Shown: piece after piece, positions 1-64,000 of the stretch
How positions within the stretch are numbered: the stretch's first letter is position 1
Layout of the letters: each line of letters begins with the position of its first letter
Source: Chrysemys picta bellii
Lineage: Eukaryota
Assembly (NCBI RefSeq): GCF_011386835.1
Contig: NC_088812.1
Location: 12,586,001-12,650,000, forward strand
Length of the DNA: 64,000 nucleotides
Direction: 5' to 3'
Made by a program: the position numbers and the translations under genes
Notes under the pieces: generated by a model
Told to the model about the DNA's origin: nothing
The model's input: only the letters and a program-made list of their open reading frames with translations
The model's database searches: none

Positions 1-123
1 ACACGACCCGGCCGTCGGGAAGCACCGTCTGGGTGCCGGGAAAGCGCAGGGCGATGGCGAAGGTGGCCCTGGCGCCCGTCATGGTGGGGGCGTCGTTGCT
101 GATGTCAAAGGTCACGGTGCCAC
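1..123 (-). CDS. PMEL: Premelanosome protein, coding exon 3 (runs off the window start)
   Basis: Minus strand: acceptor ...ctccctcccag| then (G)GTVTFDISNDAPTMTGARATFAIALRFPGTQTVLPDGRVV, matching recalled bird/mammal PMEL (..TFDISNDAPTLVGARATFSIALRFPGTQTVLPDGRVVW). Phase 1 is consistent with exon 2. Confidence 0.95.
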
Positions 124-246
124 CTGGGAGGGAGAGGGGCAGCCAGCCAGCTGGTGGGGCGCAGATCGGGGGAGGGGTGCAGATCTCCCAAGTCCCCACC
201 GTGTTTCCAGCTTGTCACAGGGTGAATCCTTCATCCCTAAACCCAC

Positions 247-735
247 AGCTCTGCCGGTGCCCCTTACTCCCGACCCGCAGCCCCTGCTAGCCCAGCCCTG
301 CCCCACCCCCCCGCTCTGCCAGTGCCCCTCAACCCGACCCGCAGCCCCTGCAAGCCCAGTCCTGCCCACCCCCCCACTCTGCCAGTGCCCCTCAACCCAA
401 CCCGCAGCCCCTGCAAGCCCAGCCCTGCCCACCCCCCCACTCTGCCGGTGCCCCTCAACCCGACCCGCAGCCCCTGCTAGCCCAGCCCTGCCCACCCCCC
501 CCACTCTGCCAGCGCCCCTCAACCCGACCCGCAGCCCCTGCTAGCCCAGCCCTGGGCTCTCCCCAGCCCTGCCAGTGCCCCTCAGTCCCGACCCGCAGCC
601 CCCTGCTAGCCCAGTCCTGGGCTCCCCCCAGCTCTGCCAGTGCCCCTCACTCCTGACCCGCAGCTCCCTGCTAGCCCAGCCCTGCCCCCACCCCCAGGTC
701 TGCCGGTGCCCCTCACTCCCGACCCGTAGCCCCCA
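247..735. repeat. C-rich minisatellite, ~8 copies of a 63-66 bp unit (ctctgccRgtgcccctcaMYcccgacccgcagcccctgctagcccagccctg...) in PMEL intron 2
   Basis: Unit starts visible at ~249, 314, 377, 440, 504, 568, 632, 698. Explains the overlapping Pro/Gly-rich pseudo-ORFs. Confidence 0.9.
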
Positions 736-772
736 GTGGCACAGCGTTGGGCTCAGAGGGGCCACCCCCTAC

Positions 773-898
773 CTCTCCAGCAGTTCTGCTGCCGGGGGTC
801 GCCCTCCTGCCAGCGGGGGTACAGCTGGGAGTTCCAGGACCCCTCGACCGAGGGCAGTCGGTTCCGTCGATCGCTCCCCTGGCCTCTGCTGCCGGCCC
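773..898 (-). CDS. PMEL: Premelanosome protein, coding exon 2
   Basis: Acceptor gtttctctccag| and donor |gtaggg. Encodes (R)AGSRGQGSDRRNRLPSVEGSWNSQLYPRWQEGDPRQQNCWR(G), homologous to PMEL WNRQLYPEW...DCWRG. Confidence 0.93.
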
Positions 899-1326
899 CT
901 GGAGAGAAACGGGATCCGAGCTAGAGCTGGGATCGGGGGAATAGACCCTGGCCTCGACCCCCCGCCAGGGTGTGCAAAGACCCGTCCCTCGCCAGGGCGG
1001 ATCAGGCTAGAACAGAGCTCGAATGTTCCCCAGAGGCTGGAGTGGAGGGCTTGGGGTGGGGGCTGGAACCCAGGACTCCTGGGTTCTGTGCTGAGCTCTG
1101 GGAGGGGAGAGGTGTCTCTGGGTTGGAGCAGGGTGGGGAGGGGGCAGGTTAGTCAGGACTCCTGGGTTCTGTGCCCAGCTCGTGTGTGGAATAGGAACAA
1201 GGTGCTTTGCGATCCATGGTGGGAAGGCTGCAGGGGGGCAGGGCGGATAATTCCCCATGAGGAGGACGGTGGGAGATTCGCTGCCCCAAAGCACTGGGCG
1301 TGCAGGGCCCCCGGCCCCCTGGGCAC

Positions 1327-1606
1327 CACATGTCTCCTGGCATCCCGGCTCACGGGCAAGGGGATTCTAGCCGAGGCACCTCCAGGCCCCAGCCGACACG
1401 CTCAGCCCTGTGGGCTCCAGGCCCCGCTCCATCACCGCATCAGCTGGTAGTCGGCTGCGCCCAGCCTGGCCACGGCCCTCCCACAGCCTGGAGCCCCGGC
1501 TGGCTGCGTGGGGAGCATGTGACGGATCTTCCACCCAGCACTCGGGGCTCCAGGCAAAACCCATCACATGGGCCTCTAAATCCTCCGCCGAGCCCTTGCA
1601 TGTGAC
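1327..1606. promoter_or_regulatory. Candidate MITF/bHLH-Zip E-box cluster in PMEL intron 1
   Basis: CACATG 1327-1332, CATGTGAC 1516-1523, TCACATG 1564-1570, CATGTGAC 1599-1606. Mammalian PMEL has an intron-1 MITF enhancer (established knowledge). Confidence 0.5.
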
Positions 1607-1974
1607 TCTCAGCTGAGTCCCTGGTGCAGGACGCTCCAGCCAGTGCGGGGTTAATGCCCCCCCCCTTGCACCACCGCTCAGCGGGAGGGGGGAAGTCCCA
1701 ATCACCCCTGGCCCAGGCAGCCTCCCTGGGTGGGATAGGGGGATGGAGAGCTCGCTGGGGCAGGAGCGTGCCCTTCTGTATCGCACTTGGATAGTGTGAC
1801 CCACTGGGGGTGAAGGGAGGGGGGGTCTAGTGGTTGGAGCAGGGGTGGGGCTGGTAGTCAGGACTCCTGGTTTCTCTGCCTGGCTCTGTGAGAGGAGTGG
1901 GGGAAAATGGGTTAGAACAGGGGGCCTGGACTCCGGGGGTCTAGTCCCAGCTCTGGGCTGACTCATTGTATGAC

Positions 1975-2100
1975 TTGCAGCATGTCCCCGTCTCCCTTTG
2001 TGCCTCAGTTTCCCCAGCTGTAAGCTGCGGGGAATGCCAGTGATCCTGTTGTGGGGCTCAGCGCCTGGCAGTGAAGCGCTTTGGGACGCTTGGGCAGGGA
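1975..2100 (+). mobile_element. CORE-SINE/MIR-like remnant
   Basis: Diagnostic core ...ctttgtgcctcagtttccccagctgtaa... followed by ...gtgaagcgctttggga. Confidence 0.55.
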
Positions 2101-3933
2101 GGGGAGACTTCCCAGGGAAATGGTCTGACTTTCAACGGCCCCCCCCCACCCCTGCGCCCAGCAGACATAGGGCCGGACAGGCATGCACCCCCCCTGCAGT
2201 GTCGCTCCACTGGGAAGTGAGGGTTTCAGGGGGGCTCCCCACTGCAGACAGGCCCTAGGGGAGACCAACAAGGGCTAAGGGTGGAGAATCAAGTGCATCC
2301 CGAACCTGCCCCCTTAGGGGATTCCCCCCTGCAAGCCCCTTGGCCAGGTGTCCAGACTCCGATGGCCTAGGAGAGGCCTCCCCCTGCTACGGGTGCACTG
2401 TCAGTTCTCAGCACAGGGCGGGGGGGTCTCGGAGGAGGCAGCAGTGTCAGCTGGGGGGGACTGCAGGGGGGCAGCTGCCTGGCTGCAGGGGCCAGTAGGT
2501 AGGTGGGGGGAAGGGTCCTGGCAGCAGTATGTTGGGGCTGGGGGCGTGGGGACGTCCCTGCGCCTGGCACAGCGCAAGGAGCTGTACGGATATTACCCAG
2601 AAGCCGCTGCCCCGTCTCCTCCCCGTCCGCCCCGGGGGAGCAGAGACCAGGCCCCCAGGCTCCCTCCTCGGTACGGGGACGGGGCTGAGCGCGGTGGGTT
2701 CCCCCACTGGGTCCCCCTCCCCGATTCAGCCCCATTCCAGTCCTTGCCAGACGCCGGGCCCAGCGCGGGGGATTAGCAGGGGCTCTGAGCCAGCTCCCCA
2801 CGTGGTTCGGCTTTACCGCTGGCTCTCCCGGACCCTGGTCATCCAGCAAGAGGCTTCCCAGCAGGGCAGGGCCGCATCCCTGCTCCAGCCACGCTGGGAC
2901 GAGGAGGGTTAAACCCACCGGAGCACTCGGCAGCACCAGCTTGGAACCGGGCCAGAGGGCGCCTGGGCCGGAGGGTGCCCAGCCCGTCTCCCTCCGCAGC
3001 CGCTCGGGGGCAGCTGACAGAGGGTGCGAGGCTGGCGCTGCCCTGGGCCGCTCCCTGCCCTGCTCCCCAGGCCGGCCTGGCACAGACAAGCTTTGAGGCG
3101 GGGGGCTCGGGGCGTAGGCAGACCAGGCAGTGGGGTGGGCTATGGTGTGAGTTGTGGGTGAGGGGCAAGGGAGGCCCTAAATATTCCTGTTTGGGGTCCC
3201 CAGGGGCCTAGCACCGTCTCTGCTCTCCCCCTCAGCCCGCGGGAGCTGGCCCAGCCGTGAGAGTCTGTCTGTCTCCTCTGCAGGGGGAAAACCCTCTGGA
3301 CGCCTAAAGGGGGCACATTAGATCTGGAATTGCTACGGGGGGGGTGGTGTTATAGGGGATATTCCTGTTCTGCCCCCACACGCACACATGCTCCTTGGCA
3401 ACTTTATAGTCGTTTGGCTGCTTCCCACCCACCCCTTCCCAACGGGACTTTAAGGTCCCTTCACATTTTAGCATCACTGCATCCAAAAGCACCTCCCCCC
3501 CCCCGAGAAACGTGCTCCCCCCTGCAGGGATGGAGCTGGCGGCTGGGTCAGTTAATTAAGCTACATTAACCCAACGGGGCTCTTCGCTGCCCCTATTTGC
3601 ATACCAGACACACACACCCCTCCCCCAGACCTGTCAGCTGGGACCATCCTCCCCACTAGCAATCTGGGGAGGGGAAAGGGGGTGTCACTACGTTTGGGAC
3701 TTGCGATCGAGGCCATGGCCGGTAAATGCCCCCATTGGCCCCCAGGGTAAGATCCTACAGAGACTCGGGGGCGGGGGTTTTACCGGTACCAGCCCCAGCG
3801 TTCTGGAGTCAGGAACGAGACGTGACCGGGATCGATCCTGCATTGGCCGGGGGTGGGTCAGCTGAGACCCTACAGATCCTGCCACCCCCGCTCCAGGCCC
3901 TTTGCTGCCCCCGAGGACCGGGACCCTACTCAC

Positions 3934-3997
3934 TGTGTTGAGCTGCAGCCACAGCCAGAAGGGCCCAGGCAGCCACCAAGTACCAGCTCGTCCGCAT
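3934..3997 (-). CDS. PMEL: Premelanosome protein, coding exon 1 (signal peptide)
   Basis: ATG at 3997-3995, MRTSWYLVAAWALLAVAAAQH plus 1 nt, donor |gtgagt. Hydrophobic signal peptide; phase 1 joins exon 2 in frame. Confidence 0.9.
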
Positions 3998-4076
3998 CTC
4001 CCAGCCCGTCCTTTGCACCCGCCTGCGCGCTCCTGGACCCCTCGACAGCCGAGAGGCAAAGCATCCCAGCCGCCCT

Positions 4077-4083
4077 GTATAAG
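4077..4083 (-). promoter_or_regulatory. TATA-like box of PMEL promoter
   Basis: CTTATAC on the minus strand ~80 nt upstream of the PMEL ATG. Confidence 0.4.
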
Positions 4084-5334
4084 AAGGCATCCTCATTTGC
4101 ATAGCCCCACCCCCTTCCTGGCACAACCTCAGGCAAATCTCACCCCCCCCCCAGCAGTGGGGCGGGTGGGTGAGAACCAGTCACAAGTTGGTGTTTCTAG
4201 CACAATGGGGCCTCACTAGTTTTGCCTCCCAGACAGAGCCTGGAATTTCGCGGGGAGAAGGACAGACACGGGTTTCCGCTCTGAGAAGAAAGCGTCTCTA
4301 ATGATCACAGAACTACAGGAGGCCGGGAAGAGTAACCCGTGATGCAACTTCACTACAGGGTCTTGGGGTGACATGACAAGTCACCCCAACGCTGAGCAAG
4401 GCAGACTCCACTTCGCTCGGGGCAGCCGGCTGCTTCTGTTCCCCCTCTCCCCGATACAGGAGCGAGGAGACGGGCAGCACCTTGAAAACTGACCAACGGA
4501 AACGTAAAACACACACACACACCGAAGTAGCAGGTGGAACTCACTGCTACAGGATACTTGCCTTCCAGCGGTAGGTCCTATAACACTAGTGACTTAGTCC
4601 TGGCCGACAGACAGAGCTTTAAGGTGTGATTTAAAGCCAGTCTAATAAAACCGGTGCAACTTTATCTGTGGACACTCTTAGAAAATGGCTTTAAACCCAG
4701 CTCGTAGTGGTTTAGTGTGTGTCTGTGCTTGTAGGTGGAAGCTAAATCAATAGACCCAGTTGTCAATCGCTAGACGAGGGTGCATACGGGGTGGGGGGTG
4801 GGTGTCACTAAATCCATTCTCAAACCAATTGACGTTAAACCAGCGCGACTTCTGAGTGCAGAGCGTTCAGTTAGCTTGTGAACGTAAAGGAAAGTCACGT
4901 CTGATCACCCCGGTCCATGGGGAGAGCTCTAGGCAAAGAGAGGGAAACCAGAACTGGCAGTTAGCAGAACAAGGGCAGGTAATTTGAGGGACCCCAATTT
5001 ACTAATTCGGTTCAGAACTGACCCCGAATAGAACTATTGCTATGACTCGTTATACTGCAGTTACAATGTCACTTTGCGTGGCAATAAACCTTCCCCTGGC
5101 CCGGTTTGCACCCAACCATCACAGCCTGGGGAGAGCCGGAAACTGACTGGCCTGTTTTCCACCCACACAGAGCAGCAGCAGCAGGGAGCTGGGGGTGGCT
5201 AACGGCCCCAAAGGAGGAGTTTGGGACTAGGAGTGGAATCAAGCTGCTGTGGGATTTTCAGTGGGTCCCTGAAGTGAGGCACAGGAGAGAGCTGCATCTG
5301 GGGGACTGGGCAGCGGTGCTGTAGCCCAGGTGTC

Positions 5335-5476
5335 GAATAGAATCATAGACTAGCAGGGTGGGAAGGGACCTCAGGAGGTATCTAGTCCAACCCCCTGCTC
5401 AAAGCAGGGCCAATCCCCAACTAAATCATCCCAGCCAGGGCTTTGTCAAGCCGGGACTTAAACACCTCTAAGGAAG
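5335..5476 (-). mobile_element. CR1 LINE 3' terminal fragment
   Basis: Plus strand gaatagaatcatagac...gggaagggacctcaggaggtatctagtccaaccccctgctc is the reverse complement of a CR1 3' end with (ATTCTRTG)-type tail. Near-identical to 61674-61815. Confidence 0.85.
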
Positions 5477-6068
5477 TTGTCTGTGCAGGAAGCTGTGGTC
5501 TGCTCCGATCTCCATTCAAGGGAACAGGAACTTTGTACCTGTTGTAAGCAAACAAGTCACACTACAGAAATACCTGACGGCATCACCCATGTCTGCTCCA
5601 GACAGGAAACTGACCCGGAAGGCCCCAAAATCCACTCAGCAAAAGGGGCATCAGTACAAATGTCAAATCCTGTTCTGAACCCTGGTACGCTCTCGGCCTT
5701 GGCAAGACCTTGTAGCAGTGAGTTCCGCACGTTAACGGTGTGCTGTGCAAAAGGCATTAGTAATACAGGGGAGGGAATTTTTTGAAATGTATCATTTTTA
5801 ATCCATCTGTGTCCCTTTAATAAAAGGAACAGATTGGGAGGGATAATTCACAGCAGTTATTGAGTCTGACCTAGATGGTCAGAAGTCCTTAGAAGCTGAA
5901 CACCCATTGATTTTAATGGGAGTTATGTGTCTAAATACCTTTGCAGATCTGAGCCCATGTGTTCAGGGTATTATCCTGCTAAGAAAACAATTACTGTGTA
6001 ACTCCTCCCCCAAACACCAGACATATCAGCAAAATCCTGTTTAATAAACCCATGGCCCACGGTTTCTC

Positions 6069-7152
6069 TGTGACAGACTGTATTCCTACGTTCACCACTT
6101 TTACAAGACTGTGATAAATTTTGTACAAAGTATGCCTTATGGGGTAGCATTTGAAAACTCATAATTCGCTGATCATTATTGTCTTAGTAAAATTGGTGTG
6201 GCAACATTGTATGTGAAGTTATAAGCTTCTAGTGTATAATTTCACTAAAGCATATTTCAAATCTGGGGAAGCAGCCCAAACAAGTTCCTCAGAGACAAAA
6301 AGGCAAATTGATGACTCAGCCAGGTGTCAACAAAATCAACTGGACTATCACCTGATTAAGCAGTCGTTCTTTGGCAGGAAGAAGGATGTGAGCAAGAAAT
6401 TTACATCTTGGCAAAAGACCAGACTTGCTGTCACCTGAACCCCAGTTGGAGATGATTCTCAAAGAGGAGGAAAAGATATAAAAATGAGGAACAGAGGCCC
6501 CAAATCACCTCTCTCCCCATATCTCTATTCTTGGCTTCAATGACATTTGAAAGACAAAGGAAGCATCAGTGACCTGGGGAGGGGTCCTGGCTGTGAGCAT
6601 CTGGTGAGAGAAATCCATTTGCTTTAAGTTCACGTCGCTCGTTACGTTAGGTATTAGTTGCATTTTACCTTTTATTTCTTTGTAACCAATACTGACTTGT
6701 ATGCCTCATTCCTTGTAATCACTTAAAATCTACTTTTCTGTAGTTAATAAACGTGTTCTATTGTTTATCTAAGTCAGTGTGTTTGGACTGAAGTGTTTGG
6801 AACCTCCATTTAAGATAACAGGGTGTGTGTGTAGCATTTTCTTTTCATGTTATGATGGACTGTCTATGTGTTTGTGCTGCACGGAAGGAGAGAGCTGGGC
6901 AGTACAAGACGCACATTTCTGGGGACAAGTCTGGGACTGGCAGTTTGCTGCTGTCACTCCGTAATATAATCCAGGAGTAGCGGACTAGAAGCACTCCTAT
7001 ATTCAGCTGGGAGTGTTTCTCCATGCTAGAGGCTGTGTGAACGGACCAGGAGTGGTTGTTCTCACAGCGAAGCAGCGTAAAAGCACTCCAGATTCTAAAG
7101 TTGAGGGGACACAGCTGTCCATCAGTCAGATTGTACCGTGGGGAATGTCACA
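6069..7152. mobile_element. Candidate solo LTR (~1.08 kb)
   Basis: AT-rich island bounded by TGTGACA...TGTCACA inverted termini, with TATA-like gatataaaa (~6476) and AATAAA (~6745). Flanks (tctc / gccc) give no clear TSD, so the boundaries are tentative. Confidence 0.5.
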
Positions 7153-8899
7153 GCCCCCTTCGCAGAACGACATAATGTTTAATATTTGGAAGAACTCAGG
7201 TCAGATTCCATTAGCTCATTGGTCACTTATTCGTGTAGCAGAGATCTGGTTTGGCCAGATGCAAAGAGAATGGATTTTGTTTATTCTAAGCAGCAGCCGG
7301 CTTGTGGGTGGAGTAGGGTCTAGTGGTTAGAGCACAGGCTTTTGCATCAGGACTCCTAGGTTCTATTCCCACCTCTGAGAGCGAGGTCTCATGGTTAGAG
7401 CAGATGGCCTGTCAGTCAAAACCCAGTTTTACCACTGTGCGACAGGAGGCAAATCGCTTCTCTTCTGCGCCTCAGTCTTTCCACCTTAAAATGGGTCTAT
7501 TTATGATGTGCCTTGCAGTAGTGCCCAGGGTGCAGTCATGGACGGTTGCGCTAGGTGTGGTACATACCCACTGCAGAAAAACCAGCCTGTCCCTGGAGAG
7601 CTTACATCTACCTCTTAGGAAGCTGATGAAGCTCAAGTCATGAATATTGGGAAAGTATTTCGAGATCTTCAGAGACGAGCCTCAGGAAAGCCCAAAGCAG
7701 AATGAGTTTTTATCTGCACGAACGTAATGGTGAAAGTGAGGCGCACAGCAAGGAAGGGACTGGCCCACGGCACCCAGAGTATCGGTCCTGTCCCATCTGC
7801 TACCGATTTGTGGCTCCAAAACGAGACGTCACTGACAGTCGACGGTACAGATCCTACAGGCTTTGGCCAGCAATGAAATCGTTCCCCATGGCCATCTGTG
7901 ACATGACTGACACATGAGCACTGTGGAGCCTTTGTCTCACGCCGGTGGAAGACTGCCCCAAAGCACGTCCCCGGGAGATGTCAGAGTCTGTATGTACCTG
8001 GCTTTCAGACCAGACCAGCCGACGCTATCCGAGACACACACAGAACGGCTGGAGCCGGATCCCTTCGGGGAAGAGACCCCCGGGCTCCGGGAAATGAGAG
8101 AGCGCGGAAAGGAAGGAGCCAATCCACACAATAAACCGGCACCGCAACCGCCCCCTGGGTCCCCGTTCACGAGCTGAGGCCTGATGGGCAGCGAGCAAAG
8201 CGCATGGCCGCCCTGTCTCCCAGCCAAGCCGCACGGGAGCTCGTCACCCGAAATGGCCAGGCGCAGAACCAAACCAGTTCAGCAGGAACTCCACCGCCTT
8301 CCACTGCCAGCTCTTTTGTCTGCCGGATTAAAGAGCCCTGAGCAGGTGCTTCCAGGCCGGGCTCAAGTCACCGGTTGGACCTTCTCACAGATGAGTTGTG
8401 CTGCCCTGCTCAGAATGGCCAGGGCTGGGCGCAGCTCGTGGTGCACGAATCCCCTGGGGGCGAGGGGGGCGCGCGTTTGGCTGGCTGCGTTAGGCTGCTA
8501 GGTCTGAAATCCCCCGTGCGGAGGGGGCCTAAGGCCCAGACCCTCAAAGGAAGTTTGGAGTCTCAGTACTTTGCAGGAGCTGGGCCTTCGTGGTTTAGTT
8601 TTTGGAGCGGAAGCTGAAAGCTGGTTCTGAGCGAGGGCCTCAGGGCTTCCGAGGCGCCGGACAAACGGGGGCACTTGCCATCGATCGATCATAATCTTAA
8701 CCCTGGGACTCCCCCTTCATATTCTGCCAGGCGGAGCCCAGGCAGGGCTGGGGGATCCCGCATGCGGGGTGGGGGGAAGGGAGGGGAGCAGCTCCCTGGG
8801 GATAGGGGAGCACCTGGAGGGAGGGGAGTCTCCTTAGGGAGGGGGGGCCTGGCCCGCTCCAGCTCGGGAGGGGGCTCAAGGAATCTGGGGGGGGAATCC

Positions 8900-9490
<591 letters not shown>

Positions 9491-10664
9491 TGAGTCCCCC
9501 CCCCGACCCCCCGGGGGAGTCCCAGGAACCCCCCCGTCTCCGGCCGCGGGGCCCCTCCCGTAGCCCGAGGTTGGGGGGGTGGGGCACAAGCAGCTGGCCC
9601 CTCCCTGGGCCGGGCAGACCCCTCGCCTCGAGGGCTGGGGGCCTCCTGCAGGAGCCCACCCCCGGGGGCGAAGCGTGTGGCACCTTGGGGGTGCAGATGT
9701 AGCAGAGACGGGGTCCGGGGTGGGGCTGGCATCCGGGGGGCCAGTTCCCTGCCTGTGGGGCTGGGGTGCCCCGGGAGCGGCTGGGCCGGCTGTCACCAGG
9801 GCCTTGGCATGAATTCACTTGGTGAGGTGCATCCGAGGTGGGCAGAGCCAGACTGTCGAGCTGGTGGCCGGGGGTGGGCAGGGCGCTGCTAGAAGCCAGG
9901 ATAACCCTTGGGTTTGGGGTGCTGGGAGGGGGCACCCGGGTCCCTCTCTCCAGGGGGACGCTGGATGTTTCTGGGCACTTCCCAGCTCCCGCTGGGGTCA
10001 ATCAGCAGCGCTCCACCAAGCTCAGTAAGGCTGGCGCCAGTCAGCCCTTCGGATGCCTGGTGCTGGCGGGGGGAATGACACCCCTCAGCCTTTCCTGCAG
10101 CCCCATTTCTGGTGGGGGTGTCTTCTGCCCCCTACGCTTCCTTAACGCCCTGACAGAGGTCATTCTACGGAGCTGAGACCGGTCAGTCACTCGCTCCAGT
10201 TTTAGGCCTTGTCTGGACTTCGCTGAAACAGCCGTTCTTAAATTGTCTGGCTGCCGTCAGCAGGTCCCCGAAGAAATTCTCTTCCCCGGTGCAGTGAAGG
10301 AATATCCCAGCCAGCTTTGCCTCTCAGCCGCCCGGGTGGGTCATGGCACCCGGGCCGGCTTTGGGGGTCCCGTCTCAGTCACTGTCGCTCTTAATGCGGG
10401 GGCAGGTAAAGTCGGTACCACGTGGTGGGTCTCGGGGCCAGTGGACAGCTGCCCACACGTCGAGTAGGGGCCGGAGGTTGAATTAAGGCTGCTCCGGCGT
10501 CTGTGCCCGGTTCTGGTGCCACAATCCAAGGGGGATGTGGATCCGCCGGAGAGACTCAGAAGAGCCAGGAGGCTGATGGAAGGATTTGTAGCGACAGGCT
10601 CCCGGAGCTCAGTCTATTTAGCTGAGCAGAGAGAGGGGGAAGGGGGGACTTGAGGCCAGTGCTA

Positions 10665-11535
10665 ATGGGCTCGTCAGTCTCACAGACAAAGGTCTAACAC
10701 GGGGGTCTCACACTCGCGGCCCATCTGCGGCCCGCGAACCTCCCCAGTGGCCCACGGGGCTCCAGCAGTTTTGGGGTCAGGTCTCTCCCTTGGCCCCACC
10801 TGCCGGCCCCGGGCGCTCCCCATCTGCGTCGCTGCTGGCCCCTCCCTGCGGACGCGGGGCAGGGCTGTGCCTCTGCGCGCTGTCCCCGCCCCGAGCGCTC
10901 CTGCGGCCAATGGGAAACTCCAGGGGTGGTGCTTGGGGGTCCCCTGCCCTGCCTTGGAGCCCCAGGTAAGCACCACATCCCCACCCCTCTCACAGAGCCT
11001 GTACCCCCACCCCCAAACTTCTTCCCAGAGCCTGCAACCCCACCCCCTTCTCCTGCACCCCTGCCCCAGCCCAGAGCCTGCACCCAGCACCCAAACTCCC
11101 TCCCAGAGCCCAACCTCTCACCCCTTCTGCACCCAAACTCCCTTCCAGAGCCTGCACCCCAATCTCCTCCCCCACCCAAACTCCCTCCCAGAGCCTTAGG
11201 CAGGTGTGGGGCGGGTTCTGGGCAGCATGAGTGACATTATTGGCCGGCTGGGAGGATCTGAGGACTGGCACTGGTCGAGTTGGAGACCCCTGGTCTAACA
11301 GGTCCAGTGGCAGGAAGTTGAAGTGAGACAGTTTCTGACTGGAGATAAGGCGCAGATCTGTAGGGACGAGGGTCACTAACCACTGGGCCATAGTGGATTC
11401 TCCATCACTGGCCATTTTTAAACCGAGGTTGGACGTTTTTCTCCAAGCTCTGCTCTAGCTCGGCTGGGAGGTGCCGGGCCTGCGTGACGCGGGCCAGGCC
11501 AGGTGATCTCAATGGCCCTATGGAGCCTGTGATTC
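10665..11535 (+). mobile_element. CR1 LINE 3' fragment interrupted by a hAT MITE
   Basis: gggctcgtcagtctcacagacaaaggtctaaca [insert] ggtccagtggcaggaagttgaagtgagacag...gtggattctccatcactggccatttttaaa...ggacgtttttct matches CR1 ORF2-end/3' UTR text when rejoined. Confidence 0.7.
10700..11292. mobile_element. Non-autonomous hAT (Charlie-like) DNA transposon
   Basis: TIRs CGGGGGTCTC...GAGACCCCTG (9/10 match) and a perfect 8-bp TSD GTCTAACA at 10692-10699 and 11293-11300. Confidence 0.88.
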
Positions 11536-11574
11536 ACAAGACCCCCTCTGGTCTGAATGGGCTGTGGAGAGTGT

Positions 11575-11757
11575 TCCCAGCCCCTGGTCGCTCCTGCGGT
11601 CTGCCTGTGCCGGGCAGGTGGGTGCTATTCGGCGGCAGTTCGGCGGACGGTCCCTCACTCCTGCTCGGAGCGAAAGACCTCCCGCCGAATTGCTGCCGCA
11701 GATCGCGATCACCTGATGACGGCTTTCGGGGCGGCCAAAACCCTGGAGCCGGCCCTG
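11575..11757. mobile_element. hAT MITE remnant
   Basis: Right TIR ctggagccggccctg (11743-11757) and internal cggcggc...cgccgaattg motifs shared with the element at 30732-30963. The left end is degenerate. Confidence 0.5.
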
Positions 11758-12120
11758 CCGGGAGGGGATGCAGCAGTGCGCAGGGCACTGAATAGCCCTG
11801 GACCCCTGGTTCCGACCCAGAGAGCTGGTCCAGGCCTGTGGGGTCGATGCGTTCAGGGGCCCCGTCAGCTCTGCCCAGATGTGAACAATCCCTAGGGCGG
11901 GCAGGGGTTTTGTCCCTGTGTCCGAAGCTGCCCCCTCTCCTCGCTGTTGCTTCCACCCCAGAGGTGGCTGCATTTCCATGGGGTTGCATCCGTGTAAAGG
12001 GTTTTTGGCTTATTGGTGCTGCACTAGGCTGGGGCCTGTGTGTGCTGGGCTGGAGTTCTTAGGCCGCCTGGCGTAAGTGCTTTGGTGTCACGGATGTCAC
12101 TCAAGGGGGGCTGGGGTTGA

Positions 12121-12258
<138 letters not shown>

Positions 12259-12493
12259 TAAGTGGGGGTGGGTGGCGAAGTGAGTTAACGAGGTCCCTGT
12301 AGGGTGGCACCACGCGGTCGCTGAGCTACTGGGATCCAGAGCCCCTCTTCCCCCGGGCTGGTGGGGACCCAGAGCTGTGGCCCCCATCGTGTTGGTCTGG
12401 GCCCGGCTCCCCAGCGGGACGTGTGCCCCACAAGCTCGTCACACCGGGTGCTGCCTGCCTGAGGCCAGGACGGGCATGGGACACGGCGAGTGA

Positions 12494-13018
<525 letters not shown>

Positions 13019-13367
13019 TAGGCAGTGAGATGGGGCCACCTCACCCGGATAGGTGCCCCCGATGGGCTGAACATCCCGGTCCTCCCTGCACCAGGACCCC
13101 CGGCTCCAGCTGATCCCGCCTCCTGCGGACTCCTCCAAGGCTGTCATGCCACCAACAGCACTTAGGGGGTGGGAGAGATCCGGCTGCATCCCCTGCGCCT
13201 ACTCCAGGCTCCCAGACCCATGGCCTCACACCACCCTGCCGCTCCGTTCCTGGACCAGAGTCCTACTAGGGAGAGGAGTGTCTAACGGTTACCCCCACAA
13301 GGCTGGGAGCCCGGACTCCTGGGTTCTATTCTCAGCTCCCCCCAAAATTCACTGTCTCGCCTTCGGT

Positions 13368-13465
13368 GAGTTTCCCTTTCTGTGCCTCGGTTTCTCCATC
13401 TGCAAAATGGGGATTACGAAGTTTCCCGGAGGCCTGTGGTGTGTAAAGCCCTTTGGGGTCCTTGG
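13368..13465 (+). mobile_element. CORE-SINE/MIR-like remnant in CDK2 intron 4
   Basis: ctgtgcctcggtttctccatctgcaaaatggggatta...gtgtaaagccctttgggg. Confidence 0.6.
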
Positions 13466-13501
13466 AGCGGAAAGGGGGAGAGATGTCCCTGTCGTGATTA
13501 A

Positions 13502-13861
<360 letters not shown>

Positions 13862-14209
13862 TGACTTAGTTACTCCATCCTGCCTCTTGCACCCAGCCAC
13901 CACCAGGCGCAGCGGGTCTCGCTGCCTGGCCTGGTGCTCCACAGAGGAGTCTCCCTTGTTCGTTTTCCCCCAGGCGTGAGAGGCAGCGTTAAGCGTGTGA
14001 TGGGGCAGATCAAGGCCCCCCCCCCACCCCACACGCACTGCCAGAGCTGCTGATGGTGTCAGATGGGCAGCCTCAGCCTCGCTTCCTCTGCCCAGGGGCA
14101 GCTCCGGGATGCGCTTGGTGACGTCCCTGGAGAGGGGTGCTGACCCGCCGAGCAGGAACCGGGAAATAAAAGGGCTCTGTTGTGTTCTCGGGGGGGGGGG
14201 GGGGGGGGT

Positions 14210-14531
14210 GCCCTGCCTGGCATTTCCCCCGCCCCAGGGGAAGGGGTTGTGCTGGCAGCGGGGGGACGAAGAGGGGTGTCATGCAGAACACGTGGGCTGG
14301 TGTCTGCATCACTGGGTGGGCAAGAAGGGAGCAGACCACGGAGTGGGCTGTTTCCCCCAGGAGCCAGTTGGCCGTAACCCTTCGTTCCCAGGTCACCCCC
14401 ACCGCTGCCGGGTAGAGGCTTTGCTGCAGTGTGGGGGGGTCAGTCACAAGGCTGTCGAGTGAGGGGATGATTCGTAGGGTTTAAGGCCAGAGGGGATCAG
14501 GAAACGATCCTTCCCTCTGTGCTGAGCCGGT
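14210..14531 (+). repeat. 322-bp host intron segment, left copy of the duplication flanking the retrotransposon
   Basis: gccctgcctgg...tgctgagccggt appears identical to 20521-20842. Confidence 0.95.
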
Positions 14532-14941
14532 TGGGGGAGTTAGGGCCCTGCACCCCTCTTCCCGAGATTCACTGCGACTCTCAGCCAGCCAGTAAAGCAG
14601 AAGGTTTATTCAAGGACAGGAACACAGTCTCAAGCAGAGCGTGTAGGTACGACCAGACCCCCCTCAATTAGGTCCCTCTGGGAGGTTCAGGGAGCTTAGA
14701 CCCCAGCTTGGGGTTCCCTGCGTTGCACCACCCAGCCCCAACCGAAACTAAACTCCCAGCCCCTCCCGCTGCTCCTCTCCTTTGTTCAGTCTCCCGGGCA
14801 GAAGGTGTTAATTCTCCCCACCCCCGTTCCTGGCTCAGGTTACAGCTCAGGTAGCTCCCTTCAAGGGAAGTCCCACATCCCCACTGCAACCCCCCTGCAA
14901 CATTCCCAGGTCAAATCTGCCCTGCTCCCTGCTCCGTCACA
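14532..14941 (-). repeat. 3' LTR (410 bp; lacks the terminal 12 bp present in the 5' LTR)
   Basis: Matches 20111-20520 base for base by eye. Begins TGTGACGGA on the minus strand right after the PPT; AATAAA on minus at 14605-14610. Confidence 0.95.
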
Positions 14942-17900
14942 TCTCTCCCCCCTTCGAGACTGAACTGAGCGGGGTCACTCTGACCAGTGACCTGGGGAAG
15001 TTCAGGGCTCCCTCTCCGGGACAACGCGTCCGCTATCAGGTTGTCACGTCCCTTCACATGGACCACGTCCATGTCATAATCCTGCAGGAGCAGGCTCCAT
15101 CTCAGGAGCTTGGCGTTGGCTCCTTTCATCTGGTGCAGCCAGGTCAGGGGAGAGTGGTCGGTGTGCACGGTGAAGTGACGCCCAAAGAGATATGGCTCTA
15201 GTTTCTTGAGGGCCCACACCATGGCCAGGCATTCCTTCTCGATGGCCGCGTAGTTCTGCTCCCGGGGTAGTAACTTCTTGCTCAGGTACACGATGGGGTG
15301 TCTCTCCCCCTTTTCATCCTCCTGCATTAACACCGCCCCCAGTCCTGTGTCTGAGGCGTCGGTGAACACCATAAAGGGCTTGTCAAAGTCTGGGTTTGCC
15401 AGAACTGGGCCACTGACCAGAGCCTCCTTCAGCGCCCGGAGAGCCTCCTGGCACTCCTCGGTCCAGACCACTTTGTCTGGCTTCCCCTTCTTGCACAGCT
15501 CAGTGATGGGGGCGGCTATGGCGCTAAAGTGGGGCACGAACCTCCGATAGTACCCTGCCATCCCAATAAAGGCTTGGACCTGCTTTTTGGTTTGAGGAGC
15601 GGGCCAGTCTCTGATCACCTCCACTTTGGCTGGTTCCGGCTTTAGGCAGCCGCTTCCCACCCGGTGGCCTAGGTAGGATACCTCAGCCATCCCCACCTTG
15701 CACTTCTCCGGTTTTACGGTCAGCCCAGCCTTCTGGAGTCGGTCCAGCACTTGTCTAACCTGGGATATGTGGTCCTCCCAGGTCTGGCTAAAGACACAGA
15801 TGTCATCGATATACGCCACGGCAAAACTCTCCATCCCCCTCAGTAGCTGATCCACCAGGCGCTGGAAGGTGGCCGGCGCTCCCTTGAGGCCGAAGGGCAG
15901 GGTCAGGAACTCATAGAGCCCCAGAGGGGTGACAAAGGCCGATTTCAGCCTGGCATCTGCATCCAGCGGCACTTGCCAATAGCCCTTTGTAAGATCCATG
16001 GTGGTAAGGTACCGAGCACCTCCCAGCTTGTCTAGGAGCTCGTCCGGCCTGGGCATGGGGTAGGCATCGGCTACAGTGATGGCATTGAGCTTCCGATAGT
16101 CCACACAGAACCGGATCGACCCGTCCTTTTTGGGGACCAGCACCACCGGCGAGGCCCAAGGGCTGGAAGACGGCTGGATCACCCCCAAAGCCAGCATGTC
16201 ATTGACCTCTCTTTCCAGGTCCTGAGCAGTTTTCCCTGTGGCTCGGAAGGGGGAGCATTTTATAGGCGGGTGCGATCCTGTCTGCACCCGGTGGACAGTC
16301 AGATTAGTGCGTCCAGGCTGGTTGGAAAACAGCTGCTGGTACAGATGCAGCACCCCTCCGATCTCAGCTCGCTGGGCAGGGGTTAGCCGATCAGAGAGGG
16401 GAATTGCTTCCAGGGGGAAGCCAACTCTTGTCCCAGGGAATAGATCTACTAAAGGGTCATCCCCCTGCCCCTCCCACTGTCCACACACGGCCAACACCAT
16501 ATTCCCCCTGTCATAATATGGCTTCATCATATTCACATGGTACACCCGGTGGTGATGTGCCCGGTTCGACAGCTCCACCACATAGTTTACCTCGTTTAGT
16601 TGCTTGACAACCTTGAAGGGCCCTTCCCAGGCGGCCTGGAGTTTGTTTTTCCTCACGGGGATGAGGACCATCACCTGATCCCCAGTGGCGAAGGCGCGGG
16701 CCCGTGCTGTGCGGTCATACCAGACCTTCTGCTTCCTCTGGGCTCTGGCCAGATTCTCCCTGGCCAGGCCCATGAGCTCGGCAAGTCGTTCCCGGAAGGT
16801 CAGGACATACTCCACCACCGACTCTCCGTCAGGAGTGGCCTTCCCCTCCCATTCGTCTCTCATCAGGTCGAGGGGCCCCCTTACCCGCCTTCCATATAGC
16901 AGTTCGAAAGGCGAAAACCCGGTAGACTCCTGGGGTACCTCCCTGTACGCAAACAGCAGGTGAGGTAAGTACTTGTCCCAGTCCTGCGGGTGCTGATTCA
17001 TAAATGTTTTCAGCATCATTTTTAGCGTCCCATTGAACCTCTCCACCAGCCCGTTGGATTGGGGGTGATATGCTGAGGCCCAGTTGTGCCGGACCCCACA
17101 TCTCTCCCACAAGCACCGGAGTAGGGCCGACATGAAGTTGGACCCTTGGTCCGTCAAGACTTCCTTGGGGAACCCCACTCGGCTGAAAATGGTCAGCAGC
17201 GCATCCGCCACAGTGTCTGCTTCAATGGACGATAAGGGCACTGCCTCGGGGTAGCGGGTGGCGAAATCTACCACCACCAGGATGTATTTCTTCCCAGACC
17301 GGGTCGTCTTGCTGAGAGGTCCCACTATGTCCATGGCCACCTTCTGGAAAGGCTCCTCTATGATGGGCAAAGGTCTCAATGCTGCCTTCCCCTTGTCCCG
17401 GGCCTTCCCCACCCTCTGGCAGGGGTCACAGGATCGGCAGTACTGCCGGACGTTGGTGAAGACCCCGGGCCAGTAAAAGTTCTGTAGCAGCCTCTGCCTG
17501 GTGCGCCGGATCCCCTGGTGCCCTGCGAGAGGGATGTCATGGGCCAGGTACAGTAGCTTGTGGCGAAACTTCTGGGGAACCACCAGCTGCCTCCTGATCC
17601 CCCACGACTCCACTTCCCCCGGGGGAGCCCACTCTCGGTAGAGGAACCCCTTCTCCCACAGGAACCTCTCCTTGCATCCTCTCCTCATGGTCTGTCCCAC
17701 ACTGAGGTCAGCCAGGCCCCTTAGCTTCCGCAGGGAGGGGTCCTTCTGCAACTCGGCCTGGAACTCGGCGGCTGAGGAAGGGATGGGGACCTGCTCCCTC
17801 TCGTCGGCTGGGTCGGAAGCCCCAGCCACCCCGCGGCCTGTCCTTGGGTGTTCCCTCCCCACCCGGGAAGGGTTCGGTGCCTCCGGTGGGACATCCTTCC

Positions 17901-19758
17901 CAAGGTCAGGGCGTAGTGCCCCTCGCCGGCTCTGGCTACGGGTCACGACTAAGGCGGTCTGGGGGCTGCTTGGCCAGTCCTCTAGGTCCCCCCCCATCAA
18001 CACCTCAGTGGGCAAATGGTGGTGCACTCCCACGTCCTTGGGGCCCTCCTTGGCCCCCCATTTCAGGTGTACCCTCGCTACGGGAACCTTGAATGGGGTC
18101 CCGCCCACCCCGGTCAGGGTCAGGAAGGTGTTGGGCACCAGCCGATCTGGGGCCACCACCTCGGGCCGGGCCAGTGTCACCTCTGCGCCCGTGTCCCAGT
18201 ATCCATAAACTTTCTTCCCATCCACCTCCAGGGGAACAAGGCACTCGCTCCGCAGGGACAGCCCCGCGCCAACCCTGTAAACGGAGAACTTTGAATCCGG
18301 AGCATCTGGCCCCCCAGAGAAGCTGGCCGGGGGCCCTTCTCTCTCTTGAGCAGTTGATAAGCTGCCAGCCCCTCTTGCGTGGGAAGCCTGCCCCTCGTCC
18401 GTCTGGGCCTCTACCAAGTTAACCCGGTGCGGGTTCGGTCTGCTCAGTCTGTCCTTGAGCTTGGGGCACTGGGCCCGAACGTGGCCTCTTCGGCCGCAGT
18501 AATAGCAGCTCAGGTCCCGTGGGTCCCCTCGAGCCGGTCGGTTGTCCCTGATGCTGGGCCTTCCCCGTGGGAGGGGATTCCCCATATTCCCCCTTTGGGA
18601 GGTCCCAGGGTGACTCTCTCTCTGCATCGCGGCGGGCCTGTTCCTTTGGGGCTCCTCCCTGCCACCCCCTGACCGGCTCTTTACAAACTCATCAGCCAGC
18701 TGCCCGGCGTGTCGCGGGTTCTCTGGCTTTCTGTCCAGCAACCACAGCCTCAGGTCGGATGGGCACCGCTCATACAGTTGCTCCAGTACCAGCAGTTTAA
18801 TCAGGTCCTCCTTCGTCTGGGCCCCACCAGCCCACTTGCTGGCGTATCTTTCCATGCGGACGGCTAGTTGCAAATATGAGATCTCAGGGGTTTTATCTTG
18901 ACCCCGGAACCTTTCCCGGTACATCTCAGGAGTCAGCCCAAACTCTCGTAGCAGGGCCCTTTTGAATAGTTCGTAGTCCCCTTTCTCTGCCTCTCCCAGT
19001 TGGCGGTACAATGCCACGGATTTGGGGTCCAGTAAGGGGGTAAGGACCCGGAGTCTGTCCGCGGGATCCACCCGGTGCAGCTCGCAGGCCGTCTCAAAGG
19101 CCTCCAGGAAGTCATCCATGTCCTCCCCCTCCTTGTATGGGGCCATGATGCACTTATCAAAGCTCCGTGCAGTCCTGGGTCCCCCCTCACTCACCGCAGC
19201 CGGGGGTTCGCTGCCCCTCAGTCTCGCCAGTTCCAGTTCATGCTGTCTTTGTCTCTCATTCTCCTCCCGTTCATGCTGTCTCTGTCTCTCTTCACGCTGA
19301 TGCTGTCTCTCTTCATGCTGTCTCTGTTGTTCACGATCCTCCAGCTCCCTCAGTTTTAGCTCTTTCTCCCATTCCAGCCAATTCCGCTCCCCGGATGCCG
19401 AACGTCGCCGGGAGGCTCCTCTGCTGGCCGGCGGGCTTCGCCGGGGGGACCCCCTGCTGGCCGGGGGGGTCACGGCGCCCTCGGTATTTGCTGGGCTCCT
19501 CCCCACCCTTCCCCTAGGCATAGGAAGGAGGGGTCTCGGGAAGCCCTCAGCAGCCGGCTGACCACTCCCAGCTGGGACAGACACTGGTGCCTGCGCTGCA
19601 TTTGCCAGGCTGCTTCCCTGAGACACAGGGATCAGTTCATTCGCGCGATCTTCCGCCTCCAGCTGGGCAATGAGCTGTTCTTTGGTGAGCCTCCCAATGC
19701 GCAGCCGCCTCTGCTTGCACAGCTCCACCAGGTCGCTCTTAAGCCGCTTGGCATACAT
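14911..19758 (-). CDS. Gag-Pol polyprotein (1615 aa from first ATG): SCAN-like capsid, CCHC knuckle, protease, integrase, RT, RNase H
   Basis: ATG at 19758 (the ORF track starts at an upstream GTG, 19773). Motifs: LVLEQLY/LRLWLLDRKP (SCAN-like), CYYCGRRGHVRAQC, WDTGAEVT (DTG 18187-18195), HDIPLAGH..CRSCDPC, MDIVGP/LTDQGSNF/SNGLVERFN (D,D35E), EGPF, YIDD (15802-15813), FTDASD/EKECLA/TDH/ADALSR. Confidence 0.96.
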   Translation of the reverse strand: MYAKRLKSDLVELCKQRRLRIGRLTKEQLIAQLEAEDRANELIPVSQGSSLANAAQAPVSVPAGSGQPAAEGFPRPLLPMPRGRVGRSPANTEGAVTPPASRGSPRRSPPASRGASRRRSASGERNWLEWEKELKLRELEDREQQRQHEERQHQREERQRQHEREENERQRQHELELARLRGSEPPAAVSEGGPRTARSFDKCIMAPYKEGEDMDDFLEAFETACELHRVDPADRLRVLTPLLDPKSVALYRQLGEAEKGDYELFKRALLREFGLTPEMYRERFRGQDKTPEISYLQLAVRMERYASKWAGGAQTKEDLIKLLVLEQLYERCPSDLRLWLLDRKPENPRHAGQLADEFVKSRSGGGREEPQRNRPAAMQRESHPGTSQRGNMGNPLPRGRPSIRDNRPARGDPRDLSCYYCGRRGHVRAQCPKLKDRLSRPNPHRVNLVEAQTDEGQASHARGAGSLSTAQEREGPPASFSGGPDAPDSKFSVYRVGAGLSLRSECLVPLEVDGKKVYGYWDTGAEVTLARPEVVAPDRLVPNTFLTLTGVGGTPFKVPVARVHLKWGAKEGPKDVGVHHHLPTEVLMGGDLEDWPSSPQTALVVTRSQSRRGALRPDLGKDVPPEAPNPSRVGREHPRTGRGVAGASDPADEREQVPIPSSAAEFQAELQKDPSLRKLRGLADLSVGQTMRRGCKERFLWEKGFLYREWAPPGEVESWGIRRQLVVPQKFRHKLLYLAHDIPLAGHQGIRRTRQRLLQNFYWPGVFTNVRQYCRSCDPCQRVGKARDKGKAALRPLPIIEEPFQKVAMDIVGPLSKTTRSGKKYILVVVDFATRYPEAVPLSSIEADTVADALLTIFSRVGFPKEVLTDQGSNFMSALLRCLWERCGVRHNWASAYHPQSNGLVERFNGTLKMMLKTFMNQHPQDWDKYLPHLLFAYREVPQESTGFSPFELLYGRRVRGPLDLMRDEWEGKATPDGESVVEYVLTFRERLAELMGLARENLARAQRKQKVWYDRTARARAFATGDQVMVLIPVRKNKLQAAWEGPFKVVKQLNEVNYVVELSNRAHHHRVYHVNMMKPYYDRGNMVLAVCGQWEGQGDDPLVDLFPGTRVGFPLEAIPLSDRLTPAQRAEIGGVLHLYQQLFSNQPGRTNLTVHRVQTGSHPPIKCSPFRATGKTAQDLEREVNDMLALGVIQPSSSPWASPVVLVPKKDGSIRFCVDYRKLNAITVADAYPMPRPDELLDKLGGARYLTTMDLTKGYWQVPLDADARLKSAFVTPLGLYEFLTLPFGLKGAPATFQRLVDQLLRGMESFAVAYIDDICVFSQTWEDHISQVRQVLDRLQKAGLTVKPEKCKVGMAEVSYLGHRVGSGCLKPEPAKVEVIRDWPAPQTKKQVQAFIGMAGYYRRFVPHFSAIAAPITELCKKGKPDKVVWTEECQEALRALKEALVSGPVLANPDFDKPFMVFTDASDTGLGAVLMQEDEKGERHPIVYLSKKLLPREQNYAAIEKECLAMVWALKKLEPYLFGRHFTVHTDHSPLTWLHQMKGANAKLLRWSLLLQDYDMDVVHVKGRDNLIADALSRRGSPELPQVTGQSDPAQFSLEGGRDVTEQGAGQI
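14942..14955 (-). other. Polypurine tract (PPT)
   Basis: GAAGGGGGGAGAGA on the minus strand immediately 5' of the 3' LTR TG. Confidence 0.92.
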
Positions 19759-20078
19759 CTTCCTGCTGGCCACTCACCGGCCTGTGTGCTCACAGCTCCC
19801 CACAGTTCCCAGGGAGACCCCTAGTGTGCCAGCCCTTCTCGAGGTCACCACCTCTCTGCCAGGGTCGAGCTGCAGACTCCTCCGCCCCTGGGACCACTCG
19901 CTGCGATCCCCCCGGGGGACCCTGTTACTGCAAAAGTCCTTCTCGCTGGTCACACACTCCCAGGGGTAATAACCGTCTCTCTCCCACTCTTCAGCAGGCC
20001 TGGTCCCCGTCAATCCCCCTTCGTTTTACTGCTCCCCAGTCACTTACTGCAGGAAGCGCCGTCCACGGGGTGCAGTAG

Positions 20079-20096
20079 ATCCCGTCGCTGCCACCA
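20079..20096 (-). other. Primer binding site, tRNA-Leu(AAG/UAG)-like
   Basis: TGGTGGCAGCGACGGGAT, 2 nt after the 5' LTR end. 16/18 match to the complement of the recalled vertebrate tRNA-Leu 3' end (TGGTGGCAGCGGTGGGAT). Confidence 0.8.
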
Positions 20097-20098
20097 GT

Positions 20099-20520
20099 TG
20101 TTGCGGATTGTGGGGGAGTTAGGGCCCTGCACCCCTCTTCCCGAGATTCACTGCGACTCTCAGCCAGCCAGTAAAGCAGAAGGTTTATTCAAGGACAGGA
20201 ACACAGTCTCAAGCAGAGCGTGTAGGTACGACCAGACCCCCCTCAATTAGGTCCCTCTGGGAGGTTCAGGGAGCTTAGACCCCAGCTTGGGGTTCCCTGC
20301 GTTGCACCACCCAGCCCCAACCGAAACTAAACTCCCAGCCCCTCCCGCTGCTCCTCTCCTTTGTTCAGTCTCCCGGGCAGAAGGTGTTAATTCTCCCCAC
20401 CCCCGTTCCTGGCTCAGGTTACAGCTCAGGTAGCTCCCTTCAAGGGAAGTCCCACATCCCCACTGCAACCCCCCTGCAACATTCCCAGGTCAAATCTGCC
20501 CTGCTCCCTGCTCCGTCACA
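20099..20520 (-). repeat. 5' LTR (422 bp, complete)
   Basis: Minus strand TGTGACGGA...TCCGCAACA with imperfect terminal inverted repeat (7/9); AATAAA on minus at 20184-20189. Confidence 0.95.
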
Positions 20521-20842
20521 GCCCTGCCTGGCATTTCCCCCGCCCCAGGGGAAGGGGTTGTGCTGGCAGCGGGGGGACGAAGAGGGGTGTCATGCAGAAC
20601 ACGTGGGCTGGTGTCTGCATCACTGGGTGGGCAAGAAGGGAGCAGACCACGGAGTGGGCTGTTTCCCCCAGGAGCCAGTTGGCCGTAACCCTTCGTTCCC
20701 AGGTCACCCCCACCGCTGCCGGGTAGAGGCTTTGCTGCAGTGTGGGGGGGTCAGTCACAAGGCTGTCGAGTGAGGGGATGATTCGTAGGGTTTAAGGCCA
20801 GAGGGGATCAGGAAACGATCCTTCCCTCTGTGCTGAGCCGGT
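20521..20842 (+). repeat. 322-bp host intron segment, right copy
   Basis: Appears identical to 14210-14531 and starts exactly at the intact LTR terminus. Confidence 0.95.
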
Positions 20843-20935
20843 AACTGATGTGTGGCCAGAGCATCCCTGGCCCTCAGCTCCCTCCTTTGGGGAGAGAGGA
20901 GGGTGGGAAAGCCCCCCCTCCCCCCATTGCTTTGA

Positions 20936-21238
<303 letters not shown>

Positions 21239-21824
21239 TAGCTTGGGGGCAGGCAGGGGGAGAGGAACGAGGTTTCTTGGGAGAGTGCAGGGCTGGAGCT
21301 GGGGACTGGAAGCCACTTGCCCTCCAGCCGTAGCTGAGCTCCTTAGCCCTCCACTGATGCTGCACGGACAGCAAGAGCCGCCCCCTCTTCCCCCACCCCG
21401 CTGGGGCAGCCTGAGACACGGGGGGAAGTGACTTGTCCAGGCCACGCAATCAGCGGCAGAACCAGCAATAGACCCCAGATCCCCATGCGGTAGCGGCTGG
21501 AACGAGAACCAGGAGTCCTGCCTGCCCGACCCTCTGCCCTTCCGCTGCGAGAGGCGTTAGCCCCGGCGTCCAGACCAGAGTTCATCGCATTGTCTCTAAA
21601 TTCCCCCGGAGATGTTCCAAGGGTTTGAGATTCCGTCTCGTTCCCTGTCCTTAGCGGTGGTGTTGGAACAACTACCACGTTCCACCCCAGGGGCAGCTGC
21701 ACTACAGCCTTGGGTGTGACCCACCCACCTTGGTGCTTCAGGATGACAGTTGCCATGGGAATGGCAGGGTTCCCGCCTGTCCCGTCCCCCACCCACAATA
21801 ACCACCACCCCCTCTCCTACCCAG

Positions 21825-21929
21825 CAAATGCTGCACTACGACCCCAACAAGCGGATTTCGGCCAAGTCAGCGCTGAACCATCCCTTCTTCCGGGACGTCA
21901 CCAAGGCCGTCCCTCACCTGCGCTTGTGA
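21825..21929 (+). CDS. CDK2: CDK2 exon 7 (to stop)
   Basis: cccag| [34 protein letters not shown]. Exon sum 897 nt = 298 aa plus stop. Confidence 0.98.
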
Positions 21930-24865
21930 AGTGGCTTCGGGGCGGGGGCCGGCCCAGCCAGGACTCTGCTGCCCCCACGCTGGCTCTGTCTGGCCTGTGC
22001 CTGTATCTGGATCCGTCTCCTGGCGCTGGGCCTGCCCTGGGGATCCTGTGACTCATCCTGCCCCTGCGGACTTGCACTTAGCCTCCCGGCCGTGCGGGTG
22101 CTGAACGGAGGGGGCGACACCCCCCCCCCCCCAGCCCAGCCCCCGTTGCCCTGGCTGGAGCACCTTGTCTGCAGCTTTGACCCTCCCCGGAGGGCTTGGC
22201 TTCCAGCACCAGCAATGGGACCTTGCTCGCTGCAGCTGGGAGCGTCCCCCCCCAGCTGGCCTGGTTGAGCCCCTTCTTTCACCTCCCTGGGCATGCCCCC
22301 CTCTGAGCCTCTTCAGCGGAGCCCCCCTGAATTCCTGCTCCAACACAGGGTGAACCCCCCCCCCCTCCATGGGTGGAAGGCAGGGCGGGTCTGGCTGGGG
22401 AACCATCCCCTCCTACCAACTAGATACGCTCAGCTGGCCCCGGTGAACTCGCACGCCCACCCACTGCCTGCTCCCTGTCCAGCCCCCTGGAGTCTGCTGC
22501 ACCAGGGACTCGAGCTGCAGCCGGTGCGCCTGGTGACTCCTGTTCCTGCCGCAAATTGGACCCTGCGGATTGGCGGCCAGAATCCCCAGTGGCTCTTTGG
22601 GTTGGGGGGGCCCACACGTCCCCAACCGCTCAGGAAACATGCGTTGTAAGGGCTGATCCTGCAGTGTGTGGGGCCTGCTCAGCTCCCCTCCTCCCCGGCA
22701 GGACCTGACCCTAAGCAGGAACTCTGCTCACTTAGCATCCCCCCTTCATGTCCCATGGGTGTTGATCGACGGGGCCCAAGCCCCTCGCACGTCCTACGCT
22801 GGCATCCTCCTCCCCACAGAACATCTCACCAGGTGTGACCTGATGCATGGAGCTTCTGCAGGGAAGCAGGTTCCTCATCCGCTCCGGGGAGAATCTGCAC
22901 CCACAGGAGGGGGTTTGCTCTAAAGGCTTCACCCTGCGCCGGGTGCTGGACCAGGAACCCAGCAGCTGAAACTGATTGTTGCAGCTGGCTCTTCTCCTGG
23001 CCTCCCCGCAAGACACCCCCCCAATTCTCTGCTCCCGGAAGGGCTTTGACCGCAAAGGTCTTTGTCCCCGAAAGGAGCCCCCAACCTGATGGTGCTGCAG
23101 TCTCCTCCGATAGATTCTCCGCCCGCCGCGTCATTGTCCGCTCATTCGGTGGCACTGCCTATGGCCAAGTTCGCTGCAAGAGGACAGATCCTCGGCGGGC
23201 GTCGATCAGTGTGGTTCCACTGGCAGTTTCTGCCAGCTACGGATCTGACCCCAGAATCTGACGTACACCTCTCTAGAGCTGGTGCCAGCCACGCGCCGGG
23301 CTGCTCCCCACACGCTCTGGAGGGCTGGCTCCCGGAGGGGTGGGACTCCTTGTCACTTTCCTTTGGCTCAGATCTTTCCATGCCAGAGGCGCTTCAGCCC
23401 GTGGAAAGGCTGGCTCCGGCACATGGGGCCAGATCCCCAGCTGGTGCGGACGGTGAAACGCCGCTGCCTTCAGCAGAGCGATGCGTATTTATGCTAGCTG
23501 AGGCTCTGGCCTCTAAAATGGGCACATGCACCCAGCCTGAGATTTTAATTCACCTCCTTTCCTGTGGGCTTCCCCAGCCACTCTGGTGTCTGCGTTTCCC
23601 TGGAAGGTCCGATTTGGCCTCCCAGCAACGAATCTGATTTTAAATCCACAAAGAACGGCCCAATCCTAGGGAAGCAGGGGCAGCTCAAGGGGCTGGGGGG
23701 TGCTCTTGAGTCTGGGTTGGAGCAGTCTTCCACTTCGATTGTCCTGCAGGGTGGGGAAAGGTGTTCGAAAGTAGCCCCGTCACCCAGCCCTCGGTGGCAG
23801 CCAGATATTGCTTCCTTTAAGTGCCGTGCAGATGGGGTGTGGGAATGGGCAGTAAGGCTCCGATCGAGATCCCGGAGGTAGCAGCTAGTGCTAGGGGCCC
23901 CTGTCCACCAGAGTAACGGGATCGGTTTCAGATGAGCTGGTAATGTTTCCCTACAAACAGCCCCATTTGTAAAAGCCTGGAACATCCCATGGTGCGGATG
24001 GCGGGCTGCTGTCACCCGCCCACCGCCAAACTCTTGGGGTCTACTTAAAGAGGAGATGGGGGGAGGGGGAAATCCACATCTAAACCAAAAGAGATCAGTT
24101 GACAATAGATGAATAGACTATTTAAAAACAGACTTAGTGTATTTTCTAGTAAAGCATTTTATATTGAAGGGTTGTTTATAAAAGTATTTTAGAGGTACAC
24201 ATTAATATTCCAGGAAAGGAATGAGCATTAAGGGAAGCTGTGGATTTAGCTCATAAGCCACATGGGCCTTTTCCAGGAGAGGGTTAAAAGTCAGAATGGT
24301 TCTGTTCCTATCGCAGCTATTTTGAGCTCTTGTATCTTGAGTTTCTTTAGAGCAGAAAGGTTGTGTCTCATTTCCTTCCACAGCAGACTAGCTTTTTTTC
24401 TCAACTCAGTTGCCTAAAGAAAAATGTAGGGTTAGGACAGCAACGTAAAGTGCCTGATGGGAACCAGTTTGAAGAGTGAGGGGAAATTGAGTCTCCGAGC
24501 CGATGGCTACAGAAGGCGGAAGAGAATTCCCCAAAAACAATGCTCCTGCCAACTCATGATGAAAACAGAGGGAAGGAGAGATGGAGATGCGGGTTAACAG
24601 CTATAATGACACAATATTTGGGAGCATAAATATATTTTTTTTGGACTGGAACAAATAGGGGAATATTTATAAGGCTGTGTTAGTTTTAAAGCAGAGCTCT
24701 GGATTTGTATAAAATTTGTTAGACAAGCACTGTGGAGTTTTTGTAAGTGAATATTTTTAAAAAACAAACCCTCGAATATATTTGTCGTCCTTGATTTTTG
24801 TAATTCTTTGTAGGCTGTTGTTTCTTACCAAATGTTAATAATATTATGGGATTGGTTTATAAATC

Positions 24866-24910
24866 ATTAAAAATATTCTTAGTTTTAACTTGTTGTGAAT
24901 GTGATTTTCT
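24866..24910 (+). terminator. CDK2: Candidate CDK2 polyadenylation site
   Basis: ATTAAA 24866-24871 at the end of an AT-rich block, with upstream TGTA motifs and downstream GU-rich ttgttgtgaatgtg. Confidence 0.4.
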
Positions 24911-25983
24911 TCAAAGGGGGGGTAGCTACAGAAGAAAATATTTCCTATGAGGTGAGAGAGGAAGTCCTGTCCAGTGGGTAGGTCACTTAGAAACAGGTTC
25001 TGTTCCCAGGTCTGCTACAGACCTTGGGCAAGTCACCCAGGCCCACAGCCACAAAGGTCTTTAAGTGGGCGTTAGGCACTGATTTCAATGGCAATGGGCC
25101 ACTCCACTACCTGTCAGGCTCTGGGCTTAAGAGCGCCTAGTCGTGGGCCAGGCCCCCAGTGCGCAAGGTGCTGCAAACAGCCCCTGCTCCAAAGCGCTTA
25201 CAATGCAAGATGAGAGCCAGCAGCTGACAGAGCATAAGCAGACTAGTACCAGGGCCGTGCACACCTGGCCGAGGGTCCATTAAGTTTATCTGGGAAAGTG
25301 CAAGTTCTTCCCTGGGGCCTTGTCAGTGGTTTAAAAAGCGGAGCGATTTTAGTGCTGAGGACAATAGGCTAACAACGCTGCCTTACGTAGGTGTACAGCT
25401 GTTGGACGAAGCTCCCCTTAGCTCTGGCAATGTTGCAAGGGGCAGCCCCCCCCCCCGCTATACCAACCCCGGGCTCCCGGCCCACCCCTTGGTCCCCACC
25501 CACGGCCTTCCCTCCTTTTGCACCCTTTCTGGCCTAGCAGCTGCCATTTTTGCGGAAGGGTTGTGAGCTCTGGGAGGCAGGGGCCAGCTTTTTGGTGTTT
25601 ACGCAGCACCTGGCGCAGTGGGGAGCTGAGCCGGGCCTGCCCCACACGGGCAGCGTGCCCCCTCGGCCTGGCCTGCCCAGGCTGGCTGCTGGCGACTCGG
25701 CCCCTGCCCCGTGGGGTGTCAGACCCCGGGGCTCCTGGTGCCTGGACCCCGCCCTTCTCTGGGGTACACCTGTAGGCCCCTCCCTGGGTTACCTGCCTAG
25801 GCCCCTCCCTTATCTCAGCTATGCCCTTAGGCCCCGCCCCATCCCTAGGCCCCGCCCCCTGGGCGCCTGGTGCCTGGCTCCACCCCCTAGATACCCCCCC
25901 TGGGCCCCGCCCCCGGTCTCTGAGCCCCGGAACCATGGTCTATTTTTAGCTCAATTAAGCTAATTGGGGAGAGGTTCATGCCG

Positions 25984-26560
25984 AGGTCAAAGGTCAGATT
26001 CCCAGAGGCCTTCACCCTTGCCTTCTCCCCCGCACCCTGCCAATCATTCCCCGGCTCGTCTCGGATTGGCCAGCGGGGAAGCGGGCCGTCCTTTGCTTGG
26101 CTAGAATAGGGCGGGTGAGATGCCTGTCAATCATCGCTTTCTGGTCTAAGATTGGTAAAGCTGGAGGCTGTCTGCTCTGTGATTGGAAAGAGGGGAGATC
26201 ATTCCTGATTCTGATTGGACAGTGGAGCTCGAGGGTGCCGCCCATTTAGGTCACCTTATTTGTTGTTGCTGCAGCCGCCGGAACAACTGCTGTTTCATTG
26301 GTCTCAGGATCCGTCAGTTAACATAAGAGCCACCCCCTACCATGACGTTTTTTCTTTTTATTGGTCCATAGGCTCCAAGCTGCTCCAGTCGTTATTGGCC
26401 AAATTTTGCGCCTGTCCGGCCATTTCTAAGCTCTTATTGGTGAATCGAGTTGGGTGGGCCGGCGATGCGTTTTCCGGAGCGGCAATTGGGCGAGACGGCT
26501 GCCAGGGGCGTGTCCCCTCGCCAGGTGCCCGGCACCGATTGGCGCCGCCGCCGCTTAACC
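25984..26560 (+). promoter_or_regulatory. RAB5B: RAB5B promoter with CCAAT array and DR1 element
   Basis: AGGTCAaAGGTCA at 25984-25996; 11 CCAAT/ATTGG pentamers in 26040-26542; CpG-rich; upstream of the non-coding exon 1. Confidence 0.75.
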
Positions 26561-26656
26561 CCGCCCACCAGAGGAAGGTTTGGTTGAGAGCAGCTGTTTG
26601 TGTGTTCGACACTTTAGGGGCTGAGACGGGGGGAGACGGAGCTGGAGCCGCCTCAG
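26560..26656 (+). other. RAB5B: RAB5B non-coding exon 1 (5' boundary approximate)
   Basis: gcagctgtttgtgtgttcgacac...gggggagacggagc resembles the recalled mammalian RAB5B leader; donor ctcag|gtaccg. Confidence 0.7.
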
Positions 26657-26889
26657 GTACCGGAGAGCGGGAGCTGGCGGGGGCGGGGCCGAGTGGGGGG
26701 GGCAGGGCCCCCGGGGGGCGGGGGCAGAGTTGCCGGGGGGGCCGGGGGAAGGGGCCTCGGCGGGTTGGCGGCCGGGCCCGTTTGGGGGGGGGCGGGGTCT
26801 CTCTGCCCCGCGGGGTGAGGGGGCGGGAGCAGGGAGGGGGGCTGGGCCCCTGAGCCCGGGGGTGAGGGGGGGTGAGGGGTTGCTGCCCT

Positions 26890-27560
26890 GGGGGGCAGGG
26901 AGGGGGTGAGTGGTCTCCTGGGGGGGTGGGGCAGGTTGGGGGTTACTGTGCTGGGGGGGCAGGTTTGGGGGGTAGGGAGAGGATGAGTGGCCTCCTGGGG
27001 GGGGCGGTTGGGGGTTACTGCCCGGGGGGGCAGGGAGGGGATGAGTGGCCTCCTGGGGGGGGCGGTTGGGGGTTACTGCCCGGGGGGGCAGGGAGGGGAT
27101 GAGTGGCCTGCTGGGGGGGGCCGGTTGGGGGTTACTGCCCGGGGGGGGGCAGGGAGGGGATGAGTGGCCTCCTGGGGGGGGGCGGTTGGGGGTTACTGCC
27201 CGGGGGGGGGGCAGGGAGGGGATGAGTGGCCTCCTGGGGGGGGCGGTTGGGGGTTACTGCCCGGGGGGGCAGGGAGGGGATGAGTGGCCTGCTGGGGGGG
27301 CCGGTTGGGGGTTACTGCCCGGGGGGGGCAGGGAGGGGATGAGTGGCCTGCTGGGGGGGCCGGTTGGGGGTTACTGCCCGGGGGGGGGGCAGGGAGGGGA
27401 TGAGTGGCCTGCTGGGGGGGCCGGTTGGGGGTTACTGCCCGGGGGGGCAGGGAGGGGATGAGTGGCCTGCTGGGGGTGGGGCAGGTTGCAGGTTACTTTG
27501 CTGGGGGGGCAGGTTTGGGGGGTAGGGAGGGGATGAGTGGCCTGCTGGGGGGGGGGGGCA
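26890..27560. repeat. G-rich minisatellite (~59 bp x 10) in RAB5B intron 1
   Basis: Unit gggaggggatgagtggcctsctG(n)cggttgggggttactgcccG(n)ca. The atgagtgg anchor recurs at ~26983, 27041, 27099, 27160, 27222, 27280, 27339, 27400, 27458, 27533. Confidence 0.92.
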
Positions 27561-28699
27561 GGCTGGAAGGAAGCGGGGAGACTTGGTTCGCTCTGGGGGG
27601 AGCAAAGGCCTCAAGGTGCCCAGGGTAGTAGGATGGCTGGGGCTTGGCAGCTGGTCTGGCTGCCCCATTTGCAGGGGGGTCAGGGTGTGTCTTCCCGTAG
27701 GATGGCAAAGGGGCTGTACCCCTCACCCCCCAGGTCCCAGCAAGCCCCGCTGTGCTCGGTCTGCCTAGGTGAGGTTACAGAGACTCTCTTCCATCTCCCC
27801 CACACACCGCTTCGCTTGGGGCCTGAATACACCTGTCCCCAGTGCTGGGGCCTGAGTTCATTCTTGGGCCTCAGGCCTGCCCACTAATGTGTTTTTTCCA
27901 TAGTGAGGGCATACAGCACAGATGCTCCCCCCTCCTCCTCTTCCTGGTCAGCCCACCAAACACGCCAGCAGCTTATAGCCCTTCACAATAGGGACACCTG
28001 GGGCGGGAAAACACTGCCTCGTTGCCTTTCCGTGCTTGTGAGCAGACCTGTGCAAAGGGAACCACATAGTGTAGAATTAACATCCAGGGCTGGTCTGTCG
28101 ACTCAGCCTCCAACGTGCTTCTGGCTGGGCATTGTTGATGGTTCCACTAATCCTTGTAATTAGCCCCTGGATAGTGCGAAGACGGGCATATGAGAAATTC
28201 ATGGATAGACTCCCACAGCCCTGAGGTGCTTCTAATCTCCTTCTTACAATTTAACGCCATTAAAAATGCATTGGAACAGGAGATCTTTCCAGAGGGGAAA
28301 AGTGATAAATATTTCTTTTACTGGCGAGAGCAAAAAGGGACTCTGTCCCCTAAATAGGGGCGGCTGGGTAGATGGGATAACCCGGTATTCCATCAGTTAT
28401 CAGGTTTGTCTCATGGGCTGATTGCCGGACTCCCCTGGGGAATATGGGTTAGTCTCAGCTGGAATCCTATGGCTGTCTCCAAACATAAGTCGAGGCTACA
28501 GTGATGGGCACGTTCACGTGCAATATGTGCTGGAATGTTTATTTCCAGGGCACTTGCCTCGAGGGCTCTTGGTATTTAGGTTAGTTCTTTTCCCTTCTGG
28601 GATGGCCGCAGTGCAGTCTGCTCGTGTTAAATGTGGCTGTGTCGAATCGGATACTTTATTATCTGCATGTCCATTAAGGAAAGGAGGAAGTGAATCATG

Positions 28700-28840
28700 G
28701 AAGTTCAGAGATTGGGAAGGCCTTGGAGATCATCCAGTCCACACTATACTAGTGTGTAATTGCTCCCTACAGTCTTGTCTCCTGTATCCGGTTAGTTTTA
28801 AGTCTCCTGGAATAACAGTGCTTTCACCAGTTCTCTCCGG
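28700..28840 (-). mobile_element. Old CR1 3' fragment
   Basis: aatcatggaagttcagagattgggaaggccttggagatcatccagtcc resembles a reverse-complemented CR1 3' end; degenerate. Confidence 0.45.
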
Positions 28841-28842
28841 GG

Positions 28843-29517
28843 GTCTGTCTACACTGCAATGTCAGTCCAGGGCTAGTAGGCCTCGAGTTAACAGCCCCTG
28901 GGATTGTTAACCTAAGGTTTGAGCGTCTACACTCCTTTTTAACTCCAGGTTAGGACTTGTAGGACGCTGGGGCTCCAGCGTCTACATTTCATGTTGCGGG
29001 CCCAAGTTCAACCACCCATACCCCAGACTTCCCTAGCACCCTCCCCAAGTGTGGCAGCTCTAGCCCTTTGTTTGTGGTGCAGTGTGGGAAAACTTGACTG
29101 CCCAGAGGACAAAGAAAGTCAGCCCATGGGACTGTGGAGTACTTCTGGCGGACTCCCACCGTACCTCTACATTGTGAGAAAATATCCATGACGTGAGAGG
29201 TTGGTCTCACAGCATGGGCTCCAGCCCCAGCCTGGATGTCTACACTGCAGTTTTTAGCCCTGGAGCCCGAGCCAGCTGACCTGGGCTTTGAGACTCGGTC
29301 GGTGCTGTGGGTTTTATTATCGCAGTGTAGACATCCCCTCCGAGCACAAGTCCAGTGAGGCTGCATCTACACTGCAAAGCAATAGGGCTTGAACCCTGGG
29401 TCCGGGCTTGACCCAGCCTGGGACCCTGGGTTAGCACCATTTGTGTGTAGACAGAAGGGGGGTTAGGCTTGAGCCTGAGTTCAAACCCTGGGCTTAAATT
29501 GCAGTGTGGGCTTATCC
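28843..29517. mobile_element. Cluster of PIF/Harbinger-type MITEs (gtctacact...agtgtagac termini)
   Basis: Several gtctacact/agtgtagac motifs. The inner element 29234-29336 has a perfect 15-bp TIR ggatgtctacactgc / gcagtgtagacatcc. Confidence 0.7.
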
Positions 29518-30731
29518 TGAGGACTGTTCCATCCTTTAGCAGATCTCCCCTGCTCTTGGGAAGCTTGCCTCCCGTTGCTCCTTGCCATTGGCCCAACCAT
29601 CTTCATTCTCCTTGCTTACAGTAATCCAGTAATGTGAACAACTTCCTCTAAGCCTGATGGAGGGGTGGAAGCAGGTCTCCTGCTCTCACAATGGTCAAGC
29701 GGGTTCACTCCTCCCAGGGCTGGAATCCTTAAGGGTCGCAGCTGCGTTGTACTCTCAAACCCTACCCTGAATTTCCCCCTAGGTTCAATTCAATCTCCAA
29801 AATATTGTCTGTGTTGTCTAAGTGGATTCATGTGTGCAACGCGGCCCCTCTTCCCCCGCTTATTAACGTTTGATGACTGGCCTAGCACCCCTATGAATTT
29901 TCCTAACTTCTTATGGAGGGAAAGGAAGAGATGCTGCATTGTTAATAACTAGAGCAAGGGACTGGGAGCTTGGACTCCTGAGTGCCACTGCCAGCGTTGC
30001 CACAGCTTCACTGAGTGACTGGGGAAATGGAGGCACATAGAGGGAAAGTGACTTGCCCATCTGTAAATAGGCGTTTATCCTCTTTTGGGTGTTGGGATCT
30101 ATTAAATATTGCCGAGTGACTGCTGATCACCTCCCCATGCTTGCCTGGAACGTGGCTGTGTCGTCGTTAGCCCTTTAGCAATGTTAGTGGCCAGGCCAGT
30201 GTGGCAAGGAGAGCTAACTCTCAAGTCCCCTTCTGGTAGTTTAAATAGTATTTAAATCAATACACACTCTTGATAGAGGCAACTTGTGGGAGCATTATTG
30301 CCTCTGTTCTGATGTGTGGGGGAGCGTAGCAGGGAATATCCTGGCCTATCTGGAGAGAGCCCTGCCCTCCAGGTGCTTCTTGTGTGTCTAATTTCCAAAG
30401 TTTGCTCTAAGCTCAGCACAAGAGCTTTCCACGCTGCCTGCAACACGCTCCGTCCTCTCTCCGCCAGCCTGTGTTTGACAGTAAATCCCTGTTTTATTTT
30501 ACACGTGCAACAAGTGGTTGTGACCTGGCAGGTCCATAGAGACAAGTGACAGCTTTGTTGTGGGGCGCTTAATAAACTGGGTGTCCCTTAGTCTTCCAGC
30601 AATGCCCTGACACCTCTCCAGCCAAACGCTCGACTGGTGTCTGCAGAGCTAGTGCTTGCCCTGACTGAGACGTTTGATTAAGCCTGGCAAAACTCTAGTT
30701 GATCCTTCGCCAGAGCACTACATCACCCAAT

Positions 30732-30963
30732 CAGGGCTGGCTCCAGCTTTTTTGCCGCCCCAAGCAGCAAAGCGGGGGAAGGAGGGGAAAAAAGAAGAGC
30801 CCCAATCGGCGGCAGCTCTACCACGTCGCTTAATTCTTCGGCGGCGAGTCCTTTGCTCCGAGAGGGACTGAGGGACCCACCGCTGAAGACCCGGACGTGC
30901 CGCCCCTTTCCATTGGCCGCCCCAAGCACCTGCTTCCTTCACTGGTGCCTGGAGCCGGCCCTG
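30732..30963. mobile_element. hAT MITE
   Basis: 15-bp TIRs cagggctggctccag / ctggagccggccctg (1 mismatch); flanks cacccaat / tgcccaat = decayed 8-bp TSD. Confidence 0.8.
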
Positions 30964-32958
30964 TGCCCAATGCCTGCTGAAAACAAGCTTTGATTTAAGA
31001 CTTGCTATGTTGTGCTGGTTAATTCCATCCATGTATCGCCGCCTTCCACTGGATGGAATCAAACCTCTCATCTGTGTTAAATAGGCCTTGTATTGCTAAG
31101 GGGGAGTCTCCTTTTTCCCCCCCTCGACTGAAATGGACGTGTGTCTTGGAGCAGGAGGGGCTGGGTCCCATCGCTGCGGCTGCCCAAGTTCTGTGTGAGT
31201 GTTGCATTAATTTGGGGACAACGGGGCATTCCTGGGTGACGGCAGTTGTTGTACAGGATATTCCTAATCTGTCTAGTCGAAAGAAGACCGGCGGCCCTTG
31301 AGCCACCGGATATCAATATTGTGAGTCAATGAGCATTACCTATTTAATGATCAGTGGTGTGGGGTGACTTTACACAGTCAACACCCTGGAGACAGAGGTG
31401 CTAATTATCCAGCGTGACTCTTAAAGCTTTGTTTGGTGATTGCAGTTGGAACCCAGCTGGGTAGAGGTGGCTGGACTGCAGCTTAGTTCAGAGTCCGGGA
31501 TACAGATTGAGGAAGGAGCTGAGGAAAGAACCGGGAGGCCGGAATGTCAGCATCCTAATGGCAGCTATGACACCGGCCTCTTAGCTTCAAACCCCCATGT
31601 AGACAAGACCCTCCATCAACCGGCTCTTGGGCTTAGTTCTCAGCAGTAAACTGGAGGGGAGGATATGTGTCTCTTTCCTTGGAGGCTGAGGAGAACGAGT
31701 GTGTAAAGCGCTTTGAAGACTAGACAGGCCGTGTAGGCAAACGGCGCTTGTCTGAACAGCGGGTCTGAGAAGTCTCATACCTGGTTGGGGTAAAGTGGCG
31801 GCTCCATTGCGAGCTTATTGATCAACGGAACAGGCTCGCTGGGAGCTGTGTCGGGCTCTGCTCCTGTTATCCTGTATCTGACGGTGCATCACGGGCTCTT
31901 CCCTAACATCTCCGAGAGTCCAGAGCAGCGGCTCCCTCGGAATATGCTCTCAGCGGGTCGTTCCTGTTAGGGCCCGGATCCGGCAGAGCCCCCGCTGAAG
32001 GGAATGGGGTTCCGCACGACTTGGGTTTGCACCAGGGGCCGGGTCTGTAATTCCCGGGTTTCAGGCTTTCAAATATGGGGTGGTCAGGGTAGGATCCGGT
32101 TCTCCAAGGGCATCCTCTTGGCTGTGCGGCTAGGTAATAAAGCAGGGTGGGGGAAAGAGGGCTGACGGCAGGTTTCACCCAGGCATGCGGTTTGATGGCA
32201 GTGGCTTATGTCGTATGTGATTAAGACATAGGAAAAGTAACATTGGCAACAGGAAAGCAGTTAACCCAGACAGGCTGTCGCAACTCCAACTCCTGGGGGT
32301 ATCTCCTGAGCAGGCCCTTCCCTGAAGCCAAGTTCTGCAATTGAAGCTCTTAATGCCTGAGTTGTAATGGATCGCGTTCATCCCTGCCGTGACCCCGCGG
32401 AAGGCAGTGCAGGGAAACGGGGGATGGTCTGAGCCAGGGGTGGATATCTAGCTAGCTCCCTACGCCACGTATTCCTCCTTTCAGTGCCGGTCGTGGGGGG
32501 CAAGGAACCTGTAAGGGCTGGGCTGTGCGGATCTTTCCCAAGTCTTTCACCCTGGACTGTCCAAAAGAAGTTGAACTTGCTCAGTGCATCAGAGCCGGCT
32601 GTTGAGCCCTGCTCCGCTTCTCGGGGTAACCCAATGGTCAGCCACACTGACTCCCGAATCTCTCATGTCGGCGCACAGTCTGACTGAAGCTGCACTGCCT
32701 GTGCTAGAACACCTTGACTGTAACTTGGGCAAGCTAAGGGTTGTGATGTGTAAGTCACTGCCACTCTGGGGGGGTTGTCCATTTCCGAGGCAGCTGTGAG
32801 TTGTGTACTGAAAACGTTTTCCTTTGCTGCGTAAGGAACTTTCTGGACAGTAATTGTGGTTGCGACAGATGTTTGATATTAGTGTTGCAGGTAGTCAGTG
32901 AAAGAGTGCTGAATGTGGGCAGTAGCCTTTTAAAGAAAGGTGTCTCTCTAATCTAGAG

Positions 32959-33290
32959 CAGTGGTTCTCACCAGGAGCAGGTTTCAGGGGGTCTGCCAAG
33001 CATGGCTGGCATTAGACTCACTAGGGTCCAGGCCAGAAAGCCAAAGTCCCGGCACGTGGGACTGCAGCCCGGAGTCCTGAGCCCCACCGCCAGGGCTGGG
33101 GTGGAAGCCGAAGCCTGAGCAACTTCGCTTTGCAGGGCCCCTTGTGGTGGGGGGGGTCCCAGACAATTGTACTCCTTGCTACCCCCTAACACCGGCCCTG
33201 GCTTTTGTATGCAGAAAACCAGTTGTGGTGGCACAGCTGGGCCATGGAGTTTTTATAGCATGTTGGGGCGGGTGGGGGGTACAGCCCCTG
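32959..33290. mobile_element. hAT (Charlie-like) MITE
   Basis: Starts cagtggttctca and ends cagcccctg; flanks atctagag / atctgtag (6/8 TSD match). Confidence 0.65.
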
Positions 33291-36200
33291 ATCTGTAGGA
33301 GCCCCCTTGCTTCAGAGGAGGGCTTTTCTGATTGAATTTCTTTGAGTTAAATTCATTCTTGCTATTGGTGGAAGCTCCTGTTGCGATGGAGCTCTGTATT
33401 TAGTGAATATGAGTGGATGGACGGATCAACTACTCTGATTGCACGGGGGGGAGTTCCTGGAGCTTTCCTGGGATTGTATTGATGTGTGTGACAGCGGTGG
33501 CTAGGGACCATCCAAGAACAGCACCTCATTGTTCGGCACGATGCAGAGGAGACCCCTTTAGAGCGGCTTTAGCACTTGTATTCAGCTTCCCATCTCATGC
33601 CAGTCCCTGGTCTCTGGACACCAACAGTACAACAGGATTTCTAACTTTTCTGGGTACCTCCATGAGCTGTGTCGGGTTGTCTATTCTTGTGATGTGTTTA
33701 CGCACATGTGTACACACCTCACTTTCACACACTCTGAAGAAGCTTGGCCTTGTTGAAGTGGGAAACCCACGTAACAGAAGAAACTCTCGGGAGCTATCGT
33801 GCGAAATAGCGTGCAGGTCGAACGTTCTTATGCCTGACACACGTCTCTGCCAGACTTGCAAGCGACTTCATGTCTGTGCTTTCCCGTCCTCCTCTCTGAA
33901 ATGGGGGTGCTACTCCCGGGGCACGGGGAGGCTTAATTCAGCTCGGTTTGTAAAGTGCTCGGAGATCCTCGGTTTTGGAAGGCCCTGTCTGAGTGCAGAG
34001 AATTGTTGGAAGAAGACAATTTTCTCTGGTACTAGGCACTTAGGTGACCTGAGCTGCAGTGAGGAGGTGGGTAACTTGGCTTGTGTCCGCATCCTTATGC
34101 TGTGGAAGAATCAGGAGAGACAACACCTTTGTGTTTTGCGGGAGCTCGGACCTCCAGCATGGAGGGAAGGCCAGACAAGGTTCTGCGGAAGCCTTCAAAG
34201 GCGAAGCCATTTAAAAAACCCAAACAAACCACCCTTTGCGGATGGCCTTTAAGGGTCTGTGGTGGCTGGCTTTGCAATGAGGCTGCTGCTCTGAAGTGTC
34301 CTTCGTGTTTAGCCTCTTGTGACTTGCTTAAGCCGGCATACAAAGGGCTGTAACTAACCTGTGATTGGCAGGTTCAGCTAGGGGGTGGGGTGACCAGCAA
34401 TTCACTCTTCGGGACAAGCCCTGGGAATGTCTTCAGTTGGAGAAGCCCAATAGTCTTCTGACCCCAAGGGCCGGACTTCCAAAAGAGATCGGCTCCCAAT
34501 GGGAGGCGCTGAGGACTTTCAAAGCTGGCCCTAATTGTAGTTACTAAACCCTCATGTTGCTCCCTCCGTATCGAACTCTCCCCATCTGGGTCTGGCCTAA
34601 TTTGAAGCTCTAACCCGGCTGCGTTTTTCCTGGACAAGCAAAGCAGAGAGTGGCTGCTAAGAATCAGAGCACGCTGGCTTGTGCTGGCTGCTTCTCCAGA
34701 ATCACGCAGGGCTCTCCTAGGATGCTGACGAGGTCATTGCTTAATCATGCCTCTTACATATCTAACAAAACAAGGGCCTCGGAAAGCGGAAGGAAGCATT
34801 TCCCTGTCTTTAGCCAGCTCAGCGCCAGGAAAGCTGAACATGCCGTACTCGGGTTGCTACCGGATTGTTCCTGGATTCTTGCTTTAGAAGACTAAAATGG
34901 CGACTGTCCCTCCTCCCTGGGGCTGGGAAGTATCGGGCTGCCCAGCGTTGGAGTTGTACAAATCACAGTGGTTACATTTAGCGTTTCCTGCCAGATTTTG
35001 GCCTTTAGTCTGCTTGTCTCAAAGCAGCTGGGGAACGGGAAATGACCAGGCTTTTCCTGGCTGCTCGCTGGAGAGTCTTCAGGTGACCCTTGTTTTCTTG
35101 AATACTTGGCCCTGTTAATGCAAACAGATCTTCCCTATAACACACCAGACTTGGAGCTGCTCTCTCCCCTCAAGGCCTGGAAGTGCTTCCTTTAGGGTGT
35201 GAACACGGAAGGAAAGGCCTGAGAGACTGAGAAATGGCTGGTGATTTTGGGGTGTCTGATTTGAGAGGTCTCAAAGGGACCTGAGCGCACAGCCTCTGAG
35301 TCAGGTCTCTTGAAGGTGTCTCAGATTTGATAGCCACAGTCAGGACTCTTCTTGAAAAATCCTGGCCCAGTTGCCTGCATTTGAGAAACCCGGCTGCCCT
35401 TGGCTCCAGGGTCACCGGTGCTGGCCATGGAATCCAGAAATGGGCTCCGGAGAGTTGGTAGGCAAACCAACCACCACACGTTTTGCTAAACTTTCCCTGA
35501 CTCATCGCTAGGGGTACGAATCCACTGGAATAAAGGGCTAAGATGTGCAACACTTAAATCTGTTACATGGTGAAATGAACACTCTGAAGTTTAATGCCCT
35601 TTTCTTCCATTGCTCCCGATATCTTTTTTTGCAGTTACTAACATCCCAAAGCAGATGTAGAGTTGTTTGAATTAACACAGTTCGGCAGACCTTGTTTTCT
35701 AAGGGGGCTCTAGTAAAGAGGCATCGCTAGCATGCATGTGTTTTGAGGTCTTAAAATGCATTTCACATCCGGTCGAAGGAATCCTTTCTCCCAGTCTCCT
35801 AGTGCATTGAACAAAGGATTGAGCTGAAGTCCTGAGAGACCTTAAGGACCTCAACTCACAGCCGCTGGCAGACCGGAGGCGTTGTTTTGGTTCCAGTTTG
35901 TGTGTAGCCAAGTGTCTGCAGTTCACGCCTCTGTGATGCAGCTAGTGTCCTATTTCAATGAAAATCTGGTTCTGTCCCTACCTGGTTAACCCCCTCCGCC
36001 CACCACTGGCCACCACTTGAAATAGGATCTCTAGTATTGACTCTACATGTTCCACTTTTGCTAAACTAGTGCAAACCTTTGGATGCTTCAGGTTTCAGTG
36101 GTTTCTTTAGGGCTGGTTTAAACCTGTTCCTAGTTGACTTCACTTAAACTGCAGTAAGTTGTTCCCACAGCCTCTGGTGCTGGTCTAATTAAGTGGGGTT

Positions 36201-37460
36201 AGACTGGTTTAAGTTAAACCGGCCCAGCTCTGGGTGTAGCGAACCGTCTGTCTCCCCACAGTTTCCTCCTGAGAACTCACAGCAGTATGGTTCTTTGCAC
36301 CCATTGCCTGGCTTGGGGGAGAACAACTTTTGGCCATGGGGAGTGGCCATGTGAAACTGACCAGCGTTGCGTCAGTTTCACTCTGCTGCAGACCTGTGCC
36401 AGAGCTTTCTCACAGGGGAGGCCTTAAAAGGGGTGGGGGTTACTGGGCAGGGAATGGGTCTGCCGATGGCCCTTGTGGGGAGGCGGTGTGCCTGTACTGC
36501 TCAGGGGAATGGGGATCTCCAAATACATAAACAAAAATTGACCAAACTGTCCCTCATTTAAGAATTTCCCTTCAGAAGGGCAGTGATGGAATAGTTCAGT
36601 CCCTCCGTCCTGCCCCCAGAGAGCCGGGGGAGGGAGGGGAGACAGGATGATGTGGAATTTCAGGCCACTGGCAGTAAACAGAACAGATGCATGCAGGCTG
36701 CAACTGGGGCCTGAGCTCGTTGCTGCGTAACGGAGAGCTCTTGACTCCCCCTGCCCCGTCCCAGAACAGGTCAGGGGCGCTGCCCCTCAACCCTGGCCCT
36801 TGGTACCACATGGTGCAGTGCACGGTCCTAGCCGGGAGCTGTTTGCTACATCTCCAGGAATGCAAGTGAGACATCTGCTAGGACTGCTGACTCACTCACT
36901 CAGCTGTCAGGCTCCGGCTTTTCCTTTCCCTGCTTGGCCCGGTTTCTGCTTGTCAGCGTGCTGCTTCCTAACGCTCAGCCACCAGCGAGGCTCCGGGGCG
37001 CGGGGCTCTCTACCTTCATGTAGGGGAGATCGGCGCTCTTGGCAGGAAAGGGAGCGTGGCCCAGGAGGTGCAGCAGGCGAGTCGGACTCCCGGGTTCTAT
37101 TCCTCGCTCGCCCTTGTGTGCGGTATTACTGAGCTGTACATTGGGGATCAGTCCCTCTCGTGGGGCTGTTTGGGGCTTAGTAGGGTAATAGGTGCTTTCC
37201 TGCTGCACTCGGCTTCTGTATGATTGGAGCGGAAGGCAGCTCAGTCCAACCGAGTTAACGTCGGAGACCAAAACCTGAGGAGCCCTTCCAGCTCGGGAGT
37301 GTGGGATCTCTGCCGTTTGCTGATTCTCCTCCCCTTTGTGTTTCAGGAGAGTTGAGCCCCTAGGATACCGTTCCTTGGCTCCGAACCAAGCCAAGAGCTG
37401 GTCAGTGGCGTGAAGGGTCTCGGATCTGCTGGGGCGCAGGGTGTGACCGGAATCCAGGCC

Positions 37461-37623
37461 ATGACCAGCAGAGGAGCTGCCAGGCCGAATGGTCAGTCCC
37501 AAGCTAGTAAAATCTGTCAGTTTAAGCTCGTGCTGCTGGGCGAGTCCGCGGTGGGGAAGTCCAGTCTGGTGCTGCGCTTCGTGAAGGGTCAGTTCCACGA
37601 ATACCAGGAGAGCACCATTGGGG
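37461..37623 (+). CDS. RAB5B: Ras-related protein Rab-5B, first coding exon (exon begins 37347)
   Basis: Acceptor tttcag| at 37346. [54 protein letters not shown], donor |gtaagt. Confidence 0.98.
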
Positions 37624-39185
37624 GTAAGTGCTGTGCGAGAGCGTGGGGGAGTGTGCCTGGGGGGTAGACGCAGACTGGCTCCCTCGCTCCCCACCTGATG
37701 AGGGCCCAGCTGCCCTCGGCTGGCCACTTCAGACCCTGTCTTGTCACTGGGAGCCGCCCAAGGCCTGTAGCGCCTTCAGAGGGGCCCAAGTGAGTAGCAG
37801 GCCTGAGGCTCAGTGCTAGTTGGCGTAATGAATCCATGCTCCTTCCAGAGTTACCTGCAGCCTCGCTGTATGTAGAAGGATGAGCGTCAGCAAGTCACAG
37901 CTGCCTGAAAGAATCCCATAGTGCATGTGAAGATGGTACAGCCAATTCTCAGATCGCGGCTGAGGCAAGATCGCATGATGCATCTTGGATTAATAGGTGG
38001 CATGTCTGTATAATGGGCAGTGAGGCAGGGTTGTCCAATGGCTAGAGCACTGAAGCAGGAGCAGAGACCTGAGCTCTGTTTGTGTGCCTGCGTGCACGTG
38101 TCACTGCCCCCTCTGTAAAGTGGGGACCATCTTTCATGGAGAGCTTGGAGACTTGCAGTAGTGGAGGGCTGAGGAAGCGCTGAGTGATCACGGGGTGAAT
38201 CCCCCAGGAGACATGTTCCTGACTCCTTCAGCGCCCAGCAGTGGTTTGACACCTGGGTTGCTCAGTCTTGACTCATGTAGAACCTTTTTAATGTGTTTTG
38301 CCTTCTCTCCGCCTGTCTTTCCCTAGCTCGGGGGGACCGATAGCGCGTTCATGTGGCCATACAGATCCATAGACATCCGTTAGTGCATGGAACTGGGAGC
38401 CAAGGCTCCTGGGTTCTGCTGTGGGCAAACCCCACCCCATTGTATCCGTTTCCCTCCCTTTGCCGGGGGACTTACGGGTCAGTTAGGTTTGAAAGTCACG
38501 TGCAAAGCCTTTTTATCGAGGGGGGCCGCATGCCCCAAAAGCTGCAGGGAATGGAACCAGGCTCTTGAAGGCTTGTGTCTTTGAAAGGAGCTAGGGCTCC
38601 CAACTTACACCAAAGGGTGCTGTGCTCCTCTGGAAACCAAGCCCCCTTTAACATGATTGCTAGTCCCTCTTGAAAACGTAGGTCGCAGTATCCCATGCTG
38701 ACTCGTGTTGGATCCCACACGACCGCATCGGGATGTGCCAACCTGCCTGGGCACAAACACTGGTCCTGTTTGGACGTGGCTGTATCCACCCCGTCTGGCA
38801 GGTCAGGAGACGCAGCCACAAGCCTCCAGCTCCTTCCAGAACCCAGGACTGGCTCTTGTTTGCAGACGCCATGTGAGCCGTCTCTCTGATCTCTGGATAA
38901 GCATGCAGCTGGCGCACAGCAGCAGGGTTTCAGCAATAGCGGGTGAATGTTAATGTCCAAACTTGAAATGATTAACCTGCTCCTGTGTGAACAATGCCTA
39001 GAGAGGCAGCACGCTCCAAGGTCCTAGATCCGGAGTCAGGAGACCTGGCTTTGCCCACAACCTGCTGCGCGCCCTTGGGCAGTCACTTCCCTTCCTGGGC
39101 TTTGCCTGTCCATCTACTTAGATTGACAGTTCTCCAGGGCAGGGGCTGAGTGCTACTGTGCCACTGACTCCCTTCCTCTCCACAG

Positions 39186-39337
39186 CGGCGTTTCTCACAC
39201 AGTCCGTCTGCCTGGATGACACAACAGTCAAGTTTGAGATCTGGGACACGGCTGGCCAGGAGCGATATCACAGTCTGGCCCCCATGTATTACCGGGGGGC
39301 ACAAGCTGCCATTGTGGTCTATGACATCACCAACCAG
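39186..39337 (+). CDS. RAB5B: RAB5B exon 3
   Basis: cacag| (A)[50 protein letters not shown] |gtacat. Confidence 0.98.
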
Positions 39338-39482
39338 GTACATTGGGAGTTCTCCTGTAGCTGTCCTGGTGCCGGGGGGAATGGGGGGGAAGGATGGTCT
39401 CGGGGTAAGGCCAGGTTCTGTTTCTAGCTTGGCCGCTCGCCGCCCACTGACTATGCTGTCCTCTCTCGCCTTTCCCTTCCAG

Positions 39483-39605
39483 GAAACGTTTGCCCGAGCA
39501 AAGACATGGGTGAAAGAGCTGCAGCGGCAAGCCAGCCCCAGCATTGTCATAGCCCTAGCGGGCAACAAGGCCGACCTCGCCAACAAGCGCATGGTAGAAT
39601 ACGAA
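39483..39605 (+). CDS. RAB5B: RAB5B exon 4
   Basis: ccag| [41 protein letters not shown] |gtgagt. Confidence 0.98.
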
Positions 39606-40179
39606 GTGAGTAGCTGGGGTGTGTGGTGTCCCAGCCCCCTGTGACCACCTGAATTCTGCCCCTGGCCTTGGCACCTAGCTGCAGCAGCACAGGAGGCTCG
39701 GCTCTGGCTGGGGTCAGCCAGCAAGCAGCTCGTGGGTCCGCTGAACACACGCTCTGTCAGGTTCTCCCAGAATCCCAGTGTGGGGGCTGCGCTGGGAAGG
39801 GGGAGCAGCCCCCTGGAATCTAACCCGCCCAGGAGCGTTGGCAGCCCCTCGGAGTGGCACAGGGGCGTCCTCCACCCACCCTTCGAGGTGGATCGCTGCG
39901 TCCGTCAGGCGGCTAGCCAGGCCTGTTAGCACGGCCGAGCCCCTGCAAAGCGCTGAGCGGCCTCTCAAAGAGCGGAGTTTGCTGCTTCCTGCCTCCAGCC
40001 CAGTCGGGGTTAAGGGTCCGTCTCTGGAGCCGCATAGCACAGGACCTCGGCCTCTTGTGTAGAGGCGGGACTGTCTGCCTGTAAAAGGGTCTCGTTGGTG
40101 GGTCTGGCCGCCACTCAGCCTTCCCACCCCGTCCAGGCGGGAACCCCCCTGAACAGTGGAACTTGCATCTCTGTTACAG

Positions 40180-40273
40180 GAGGCACAAGCCTATGCAGAT
40201 GACAACAGCCTATTGTTCATGGAGACATCGGCCAAGACTGCGATGAATGTTAACGATCTCTTCCTGGCGATAG
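40180..40273 (+). CDS. RAB5B: RAB5B exon 5
   Basis: ttacag| [31 protein letters not shown] |gtaagg. Confidence 0.98.
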
Positions 40274-41234
40274 GTAAGGTGTGGGTGCGGCAGGAGATAG
40301 GCAGAAAGTGCCCTGGCGGGCTGCAGATCCACCAGGCTCCTGTCTTGGGAGCTCCGCACCAGGTGGCTGCGGGAGGCAGTCGTCCCCCCTCTTCCCCCCC
40401 CCCCCCGCCTCTGTAGAGACACTGATTCATGCAGTCCGTGGGGAGGGATGGAGCCCCCCTTCCTGCCCTGCTCCAGTACCACAGGGCTGTGGACGTTAAC
40501 CTGGTAACTGAAGGCGTTTCTCGGGGGGAGCAGCTGGACTGCAGCATGTTCAGTAGAGAAGCAAGCAGTGATCTGCCATCGGCTCTGGGGCTGGGCTCAC
40601 GTGGCGCTCCGTGTTGAAGCAGCGTTAGCGTTGGAAGGCTCGGAGGGGACCTGTGACAGGCTATTCTTTGCGGTTACAGATTAGGCTGCTGGGTCTTTGT
40701 GCCCTTGGAGACCTTCCACGTCCCTGCTTGGTCATGGAGCCGGTTGAAACCTTGGCTCCTTCTCGCAGCTCCAGGGCAGCCTCGTTTCTGCTTTTCTTAG
40801 CACCTCGGGCTTTCGTGCCTTCAAATCCATGTGTGCAAACAAAAGGCCTGGGAGCTGCTGCTTGCGCCGAATCTGCGTCGCCTGGGACGTATCCACGGGA
40901 AGGCCCTGGGAGCTCGGCTGGCTCCTTCTGGCCTGGATGGCGCCAGTAAGGATCGGTTGTGCAGCAGGACTGGCACGGGAGCGACTCCAGCCAGCTCTCC
41001 TGGTGCTGGCTAGCTCTCCGGGGCCGGGGGGGGTGCAGCAGGACAGGAGCTGGGTTCCCCAGAGAGCCGAGTGGTGGTGGGGGCAGCGGCAAGATGGTTC
41101 TGAAATCCAGATTTGAGTCTCAGAAATGGGCCATCTGAGAACCGGCCTGGGCGGAAGGTGGCCGGGCTCTCAGGGGGCAGGGAGGGGAGCTGCTCCTCTC
41201 CGGCCTCGTTCACTCTCTCTCCTCTTTCCACCAG

Positions 41235-41350
41235 CCAAGAAGCTGCCAAAGAGTGAGCCCCAGAGCACGGGTGGCGTGGCGGGACGGAACCGAGGGGTGG
41301 ACCTCCACGAGCAGACCCAGCAGAACAAGAGCCAGTGTTGTAGCAACTGA
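41235..41350 (+). CDS. RAB5B: RAB5B exon 6 (to stop, CCSN prenylation motif)
   Basis: ccag| (A)[37 protein letters not shown]. Total 648 nt = 215 aa. Confidence 0.98.
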
Positions 41351-44300
41351 AGGGTGGCGTTCGAGAGCGAGGCCGGCGCGAGACGACGAGCTAAGAGAGA
41401 CCCTCCATTCCCACCCCCGTCCACCACACTTCACCTCCCCTAACACCGGCGCACCGACCCCTCCCGGCGCCTCTAACTGCACTTTCTAATGCTTCAGAAC
41501 CACCGCCAGACATCTGTTCCCACCACGCCAGTGCCAGTGGAACCAGATCGACCGGGGACTTAACTTCCAAAACACAAACTCTTCACTTTGTATTATAGGT
41601 GCAAATAGCTACCTAATTCTGATTGATTCCCCGTCTCCTTCTCCCAGATAATTCCTCCCTCCCCCCCACCCTCTCTTTGCTTTGGTAAATCTGTGTTCTC
41701 GGTCCCATAACACCTGTCCTCTTCTACCATCCCCCCCTTTATTTAATGCTGGGGGGAGGGGCCCAAAGGAGGTGGAAACTTAATCCTTGTAGGCTTATTT
41801 TATGAAGAATAAGTTGAACGGGGACCTACAGAAAACACTGTTTTCTGAGGGTGTCTTTTGTGGGTTTACTCTTTAATTTTTCTCCTGGGGTTTTTTGTTT
41901 TTTTCCCCATCTATTTCAATGTTTGAGGGGGCGAGGGGGGGGGAAGCTGCAGTGTCCTTAATTTGGTCCTGGGTGGCCTTTCCGGCAAGGGAGCGGAAGT
42001 GCTGGGGAACGGGGGGAAGTGGGGGGGTTGGAATCCTGTGACCCAACAGGGTGGCTGATTCTGGCTAGCATTGATCGCTAGGAAGCGACCATGGACGCCG
42101 ACTTCAGTAGCAGGAATAGAATCATGAACTACGTTGCTGTGAATATCCGGTGCAAGCAACAGCCAGCCCCCATAATCCCATTGCTCGTGGGACTGCCAGG
42201 CCCATGCACCCAGCATCGTGGCAGATGGTATCATTCATACTGACTTGGGGGGGTGTAAAACCCCAAAGTTCCCCCTGCGTCCGGTATTGTGCAGGGATAC
42301 GCCCCGTGAGATCTCATGGCCTCTCGGAGCTGTTGGTTTATTCTTCCCCTATCACCAGCCGCGCAAATTCTCTGGTTTGCACTTTAATCTCCAGTCTGTC
42401 CCGTTGAGCTCATCTTGCCTTGGGTCCTGTTCAGTGTTAGCTATCTCGAGGGCTCCTTAGCCCCTGGGGGGGTCATCACACTGAGCTCTGCTGCTCTCCC
42501 CGCTAAGAGGAACCCACCCAAGGCTTTATCCTCTGGGCTCCAGGCCGCTCCTGTGTCGAGTAAGCTGCAGAGCCCCCTGCTGTGGGCCGGGAAACGGGGC
42601 TCACTTTGTCTGTTACCCTGCAGTCCACGTGACTAGCCAGGATCACTTCAGAATGGGGGGGGGGGGGGAACCGTGCTGAGCAGCAAACCTAGGGGGCTCC
42701 AGGTGGGACATGGGACTGGGAGTCTGTTAGAGAGGAGGTGAAGGAGAATGGGAGGCCATGCAAAGGTAGAGGACCTGCCTTCCTTCCTGGGCCTGGGCGA
42801 GGCGGCTCTCTGTGGACTGCCCCTTCCCCATGCCCCTGTCCGCTCCATTGTCTTTCTAGCATGGGCTGGAAGGTGGGTGAGGGGGGGGAGGACGGATGAT
42901 GCAAGGGGAGTCTCCTACTCGCTCTGGGACACTGGCGAGGGCTCGGCTCCCCCCCATGGAAGGAAAACACTGGTTATCTTGAGGTCCCTGTCAGTTCCCC
43001 CCTGCAGGTTCTCCTCTCTGGACGCTGAGGTTGGGGCAGGGGGTGTCACCGCTTCGCAGACCCACACCTGCCCCAGCTGGGTATGTTGGCGGGTCAGACA
43101 GGCACCCAGCCTGTCTGTCGTGTCACAAGCTCCGCTCCACGGCTGAGGGCCCCTCTGAGATACAAGCTCTCACTTGCGAAGCAGCAGCAGGTTTTATTTT
43201 GGCTGTAACTAGCGCTTGGGCCCCCGGTGTAGTCCCAGAAGAGCTGATCCCCGGTGCATCAGAGCAGCACCCCGGTCGCTGTGTTAACGATGGAGCCTCT
43301 GGGTCCGAGTTGACCGGAGTCGCCCTTGGATGTGTTGTGACCTGACGAGGATCCTCGATGCACCATTGCTGCTGGCGCTAGCTGCCGGCTTTTCTGAGGT
43401 GCCGCGGAGGCTGCCAGGGCCACAGGCTGAACTTTGCCTCTTGTGAGCAGGGGCAAAGGGAATCTTGCACGTCCCCCTGCACCTGGTCTCTGGATAAACC
43501 GCCTCTGGGGCGGTCAGTCGTATTTTTAAACGCTGCCCCGGGGAGAGCCTGCGAGGGAGCTCCTGCCTTGCAGAGCTGAGGCTACTGCCCTGTGTGTTTA
43601 GTGGGGGGAGCTTTGAAGTGGGGTCTCTCCAAGGGGGAGATGTGATGCCCTCCGCCAGCACTAGCCAAACTGGAGCCCCAGCATCTTCCAGGAAGCAGGC
43701 CCCTGTCCTCGTCTCGTATTGTCGAGGTCAGAGTTGAAGTAGAGAAACTACTAGGCGGGGGAGGCACCAGGCCAGCCTGGGAGGGGTGGGAAATTGATTG
43801 GGCCGGTCGCTTTTCCCAGCACCCCTCGCTGAGTTGGCTGTGTATGGGGGGGCGGCCTCAGGGCCAGGAGATCTTTGGGGAGGGCTGAAGGGTGACATGG
43901 CCTCGTGGGTATTCGGTCCTTTTCTCCTCTGATCCCTGCAGTGACGTGACACGTAACTTCCCCCCGCCACTAACACAAGGGCGTTGTTGGAGATTTCAGG
44001 CTGCACTTGTAACGTTCCGGGGGGGGGGGCCTCTGTCCTTGCTGGAAAGACTCTTTTTCTGCTCGGTGGAAAGACTCTACTTACCTGTACGACAACCACG
44101 AGCATCCACCCCCCGGCTGCTGGCAACGCTGGAACGCCCCGAGCCCACGCACCTCTTCCGGGAGTGGTGGTGGTTTTCTGGCTAACTCCCTGGCCCAAAT
44201 GGGGACACTGCAGCTTTTGAAAGCCCTCCCTCGCCCCCAGCCCGCTTGCCTTTTTTTTCTGATCAGTTTTTTTTGCTTTTTGAGGAAGCTCCTCCATCGC

Positions 44301-44385
44301 ATTTAAAATAACAATCATGGTAACAGAATTCCGCTGCTGATTTACCAATGTATTTAATGTAAGTAAAAAACAAAAACATCCGTGT

Positions 44386-44410
44386 ATTAAATGAACCTGC
44401 TGTTTTATTG
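44386..44410 (+). terminator. RAB5B: Candidate RAB5B polyadenylation signal
   Basis: ATTAAA 44386-44391 at the end of an AT-rich 3' UTR block, followed by U/GU-rich tgttttattgtgg. Confidence 0.55.
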
Positions 44411-46369
44411 TGGCTGAAGCTAGCTGGTGTGGGGGGGTGAAGAGGGAGGGTTGGCTTCTCTGTCAGGGCGAGAACCCGCTCTCACCCCCGCCTCGGGCTC
44501 GTGTTCTCTGGGTGGGGTCAGAGCAGGGGCACAAAAGGATTGTTTCTAAATCCTAAGCCAGCCGGGCTGTAGCCTTGTGAAAATCTGCTGCCTCGCAGCC
44601 CCTGTCCACGTACCCCAGGGCCAGAAGTGCGGGGAACAGCTGAGATTTGAACGTGCCTGGGCCTCCCCATCGCACGCGCAGGGTCTGTGCTCGTGGCAAA
44701 CGGGAATGAGCCTGGGTCCCCGGGGTAGTTCCCCTGCCTGTGGGCCTGGCTCTGATCCTGGGGCGGTGAGGATACCCCATGGCTGTGGCAGAGCTCCTCT
44801 CGCCCACCCCCTGTCCTGTCAGGATGGGGGTGCCTGGAGCACAAGTCAGGAGGTGGGGGTTAGGCTTGTCCTTTGCCTGGCTGGGCAGCAGAGGGTGCAG
44901 TTGAGCAGCCTGTAAGCTGAAGCTCCTGGCTGGCGGGGCCTGGCCTGGCACCGGCTTGGGGACGGTCACTGGATTTGTCAAGGTGCCCGTTGGATGGGGG
45001 TGAGCATCACATGCCCCCCCTGCTCCCAAACAGGCCAGTCTGAGCCCAGCTCCGCAGCACCCCCCTGCACTTGCTTTGATGGGGATTCCTGGGCTGGGGC
45101 GAGCGAGCTCCTCCCATGCCCAGCGAGCACAGGTGTTACGCCCTCTGCGGGGTGATAGACCAGGGGTTTGTCAGGCCACCTGATGCTCCCACGGAGGGGG
45201 TGGGGGTGTGACTGGCAGGAACCTGGCTCTAGCCTGCAGCCAGGCCGGGCTGCCGACGTGCTTCTCGGGGCCTGAGAGATGGGAGGGGGCTGGGGCTGTC
45301 TGAGGGGCACCAGCTGCTTCAGGCTGGAGGTGGTCGAGCAGCCTCTTTCCTAGGCTCTAGCCGTCTGTTCCTAACTCCCCTTCCCGGGGGGGCCACCGGG
45401 AGCCTGGAGGGTGAATGCCCGGCACAGCTGGTCCCGGTTGATAAATGGAGCAGGTGGCTGCCCCTCTGCCCCCGCCTGATAAGAGCTGGGCTGATGTCAC
45501 CGCCCACAGGCGCCGAGTTAAATCAACAAGTGCCAGGAGGGGTCAGCTTGGGTCGTGGGGGAAGGTGAGGGAGCTTGTGACTTCTCTGCGGCTGGGGTGA
45601 GGCCTGTGTGTCCACGGGCCTGAGGCTGGTTCAGCCCAGTTCCTACGGGGCGTGATTGGTACCTGCCTGGCCGCCTTGGCACTGGGCTGAAGAGCTCATC
45701 CCAGGGCGGGGGCTGAGATGCATGGGGGGGGGCAAGCCCCTGGGCTGTGCCTACCCGAGGGCAGCCGGTGCCAGCAGAGCTCCTCTGCCTGGCTGGTTCT
45801 CACGGGCTGATGCCAGCAGGGAGGGGCTGGGCCGTAGAAAAGGAAGCGAACGGGACTGTAATTAGCTGGTTCCCAGCCAAGGTTTTGTGGGCCCAGCATG
45901 GGGAGGGGGGAGAGGGAGGTGTGATGGCTTTGCGCCCGCTCACCAGCGTGGTAACTAGCGTGGGCCTTGGGCTGCCCCTTGAGAAGGGGCCGAGACCAGG
46001 GGGGAGGTGGGAAATAGAATCTGCTCCTTCCCAGCTCTCACAGCACCGGGCCGGCCTGAGAGAGGTTCTCTCAGGCAGCGGGTGCTGGCTGAGGCCTGAT
46101 GCCGCTGATCCTAGACAGGGCAAGGGAGCCCCCGAAGGCTAGTTCTGCTTAATGGCCGGCTACTGTCCCTATGCAGCTACCCACTCCCCCCACCTCCCCT
46201 GCATGAAGACTTTCCTCGGGCAGGTGGGGGGGTGCTGAGCTGCCTGGTTGTGTGGGCCAGGGGCTGGGGGGGGCTGGTTGTGGGTAGCTGCTCCCCACAT
46301 GCTTGGGGCTGAGAGGGGGAATTGCTGCCCCTTGCCAGCTGCTGGGGCGGTTCCTGGGTGTGAACGGCG

Positions 46370-46445
46370 CTGGCAGGGGTATGGCCCCGGGAGAGGTGGC
46401 TGGTGGAGTCTTGCACCCAGAGGTCACGGGTTCAAAGCCAGCTGC
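46370..46445 (+). mobile_element. tRNA-derived SINE head remnant
   Basis: B-box-like gggttcaaagcc with tRNA-like upstream spacing. No cloverleaf, so not a tRNA gene. Confidence 0.3.
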
Positions 46446-47299
46446 CGGAAGCACTTGCCAGAGTTTGCTCCTGTTTCGCGTCCGCGCTGGGTCTGTCTGG
46501 TTTCCAGGGGTTGCGTCTACACAGCAAAATGTGTCCTACAACTGGCAATAACTAGCACCACTCGCCTCCTTCCCCGGTGGGCTGGGGCTGTACGGGGACT
46601 GGGCTGGTTCCCCGTGGAAGTTAGAGCAGTCTCAGGGCTGCTCTAACGTACCCTGCTGGGACGTGCAGAACAGCTCTAGGATGGAGCCCTCCGTCCCTCC
46701 CTTGGTCTGACACCTAGCGGCCAGGGCTGGTATATAGCCCTTCTCCAAGCTCTCTGCCTATGACCGAACGCCCCCCGGGCAGGGGCAGGGGGCTGTAAGT
46801 ACCGTGATGCTGTTGGAGCAGTGGGTGTCCCAGGGCAAACTCCTGCCTTACATTCCCAGCACTGAGCAGCCCCGGGGCTAAGGGCGGGGGTGGGATGAGG
46901 CTGTATGTTAATGGCAGTGATGGTACCCACCCCGGCTTTGGCCTCCGCTCCCTAGTGTCGCCGTGAGCCCCGTGCTGCTGCCCGGGGAGGGGACCCATGG
47001 CCTTGGCAGTACTGCCCCAGCCCAGGCTGGGAACCAGAGCTGCGCCCTGTTCCCAGCATGGCCGGGTCAGGCCTGGCCCCGTAAATCACTGCACCGGCGG
47101 TCTGGATTCTGCCCTGATCACCCTATGAGCTGGGGGAGGGGGAGGGGTCTCCGGTGAGTTTGCAGGTGCCCTGACGAGCCCCCCCTGCACCCCCAAATCC
47201 CTCCCCCCTGCAGCCATGTCGCCCCGGGAGCCGGGGATGCTACCCCGCCCTCGCCTCTTGCGTGGGAACCAGGAGGCACGTGGTGCTCCTGGTGCAGGC

Positions 47300-47529
47300 C
47301 CCGCCCCCCGTCGGGCCCCGCCCCGCCCCTGCCTCCCCTTCTGCTCCAGCAGCAGCCGAGCGCGGACTCTGGCCCTTTAAATCGCCGCTGCCCCCTCCAG
47401 GGGGCGGGGTTCGGCTCCACCCCTGATGTCACTCGCCGAGGCCCCGCCCTTACCCTGCCTTAAAGGCGCAGGCTCAGGGCAGGGGGCGGGGTTACGAGGC
47501 GCGGTGACGTTCCTGTGCCGCGGTCACAG
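47300..47529 (+). promoter_or_regulatory. SUOX: SUOX CpG promoter and probable non-coding exon 1
   Basis: Multiple GC boxes (ccccgccc, ggggcgggg), CRE half-site ggtgacgt, and donor cacag|gtggga at 47529/47530, upstream of the SUOX coding exons. Confidence 0.6.
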
Positions 47530-47736
47530 GTGGGAGAGGCGGGGCGCATGGGGGGCTTGTGGGGTAATTGCGGGGGGGTCCAGTGGGGGTTGCACTGGGG
47601 GCTGGGTGAGGAGTTGCACTGGGGGGGGGTGCCTGGGGGCTGGGGGGCACGTGGAGGGTTGTTCTGGGGGGGGTGCTTGGGGGCTGGGGAGTTACATGGA
47701 GGGTTGTACTGAGGGCAGGGTGCTCTGGGGGGGCTG

Positions 47737-47746
47737 NNNNNNNNNN
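47737..47746. other. Assembly gap (10 N)
   Basis: Run of n characters; true gap size unknown. Confidence 1.
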
Positions 47747-50075
47747 CCTGCTCCCCCAGCCCTGCGCTTCCCCCCCTACCCAGCTCTGCCGGTGCCCCTC
47801 ACTGCCCAGCCCCCTGCTCCCCCAGCCCTGCGCTTCCCCCCCCTTCCCAGCTCTGCCGGTGCCCCTCACTGCCCAGCCCCCTGCTCCCCCAGCCCTGCGC
47901 TTCCCCCCCCTACCCAGCTCTGCTGGTGCCCCTCACTGCCCAGCCCCCTGCTCCCCCAGCCCTGCGCTTCCCCCCCCTACCCAGCTCTGCCGGTGCCCCT
48001 CACTGCCCAGCCCCCTGCTCCCCCAGCCCTGTGCTTCCCCCCACCCCCAGCTCTGCCGGTGCCCCTCACTGCCCAGCCCCCTGCTCCCCCAGCCCTGCTC
48101 TTCCTGCCCTTCCCAGCTCTGCCGGTGCCCCTCACTGCCCAGCCCCCTGCTCCCCCAGCCCTGCTCTTCCCCCCCTTCCCAGCTCTGCCGGTGCCCCTCA
48201 CTGCCCAGCCCCCTGCTCCTCCAGCCCTGCTCTTCCCCCCCCTTCCCAGCTCTGCCGGTGCCCCTCACTGCCCAGCCCCCTGCTCCCCCAGCCCTGCGCT
48301 TCCCCCCCCCCCCCCCCAGCTCTGCCGGTGCCTCTCACTGCCCAGCCCCCTGCTCGCCCAGCCCTGCGCTTCCCCCCCTTCCCAGCTCTGCCGGTGCCCC
48401 TCACTGCCCAGCCCCCTGCTCCCCCAGCCCTGTGCTTCCCCCCCCTCCCCAGCTCTGCCGGTGCCCCTCACTGCCCAGCCCCCTGCTCCCCCAGCCCTGC
48501 GCTTCCCCCCCTACCCAGCTCTGCTGGTGCCCCTCACTGCCCAGCCCCCTGCTCCCCCAGCCCTGCGCTTTCCCCCCCCCTTCCCAGCTCTGCCGGTGCC
48601 CCTCACTGCCCAGCCCCCTGCTCCCCCAGCCCTGCGCTTCCCCCCCCCCCCCCAGCTCTGCCGGTGCCTCTCACTGCCCAGCCCCCTGCTCGCCCAGCCC
48701 TGCGCTTCCCCCCCCTTCCCAGCTCTGCCGGTGCCCCTCACTGCCCAGCCCCCTGCTCCCCCAGCCCTGTGCTTCCCCCCCTTCCCAGCTCTGCCGGTGC
48801 TTCTCACTGTCCAGCCCCCTGCTCCCCCAGCCCTGCGCTTCCCCCCCCTTCCCAGCTCTGCCGGTGCCCCTCACTGCCCAGCCCCCTGCTCCCCCAGCCC
48901 TGCTCTTCCCCCCCTTCCCAGCTCTGCCGGTGCCCCTCACTGCCCAGCCCCCTGCTCCCCCAGCCCTGCTCTTCCCCCCCTTCCCAGCTCTGCCGGTGCC
49001 CCTCACTGCCCAGCCCCCTGCTCCCCCAGCCCTGCGCTTCCCCCCCCCCCCCAGCTCTGCCGGTGCCTCTCACTGCCCAGCCCCCTGCTCCCCCAGCCCT
49101 GCTCTTCCCCCCCTTCCCAGCTCTGCCGGTGCCCCTCACTGCCCAGCCCCCTGCTCCCCCAGCCCTGCGCTTCCCCCCCCCCCCCAGCTCTGCCGGTGCC
49201 TCTCACTGCCCAGCCCCCTGCTCGCCCAGCCCTGCGCTTCCCCCCCTTCCCAGTTCTGCTGGTGCCCCTCACTGCCCAGCCCCCTGCTCCCCCAGCCCTG
49301 TGCTTCCCCCCCCTACCCAGCTCTGCCGGTGCCTCTCACTGCCCAGCCCCCTGCTCCCCCAGCCCTGCGCTTCCCCCCTTCCCAGCTCTGCCGGTGCCCC
49401 TCACTGCCCAGCCCCCTGCTCCCCCAGCCCTGTGCTTCCCCCCCCTACCCAGCTCTGCCGGTGCCTCTCACTGCCCAGCCCCCTGCTCCCCCAGCCCTGT
49501 GCTTCCCCCCCCTCCCCAGCTCTGCCGGTGCCACTCACTGCCCAGCCCCCTGCTAGCCCAGCCCTGCTCTTCCCCCCCCTACCCAGCTCTGCCGGTGCCC
49601 CTCACTGCCCAGCCCCCTGCTCCCCCAGCCCTCCGCTCCCCCCCCCCCAGCTCTGCCGGTGCCTCTCACTGCCCAGCCCCCTGCTCGCCCAGCCCTGCGC
49701 TTCCCCCCCCCAGCTCTGCCGGTGCCTCTCACTGCCCAGCCCCCTGCTCGCCCAGCCCTGCGCTTCCCCCCCTTCCCAGCTCTGCCGGTGCCCCTCACTG
49801 CCCAGCCCCCTGCTCCCCCAGCCCTGCGCTTCCCCCCCCTTCCCAGCTCTGCCGGTGCCCCTCACTGCCCAGCCCCCTGCTCCCCCAGCCCTGCGCTTCC
49901 CCCCCTTCCCAGCTCTGCCGGTGCCCCTCACTGCCCAGCCCCCTGCTCCCCCAGCCCTGCGCTTCCCCCCCTTCCCAGCTCTGCCGGCACCTCTCACTGC
50001 CCAGCCCCCTGCTCCCCCAGCCCCGGGCTCCCCCCCAGCTCTGCCGGTGCCCCTCACTCCCACCCGCAGCCCCTG
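47747..50075. repeat. C-rich minisatellite, ~35 copies of a 66-67 bp unit, SUOX intron 1
   Basis: Unit cctgctcccccagccctgcgcttC(n)tWcccagctctgccggtgcccctcactgcccagccc; starts at 47747, 47813, 47880, 47947 and onward. Confidence 0.97.
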
Positions 50076-50287
50076 GGACTGCAAAGGGAAAAGGCGAGGA
50101 GGGAGCTAGCGTGAAGTTCCTTTGGGATTCTCTTTAGGGCAGCTGCCGCTTTGACACCTTGCCAGGGTTTTGCAGAATCCCCCAGCGGCTCTAATCTAAT
50201 CTCTGCCCCCTGCAGAGGCTCTCAGCCGCAGCCCCAGCGAGAGAGCAGGCGAGTTTTATCTGTCAGGGGAGATCCCTTTATGGCTCG

Positions 50288-50316
50288 ATGGCTGGCGTTA
50301 TCTTATCAGACCTGTG
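50288..50316 (+). CDS. SUOX: SUOX probable first coding segment (exon 50216-50316); start codon uncertain
   Basis: Strong acceptor (ctaatctaat...ctctgccccctgcag|) and donor |gtaggg. The ATG at 50288 gives MAGVILSDL+2 nt, in phase with the next exon; the ATG at 50280 is out of frame. Confidence 0.45.
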
Positions 50317-50785
50317 GTAGGGGAACTCTGGGTTAATGTTCCACCGGCTGCTGGCCTGGGAAGGAGTCCAGGGCCGGGAACCGTTCAGGTGCCAGAGGGA
50401 GCCCAGGGGCTGGAGGCTGAAATGCAGCCACCTCTGGGGTGGCAGGTGGCAACTGTTTAACAGCCGCACAGTCGCCTAGCAAAGGACATGAACAGGACTC
50501 CCGGGTCGGGCTGAAATTACAGGTATTATTTTAGGGAGGCTGGGTTGGAAGCGGGCCAGGAATGCGGGGGAGGGGCAAAGCGCCCCTTGCTGAGCCCCAC
50601 CCTGCAGCACAGCGCCCCCTAGTGCCGCAGTGGGGTCAGCCCTGTGCAGAGAGCGCCCCCTGCTGCACAGCCAGTAGATGGCAGGCGAGCAGGACGTGCT
50701 GGGCTGGTGCCCTGGGTGTCCTGTAGATGGCAGGGAGGTTGCTGGGGGATTTTTGCCCTCACTGGAGTCCTGGTTTCTCCCCCAG

Positions 50786-50957
50786 GTTGGCAGCTGTGGC
50801 CTGGGGGTCCCACCCCCAAGCCTGCACTGCCTGGACCCCCTCCCGCACTCATGGCACCTGGAGCCCGGGCGACGGCAGCCGGAGACGGAAGGTCATGGCC
50901 GTGGGGGCTCTGCTGGGCCTGGGCGCCGGCCTGGCCTACGGAGATCACCGCAGGCGG
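50786..50957 (+). CDS. SUOX: SUOX exon encoding targeting/stop-transfer segment
   Basis: ccccag| ..LAAVAWGSHPQAC...RRKVMAVGALLGLGAGLAYGDHRRR |gtgagg, homologous to human [23 protein letters not shown]. Confidence 0.9.
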
Positions 50958-51417
50958 GTGAGGGAGCTGGGACCAGCGTCATGGGATCGGCGGCTCCCCA
51001 GAGCCTCCCTGGAGTGCTCAGCTCTCTGCCTCAGGGCACAAAGGTGGCATGAGAGCTGGATGGGCATCTTGGGGAAGGAGGCATGGTCTAGTGGTTAGAG
51101 CATGGGGGGGCTGGGAATCAGGACTCCTGGGTTCTCTCCCAGCTCCGGGAGGGGAGTGGGATCTAGTGGTTAGAGCAGGGGGGGCTGGGAACCAGGACTC
51201 CTGGGTTCTCTCCCAGCTCTGGGAGGGGAATGGGGTCTAGTGGTTAGAGCAGAGAGGGGTCTGGGAGCCAGGATCCCTGGTTCCGCTCCCAGTTCTGCCC
51301 CTGAGGTGCTGCGTAGCCTGGGGTGCATCCCTTCCCCCCCCGAGGCGGGTGAGGCTCTCGGAGGCCTGCGGTGGATGTTGGCGGATGCACCTCGAGCCCC
51401 TCTCCTTGTCCCTGCAG

Positions 51418-52863
51418 GCGGCGGAGGCCGAGCCGAACGCTGAGGCCGCGCCCGGGGCGCCGTACCCCGTGTTCACCCGCCAGGAGGTGGGGCGGCACCG
51501 CAGCCTGGCCGAGCGGGTCTGGGTGACCTACGGCCGCGAGGTCTTCGACATCACCGACTTCGTGGAGCTGCACCCGGGGGGCAAGAGCAAGGTCCTGCTG
51601 GCAGCGGGGGGCGCCCTGGAGCCCTTCTGGGCCATGTACGCCGTGCACAGCCAGGCGCACGTGCTGGAGATCCTGCAGGCCTACAAGGTGGGGGAGCTGA
51701 GCCCCGAGGAGCAGAGCCAGGCCACCCAGGGGGACCCCTACTCCGGGGACCCCCCTCGGCACCCCGCCCTCCAAGTCAACAGCCTCAAGCCCTTCAACGC
51801 GGAGCCGCCAGCTGAGCTGCTGACCGAGAACTACCTGACGCCCAACCAGCTCTTCTTCAAACGCAACCACCTCCCGGTGCCGGCCGTGGACGCCGCCAGC
51901 TACCGGCTGCAGGTGGAGGGGCCGGGGGGCCGCGTGCTGGCGCTCTCGCTGTCCGAGCTCAAGCGCCGCTTCCCCAAGCACGAGGTGACGGTCACCCTGC
52001 AGTGCGCCGGGAACCGCCGCTCGGAGATGAGCCGCGTCCGGCAGGTGAAGGGGCTGGAGTGGGGGGTGGCGGCCATCAGCACGGCCCGCTGGGGCGGCGT
52101 CCGGCTCCGGGATGTCCTGGTGCACGCCGGCTACAGGGAGGAGGAGGGGGAGGCCGGGGAGCACCACGTCTGCTTCGAGGGCCTGGATAAGGACCTGAGC
52201 GGGGTGGCCTACGGAGCCTCCATCCCTTACCGCACGGCCATGGGCCGCGGGGCCGACGTGCTGCTGGCCTACGAGATGAACGGCGAGGAGCTGCCACGGG
52301 ACCACGGCTACCCGCTGCGGGTGGTGGTGCCGGGCGTGGTGGGCGCCCGCAACGTCAAGTGGCTGGGCCGGGTCTCCGTGAGCCCGGAGGAGAGCCCAAG
52401 CCACTGGCAGCAGAACGACTACAAGGGCTTCTCGCCCGCCGTGGACTGGGACACGGTGGATTTCACAACGGCTCCCGCCATCCAGGAGCTGCCCGTCCAG
52501 TCGGCCATCACCGACCCCGCGCCTGGGGCCACCGTCCCGCCCGGGGAGCTGACGGTCAAGGGCTACGCCTGGAGCGGGGGCGGGCGCGGCGTGGTGCGCG
52601 TGGACGTCTCGCTGGACGGCGGCCGGACGTGGCGCGTGGCCGAGCTGACGGGCGAGGAGCAGCAGCCGGGCCGGGCCTGGGCCTGGCGCCTGTGGCAGCT
52701 CACGGCCCCCGTTCCCCCCGGCGCCACGGAGCTGGACATTGTCTGCAAGGCCGTGGACGCCAGCTACAACGTGCAGCCCGACACGGTGGAGCCCATCTGG
52801 AACCTGCGGGGGGTGCTGAGCAACGCCTGGCACCGCGTCACCGTCACCGTGGCCGAGGATTAA
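51418..52863 (+). CDS. SUOX: Sulfite oxidase, large terminal exon (cytochrome b5, Moco and dimerisation domains)
   Basis: cctgcag| then 481 codons plus TAA. Motifs: HPGG heme loop, [17 protein letters not shown] (Mo-ligating Cys), [39 protein letters not shown]. Confidence 0.98.
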
Positions 52864-54534
52864 CGGGGGGGGGGGGGGCAGGTCCCGGCCGCTCAGTGGG
52901 CGCCAATGGCCTGCGGCAGCACAGAGGAGAGTGGGGGGCAGGGGAGACATGCAGCCCCCCCCCCCCGGATGGATGGAGAGGGGTGGCTGAGTTGGGGAGG
53001 GAGTCCATGAAACGGATCCACCCAGCCCCAGGGGGAGCTTGGAGAGGCCGGCTCAGGGACGCACACACACACACCCCGGCCCCTCCAGGGCTCCCTTCCT
53101 GTGGGCCTGGCCTACTGCTCAGGGAGGAGGCAGGGGGGACAGATGGGCTGGCCCCAGGGTGGGGCCCTTGGTGAGATGAGTTTGGTGAGTCTCAGCCTAG
53201 TTCCCACCAGGACGGGGGAGAGGGGCCTTAGCACTGAAATACCATTCCAGCTGGCCCCAAGCGGCCCTGTGCTGGCGGCCCCGGCCTGGACCGGGCTGCG
53301 GGGCTGGAGCTTATCCCTGGAGGCAGGTCCCCCCCGGCGCGGGCTGGGGCAGGCTGGCATGGGCGGGGGCAGGGAGAGGAAGCTGTTCCTGGCCTGGGGC
53401 CAGGACGGCAGCGCCCAGTTCTCCCGCTGGTGCTGTTATTCCTGCCCATGTCGCCCCCATTAACCCAGTGTAAAATCCACCTTCCCCCCCACCCCACCCC
53501 CCGCCGGCAGCCATCTCCTTCTCCCCACCTGCCCTTAGTGCACGTGCCGGCCTGTGCCCTCCGCCTGCCTTTAGCACGACGTGCCTTCTGGTTCAGAGCC
53601 CGTTCATCCTCTGCTCCCCGGCGCTGCCCCAGCCCTCGCCTCCCTCCTGCCGCGGAGCTGGCCTGTTCGCCGACCGATCCACTGCGTCTTGGCTCTGGGC
53701 TCCCCCCGCGGCGCGGGGCAAACACCTTGGCTCTTCCCGTCCCATCCCCGGTGCTGTTCCGGGCTGTGCCAAAGTCCGATTACTTTACGGCCGTGGGGAA
53801 GTGTCAGACACAGGCGGCTGTAAAGATTGTGCCGCGTTTATGGACTCGTCTCCTTCATTTACAGGGCAGCTGGCTGCCCCCCGAGGCTTCGGGGGGTTAA
53901 CCGTTGCCTGGGGTGGAAGTTCTCCTCGCAGCAGGAGCTGAGCATGAGTCTGACGACCTCGTGTCCCGGGCAGGGGAATGTTCCGATTTCTAAACGGATC
54001 AAACCACCACAGCCATGCTGCCTAGCCTGGCTCTGCTGGTGCCATCTGCCTCCGGGGCTGGGATCGAGAGATCCTCTGATTTCCCCCCACTAGGAAAATG
54101 CTACATAAATGTCCCCTGTGCTGTGGTCAGTGGCTTTCTCGGCTAGTCAGTCTGCTGAGATGTTCAAAGCCATAAGCTGTATGCTGGCCAGAGATTCTCC
54201 ACCAGAATGTGCGGCTTCCCCCAGAGTAAAACTATTTTCCCCAGGAAAATTTCAGGTTTTTTCCCCTGACATTTTTCAATTTTCTGTTTGAGAAAATTTT
54301 TAAATAAATCTTTTGTCTGAGGCCGACCTGACTCTGACCCGTCTGGTTTGTCAGCTCTCCTGCGATGGTTCGTTGCAGGTTAGTTCCGCATGAATCTGCA
54401 CCCAGGTGAGCACTGCCTCCTGCTTGTTGTGATTTTCGTGCCTCAGACCCCATTCTCTATGGCCCAGCTGCCTCAGAACGACTCACCGGGGTATGTGAGC
54501 AATTGCTGAAATCAGCCTCGGGACCAGATGCTCG

Positions 54535-56022
54535 GAGGGTAGCTAATGTGATGCTGATTTTTTAAAAAGGCTCCAGCGGCGATCCTGGCAATTACAGGCC
54601 GGTAAGTCTAACATCAGTACCAGGCAAACTGGTTGAAACTATAGTAAAGAACAGAATTATCAGACATGATATGTTGGGGAAGAGTCAACATGGCTTATGT
54701 AAAGGGAAATCATGCCTCACTAATCTACTAGAATTCTTCGAGGGGGTCAACAAATGTGTTGATACAGTTTACTTGGACTTTCAGAAAGCCCTTGCCAAGG
54801 TCCCTCACCAAAGGGTCTTAAGCAAAGTAAGGAGTCATAGGATAAGAGGGAAGGTGCTCTCACAGATCGGTAACAGGTTAAACAATGAAACAAAGGATAG
54901 GACTAAATGGTCAGTTTTGACAGTGGGGAGAGGTAAATAGCAGGGTCCCCAAGGATCTGTACTGGGACTAGCGCCGTTCAACATCTTCATAAAATGATCT
55001 GGAAAAAGGCATAAACAGTGAGGTGGCAAAGTTTGCAGCTGCTACACAATGACTTAAGGTAGTTAAGTCCAAAGCTGGTGGCAAAGAGTTACAAAGGGAT
55101 CTCACAAAACTCGGAGGCACTGGCTAGGGAAGAAAATAGCAGATGAAATTCAATGTTGATAAATGCAAAGTAATGCACATGGGAAAACATCATCCCAACT
55201 CTACATATCAAATGATGGCATCTGAATGAGCTGTTACCACTCAAGAAGGAGATCTTGGAGTCATTGTGGATAGTTCTCTGAAAACATCCACTCAGGGTGC
55301 ACCGGCTGTCAAAAAAGCAAACACAACATTAGCACAGGGGATAGATAATACAGAAAATATAATACCCCCATATAAATCCAGCGTAGGTCCACACCTTGAA
55401 CACTGTGTGCGGGGCCGATCCCCCATCTCAAAAAAAGGATATGTTAGAGAAGGGCAACAAAACTGATGAGGGGGCTGGAACAGCTTCCATCTGAGGAGAG
55501 ATTCAAAAGCCTGGGCCTGTTCTGTTTAGAAAAATGACTGTGGAGGGATATGAGAGAGGTCTATAAAATGAGTGGGGTGGAGACAGGTAATAAGGAAGTG
55601 TTATTTGCCCCTTTGCATTGCACAAGAACCAGAGTCCCTCAATAAAATGAATAGGCAACAGTTTTAAAAATAAACATCAGGAAGTATTTCTTCACACAAC
55701 ACCCAGTCAGCCTGTGGAACTCCTTGCCAGGGGATGTGGTGAAGGACAAAGTATAACTGGGTTAAAAAAAGAACTAGATAAAGTTCACGGAGGATGGGTC
55801 CATCAACGGCTATTAGCCCAGATGCTCAAGGATGCAACCCTGGGCTCTGGGTGTCCCTAGCCCCTGACTGCCGGAAGCTGGGCCTGAATGACTGGGGATG
55901 GATCACTCACTAAGTGCCCTGCTCTGTTCATTCCCTGAGTCACCTGGCACTGGCCTCAGCTGGAAGACAGGAGACTGGGCTAGATGGACCATTGGTCTGA
56001 CATAGGATGGCTGTTCTTATGT
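54535..56022 (+). mobile_element. 5'-truncated, degenerate CR1 LINE (RT region plus 3' UTR)
   Basis: SQHG(L/F)CKGKSCLTNLLEFFE, VYLDFQKA, GVPQGSVLG-like text with frameshifts; ends ...ggaccattggtctgac...gttcttatgt. Confidence 0.92.
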
Positions 56023-59000
56023 ACGCCTCCAAAGATGCACCATGGTGCATCATGGGAGGTGTAGTCCATCTGGGGAGCTTGTCCCATAGAGGAGAACGGG
56101 GCACAAGGCACCCAGACTACCCCTCCCTTGAGGCATTGCAGCAGCTGGGGTGGGACATGGCTCGGTGGCGAAACACGATGGCTTAATGTTTCCAGATTGA
56201 GATGTTTCAGAACTTTCCGTTCCACGATTTTTTTATTTATTTATTTCAACGTTTTGGTCTGATTCGGGATGCAAACAACTGTCCAAATCTCAGAATTTCC
56301 TTGGGCTCAGGTCTAATCAAAGCAGAAAGTGGGGATCCCCCCCCCCCATCCCCAGAACCGGCTCATCAGCTCTTGGTGCCGCTTGTCTCTCCAGTGCCCT
56401 GGCTCCAGGCTCTCTTGCCCTAGCATGAGGCTGCAATGTCAGGCCAGCCTCCGGGGAAAGCAGCCGTCTTTAAACCCGGCTCCCTGGGAGATCGGACTCG
56501 GACGCTGGGCCCCTCTGCTTTCCACCTAGGTGCCGGTTTCGCAGCCAACTTTGCCAGGTGCAGGCCTGGCCAGCAACAGGCCAGAAGGCTCCCAGCTCCC
56601 TCTGTGCCTGGCCTTTCTCTTCCCCACTCCCTCTAGCCTCTTTCCAGCCCTGGCTAACACAGGCAGACGCAGGGCTATCCAGCCAGTCCCAGTCCATTCC
56701 CCTAGATTGGGGCTGATCAAGTGTTTCTCACTCAGCCCCATCACCGCCCCGCTGGGCACAGCCCCGCTTGGCACCGGCGCCTGGCACCGGCGCCTGCCAC
56801 AGCTTGCTCCCTGCGAAGGTGTAAGGGCTTGTGAGTTTGGGGCTGGGTGGGGGATTGAGACCCCGGGGGCTCTCTGCGGTGGGGTGCAGGGACGCCGCCT
56901 CGGGGATTACAGGCTGGTTGTCCCATAGCAGGAGAGCTGCAGGTGGTTTGGGCGGGGGGCTCCTTCCCCCCGGAATAGCTGAAGGAAGCTGCTGGTGCAG
57001 GAGAAGTTTAGGCTCTTCCCCCTCTTCCCTGGAACCCTGGGCACCCGGGCAGCCCGTCGCCCAGCGTCTGTCGCTAACTCACTGCTGATCTCTGACCCGG
57101 CCTGAGCCGTGTTGGGCACGTTTCTCTGGGCGGGTGGAACTGGCTGCGTCCAGCCCTGCGGGCCTGGCTGTTACGTATTCAGCAGCCGGAGCACGTGCAT
57201 TTTAATAAACCTCCCTGGCTAGTGGGCTGAAGCCGTGGAGGGTCCGTGGAGCATCAGCGTGTGCACCTTGTAGGATCCCCATCAATATCGGACCCCGGGG
57301 CAGGACGGAGCTGGCACCTGTGCAGGCAGGGAAGGTTGAACAGAGCCCTGCCCGCTCTCTCACTCCCTCCTGGCGCGGGGAGCCGGGGTGGCTGTTCCGA
57401 TTCCGGATTTCACACGTTTCCGCGGCCGGGAAGGCTAGTGGGCAGCTGGTGCAGAGCGGTTCCAGGGCCCCGAGCCCCAGTGCAGGTGGGGTGGGAATAC
57501 ACAGCGCTGGCTCGGCCCCCGCAGGGGCAATAGGGGCGCCGTCGGGTCAGCTGTGTCGGGCCTGCGATGGGAAGACGGGCCCGCGTTGGCATGTAGTGGC
57601 CCTGGGGGAGGGCTGCGGACATGGGGCCGCTAGCAGACCGGTTGTGTCAAAAGGCAGGAGCGGTTGGTAGGCACCAGCCTCCAGTGCTACGGGACCCAGT
57701 GATACTGCACCCTGGAGTGGGTGCTTCCGGGGGCTGCTGAGAAGCTCTGACACACACCCCCTTTTGGCTAAGCCACCAAACCAGCCCCGAGCCGGGCGGG
57801 GAGGAGCCCGCCAGGGGTGTGCTCTGGGCTCGCCGGGAGCCTGCAGATGTGGGGTCGGGGTGGGCCGAAGGAGTGGTTGTGGGTTGGTTCCAGAACCTCA
57901 CCCCTCCAGGATACGCCCACCCACCTGCCCCGGCTTGGCACCCACCCGCCCAGGAAGGGGAAGGACACAAGGGCACGCTTGGTGGGTCTGGTTTAGAAGG
58001 GGCGAGGGGTGGTAGAAGCCCGAGTGCACGGAGAGGGAGGGAATGCGGCATTCCCGCGCCCGGGGGCTTCTCCTCTCACAGGCAGAGCAGAGCGCCTTGG
58101 CTTGGGGCAGGAGGGGGGCGAGGGGCTGACGGCTCAGTGGGACCCAGGAATGCTGAGGAGTGTGGGGGGTGGGGGTGTCAGGCCGTGTCACCAGCTGGCA
58201 TTGCCCAGGTTTGACTGACTGTGGGGGAATTCTCCCCTCAACAGACAGCGTGTGATAGAGCCTCTGGGAGGCAGCAGGGCCTAGTGGAGAGAGCCTGCCC
58301 CTATGTTTATGCAGCACCTGGCACAGCGAGGTCCAGTCACAGTCGAGGCATCTAGATTCCCCTGTAACGCGAGTGGCAGGCGTAGCGGATCTGAGCCAAC
58401 CTCCCTTGGAGTCAGCGGAACTCACTTCCACAGGCTTTAGATCGGGCCCGTAAACAACCACCCTAGAAACTGGGCTACTCACCTGGCCCTGGGCCGGTGA
58501 CAGTGATTCGTGGCTAATGGATTCGTCGGTATGTGCTGTGTGAGTGGGGGGTTCACAGGGCGGGGAGCTAGACCTGAGACTGTTGCCTGTGTGAATAATC
58601 AGGGGAGGCCGGGAGCCGTGGAAAGCCGCTCTGCAGCGGGAAGATGTGCCACCACTGCCGTCTTTCCATGGGCCTGTTAATAAAAGAATGTTACCTTCCT
58701 TCTCTAGCTGCTAGCACTTTCTAGCCTCTCTACCCGCCACTGAAATGCAGCCACCTCTGGGGTGGAACGTGGCAGCTGTAGAACAGCCGGTGACAAGGCT
58801 GCAATGATTCCAGGTGGGGAAATGAAGAGGAACATTGTACACCATTGAAACGACAAAAGGAAACAGACGATAATGATCCGGGCCAGGGCACTGAGGCGAA
58901 TACAGACTGTGTCCTGGGGTCTTTGTCATCTATCTCTGGTGCACTGACCCTCAAAGGGCCTAACTCCCATTGACATCAGCCAGCACTGCCCATCTGCCCT

Positions 59001-60539
59001 CATTGAATTTCAACGGGAATTAGGTGCCTAAATGCCTGAGGATCCAGCCCTCCGTGCTAGCTCCAAGGGAAGACTGCCACCTACCGAGTCACCAACGCAC
59101 TTCAAGTGATGAAGGGCCCAGGTTGCTTAGGGAGAAATGCAGATGAGCCCGGCTACCTAGGAATCAGACCTGACCCCCGGGGTAACTGACACAGCATCAT
59201 TCACCAAGAACGCAGCGCTCACTGTGGAAATGGCAGGGGCCTTCAAATAACATGATGTAGGCAACAGAGGGTCCCCTTCATGGCACGTACGTCAAAACTT
59301 CAGATTTCATGCAGCGAGCCAGCGAAGGTTTGAAGTGGCGTGTGTCTGGATCAAAGGGAAATTCTAGGAGCAAAAGGTCATTTGACTCTGAGTCAGCCCT
59401 GAGGCTCTGCGCCATTTGCATATTGGATAAAACAATGGAATTAGCTAATTTGGTCAAAAATTCCCAACTCCAAAGAGATTGGAATTAGCGTCTGCGGGGA
59501 ATTGATTGCGTCCTTCAGACGGTGCCTCGGGCTTCAAAGGGAATTTCAGATTGGGCCTGACCAGGCAGGGCCTAAAGAGGGGGAGAAGCAGCGAGAGGAA
59601 GCGGCACAGGGATAGCCGCGGTTTGAGCTTTGGCAAGAGTAACTCTGTTCTGATGCTGATCATTACGTATAATTGTAGCGCAGTAAAAGCCCCCGTTGTG
59701 GCCCCCCTGTGCGAGGTGCTGTACACACACACAACAAAAGACCGGACGGTCTATGCAGCGGTAGCTCCCAATTGAAGCCTGAAATTGCACCGGCTTGTGG
59801 CAGGAGCGAATCTGGCCCATCATCCATATTTCTTGTCTTTATTTTCTATAATGAAATGAATTCTGCTAAGCGCAGGTCAGGAATAACCCTATCCTCAGGA
59901 TGGGATTTTTGCAGCCAAATGTTCAAAAATGGCCACGGCTTTTGGGAACCCAACATGAGCCCCCCCCCCGGGGCCTGATTTTCAGAGGGGCTGAGTATCT
60001 ACAACTCCCGTTGACGTCAGGCAACTTGGCTCTTTTAAAGGGCCAAAATGAAACCAACTCTGGTCCCAATCCTGGAGTGAGCTGTGTGCCAGGCAAACCC
60101 CATGTAAAAGCAGAGCTCCTTGCTGGATTGGCAAGTCCTCCAGTTGTTTTGGGTCCTGCACTCAAAAGACAAGACAGCTAGCAACACCTCCTAGAAACAG
60201 GTGGGGAGTACAGGAAAGGCCTGGTAGCACAGGGAGGCCAGGAGAGGCTGCCTGTTAATAGGGTCACACCCAGTTTGCTGGTAATTAACGTGTAATTCCG
60301 TAATGCGAATGAATCAATTGGGAAATAGTTATGCTCTAATGGGTCGTTCATGTTATGTCAGGACCAGGCCCGGTGCTGTGATAACTCTTGGCACTGGTCC
60401 GTCAGCGAGGAGCGGGATTTCTCGGCACCGATTCTCGGTCTGTTATTTAGGTGAATTAATGCTACTGGAGACGTGATTGGTTCATGGGGACTCTTGCTCC
60501 AGGCTGCTGTCCTGTCCTTTGCCGAGCGGTAGGGTGGCG

Positions 60540-61239
60540 CGATTATCGGCTGATGATCGATTATTGATCAGTCGATTATCGATCGATTTGACCCGCCGTC
60601 ACGTGGCAGATAATTTGGTAATCAAAATACAGAATGGAAAGTTGGCTGAGGGGGGGTGAATTCAGGACCGATCATCGATGGGGGCCAATAGCGCGGATCG
60701 ATCATTATAGATCGATTCTCGCCCACGCCCTCCGCCCCGCCCTCCGCCAGCTGTAGCCCGCGGGGCCAGCCCTGCCCATCGATGCTCTCGACGCTGGGCT
60801 GCTCCCCCAATCGATGCTCTCGGCTGCTCCTGCGGCAACCTGGCTATCGATGCGCTTCGCCGCTGCCCGGGGCTTCTCCCTGGCTCGATGCTCTCGGCAC
60901 TCGCCCGCTTCCCTGGCTCCCCTCGGAACGAGGGCTGAGCGCCTAGCGGCTCCCTGCTCGCTCGATTCATTCGGCGCTCGGCTGCTGCCAACGCCCCCCC
61001 CCCCCCGGAACGATGCTCTCGGTTGCTCCCTGCCAGCTCGATGCGCTCGGCGCGCGGTTGCCCCCGCCTGTCTCCTGGCAGTGGGACCGGAAGTGGCTCG
61101 GGGAGGGGAGGGGGGCCCGGTCCCTCCTCAGGTGAAGCCGCCGCCGATGGAGCCGCCGCTGCGGAGCCGCTGAGCCCCCCAGTCCCCACCCCCCAGCGGC
61201 CGGGCCGGGGGGCCCCTCCCCCGCAGCCCCTCCCCTCAG
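60540..61239 (+). promoter_or_regulatory. CpG-island promoter and probable first exon of the next gene (IKZF4 expected by synteny; no coding evidence in window)
   Basis: CpG-dense. GTCACGTG 60598-60605, ETS/GABP site CCGGAAGTG 61087-61095, donor ctcag|gtgaga at 61239/61240. Mammalian order is PMEL-CDK2-RAB5B-SUOX-IKZF4. Confidence 0.6.
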
Positions 61240-61269
61240 GTGAGAAGGGGGAGGGGCAGCTTGGCCGGG

Positions 61270-61670
61270 GGGTGGGGGTCCGGGGGGAGATGGGGGGACT
61301 GTGGGGTGGTGATGGAGGGGGAGGGGTTGGGCTGTGGGGAGGGGCTGTGGGGTCTGTGGGGAGGGGATAGAGGGGGTGGGCTGTGGGGTGGTGATGGGGG
61401 GGCTGTGGGGAGGGGATGGAGGGGGAGGGGTTGGGCTGTAGGGTGATGATGGGGGGGCTGTGGGGAGGGGATAGAGGGGGAGGGGGTGGGCTGTGGGGTG
61501 GGGAGGGGGTGGGCTGTGGGTAGGGGATATAGGGGGTGGGCTGTGGGGTGGTGATGGGGGGGCTGTGGGGAGGGGATAGAGGGGGAGGGGTTGGGCTGTG
61601 GTGTGGTAATGGGGGGTCTGTGGGGAGGGGATGGGGGGTGGGCTGTGGGGAGGTGGAGGGGGCTGGAAGG
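61270..61670. repeat. G-rich degenerate tandem repeat (gggctgtgggg...gatagaggggg/gtgatggggg)
   Basis: ggctgtgggg recurs more than 10 times immediately after the donor site. Confidence 0.85.
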
Positions 61671-61673
61671 GTT

Positions 61674-62678
61674 CATAGACTCATAGACTAGCAGGGTGGG
61701 AAGGGACCTTAGGAGGTATCTAGTCCAACCCCCTGCTCAGAACAGGACCAATCCCCAACTAAATCATCCCAGCCAGGGCTTTGTCAAACCGGGCCTTAAA
61801 AACCTCTTAGGATGGAGATTCCACCACCTCCCTAGGGAACCCATTCCAGTGCTTCTCCACCTTCCTAATATCCAACCTAGACCTCCCCCACTGTAACTCG
61901 AGACCATTGCTCCTTGTTCTGTCATCTGCCACCACTGAGAACAGCCGAGCTCCATCCTCTTTGGAACCCCCCTTCAGGTAGTTGAAGGCAGCTATCAAAT
62001 CCCCCCTCACTCTTCTCTTCTGCAAACTAAATAACCCCAGTTCCCTCAGCCTCTCCTCATAAGTCATGTGCTCCAGCCCCTGATCATTTTTGTTGCCCTC
62101 CGCTGGACTCTTTCCAATATTTCCACATCGTTCTTGTAGTGTGGGGCCCAAAACTGGACACAGTATTCCAGATGAGGCTTAACCAATGCCGAATAGAGGG
62201 GAACTATCACGTCCCTCGATCTGCTGGCAATGCCCCTACTTATACAGCCCAAAATGCTGTTAGCCTTCTTGGCAACAAGGGCACACTGTTGACTCATATC
62301 CAGCTTCTCGTCCACTGTAACCCCTAGGTCCTTTTCTGCAGAACTGCTGCCTAGCCAGTCGGTCCCCAGCCTGTAGCAGTGCATGGGATTCTTCCATCCT
62401 AAGTGCAGGACTCTGCACTTGTCCTTGTTGAACTTCATCAGGTTTCTTTTGGCCCAATCCTCTAATTTGTCTAGGTCCCTCTGTATCCTGCCCCTACCCT
62501 CCAGCATATCTACCACACCTCCCAGTTTAGTGTCATCTGCAAACTTGCTGAGGGTGCAATCCATGCCATCCTCCAGATCATTAATGAAGATATTGAACAA
62601 AACCGGCCCCAGGACCAACCCTTGGGGCACTCCACTTGATACCAGCTGCCAACTAGACATAGAGCCATTGATCACTAT
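61674..62678 (-). mobile_element. 5'-truncated CR1 LINE (RT C-terminal part plus 3' end)
   Basis: ORF 62064-62759: [22 protein letters not shown]...[10 protein letters not shown]...HLEYCVQFW. The tail catagactcatagact matches the 5335 fragment. Confidence 0.95.
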
Positions 62679-63837
62679 GACTATGGTTGGGGGCAGGGGC
62701 AGCTGTCCAGGAGTGGCGAGGGGGCTAAGGGAGGCGTCTGGGGTGGGTGGGGGAGGCAAGGTGGGTACAGAGGCATCTCTCTGGGAGGGAGGGGATGGCT
62801 GAGAGGAGAAGGCCGGGGTAATGGGGTGCGGCTGGCTGAGGTTGGAGGGCTGATAGGGGAACTATTGGGAATGGGGGGAGCATTGGGGAGTGTTTCCCTG
62901 CTGCTCAGGTGTCCCAGACTTCCTTTTTGAAGCCCCTTTTCTTCATGCTTGGGGGGGGCACTGGCGTGAGAGGGGATAGACTGGGGACATACCTGCGTCC
63001 TTCTATTTTCCCTTCTCGGTTCCTTTCCATACACTGCCCTGCAAGGTTGGTAGCTTTAGGGAACTGGGGTGGGGGGAGGTACACCCTTCCCTCCACAGGG
63101 ATCAGACTAAAGAATCCACAATAAATTGTCGCCTCCTAGGGTTTTACTTGTAGTTACTTTTGGAAGAGAGGAAAGAAACACTCTCTGATTCCCCCCACCA
63201 TCACTTCCAGCCTGTTACCCTTCTCCCTTTACTTTGGCCACTCCCCGCTCTCGAATGGTCCTGTAGTTTGACATGATATTCCTCTATAAGAAAAAAGAAA
63301 CGTAACCTGACTGTTTTGGTGGCACTTGGTGGTACCAGGCACCCTGTGGGGGTGTGGGAAGAATGAAGGGTTTCACATTTTTAGAAATGCAACGATAGTT
63401 TCTTATTTCTAGTCCTTCAGGGACAGTGAATCTTGTTGGATTTCCATAAAATTGCTTTGCCTCCCTGCTTCAGTCCAGTGTCTTGTAGGTTGATTTGTCT
63501 GATCATCTTACATTCTTGGAGGTATTTCTTTTCCGTTGCTTAAAGTAACTTACCCTTTTCCTAGCCCGGCCGATGCAGCTGTGTGCACATTGTATTACTT
63601 ACAGCTGGCGTGATGGTGCACGTGCACAAGGTGGCGGAGTTAAGGTTAAGGCTGCTGTTGGATAATACTTAGCACTTTTCATCTGAGAAGCGTGAAACTG
63701 TCAGGTTGGTGTCTGGCTTAGATGATGATTTCCTTGCTCAGCTTTATCTCTGCACTAACAGTTCCATTTGTTGGGGTATTTGGAAGATTTACTCATAATC
63801 TTGAATGTCTTTACCCGCGTCAGACCCCTCTGAAGGC

Positions 63838-63972
63838 GGGAAGTGCTGCTGTCCTCATTTTACAGATGGGGAGCTGAGCCACAAGAGGCTAAGTGACTTG
63901 AGCAAGGTCATTCAAGAAGTCTTTGGTGGAGCAGGGAATTGAACCCGGGTGTCCCACGTCCCAGGCTAGCAC
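63838..63972 (-). mobile_element. CORE-SINE/MIR-like element
   Basis: cattttacagatggggagctgagccacaagaggctaagtgacttgagcaaggtca...gggaattgaacccggg (reverse core plus B-box). Confidence 0.75.
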
Positions 63973-64000
63973 CTGTGATTACTTTATTTGTATTACCATA

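Follow-up and report, generated by a model that had tools for sequence, protein, structure and literature searches.

A Gmr1-like retrotransposon between 322-nt host repeats in Chrysemys picta bellii, a candidate for one-ended integration

How does an LTR retrotransposon come to lie between two identical 322-nt copies of host DNA, instead of a short target-site duplication (TSD), and with one of its LTRs clipped by 12 nt? The question is raised by a locus of Chrysemys picta bellii (NC_088812.1, forward-strand positions 12,586,001 to 12,650,000), a stretch of 64,000 nt that constitutes the whole of the DNA analysed here (hereafter the window) and from whose first letter all coordinates are counted.

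Anatomy of the insertion and its host intron

The insertion occupies intron 5 of a gene that, from the translations of its exons, we take to be CDK2; the exon numbers 5 and 6 are assumed on the same grounds. The element is in antisense orientation relative to CDK2, on the minus strand. In order of position, the features of the locus are:

13526–13627, plus strand: host exon 5, an open 34-codon exon with AG/GT boundaries
13628–20992, plus strand: intron 5, 7365 nt as assembled
14190–14208, plus strand: run of 19 G (G19), one base from the joining point of the intact LTR end
14210–14531, plus strand: left copy of the host segment, here called A, 322 nt
14532–14941, minus strand: 3′ LTR, 410 nt, without its terminal 12 nt; AATAAA at 14605–14610 on the minus strand
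14911–19758, minus strand: single gag-pol open reading frame (ORF), 1615 amino acids from the ATG, its last 31 nt inside the 3′ LTR
14942–14955, minus strand: polypurine tract, adjoining the 3′ LTR
20079–20096, minus strand: primer-binding site, 2 nt from the 5′ LTR
20099–20520, minus strand: complete 5′ LTR, 422 nt, TG...CA, with 7 of 9 terminal bases inverted-repeated
20521–20842, plus strand: right copy of A, 322 nt, running on into the remaining intron
20993–21196, plus strand: host exon 6, an open 68-codon exon with a GT donor at its end

The order proposed in the initial annotation (A, clipped LTR, internal region, complete LTR, A) holds to the base. The copies of A form a maximal exact repeat (322/322 nt identical), the LTRs are identical over 410/410 nt (14532–14941 and 20111–20520), and the left LTR lacks exactly the first 12 plus-strand bases of the right one. 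At the U3 end, the 5′ LTR is intact and flush with A, the TG meeting the first base of the duplication, while the clipping affects the U5 end of the 3′ LTR, where the loss takes the CA and the whole terminal inverted repeat. The junction sequences and the lack of microhomology at the clipped joint (14531/14532) were likewise as first described, the joint being blunt with 0 nt shared on both sides, and exon-boundary arithmetic agrees with the suggested ancestral intron of 1054 nt (7365 – 6311, i.e. without the element and one copy of A). The G19 run had been placed 2 nt from the intact junction; its closeness stands, and the distance is refined to one base (T14209) between the run and A. The chance of a junction so near a G run is 0.5% window-wide (runs of at least 11) and 4% within intron 5.

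Once the two LTRs and the two copies of A are set aside, all exact repeats of at least 90 nt in the window are confined to two minisatellite arrays, so the repetition of A is not due to chance. The idea that A is a mobile or RNA element was discarded, because the 64-kb window holds no third copy (best other blastn match, 16 nt) and no Rfam match falls in A; the three matches found over 13000–22500 were all far under their gathering scores. No tRNA gene was found in the window. Nor is A a convincing cassette exon, as pattern matching revealed no strong acceptor and all three plus-strand frames contain a stop. Folding of the native junction sequences placed no hairpin at the break.

Several further features of the intron were noticed. 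A second G run, also of exactly 19, is present at 13785–13803, and the two are the longest homopolymers of the window. A splice-donor-like motif (20838–20846) spans the right end of A, its left counterpart being broken by the LTR joint, and a poly(A)-signal-like hexamer in host sense (15565–15570) inside the element might provide an early end for CDK2 transcripts.

Beyond the intron, the window contains an intact sulfite-oxidase-like ORF with cytochrome b5, molybdopterin and dimerisation domains (51388–52863, plus strand). Together with exons near 39–40 kb that we take to be RAB5-like, it fits the CDK2–RAB5B–SUOX order of mammals. Also present are a non-LTR reverse transcriptase fragment (RVT_1; 62064–62861, minus strand), presumably CR1-like; dispersed repeats of a 74-bp type with a tRNA-like start (families D12–D19; 1034–1900, 7303–7337, 13301–13338 and 51066–51292), which we take to be SINE-like; and two related GC-rich minisatellites 47 kb apart (248–733 and 47747–50062, with 63-bp and 67-bp units).

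Identity and age of the element

The gag-pol ORF encodes predicted SCAN (residues 278–363, E 8.7e-11), CCHC knuckle, integrase (HHCC, D-D-E, SH3), reverse transcriptase (RT) and RNase H domains and no env, the integrase (728–1082) lying upstream of the RT (1209–1368) and RNase H (1433–1562). A protease motif is presumed from the sequence, with no Pfam match, and the primer-binding site is one that we take to resemble the 3′ end of tRNA-Leu. On its predicted domain order and anatomy, the element is a Gmr1-like member of the Ty3/gypsy group. In the accessible text of 10.1101/2025.03.03.638093, Gmr1-like elements, which are abundant in turtles, are defined by an integrase preceding the RT and, in part, by a SCAN-like capsid domain in gag; they use one gag-pol ORF, according to the accessible part of PMC11117352. 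The present copy has the SCAN-PR-IN-RT-RH order, single ORF, length of ~6 kb and LTR of ~0.4 kb typical of such elements, together with a primer-binding site, a polypurine tract and the TG...CA ends of its complete LTR. It departs from them in its clipped end and in the 322-nt repeat that replaces a short TSD, an anomaly of this copy; the TSD length usual for the family was not found in the literature searched.

In a protein comparison (41 matches among 8000 candidates scored), the best matches came from turtles and fishes and carry SCAN, integrase and RT domains. The 1615-amino-acid protein is 99% identical to a protein of Chrysemys picta bellii, whose cluster counts 29 members; its identity to three sea-turtle clusters (577, 509 and 72 members) is 83%. 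These values suggest a young family. In addition, the absence of any difference between the LTRs (0/410) bounds their divergence at 0.73% (95%), provided that the assembly did not collapse the two. The HHCC and D-D-E motifs of the integrase are present and intact, and the integrase region departs from its closest relative in one residue, the same residue being found in three sea-turtle proteins; a defective integrase was accordingly discarded as the cause of the unusual ends. At its own end, within the 3′ LTR (14911–14941), the ORF and its closest relative diverge over the final dozen residues, a hint of either a variant LTR or a gene model with splicing.

Assembly join or genuine junction

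Is the clipped joint a product of the assembly? The animal might be heterozygous for an ordinary short-TSD insertion, with the assembly passing from the empty allele (through A) into the filled one at LTR base 13, e.g. by gap filling near a drop-out of reads at the G19 run, which lies one base from the intact junction. A young insertion is plausibly heterozygous, and identical copies of A would be expected from two haplotypes (P = 0.20–0.73 at 0.5–0.1% heterozygosity). Moreover, 322 nt is near the ~350-bp fragment size of linked reads (accessible text of PMC5411770), and the accessible part of PMC9516828 records that wrong gap filling can produce false duplications without gaps, although by the same account false duplications are most often separated by gaps. 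No assembly gap lies between the copies of A: the joint is free of Ns, the sole N run of the window being 47737–47746. In addition, 0 nt of overlap was available to an assembler, and assemblers that work by overlap or k-mers should have difficulty creating such a joint. Base accuracy appears good, with ORFs intact through 7 and 8 homopolymers of at least 6 nt, and the dimensions of the insertion match those of real, cloned proviruses (PMC5041404, accessible part).

Assuming a normal TSD of 4 nt, 6 of the 11 bases of host continuation agree with the LTR start, as at 3% of 6229 positions. Among six scoring schemes, evaluated with 1500 random starts, two carried the alignment of empty against filled allele to LTR position 11 and one of them also to 13, lenient ends next to the clip at 12 that were reached by 5.8–6.4% of random starts. 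The four stricter schemes stopped at positions 0–2, and none ended at 12. Both the closeness of the G19 run and the alignment stop are after-the-fact coincidences, which could also be biological triggers.

The window has a single gap, of 10 Ns, which is bordered on one side, and not on the other, by a C-rich array of 35 copies of a 67-bp unit (47737–50062), with no exact repeat longer than 155 nt; the order and length of the array may be arbitrary. According to the accessible text of PMC5411770, Supernova writes unresolved cycles as such gaps and drops linked-read k-mers seen in one barcode only. The 10-N gap beside a tandem array makes a linked-read (Supernova-like) source reasonably likely, and if this is correct, the 14531/14532 joint should be supported by reads. 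That the gap is still open also speaks, weakly, against filling with long reads. On the evidence of the sequence, we consider the junction to be probably real and the joining of two alleles an unlikely, though not negligible, source of it. Should it nonetheless be an artefact, the locus would illustrate a hazard posed by heterozygous insertions next to G runs.

One-ended integration, its rivals and its meaning

We favour, with some reserve, a recent half-site (one-ended) integration of the Gmr1-like element in the turtle germline. Integrase would have joined the U3 end alone, at 14209/14210, and a host polymerase would have copied 322 nt past the nick, starting from either the free host end or the free element end. 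The U5 end, still free, would then have lost 12 nt before being ligated to the newly copied host sequence; as no microhomology is present at this joint, end-joining is the probable route. One end of the element is precisely processed and flush with the duplication, and the other combines a clipped end (12 nt) with a long direct host duplication (322 nt), as is characteristic of one-ended integrants, and a single event would be enough, which suits the 0/410 differences between the LTRs.

Close parallels exist among retroviruses. In the accessible part of PMC5041404, aberrant HIV and ASLV proviruses are described with one normal end, the other often truncated, and host duplications that range from hundreds of bp into the thousands. 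For HIV, 12 of 67 aberrant proviruses had one normal end, a loss of 2–23 nt at the other and a duplication of 66–1600 bp, and one of the HIV proviruses had lost 13 nt and carried a 330-bp duplication. In our own count from the table of that source, 16 of the 67 aberrant rows combined one normal end, a loss of at most 30 nt and a duplication entry (at least 50 bp in these 12, 0–4 bp in three, unmeasured in one). These HIV-1 and ASLV cases are, however, somatic and experimental, and usually show short homology at the joint, whereas the turtle copy is of the Ty3/gypsy group, germline (if real), and has an intact integrase and 0 nt of homology. They arose under drug treatment or through mutation of the integrase or of the ends, and wild-type HIV without drug gave 0 aberrant cases in 99 integrations. 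That the turtle integrase shows no defect counts against a one-ended origin. The absence of the usual, albeit not obligatory, short homology at the aberrant end also counts against it, as do the G19 run one base off and the lenient alignment stop beside the clip. In the Hughes model, as given in the accessible text of PMC5041404, the free end primes on nearby host DNA, usually but not always through short homology. Annealing of a primer through microhomology was rejected for the present joint (0 nt); as homology is likewise zero in 53.5% of random joints (13,752 sampled), end-joining is at least as good an account as such priming.

For wild-type XMRV, one of 15 sites combined a 5-bp terminal loss with a 273-bp duplication (PMC2857682, accessible part). 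This clone, C-3, resembles the turtle copy in having arisen with a wild-type integrase and in losing the CA, but stems from a retrovirus in cell culture and lost the U3 end, whereas the turtle copy lost the U5 end. In the germline, 8 of 451 HERV-K(HML-2) sites have repeats longer than 10 bp, six of them of 61–450 bp, and PCR served to check those of 111 and 250 bp (accessible text of PMC5488345); long HML-2 repeats have been linked to integrants of RSV U5 mutants, that is, to one-ended integration (accessible text of PMC4422153). Like the turtle insertion, these loci are natural germline LTR elements between long direct host repeats; unlike it, they are old and mostly solo LTRs or truncated proviruses, whereas the turtle copy is full length and coding-intact with identical LTRs. 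Insertions with such long flanks are not new, as germline duplications of this kind had already been PCR-validated and tied in print to one-ended integration (accessible parts of PMC5488345 and PMC4422153). The kind of event is known, and perhaps unreported for Ty3/gypsy elements in reptiles: the literature searched, mainly open-access papers, yielded no one-ended Ty3/gypsy or Gmr1 insertion, a weak negative. The accessible part of PMC9278108 has no passage on duplications, and PMC9977147 was set aside as a parallel because it deals with non-LTR elements.

A rather improbable alternative has two steps, in which a normal integration with a short TSD was followed by a break ~12 nt inside the left LTR; repair of the host end, templated by an empty homologue or sister, would have copied A before the end was joined again to the shortened LTR. 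The same product would arise if a filled and an empty allele underwent illegitimate exchange, or if a circle bearing A re-integrated. Logically, such repair yields the identical sequence; the G19 run could be a fragile site, and circles with 242–684 bp of host DNA were recovered in HIV experiments (PMC5041404, accessible part). It needs, however, a second rare break, at most 12 nt from the LTR end and soon after insertion, given the 0/410 LTR differences. Of the two origins offered in the initial annotation, half-site integration or repair from the empty allele, the former is thus the better reading and close to the published dimensions, although sequence by itself does not separate it from later repair or an assembly chimera.

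Least probable of all is a prior tandem duplication of A, with the element inserted at the joint between the copies and a small deletion removing the TSD and 12 LTR bases: such pseudo-TSD models are discussed for HML-2 (accessible text of PMC5488345), and 3 nt are common to the left flank and the terminus of A, as might come from a microhomology duplication, but at least 3 nt are common at 8% of positions anyway, three events and an insertion exactly at the joint would be needed, and both copies of A are unmutated.

If one-ended integration at this locus is real, how general might it be? This young, coding-intact turtle Gmr1 family might regularly make one-ended insertions with duplications of hundreds of bp, triggered by properties of the target, e.g. 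long G runs or LTR-end-like host DNA, the copies then being removable without trace by recombination between the duplications. Work by Moreau in 2000 reportedly, from its title, found duplication size altered near LTR-like host sequence. We consider so general a behaviour highly improbable at present; were it true, it would offer a natural germline system in which to study half-site repair in Ty3/gypsy elements.

The copy itself puts 6.3 kb of antisense sequence into an intron of a core cell-cycle gene. Recombination between its 322-bp repeats would be able to regenerate the empty allele to the base, confounding presence/absence markers; some long-TSD HML-2 loci are insertionally polymorphic, and it has been proposed that they can be lost cleanly when their repeats recombine (accessible parts of PMC5488345 and PMC4422153). 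LTR finders that require a short TSD and TG...CA ends would presumably miss such copies. If the junction is real, one-ended integration followed by host repair would extend from retroviruses to a Ty3/gypsy element in the reptile germline, caught here before mutation.

Follow-up and report, generated by a model that had tools for sequence, protein, structure and literature searches.

A young Ty3/Gypsy element in intron 5 of the painted-turtle CDK2 gene, flanked by a 322-bp host duplication suggestive of aberrant integration

The stretch of DNA analysed here (64,000 nt from Chrysemys picta bellii, contig NC_088812.1; hereafter the window) carries the CDK2 gene on the plus strand and, in intron 5 of this gene, an LTR retrotransposon on the minus strand. 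Exon 1 of CDK2 begins at 9374, the borders of exons 2 to 6 are canonical and their reading frame is kept, and exon 6 was 100% identical to turtle CDK2 entries among the top protein matches. Intron 5 extends from 13628 to 20992 (7365 nt); without the element and one copy of a flanking duplication the presumed empty site would have an intron of ~1054 nt. An initial annotation of this DNA had described an antisense element that enlarged intron 5 from about 1 kb to 7.4 kb, and both the orientation and the size change were borne out. The features of the locus are as follows (window coordinates, strand in parentheses).

13526..13627 (+): CDK2 exon 5, followed by an intact GT donor
14190..14208 (+): run of 19 G (G4-type motif), separated by 1 nt from host copy 1
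14210..14531 (+): host intron segment, copy 1, 322 bp, identical to copy 2
14532..14941 (-): 3′ LTR (left), outer (U5) end clipped by 2 or 12 nt, terminal CA retained
14911..19758 (-): single gag-pol ORF, 1615 aa, no internal stop or frameshift over 4.8 kb; no env
~14942..14955 (-): polypurine tract (PPT), adjoining the 3′ LTR
15565..15570 (+): AATAAA in CDK2 sense with a U-rich stretch downstream, candidate polyadenylation signal
20079..20096 (-): primer-binding site (PBS-like 18-mer), beginning with TGG
20099..20520 (-): 5′ LTR, 422 bp, or 412 bp if starting at 20109; precise TG...CA U3 end
20521..20842 (+): host intron segment, copy 2, 322 bp, identical to copy 1
20993..21196 (+): CDK2 exon 6, with acceptor and pyrimidine tract in single-copy DNA, 150 nt beyond the duplication

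Elsewhere in the window a 67-bp satellite of ~35 copies (47737-50062) lies beside a gap of 10 Ns, and a related 63-bp array occupies 248-733. An open frame at 51241-52863 (+) presumably encodes a sulfite oxidase-like protein, and a non-LTR reverse transcriptase fragment at 62064-62861 (-) is, we assume, CR1-like.

Computed alignment of the LTR copies 14532-14941 and 20111-20520 showed 410 identical bases out of 410. The identity that had been noted by eye was thus exact, and a divergence of several percent was not seen. The internal region is filled by the gag-pol ORF, and env is absent. The uninterrupted frame, the PBS and the PPT of the initial annotation were all recovered at the positions listed above. 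We take the PBS to resemble the 3′ end of tRNA-Leu; the 64-kb window contains no tRNA gene with which it could be compared. The stop codon and the final residues of the ORF (14911-14941) are located inside the 3′ LTR, and the same terminal residues occur in six painted-turtle copies. The 3′ LTR contains an AATAAA in the sense of the element (14605-14610), and gag carries a variable glutamine/arginine/glutamate repeat (window 19237-19347).

The domains of the ORF were located by Pfam search and by their catalytic motifs (residue numbers of the 1615-aa ORF).

277-362: SCAN
418-433: CCHC knuckle
522: protease DTG
727-1081: integrase
1208-1367: reverse transcriptase (RT)
1432-1561: RNase H

Every catalytic motif claimed previously could be assigned to residues: DTG at 522, the integrase triad D810-D870-E906, YIDD at 1316 and the RNase H residues D1467, E1509, D1534 and D1577. 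The SCAN domain in gag matched PF02023 with E 8.8e-11, and RVT_1, RT_RNaseH, Integrase_H2C2 and SH3_Tf2-1 were matched as well. The integrase precedes RT, giving the overall order SCAN-PR-INT-RT-RH. Among solved structures the top matches were the Ty3 polyprotein entries 7q5b and 4ol8 (~1e-95), with retroviral RTs at 1e-40 or weaker. The Ty3-type RT/RNase H, the two LTRs, the PBS, the PPT and the lack of env identify the element as Ty3/Gypsy. Because its Ty3-type RT is combined with an upstream integrase and a SCAN domain in gag, all in a single fused gag-pol ORF, its domain arrangement places it with the Gmr1-like elements. This domain order with SCAN in gag is reported for Gmr1-like elements in the parts of 10.1101/2025.03.03.638093 and PMC2774666 that we consulted; the former, a preprint, describes them as especially abundant in fish and turtles, and the fish Gmr elements in the consulted part of PMC11117352 have a single fused ORF of 1506-1634 aa and LTRs of 337-518 bp. 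A Ty1/Copia identity was ruled out, as the ORF had no Pfam match to the Copia-type RT (RVT_2) and shares with that group the domain order alone. An endogenous retrovirus was likewise ruled out by the domain matches and by Ty3-type RT being closest among solved structures.

The best database match was a painted-turtle protein (1589 of 1612 residues identical) in a cluster of 29 members, and the 15 of these members that were listed include at least eight near-full-length Chrysemys proteins at 95.4-98.6% identity. The exact 1615-aa protein had no identical entry in the protein collection searched. In all seven painted-turtle copies compared pol was open and showed 1-7 differences per 1100 residues; gag residues 1-500 varied more (6-20 differences among painted-turtle copies). 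Sea-turtle copies, found in two clusters of 577 and 509 members, were 81-84% identical across the full length. The gag half of the family (92% over 695 aa) also makes up painted-turtle entry P0133, which bears the name "dystrobrevin beta isoform X1"; here a gene model at another gene appears to have absorbed a family copy. A scan of viral contigs found no relative of the element. A scan of metagenomes yielded three distant loci (36-46% identity), none of which had an LTR pair with host flanks. One of them (L003:1011-1461, 46% identity), from a distant relative, lies on a circular contig; its integrase precedes RT, and its PPT is similar. Its LTR ends in a 6-bp terminal inverted repeat that is followed by one base and then TGG, giving an LTR-PBS spacer of 1 nt.

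The words of the region were also looked for in sequencing runs, where host sequence alone can supply a maximum share of 0.40 and the element alone 0.60. Among the 24 runs listed, 13 DNA or unlabelled runs with three organism labels from four studies contained 0.67-0.80 of the words, shares that are not specific to the CDK2 locus and for which one sample may be the source. These values exceed what host or element can give alone, therefore near-identical element DNA is common to those runs. One labelled RNA run reached 0.49, more than host sequence can supply; transcripts of the element are hinted at by this value, but DNA carry-over is possible. Five RNA runs had 0.06-0.07 of the words, equal to the expectation for exons only (0.067), small shares that carry no evidential weight, and four further runs had almost none.

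Zero differences in 410 + 322 = 732 duplicated bases limit the divergence to <0.41% (95% bound), which corresponds to an age under about 1-4 Myr if rates of 2 to 0.5e-9 per site and year are assumed. Of the "very recent intact insertion" of the initial annotation, intactness stood and youth was confirmed only within this loose bound. The bound is compatible with a polymorphic insertion and no demonstration of one. The near-identical open copies in the painted turtle support recent activity of the family.

Whether the insertion measurably changes CDK2 mRNA, as the first reading had suggested, is a separate question. A cryptic exon might be recruited from the antisense LTR or from the internal region, polyadenylation might occur prematurely at 15565, or the 3′ LTR might drive antisense transcription. 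Both LTRs contain an acceptor-like site (14790 and 20369) whose pyrimidine content equals that of the genuine exon-6 acceptor (0.85), but the donors that follow are weak (6-7 of 9 consensus bases). Another acceptor-like site, at 16867, lies close to strong donors and has an in-frame stop. Such sites are no denser in the element (10 in 5989 nt, ~1.7/kb) than in the host intron (2 in ~1340 nt, ~1.5/kb). The sense-strand AATAAA pointed out earlier at 15565-15570 is present (0.13 expected, 1 seen), but the host intron carries one of its own at 14165, and the 64-kb window has 36 against 7 expected. The native exon 5 donor and exon 6 acceptor are both intact and lie outside the 322-bp duplication. 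In mammals, most of which have an extra CDK2 exon according to 10.1101/2024.09.03.610967, mice lacking this exon (and thus the long isoform) are fertile, as are Cdk2 heterozygotes. The proposed alteration of splicing found no support in the sequence, an effect of the insertion on CDK2 is unsupported, and we consider a measurable one improbable. Most likely CDK2 still splices exon 5 to exon 6 across the longer intron.

A CDK2L-like exon inside the duplicated DNA was ruled out: all six mammalian CDK2L inserts matched the duplicated 322 bp at shuffle level (159-473 of 500 shuffles scored as high). The mammalian insert is an in-frame cassette of 48 aa, and its C-terminal half has a weak ungapped match (8 of 17 aa), followed by a stop, at ~13817-13867 in single-copy intron 5. 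With three regions tried, 4-12 of 500 shuffles scored as high for four of the six inserts, and 42 and 184 for the other two; the match may be a vestige or chance. Among the 120 CDK2-like proteins listed, both flanking motifs were present in 55 and an insert in 13. A single insert among these matches came from a reptile, a tortoise (P0169); it corresponds to the beginning of the intron and falls outside the duplication.

The most unusual feature of the site, absent from the initial annotation, is a long duplication of host DNA together with a clipped LTR end. Host intron sequence 14210-14531 is repeated exactly at 20521-20842, and the two 322-bp copies directly abut the element on its two sides. 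No short target-site duplication (4-6 bp) is present at the flanks. The LTR pair and the 322-bp pair are the only exact repeats longer than 40 nt outside tandem arrays in the 64 kb. At the right junction the precise LTR end is joined straight to host copy 2. The two LTRs differ in extent, the left one being short by 2 nt if the 5′ LTR is 20109-20520, or by 12 nt if it is 20099-20520. The candidate U5 end at 20109 has an inverted-repeat match of 8/10 and lies 12 nt from the PBS, whereas that at 20099 has 7/10 and lies 2 nt from the PBS. The 1-nt spacer of L003, one distant example, favours the 20099 end, and with it a loss of 12 nt. At the clipped end no exact microhomology was found, and the best imperfect match was at chance level (712 of 1030 windows scored as high). 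A patchy likeness to the PBS/LTR tip was seen at 20709-20754 and its twin in copy 1, away from the junctions; it is borderline (49 of 1000 shuffles). Neither junction contains an N. The site thus lacks the 4-6 bp duplication and the two complete TG...CA ends of normal concerted LTR integration, and it has one precise end, with a long host duplication where the other end is truncated, as in aberrant one-ended integration.

With confidence slightly above even, we explain the locus by a real aberrant (one-ended or uncoupled) germ-line integration of a young full-length Gmr1-like element. Integrase would have joined the U3 end precisely, just past the G-run. The U5 end, having lost 2-12 terminal bases, would have been attached on the opposite strand 322 bp away rather than 4-6 bp. 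Integrase could have made this second transfer, uncoupled from the first, at an internal CA; alternatively, a host polymerase could have extended the free 3′ end on nearby DNA, with recombination as the next step. Repair would then leave 322 bp on each side of the element, and recombination between these flanking repeats should permit occasional clean loss of the element.

This explanation is favoured by the exact 322-bp repeat, by the combination of one precise and one clipped end, and by a stagger of the duplication-type polarity. It is also favoured by precedents. The same anatomy was seen in a cloned XMRV provirus, 1 of 15 sites, which had a 273-bp duplication and a 5-bp deletion of the LTR end (PMC2857682, in the part consulted). 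Aberrant HIV and ASLV proviruses, as described in the consulted sections of PMC5041404, have one normal end, a second end that is often truncated and duplications of hundreds of bp; in the model given there the free 3′ end primes on nearby DNA and then recombines, usually but not always at short homology. For HERV-K, the consulted part of PMC5488345 gives flanking repeats of 61-450 bp at 6 of 451 sites (estimated), two of them validated by empty alleles; the long duplications of HERV-K(HML-2) at 7p21.2, 6p25.2 and 21q21.1 measure 250, 111 and 450 bp, and the authors discuss pseudo-TSD origins and clean loss through recombination.

Several observations weigh against aberrant integration: the clipped end has no microhomology, whereas the host-priming model usually involves homology; the repeat begins beside a G-run that is hard to sequence, and the junctions are known from the assembly alone; the U5 end is ambiguous between 20109 and 20099; and in none of the 24 runs listed did the share of the region's words exceed 0.80. 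The first two also speak for a misassembly at a heterozygous site. The assembler would have stayed on the empty haplotype for 322 bp beyond the place of insertion before switching, near the tip of the LTR, to the haplotype with the element, and the true allele would be an ordinary insertion with a short target-site duplication beside the G-run. The complete identity of the 322-bp copies, their start 1 nt past the 19 G and the dependence of both junctions on the assembly would suit such an error. However, the join was made without a gap where Ns were kept elsewhere in the window, the sequence seems accurate (the 4.8-kb ORF is unbroken), the 64 kb contain no further exact repeat of host DNA above 40 nt outside tandem arrays, and the cloned precedents with the same anatomy are real. 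N-free junctions and the unbroken ORF favour aberrant integration, and we regard misassembly as unlikely, if a serious contender.

Identical final sequence would also result if a normal insertion had later broken beside the G-run at its left junction, with the empty homologue serving as template for 322 bp of repair synthesis and the trimmed LTR then being rejoined. The G4-type motif at the boundary agrees with this course of events, but a second rare event would be needed soon after the first, as both repeat pairs show zero differences, and we hold it to be distinctly improbable. Two further models, discussed for HERV-K in the consulted part of PMC5488345, are an unequal crossover between independent insertions that share their orientation and lie 322 bp apart on different haplotypes, and an insertion into the seam of an existing tandem duplication. 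They are helped here by the many near-identical family copies and the CA at the clipped end, but we hold an origin of this kind to be very improbable: it needs two hits within 322 bp, and it predicts two complete LTR ends or a short seam duplication, neither of which is present.

For a turtle, neither the element nor its place in an intron is out of the ordinary: the element is a young member of a known, abundant clade. Its insertion-site anatomy appears to be of a type known from retroviruses. A mouse IAP case with a long duplication has reportedly been seen. No Ty3/Gypsy case of long-duplication aberrant integration surfaced among the listings searched in a partial, open-access library, which is weak evidence of absence. 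If real, the aberrant integration favoured here would extend such events from retroviruses to an inherited Ty3/Gypsy insertion, with the structure before and after the event readable. An empty allele at the locus could then be a clean excision and not the ancestral state, and annotation tools that require a 4-6 bp target-site duplication would skip such copies. There is a small chance that the structure is both real and typical of the family, an active turtle Gmr1 family whose two competing CA ends at U5 would lead to frequent one-ended integration with hundreds of bases duplicated. Insertions of this kind would be missed by LTR finders that rely on target-site duplications, their clean excision would be possible, and a Ty3/Gypsy element would then be generating local duplications naturally in the germ line of a vertebrate that evolves slowly.

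Compared with Gmr1-like Ty3/Gypsy elements, the element itself shows no difference, and the abnormality is confined to the insertion site. There it resembles the aberrant proviruses of XMRV, HIV-1 and ASLV in that one end is precise, the other is clipped, and hundreds of bp of host DNA are duplicated. Those proviruses came from cultured cells (under drugs or mutations for HIV and ASLV), whereas the present case concerns an element of the Metaviridae type in the genome assembly of a vertebrate, and unlike the usual HIV/ASLV case it has no exact microhomology at its clipped end. HERV-K is a betaretrovirus for which some empty alleles have been validated, whereas the turtle element is Gypsy-type, fully intact and read from an assembly. 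Like HERV-K(HML-2), it is an inherited LTR element with long flanking repeats, between which recombination may recreate the empty site.
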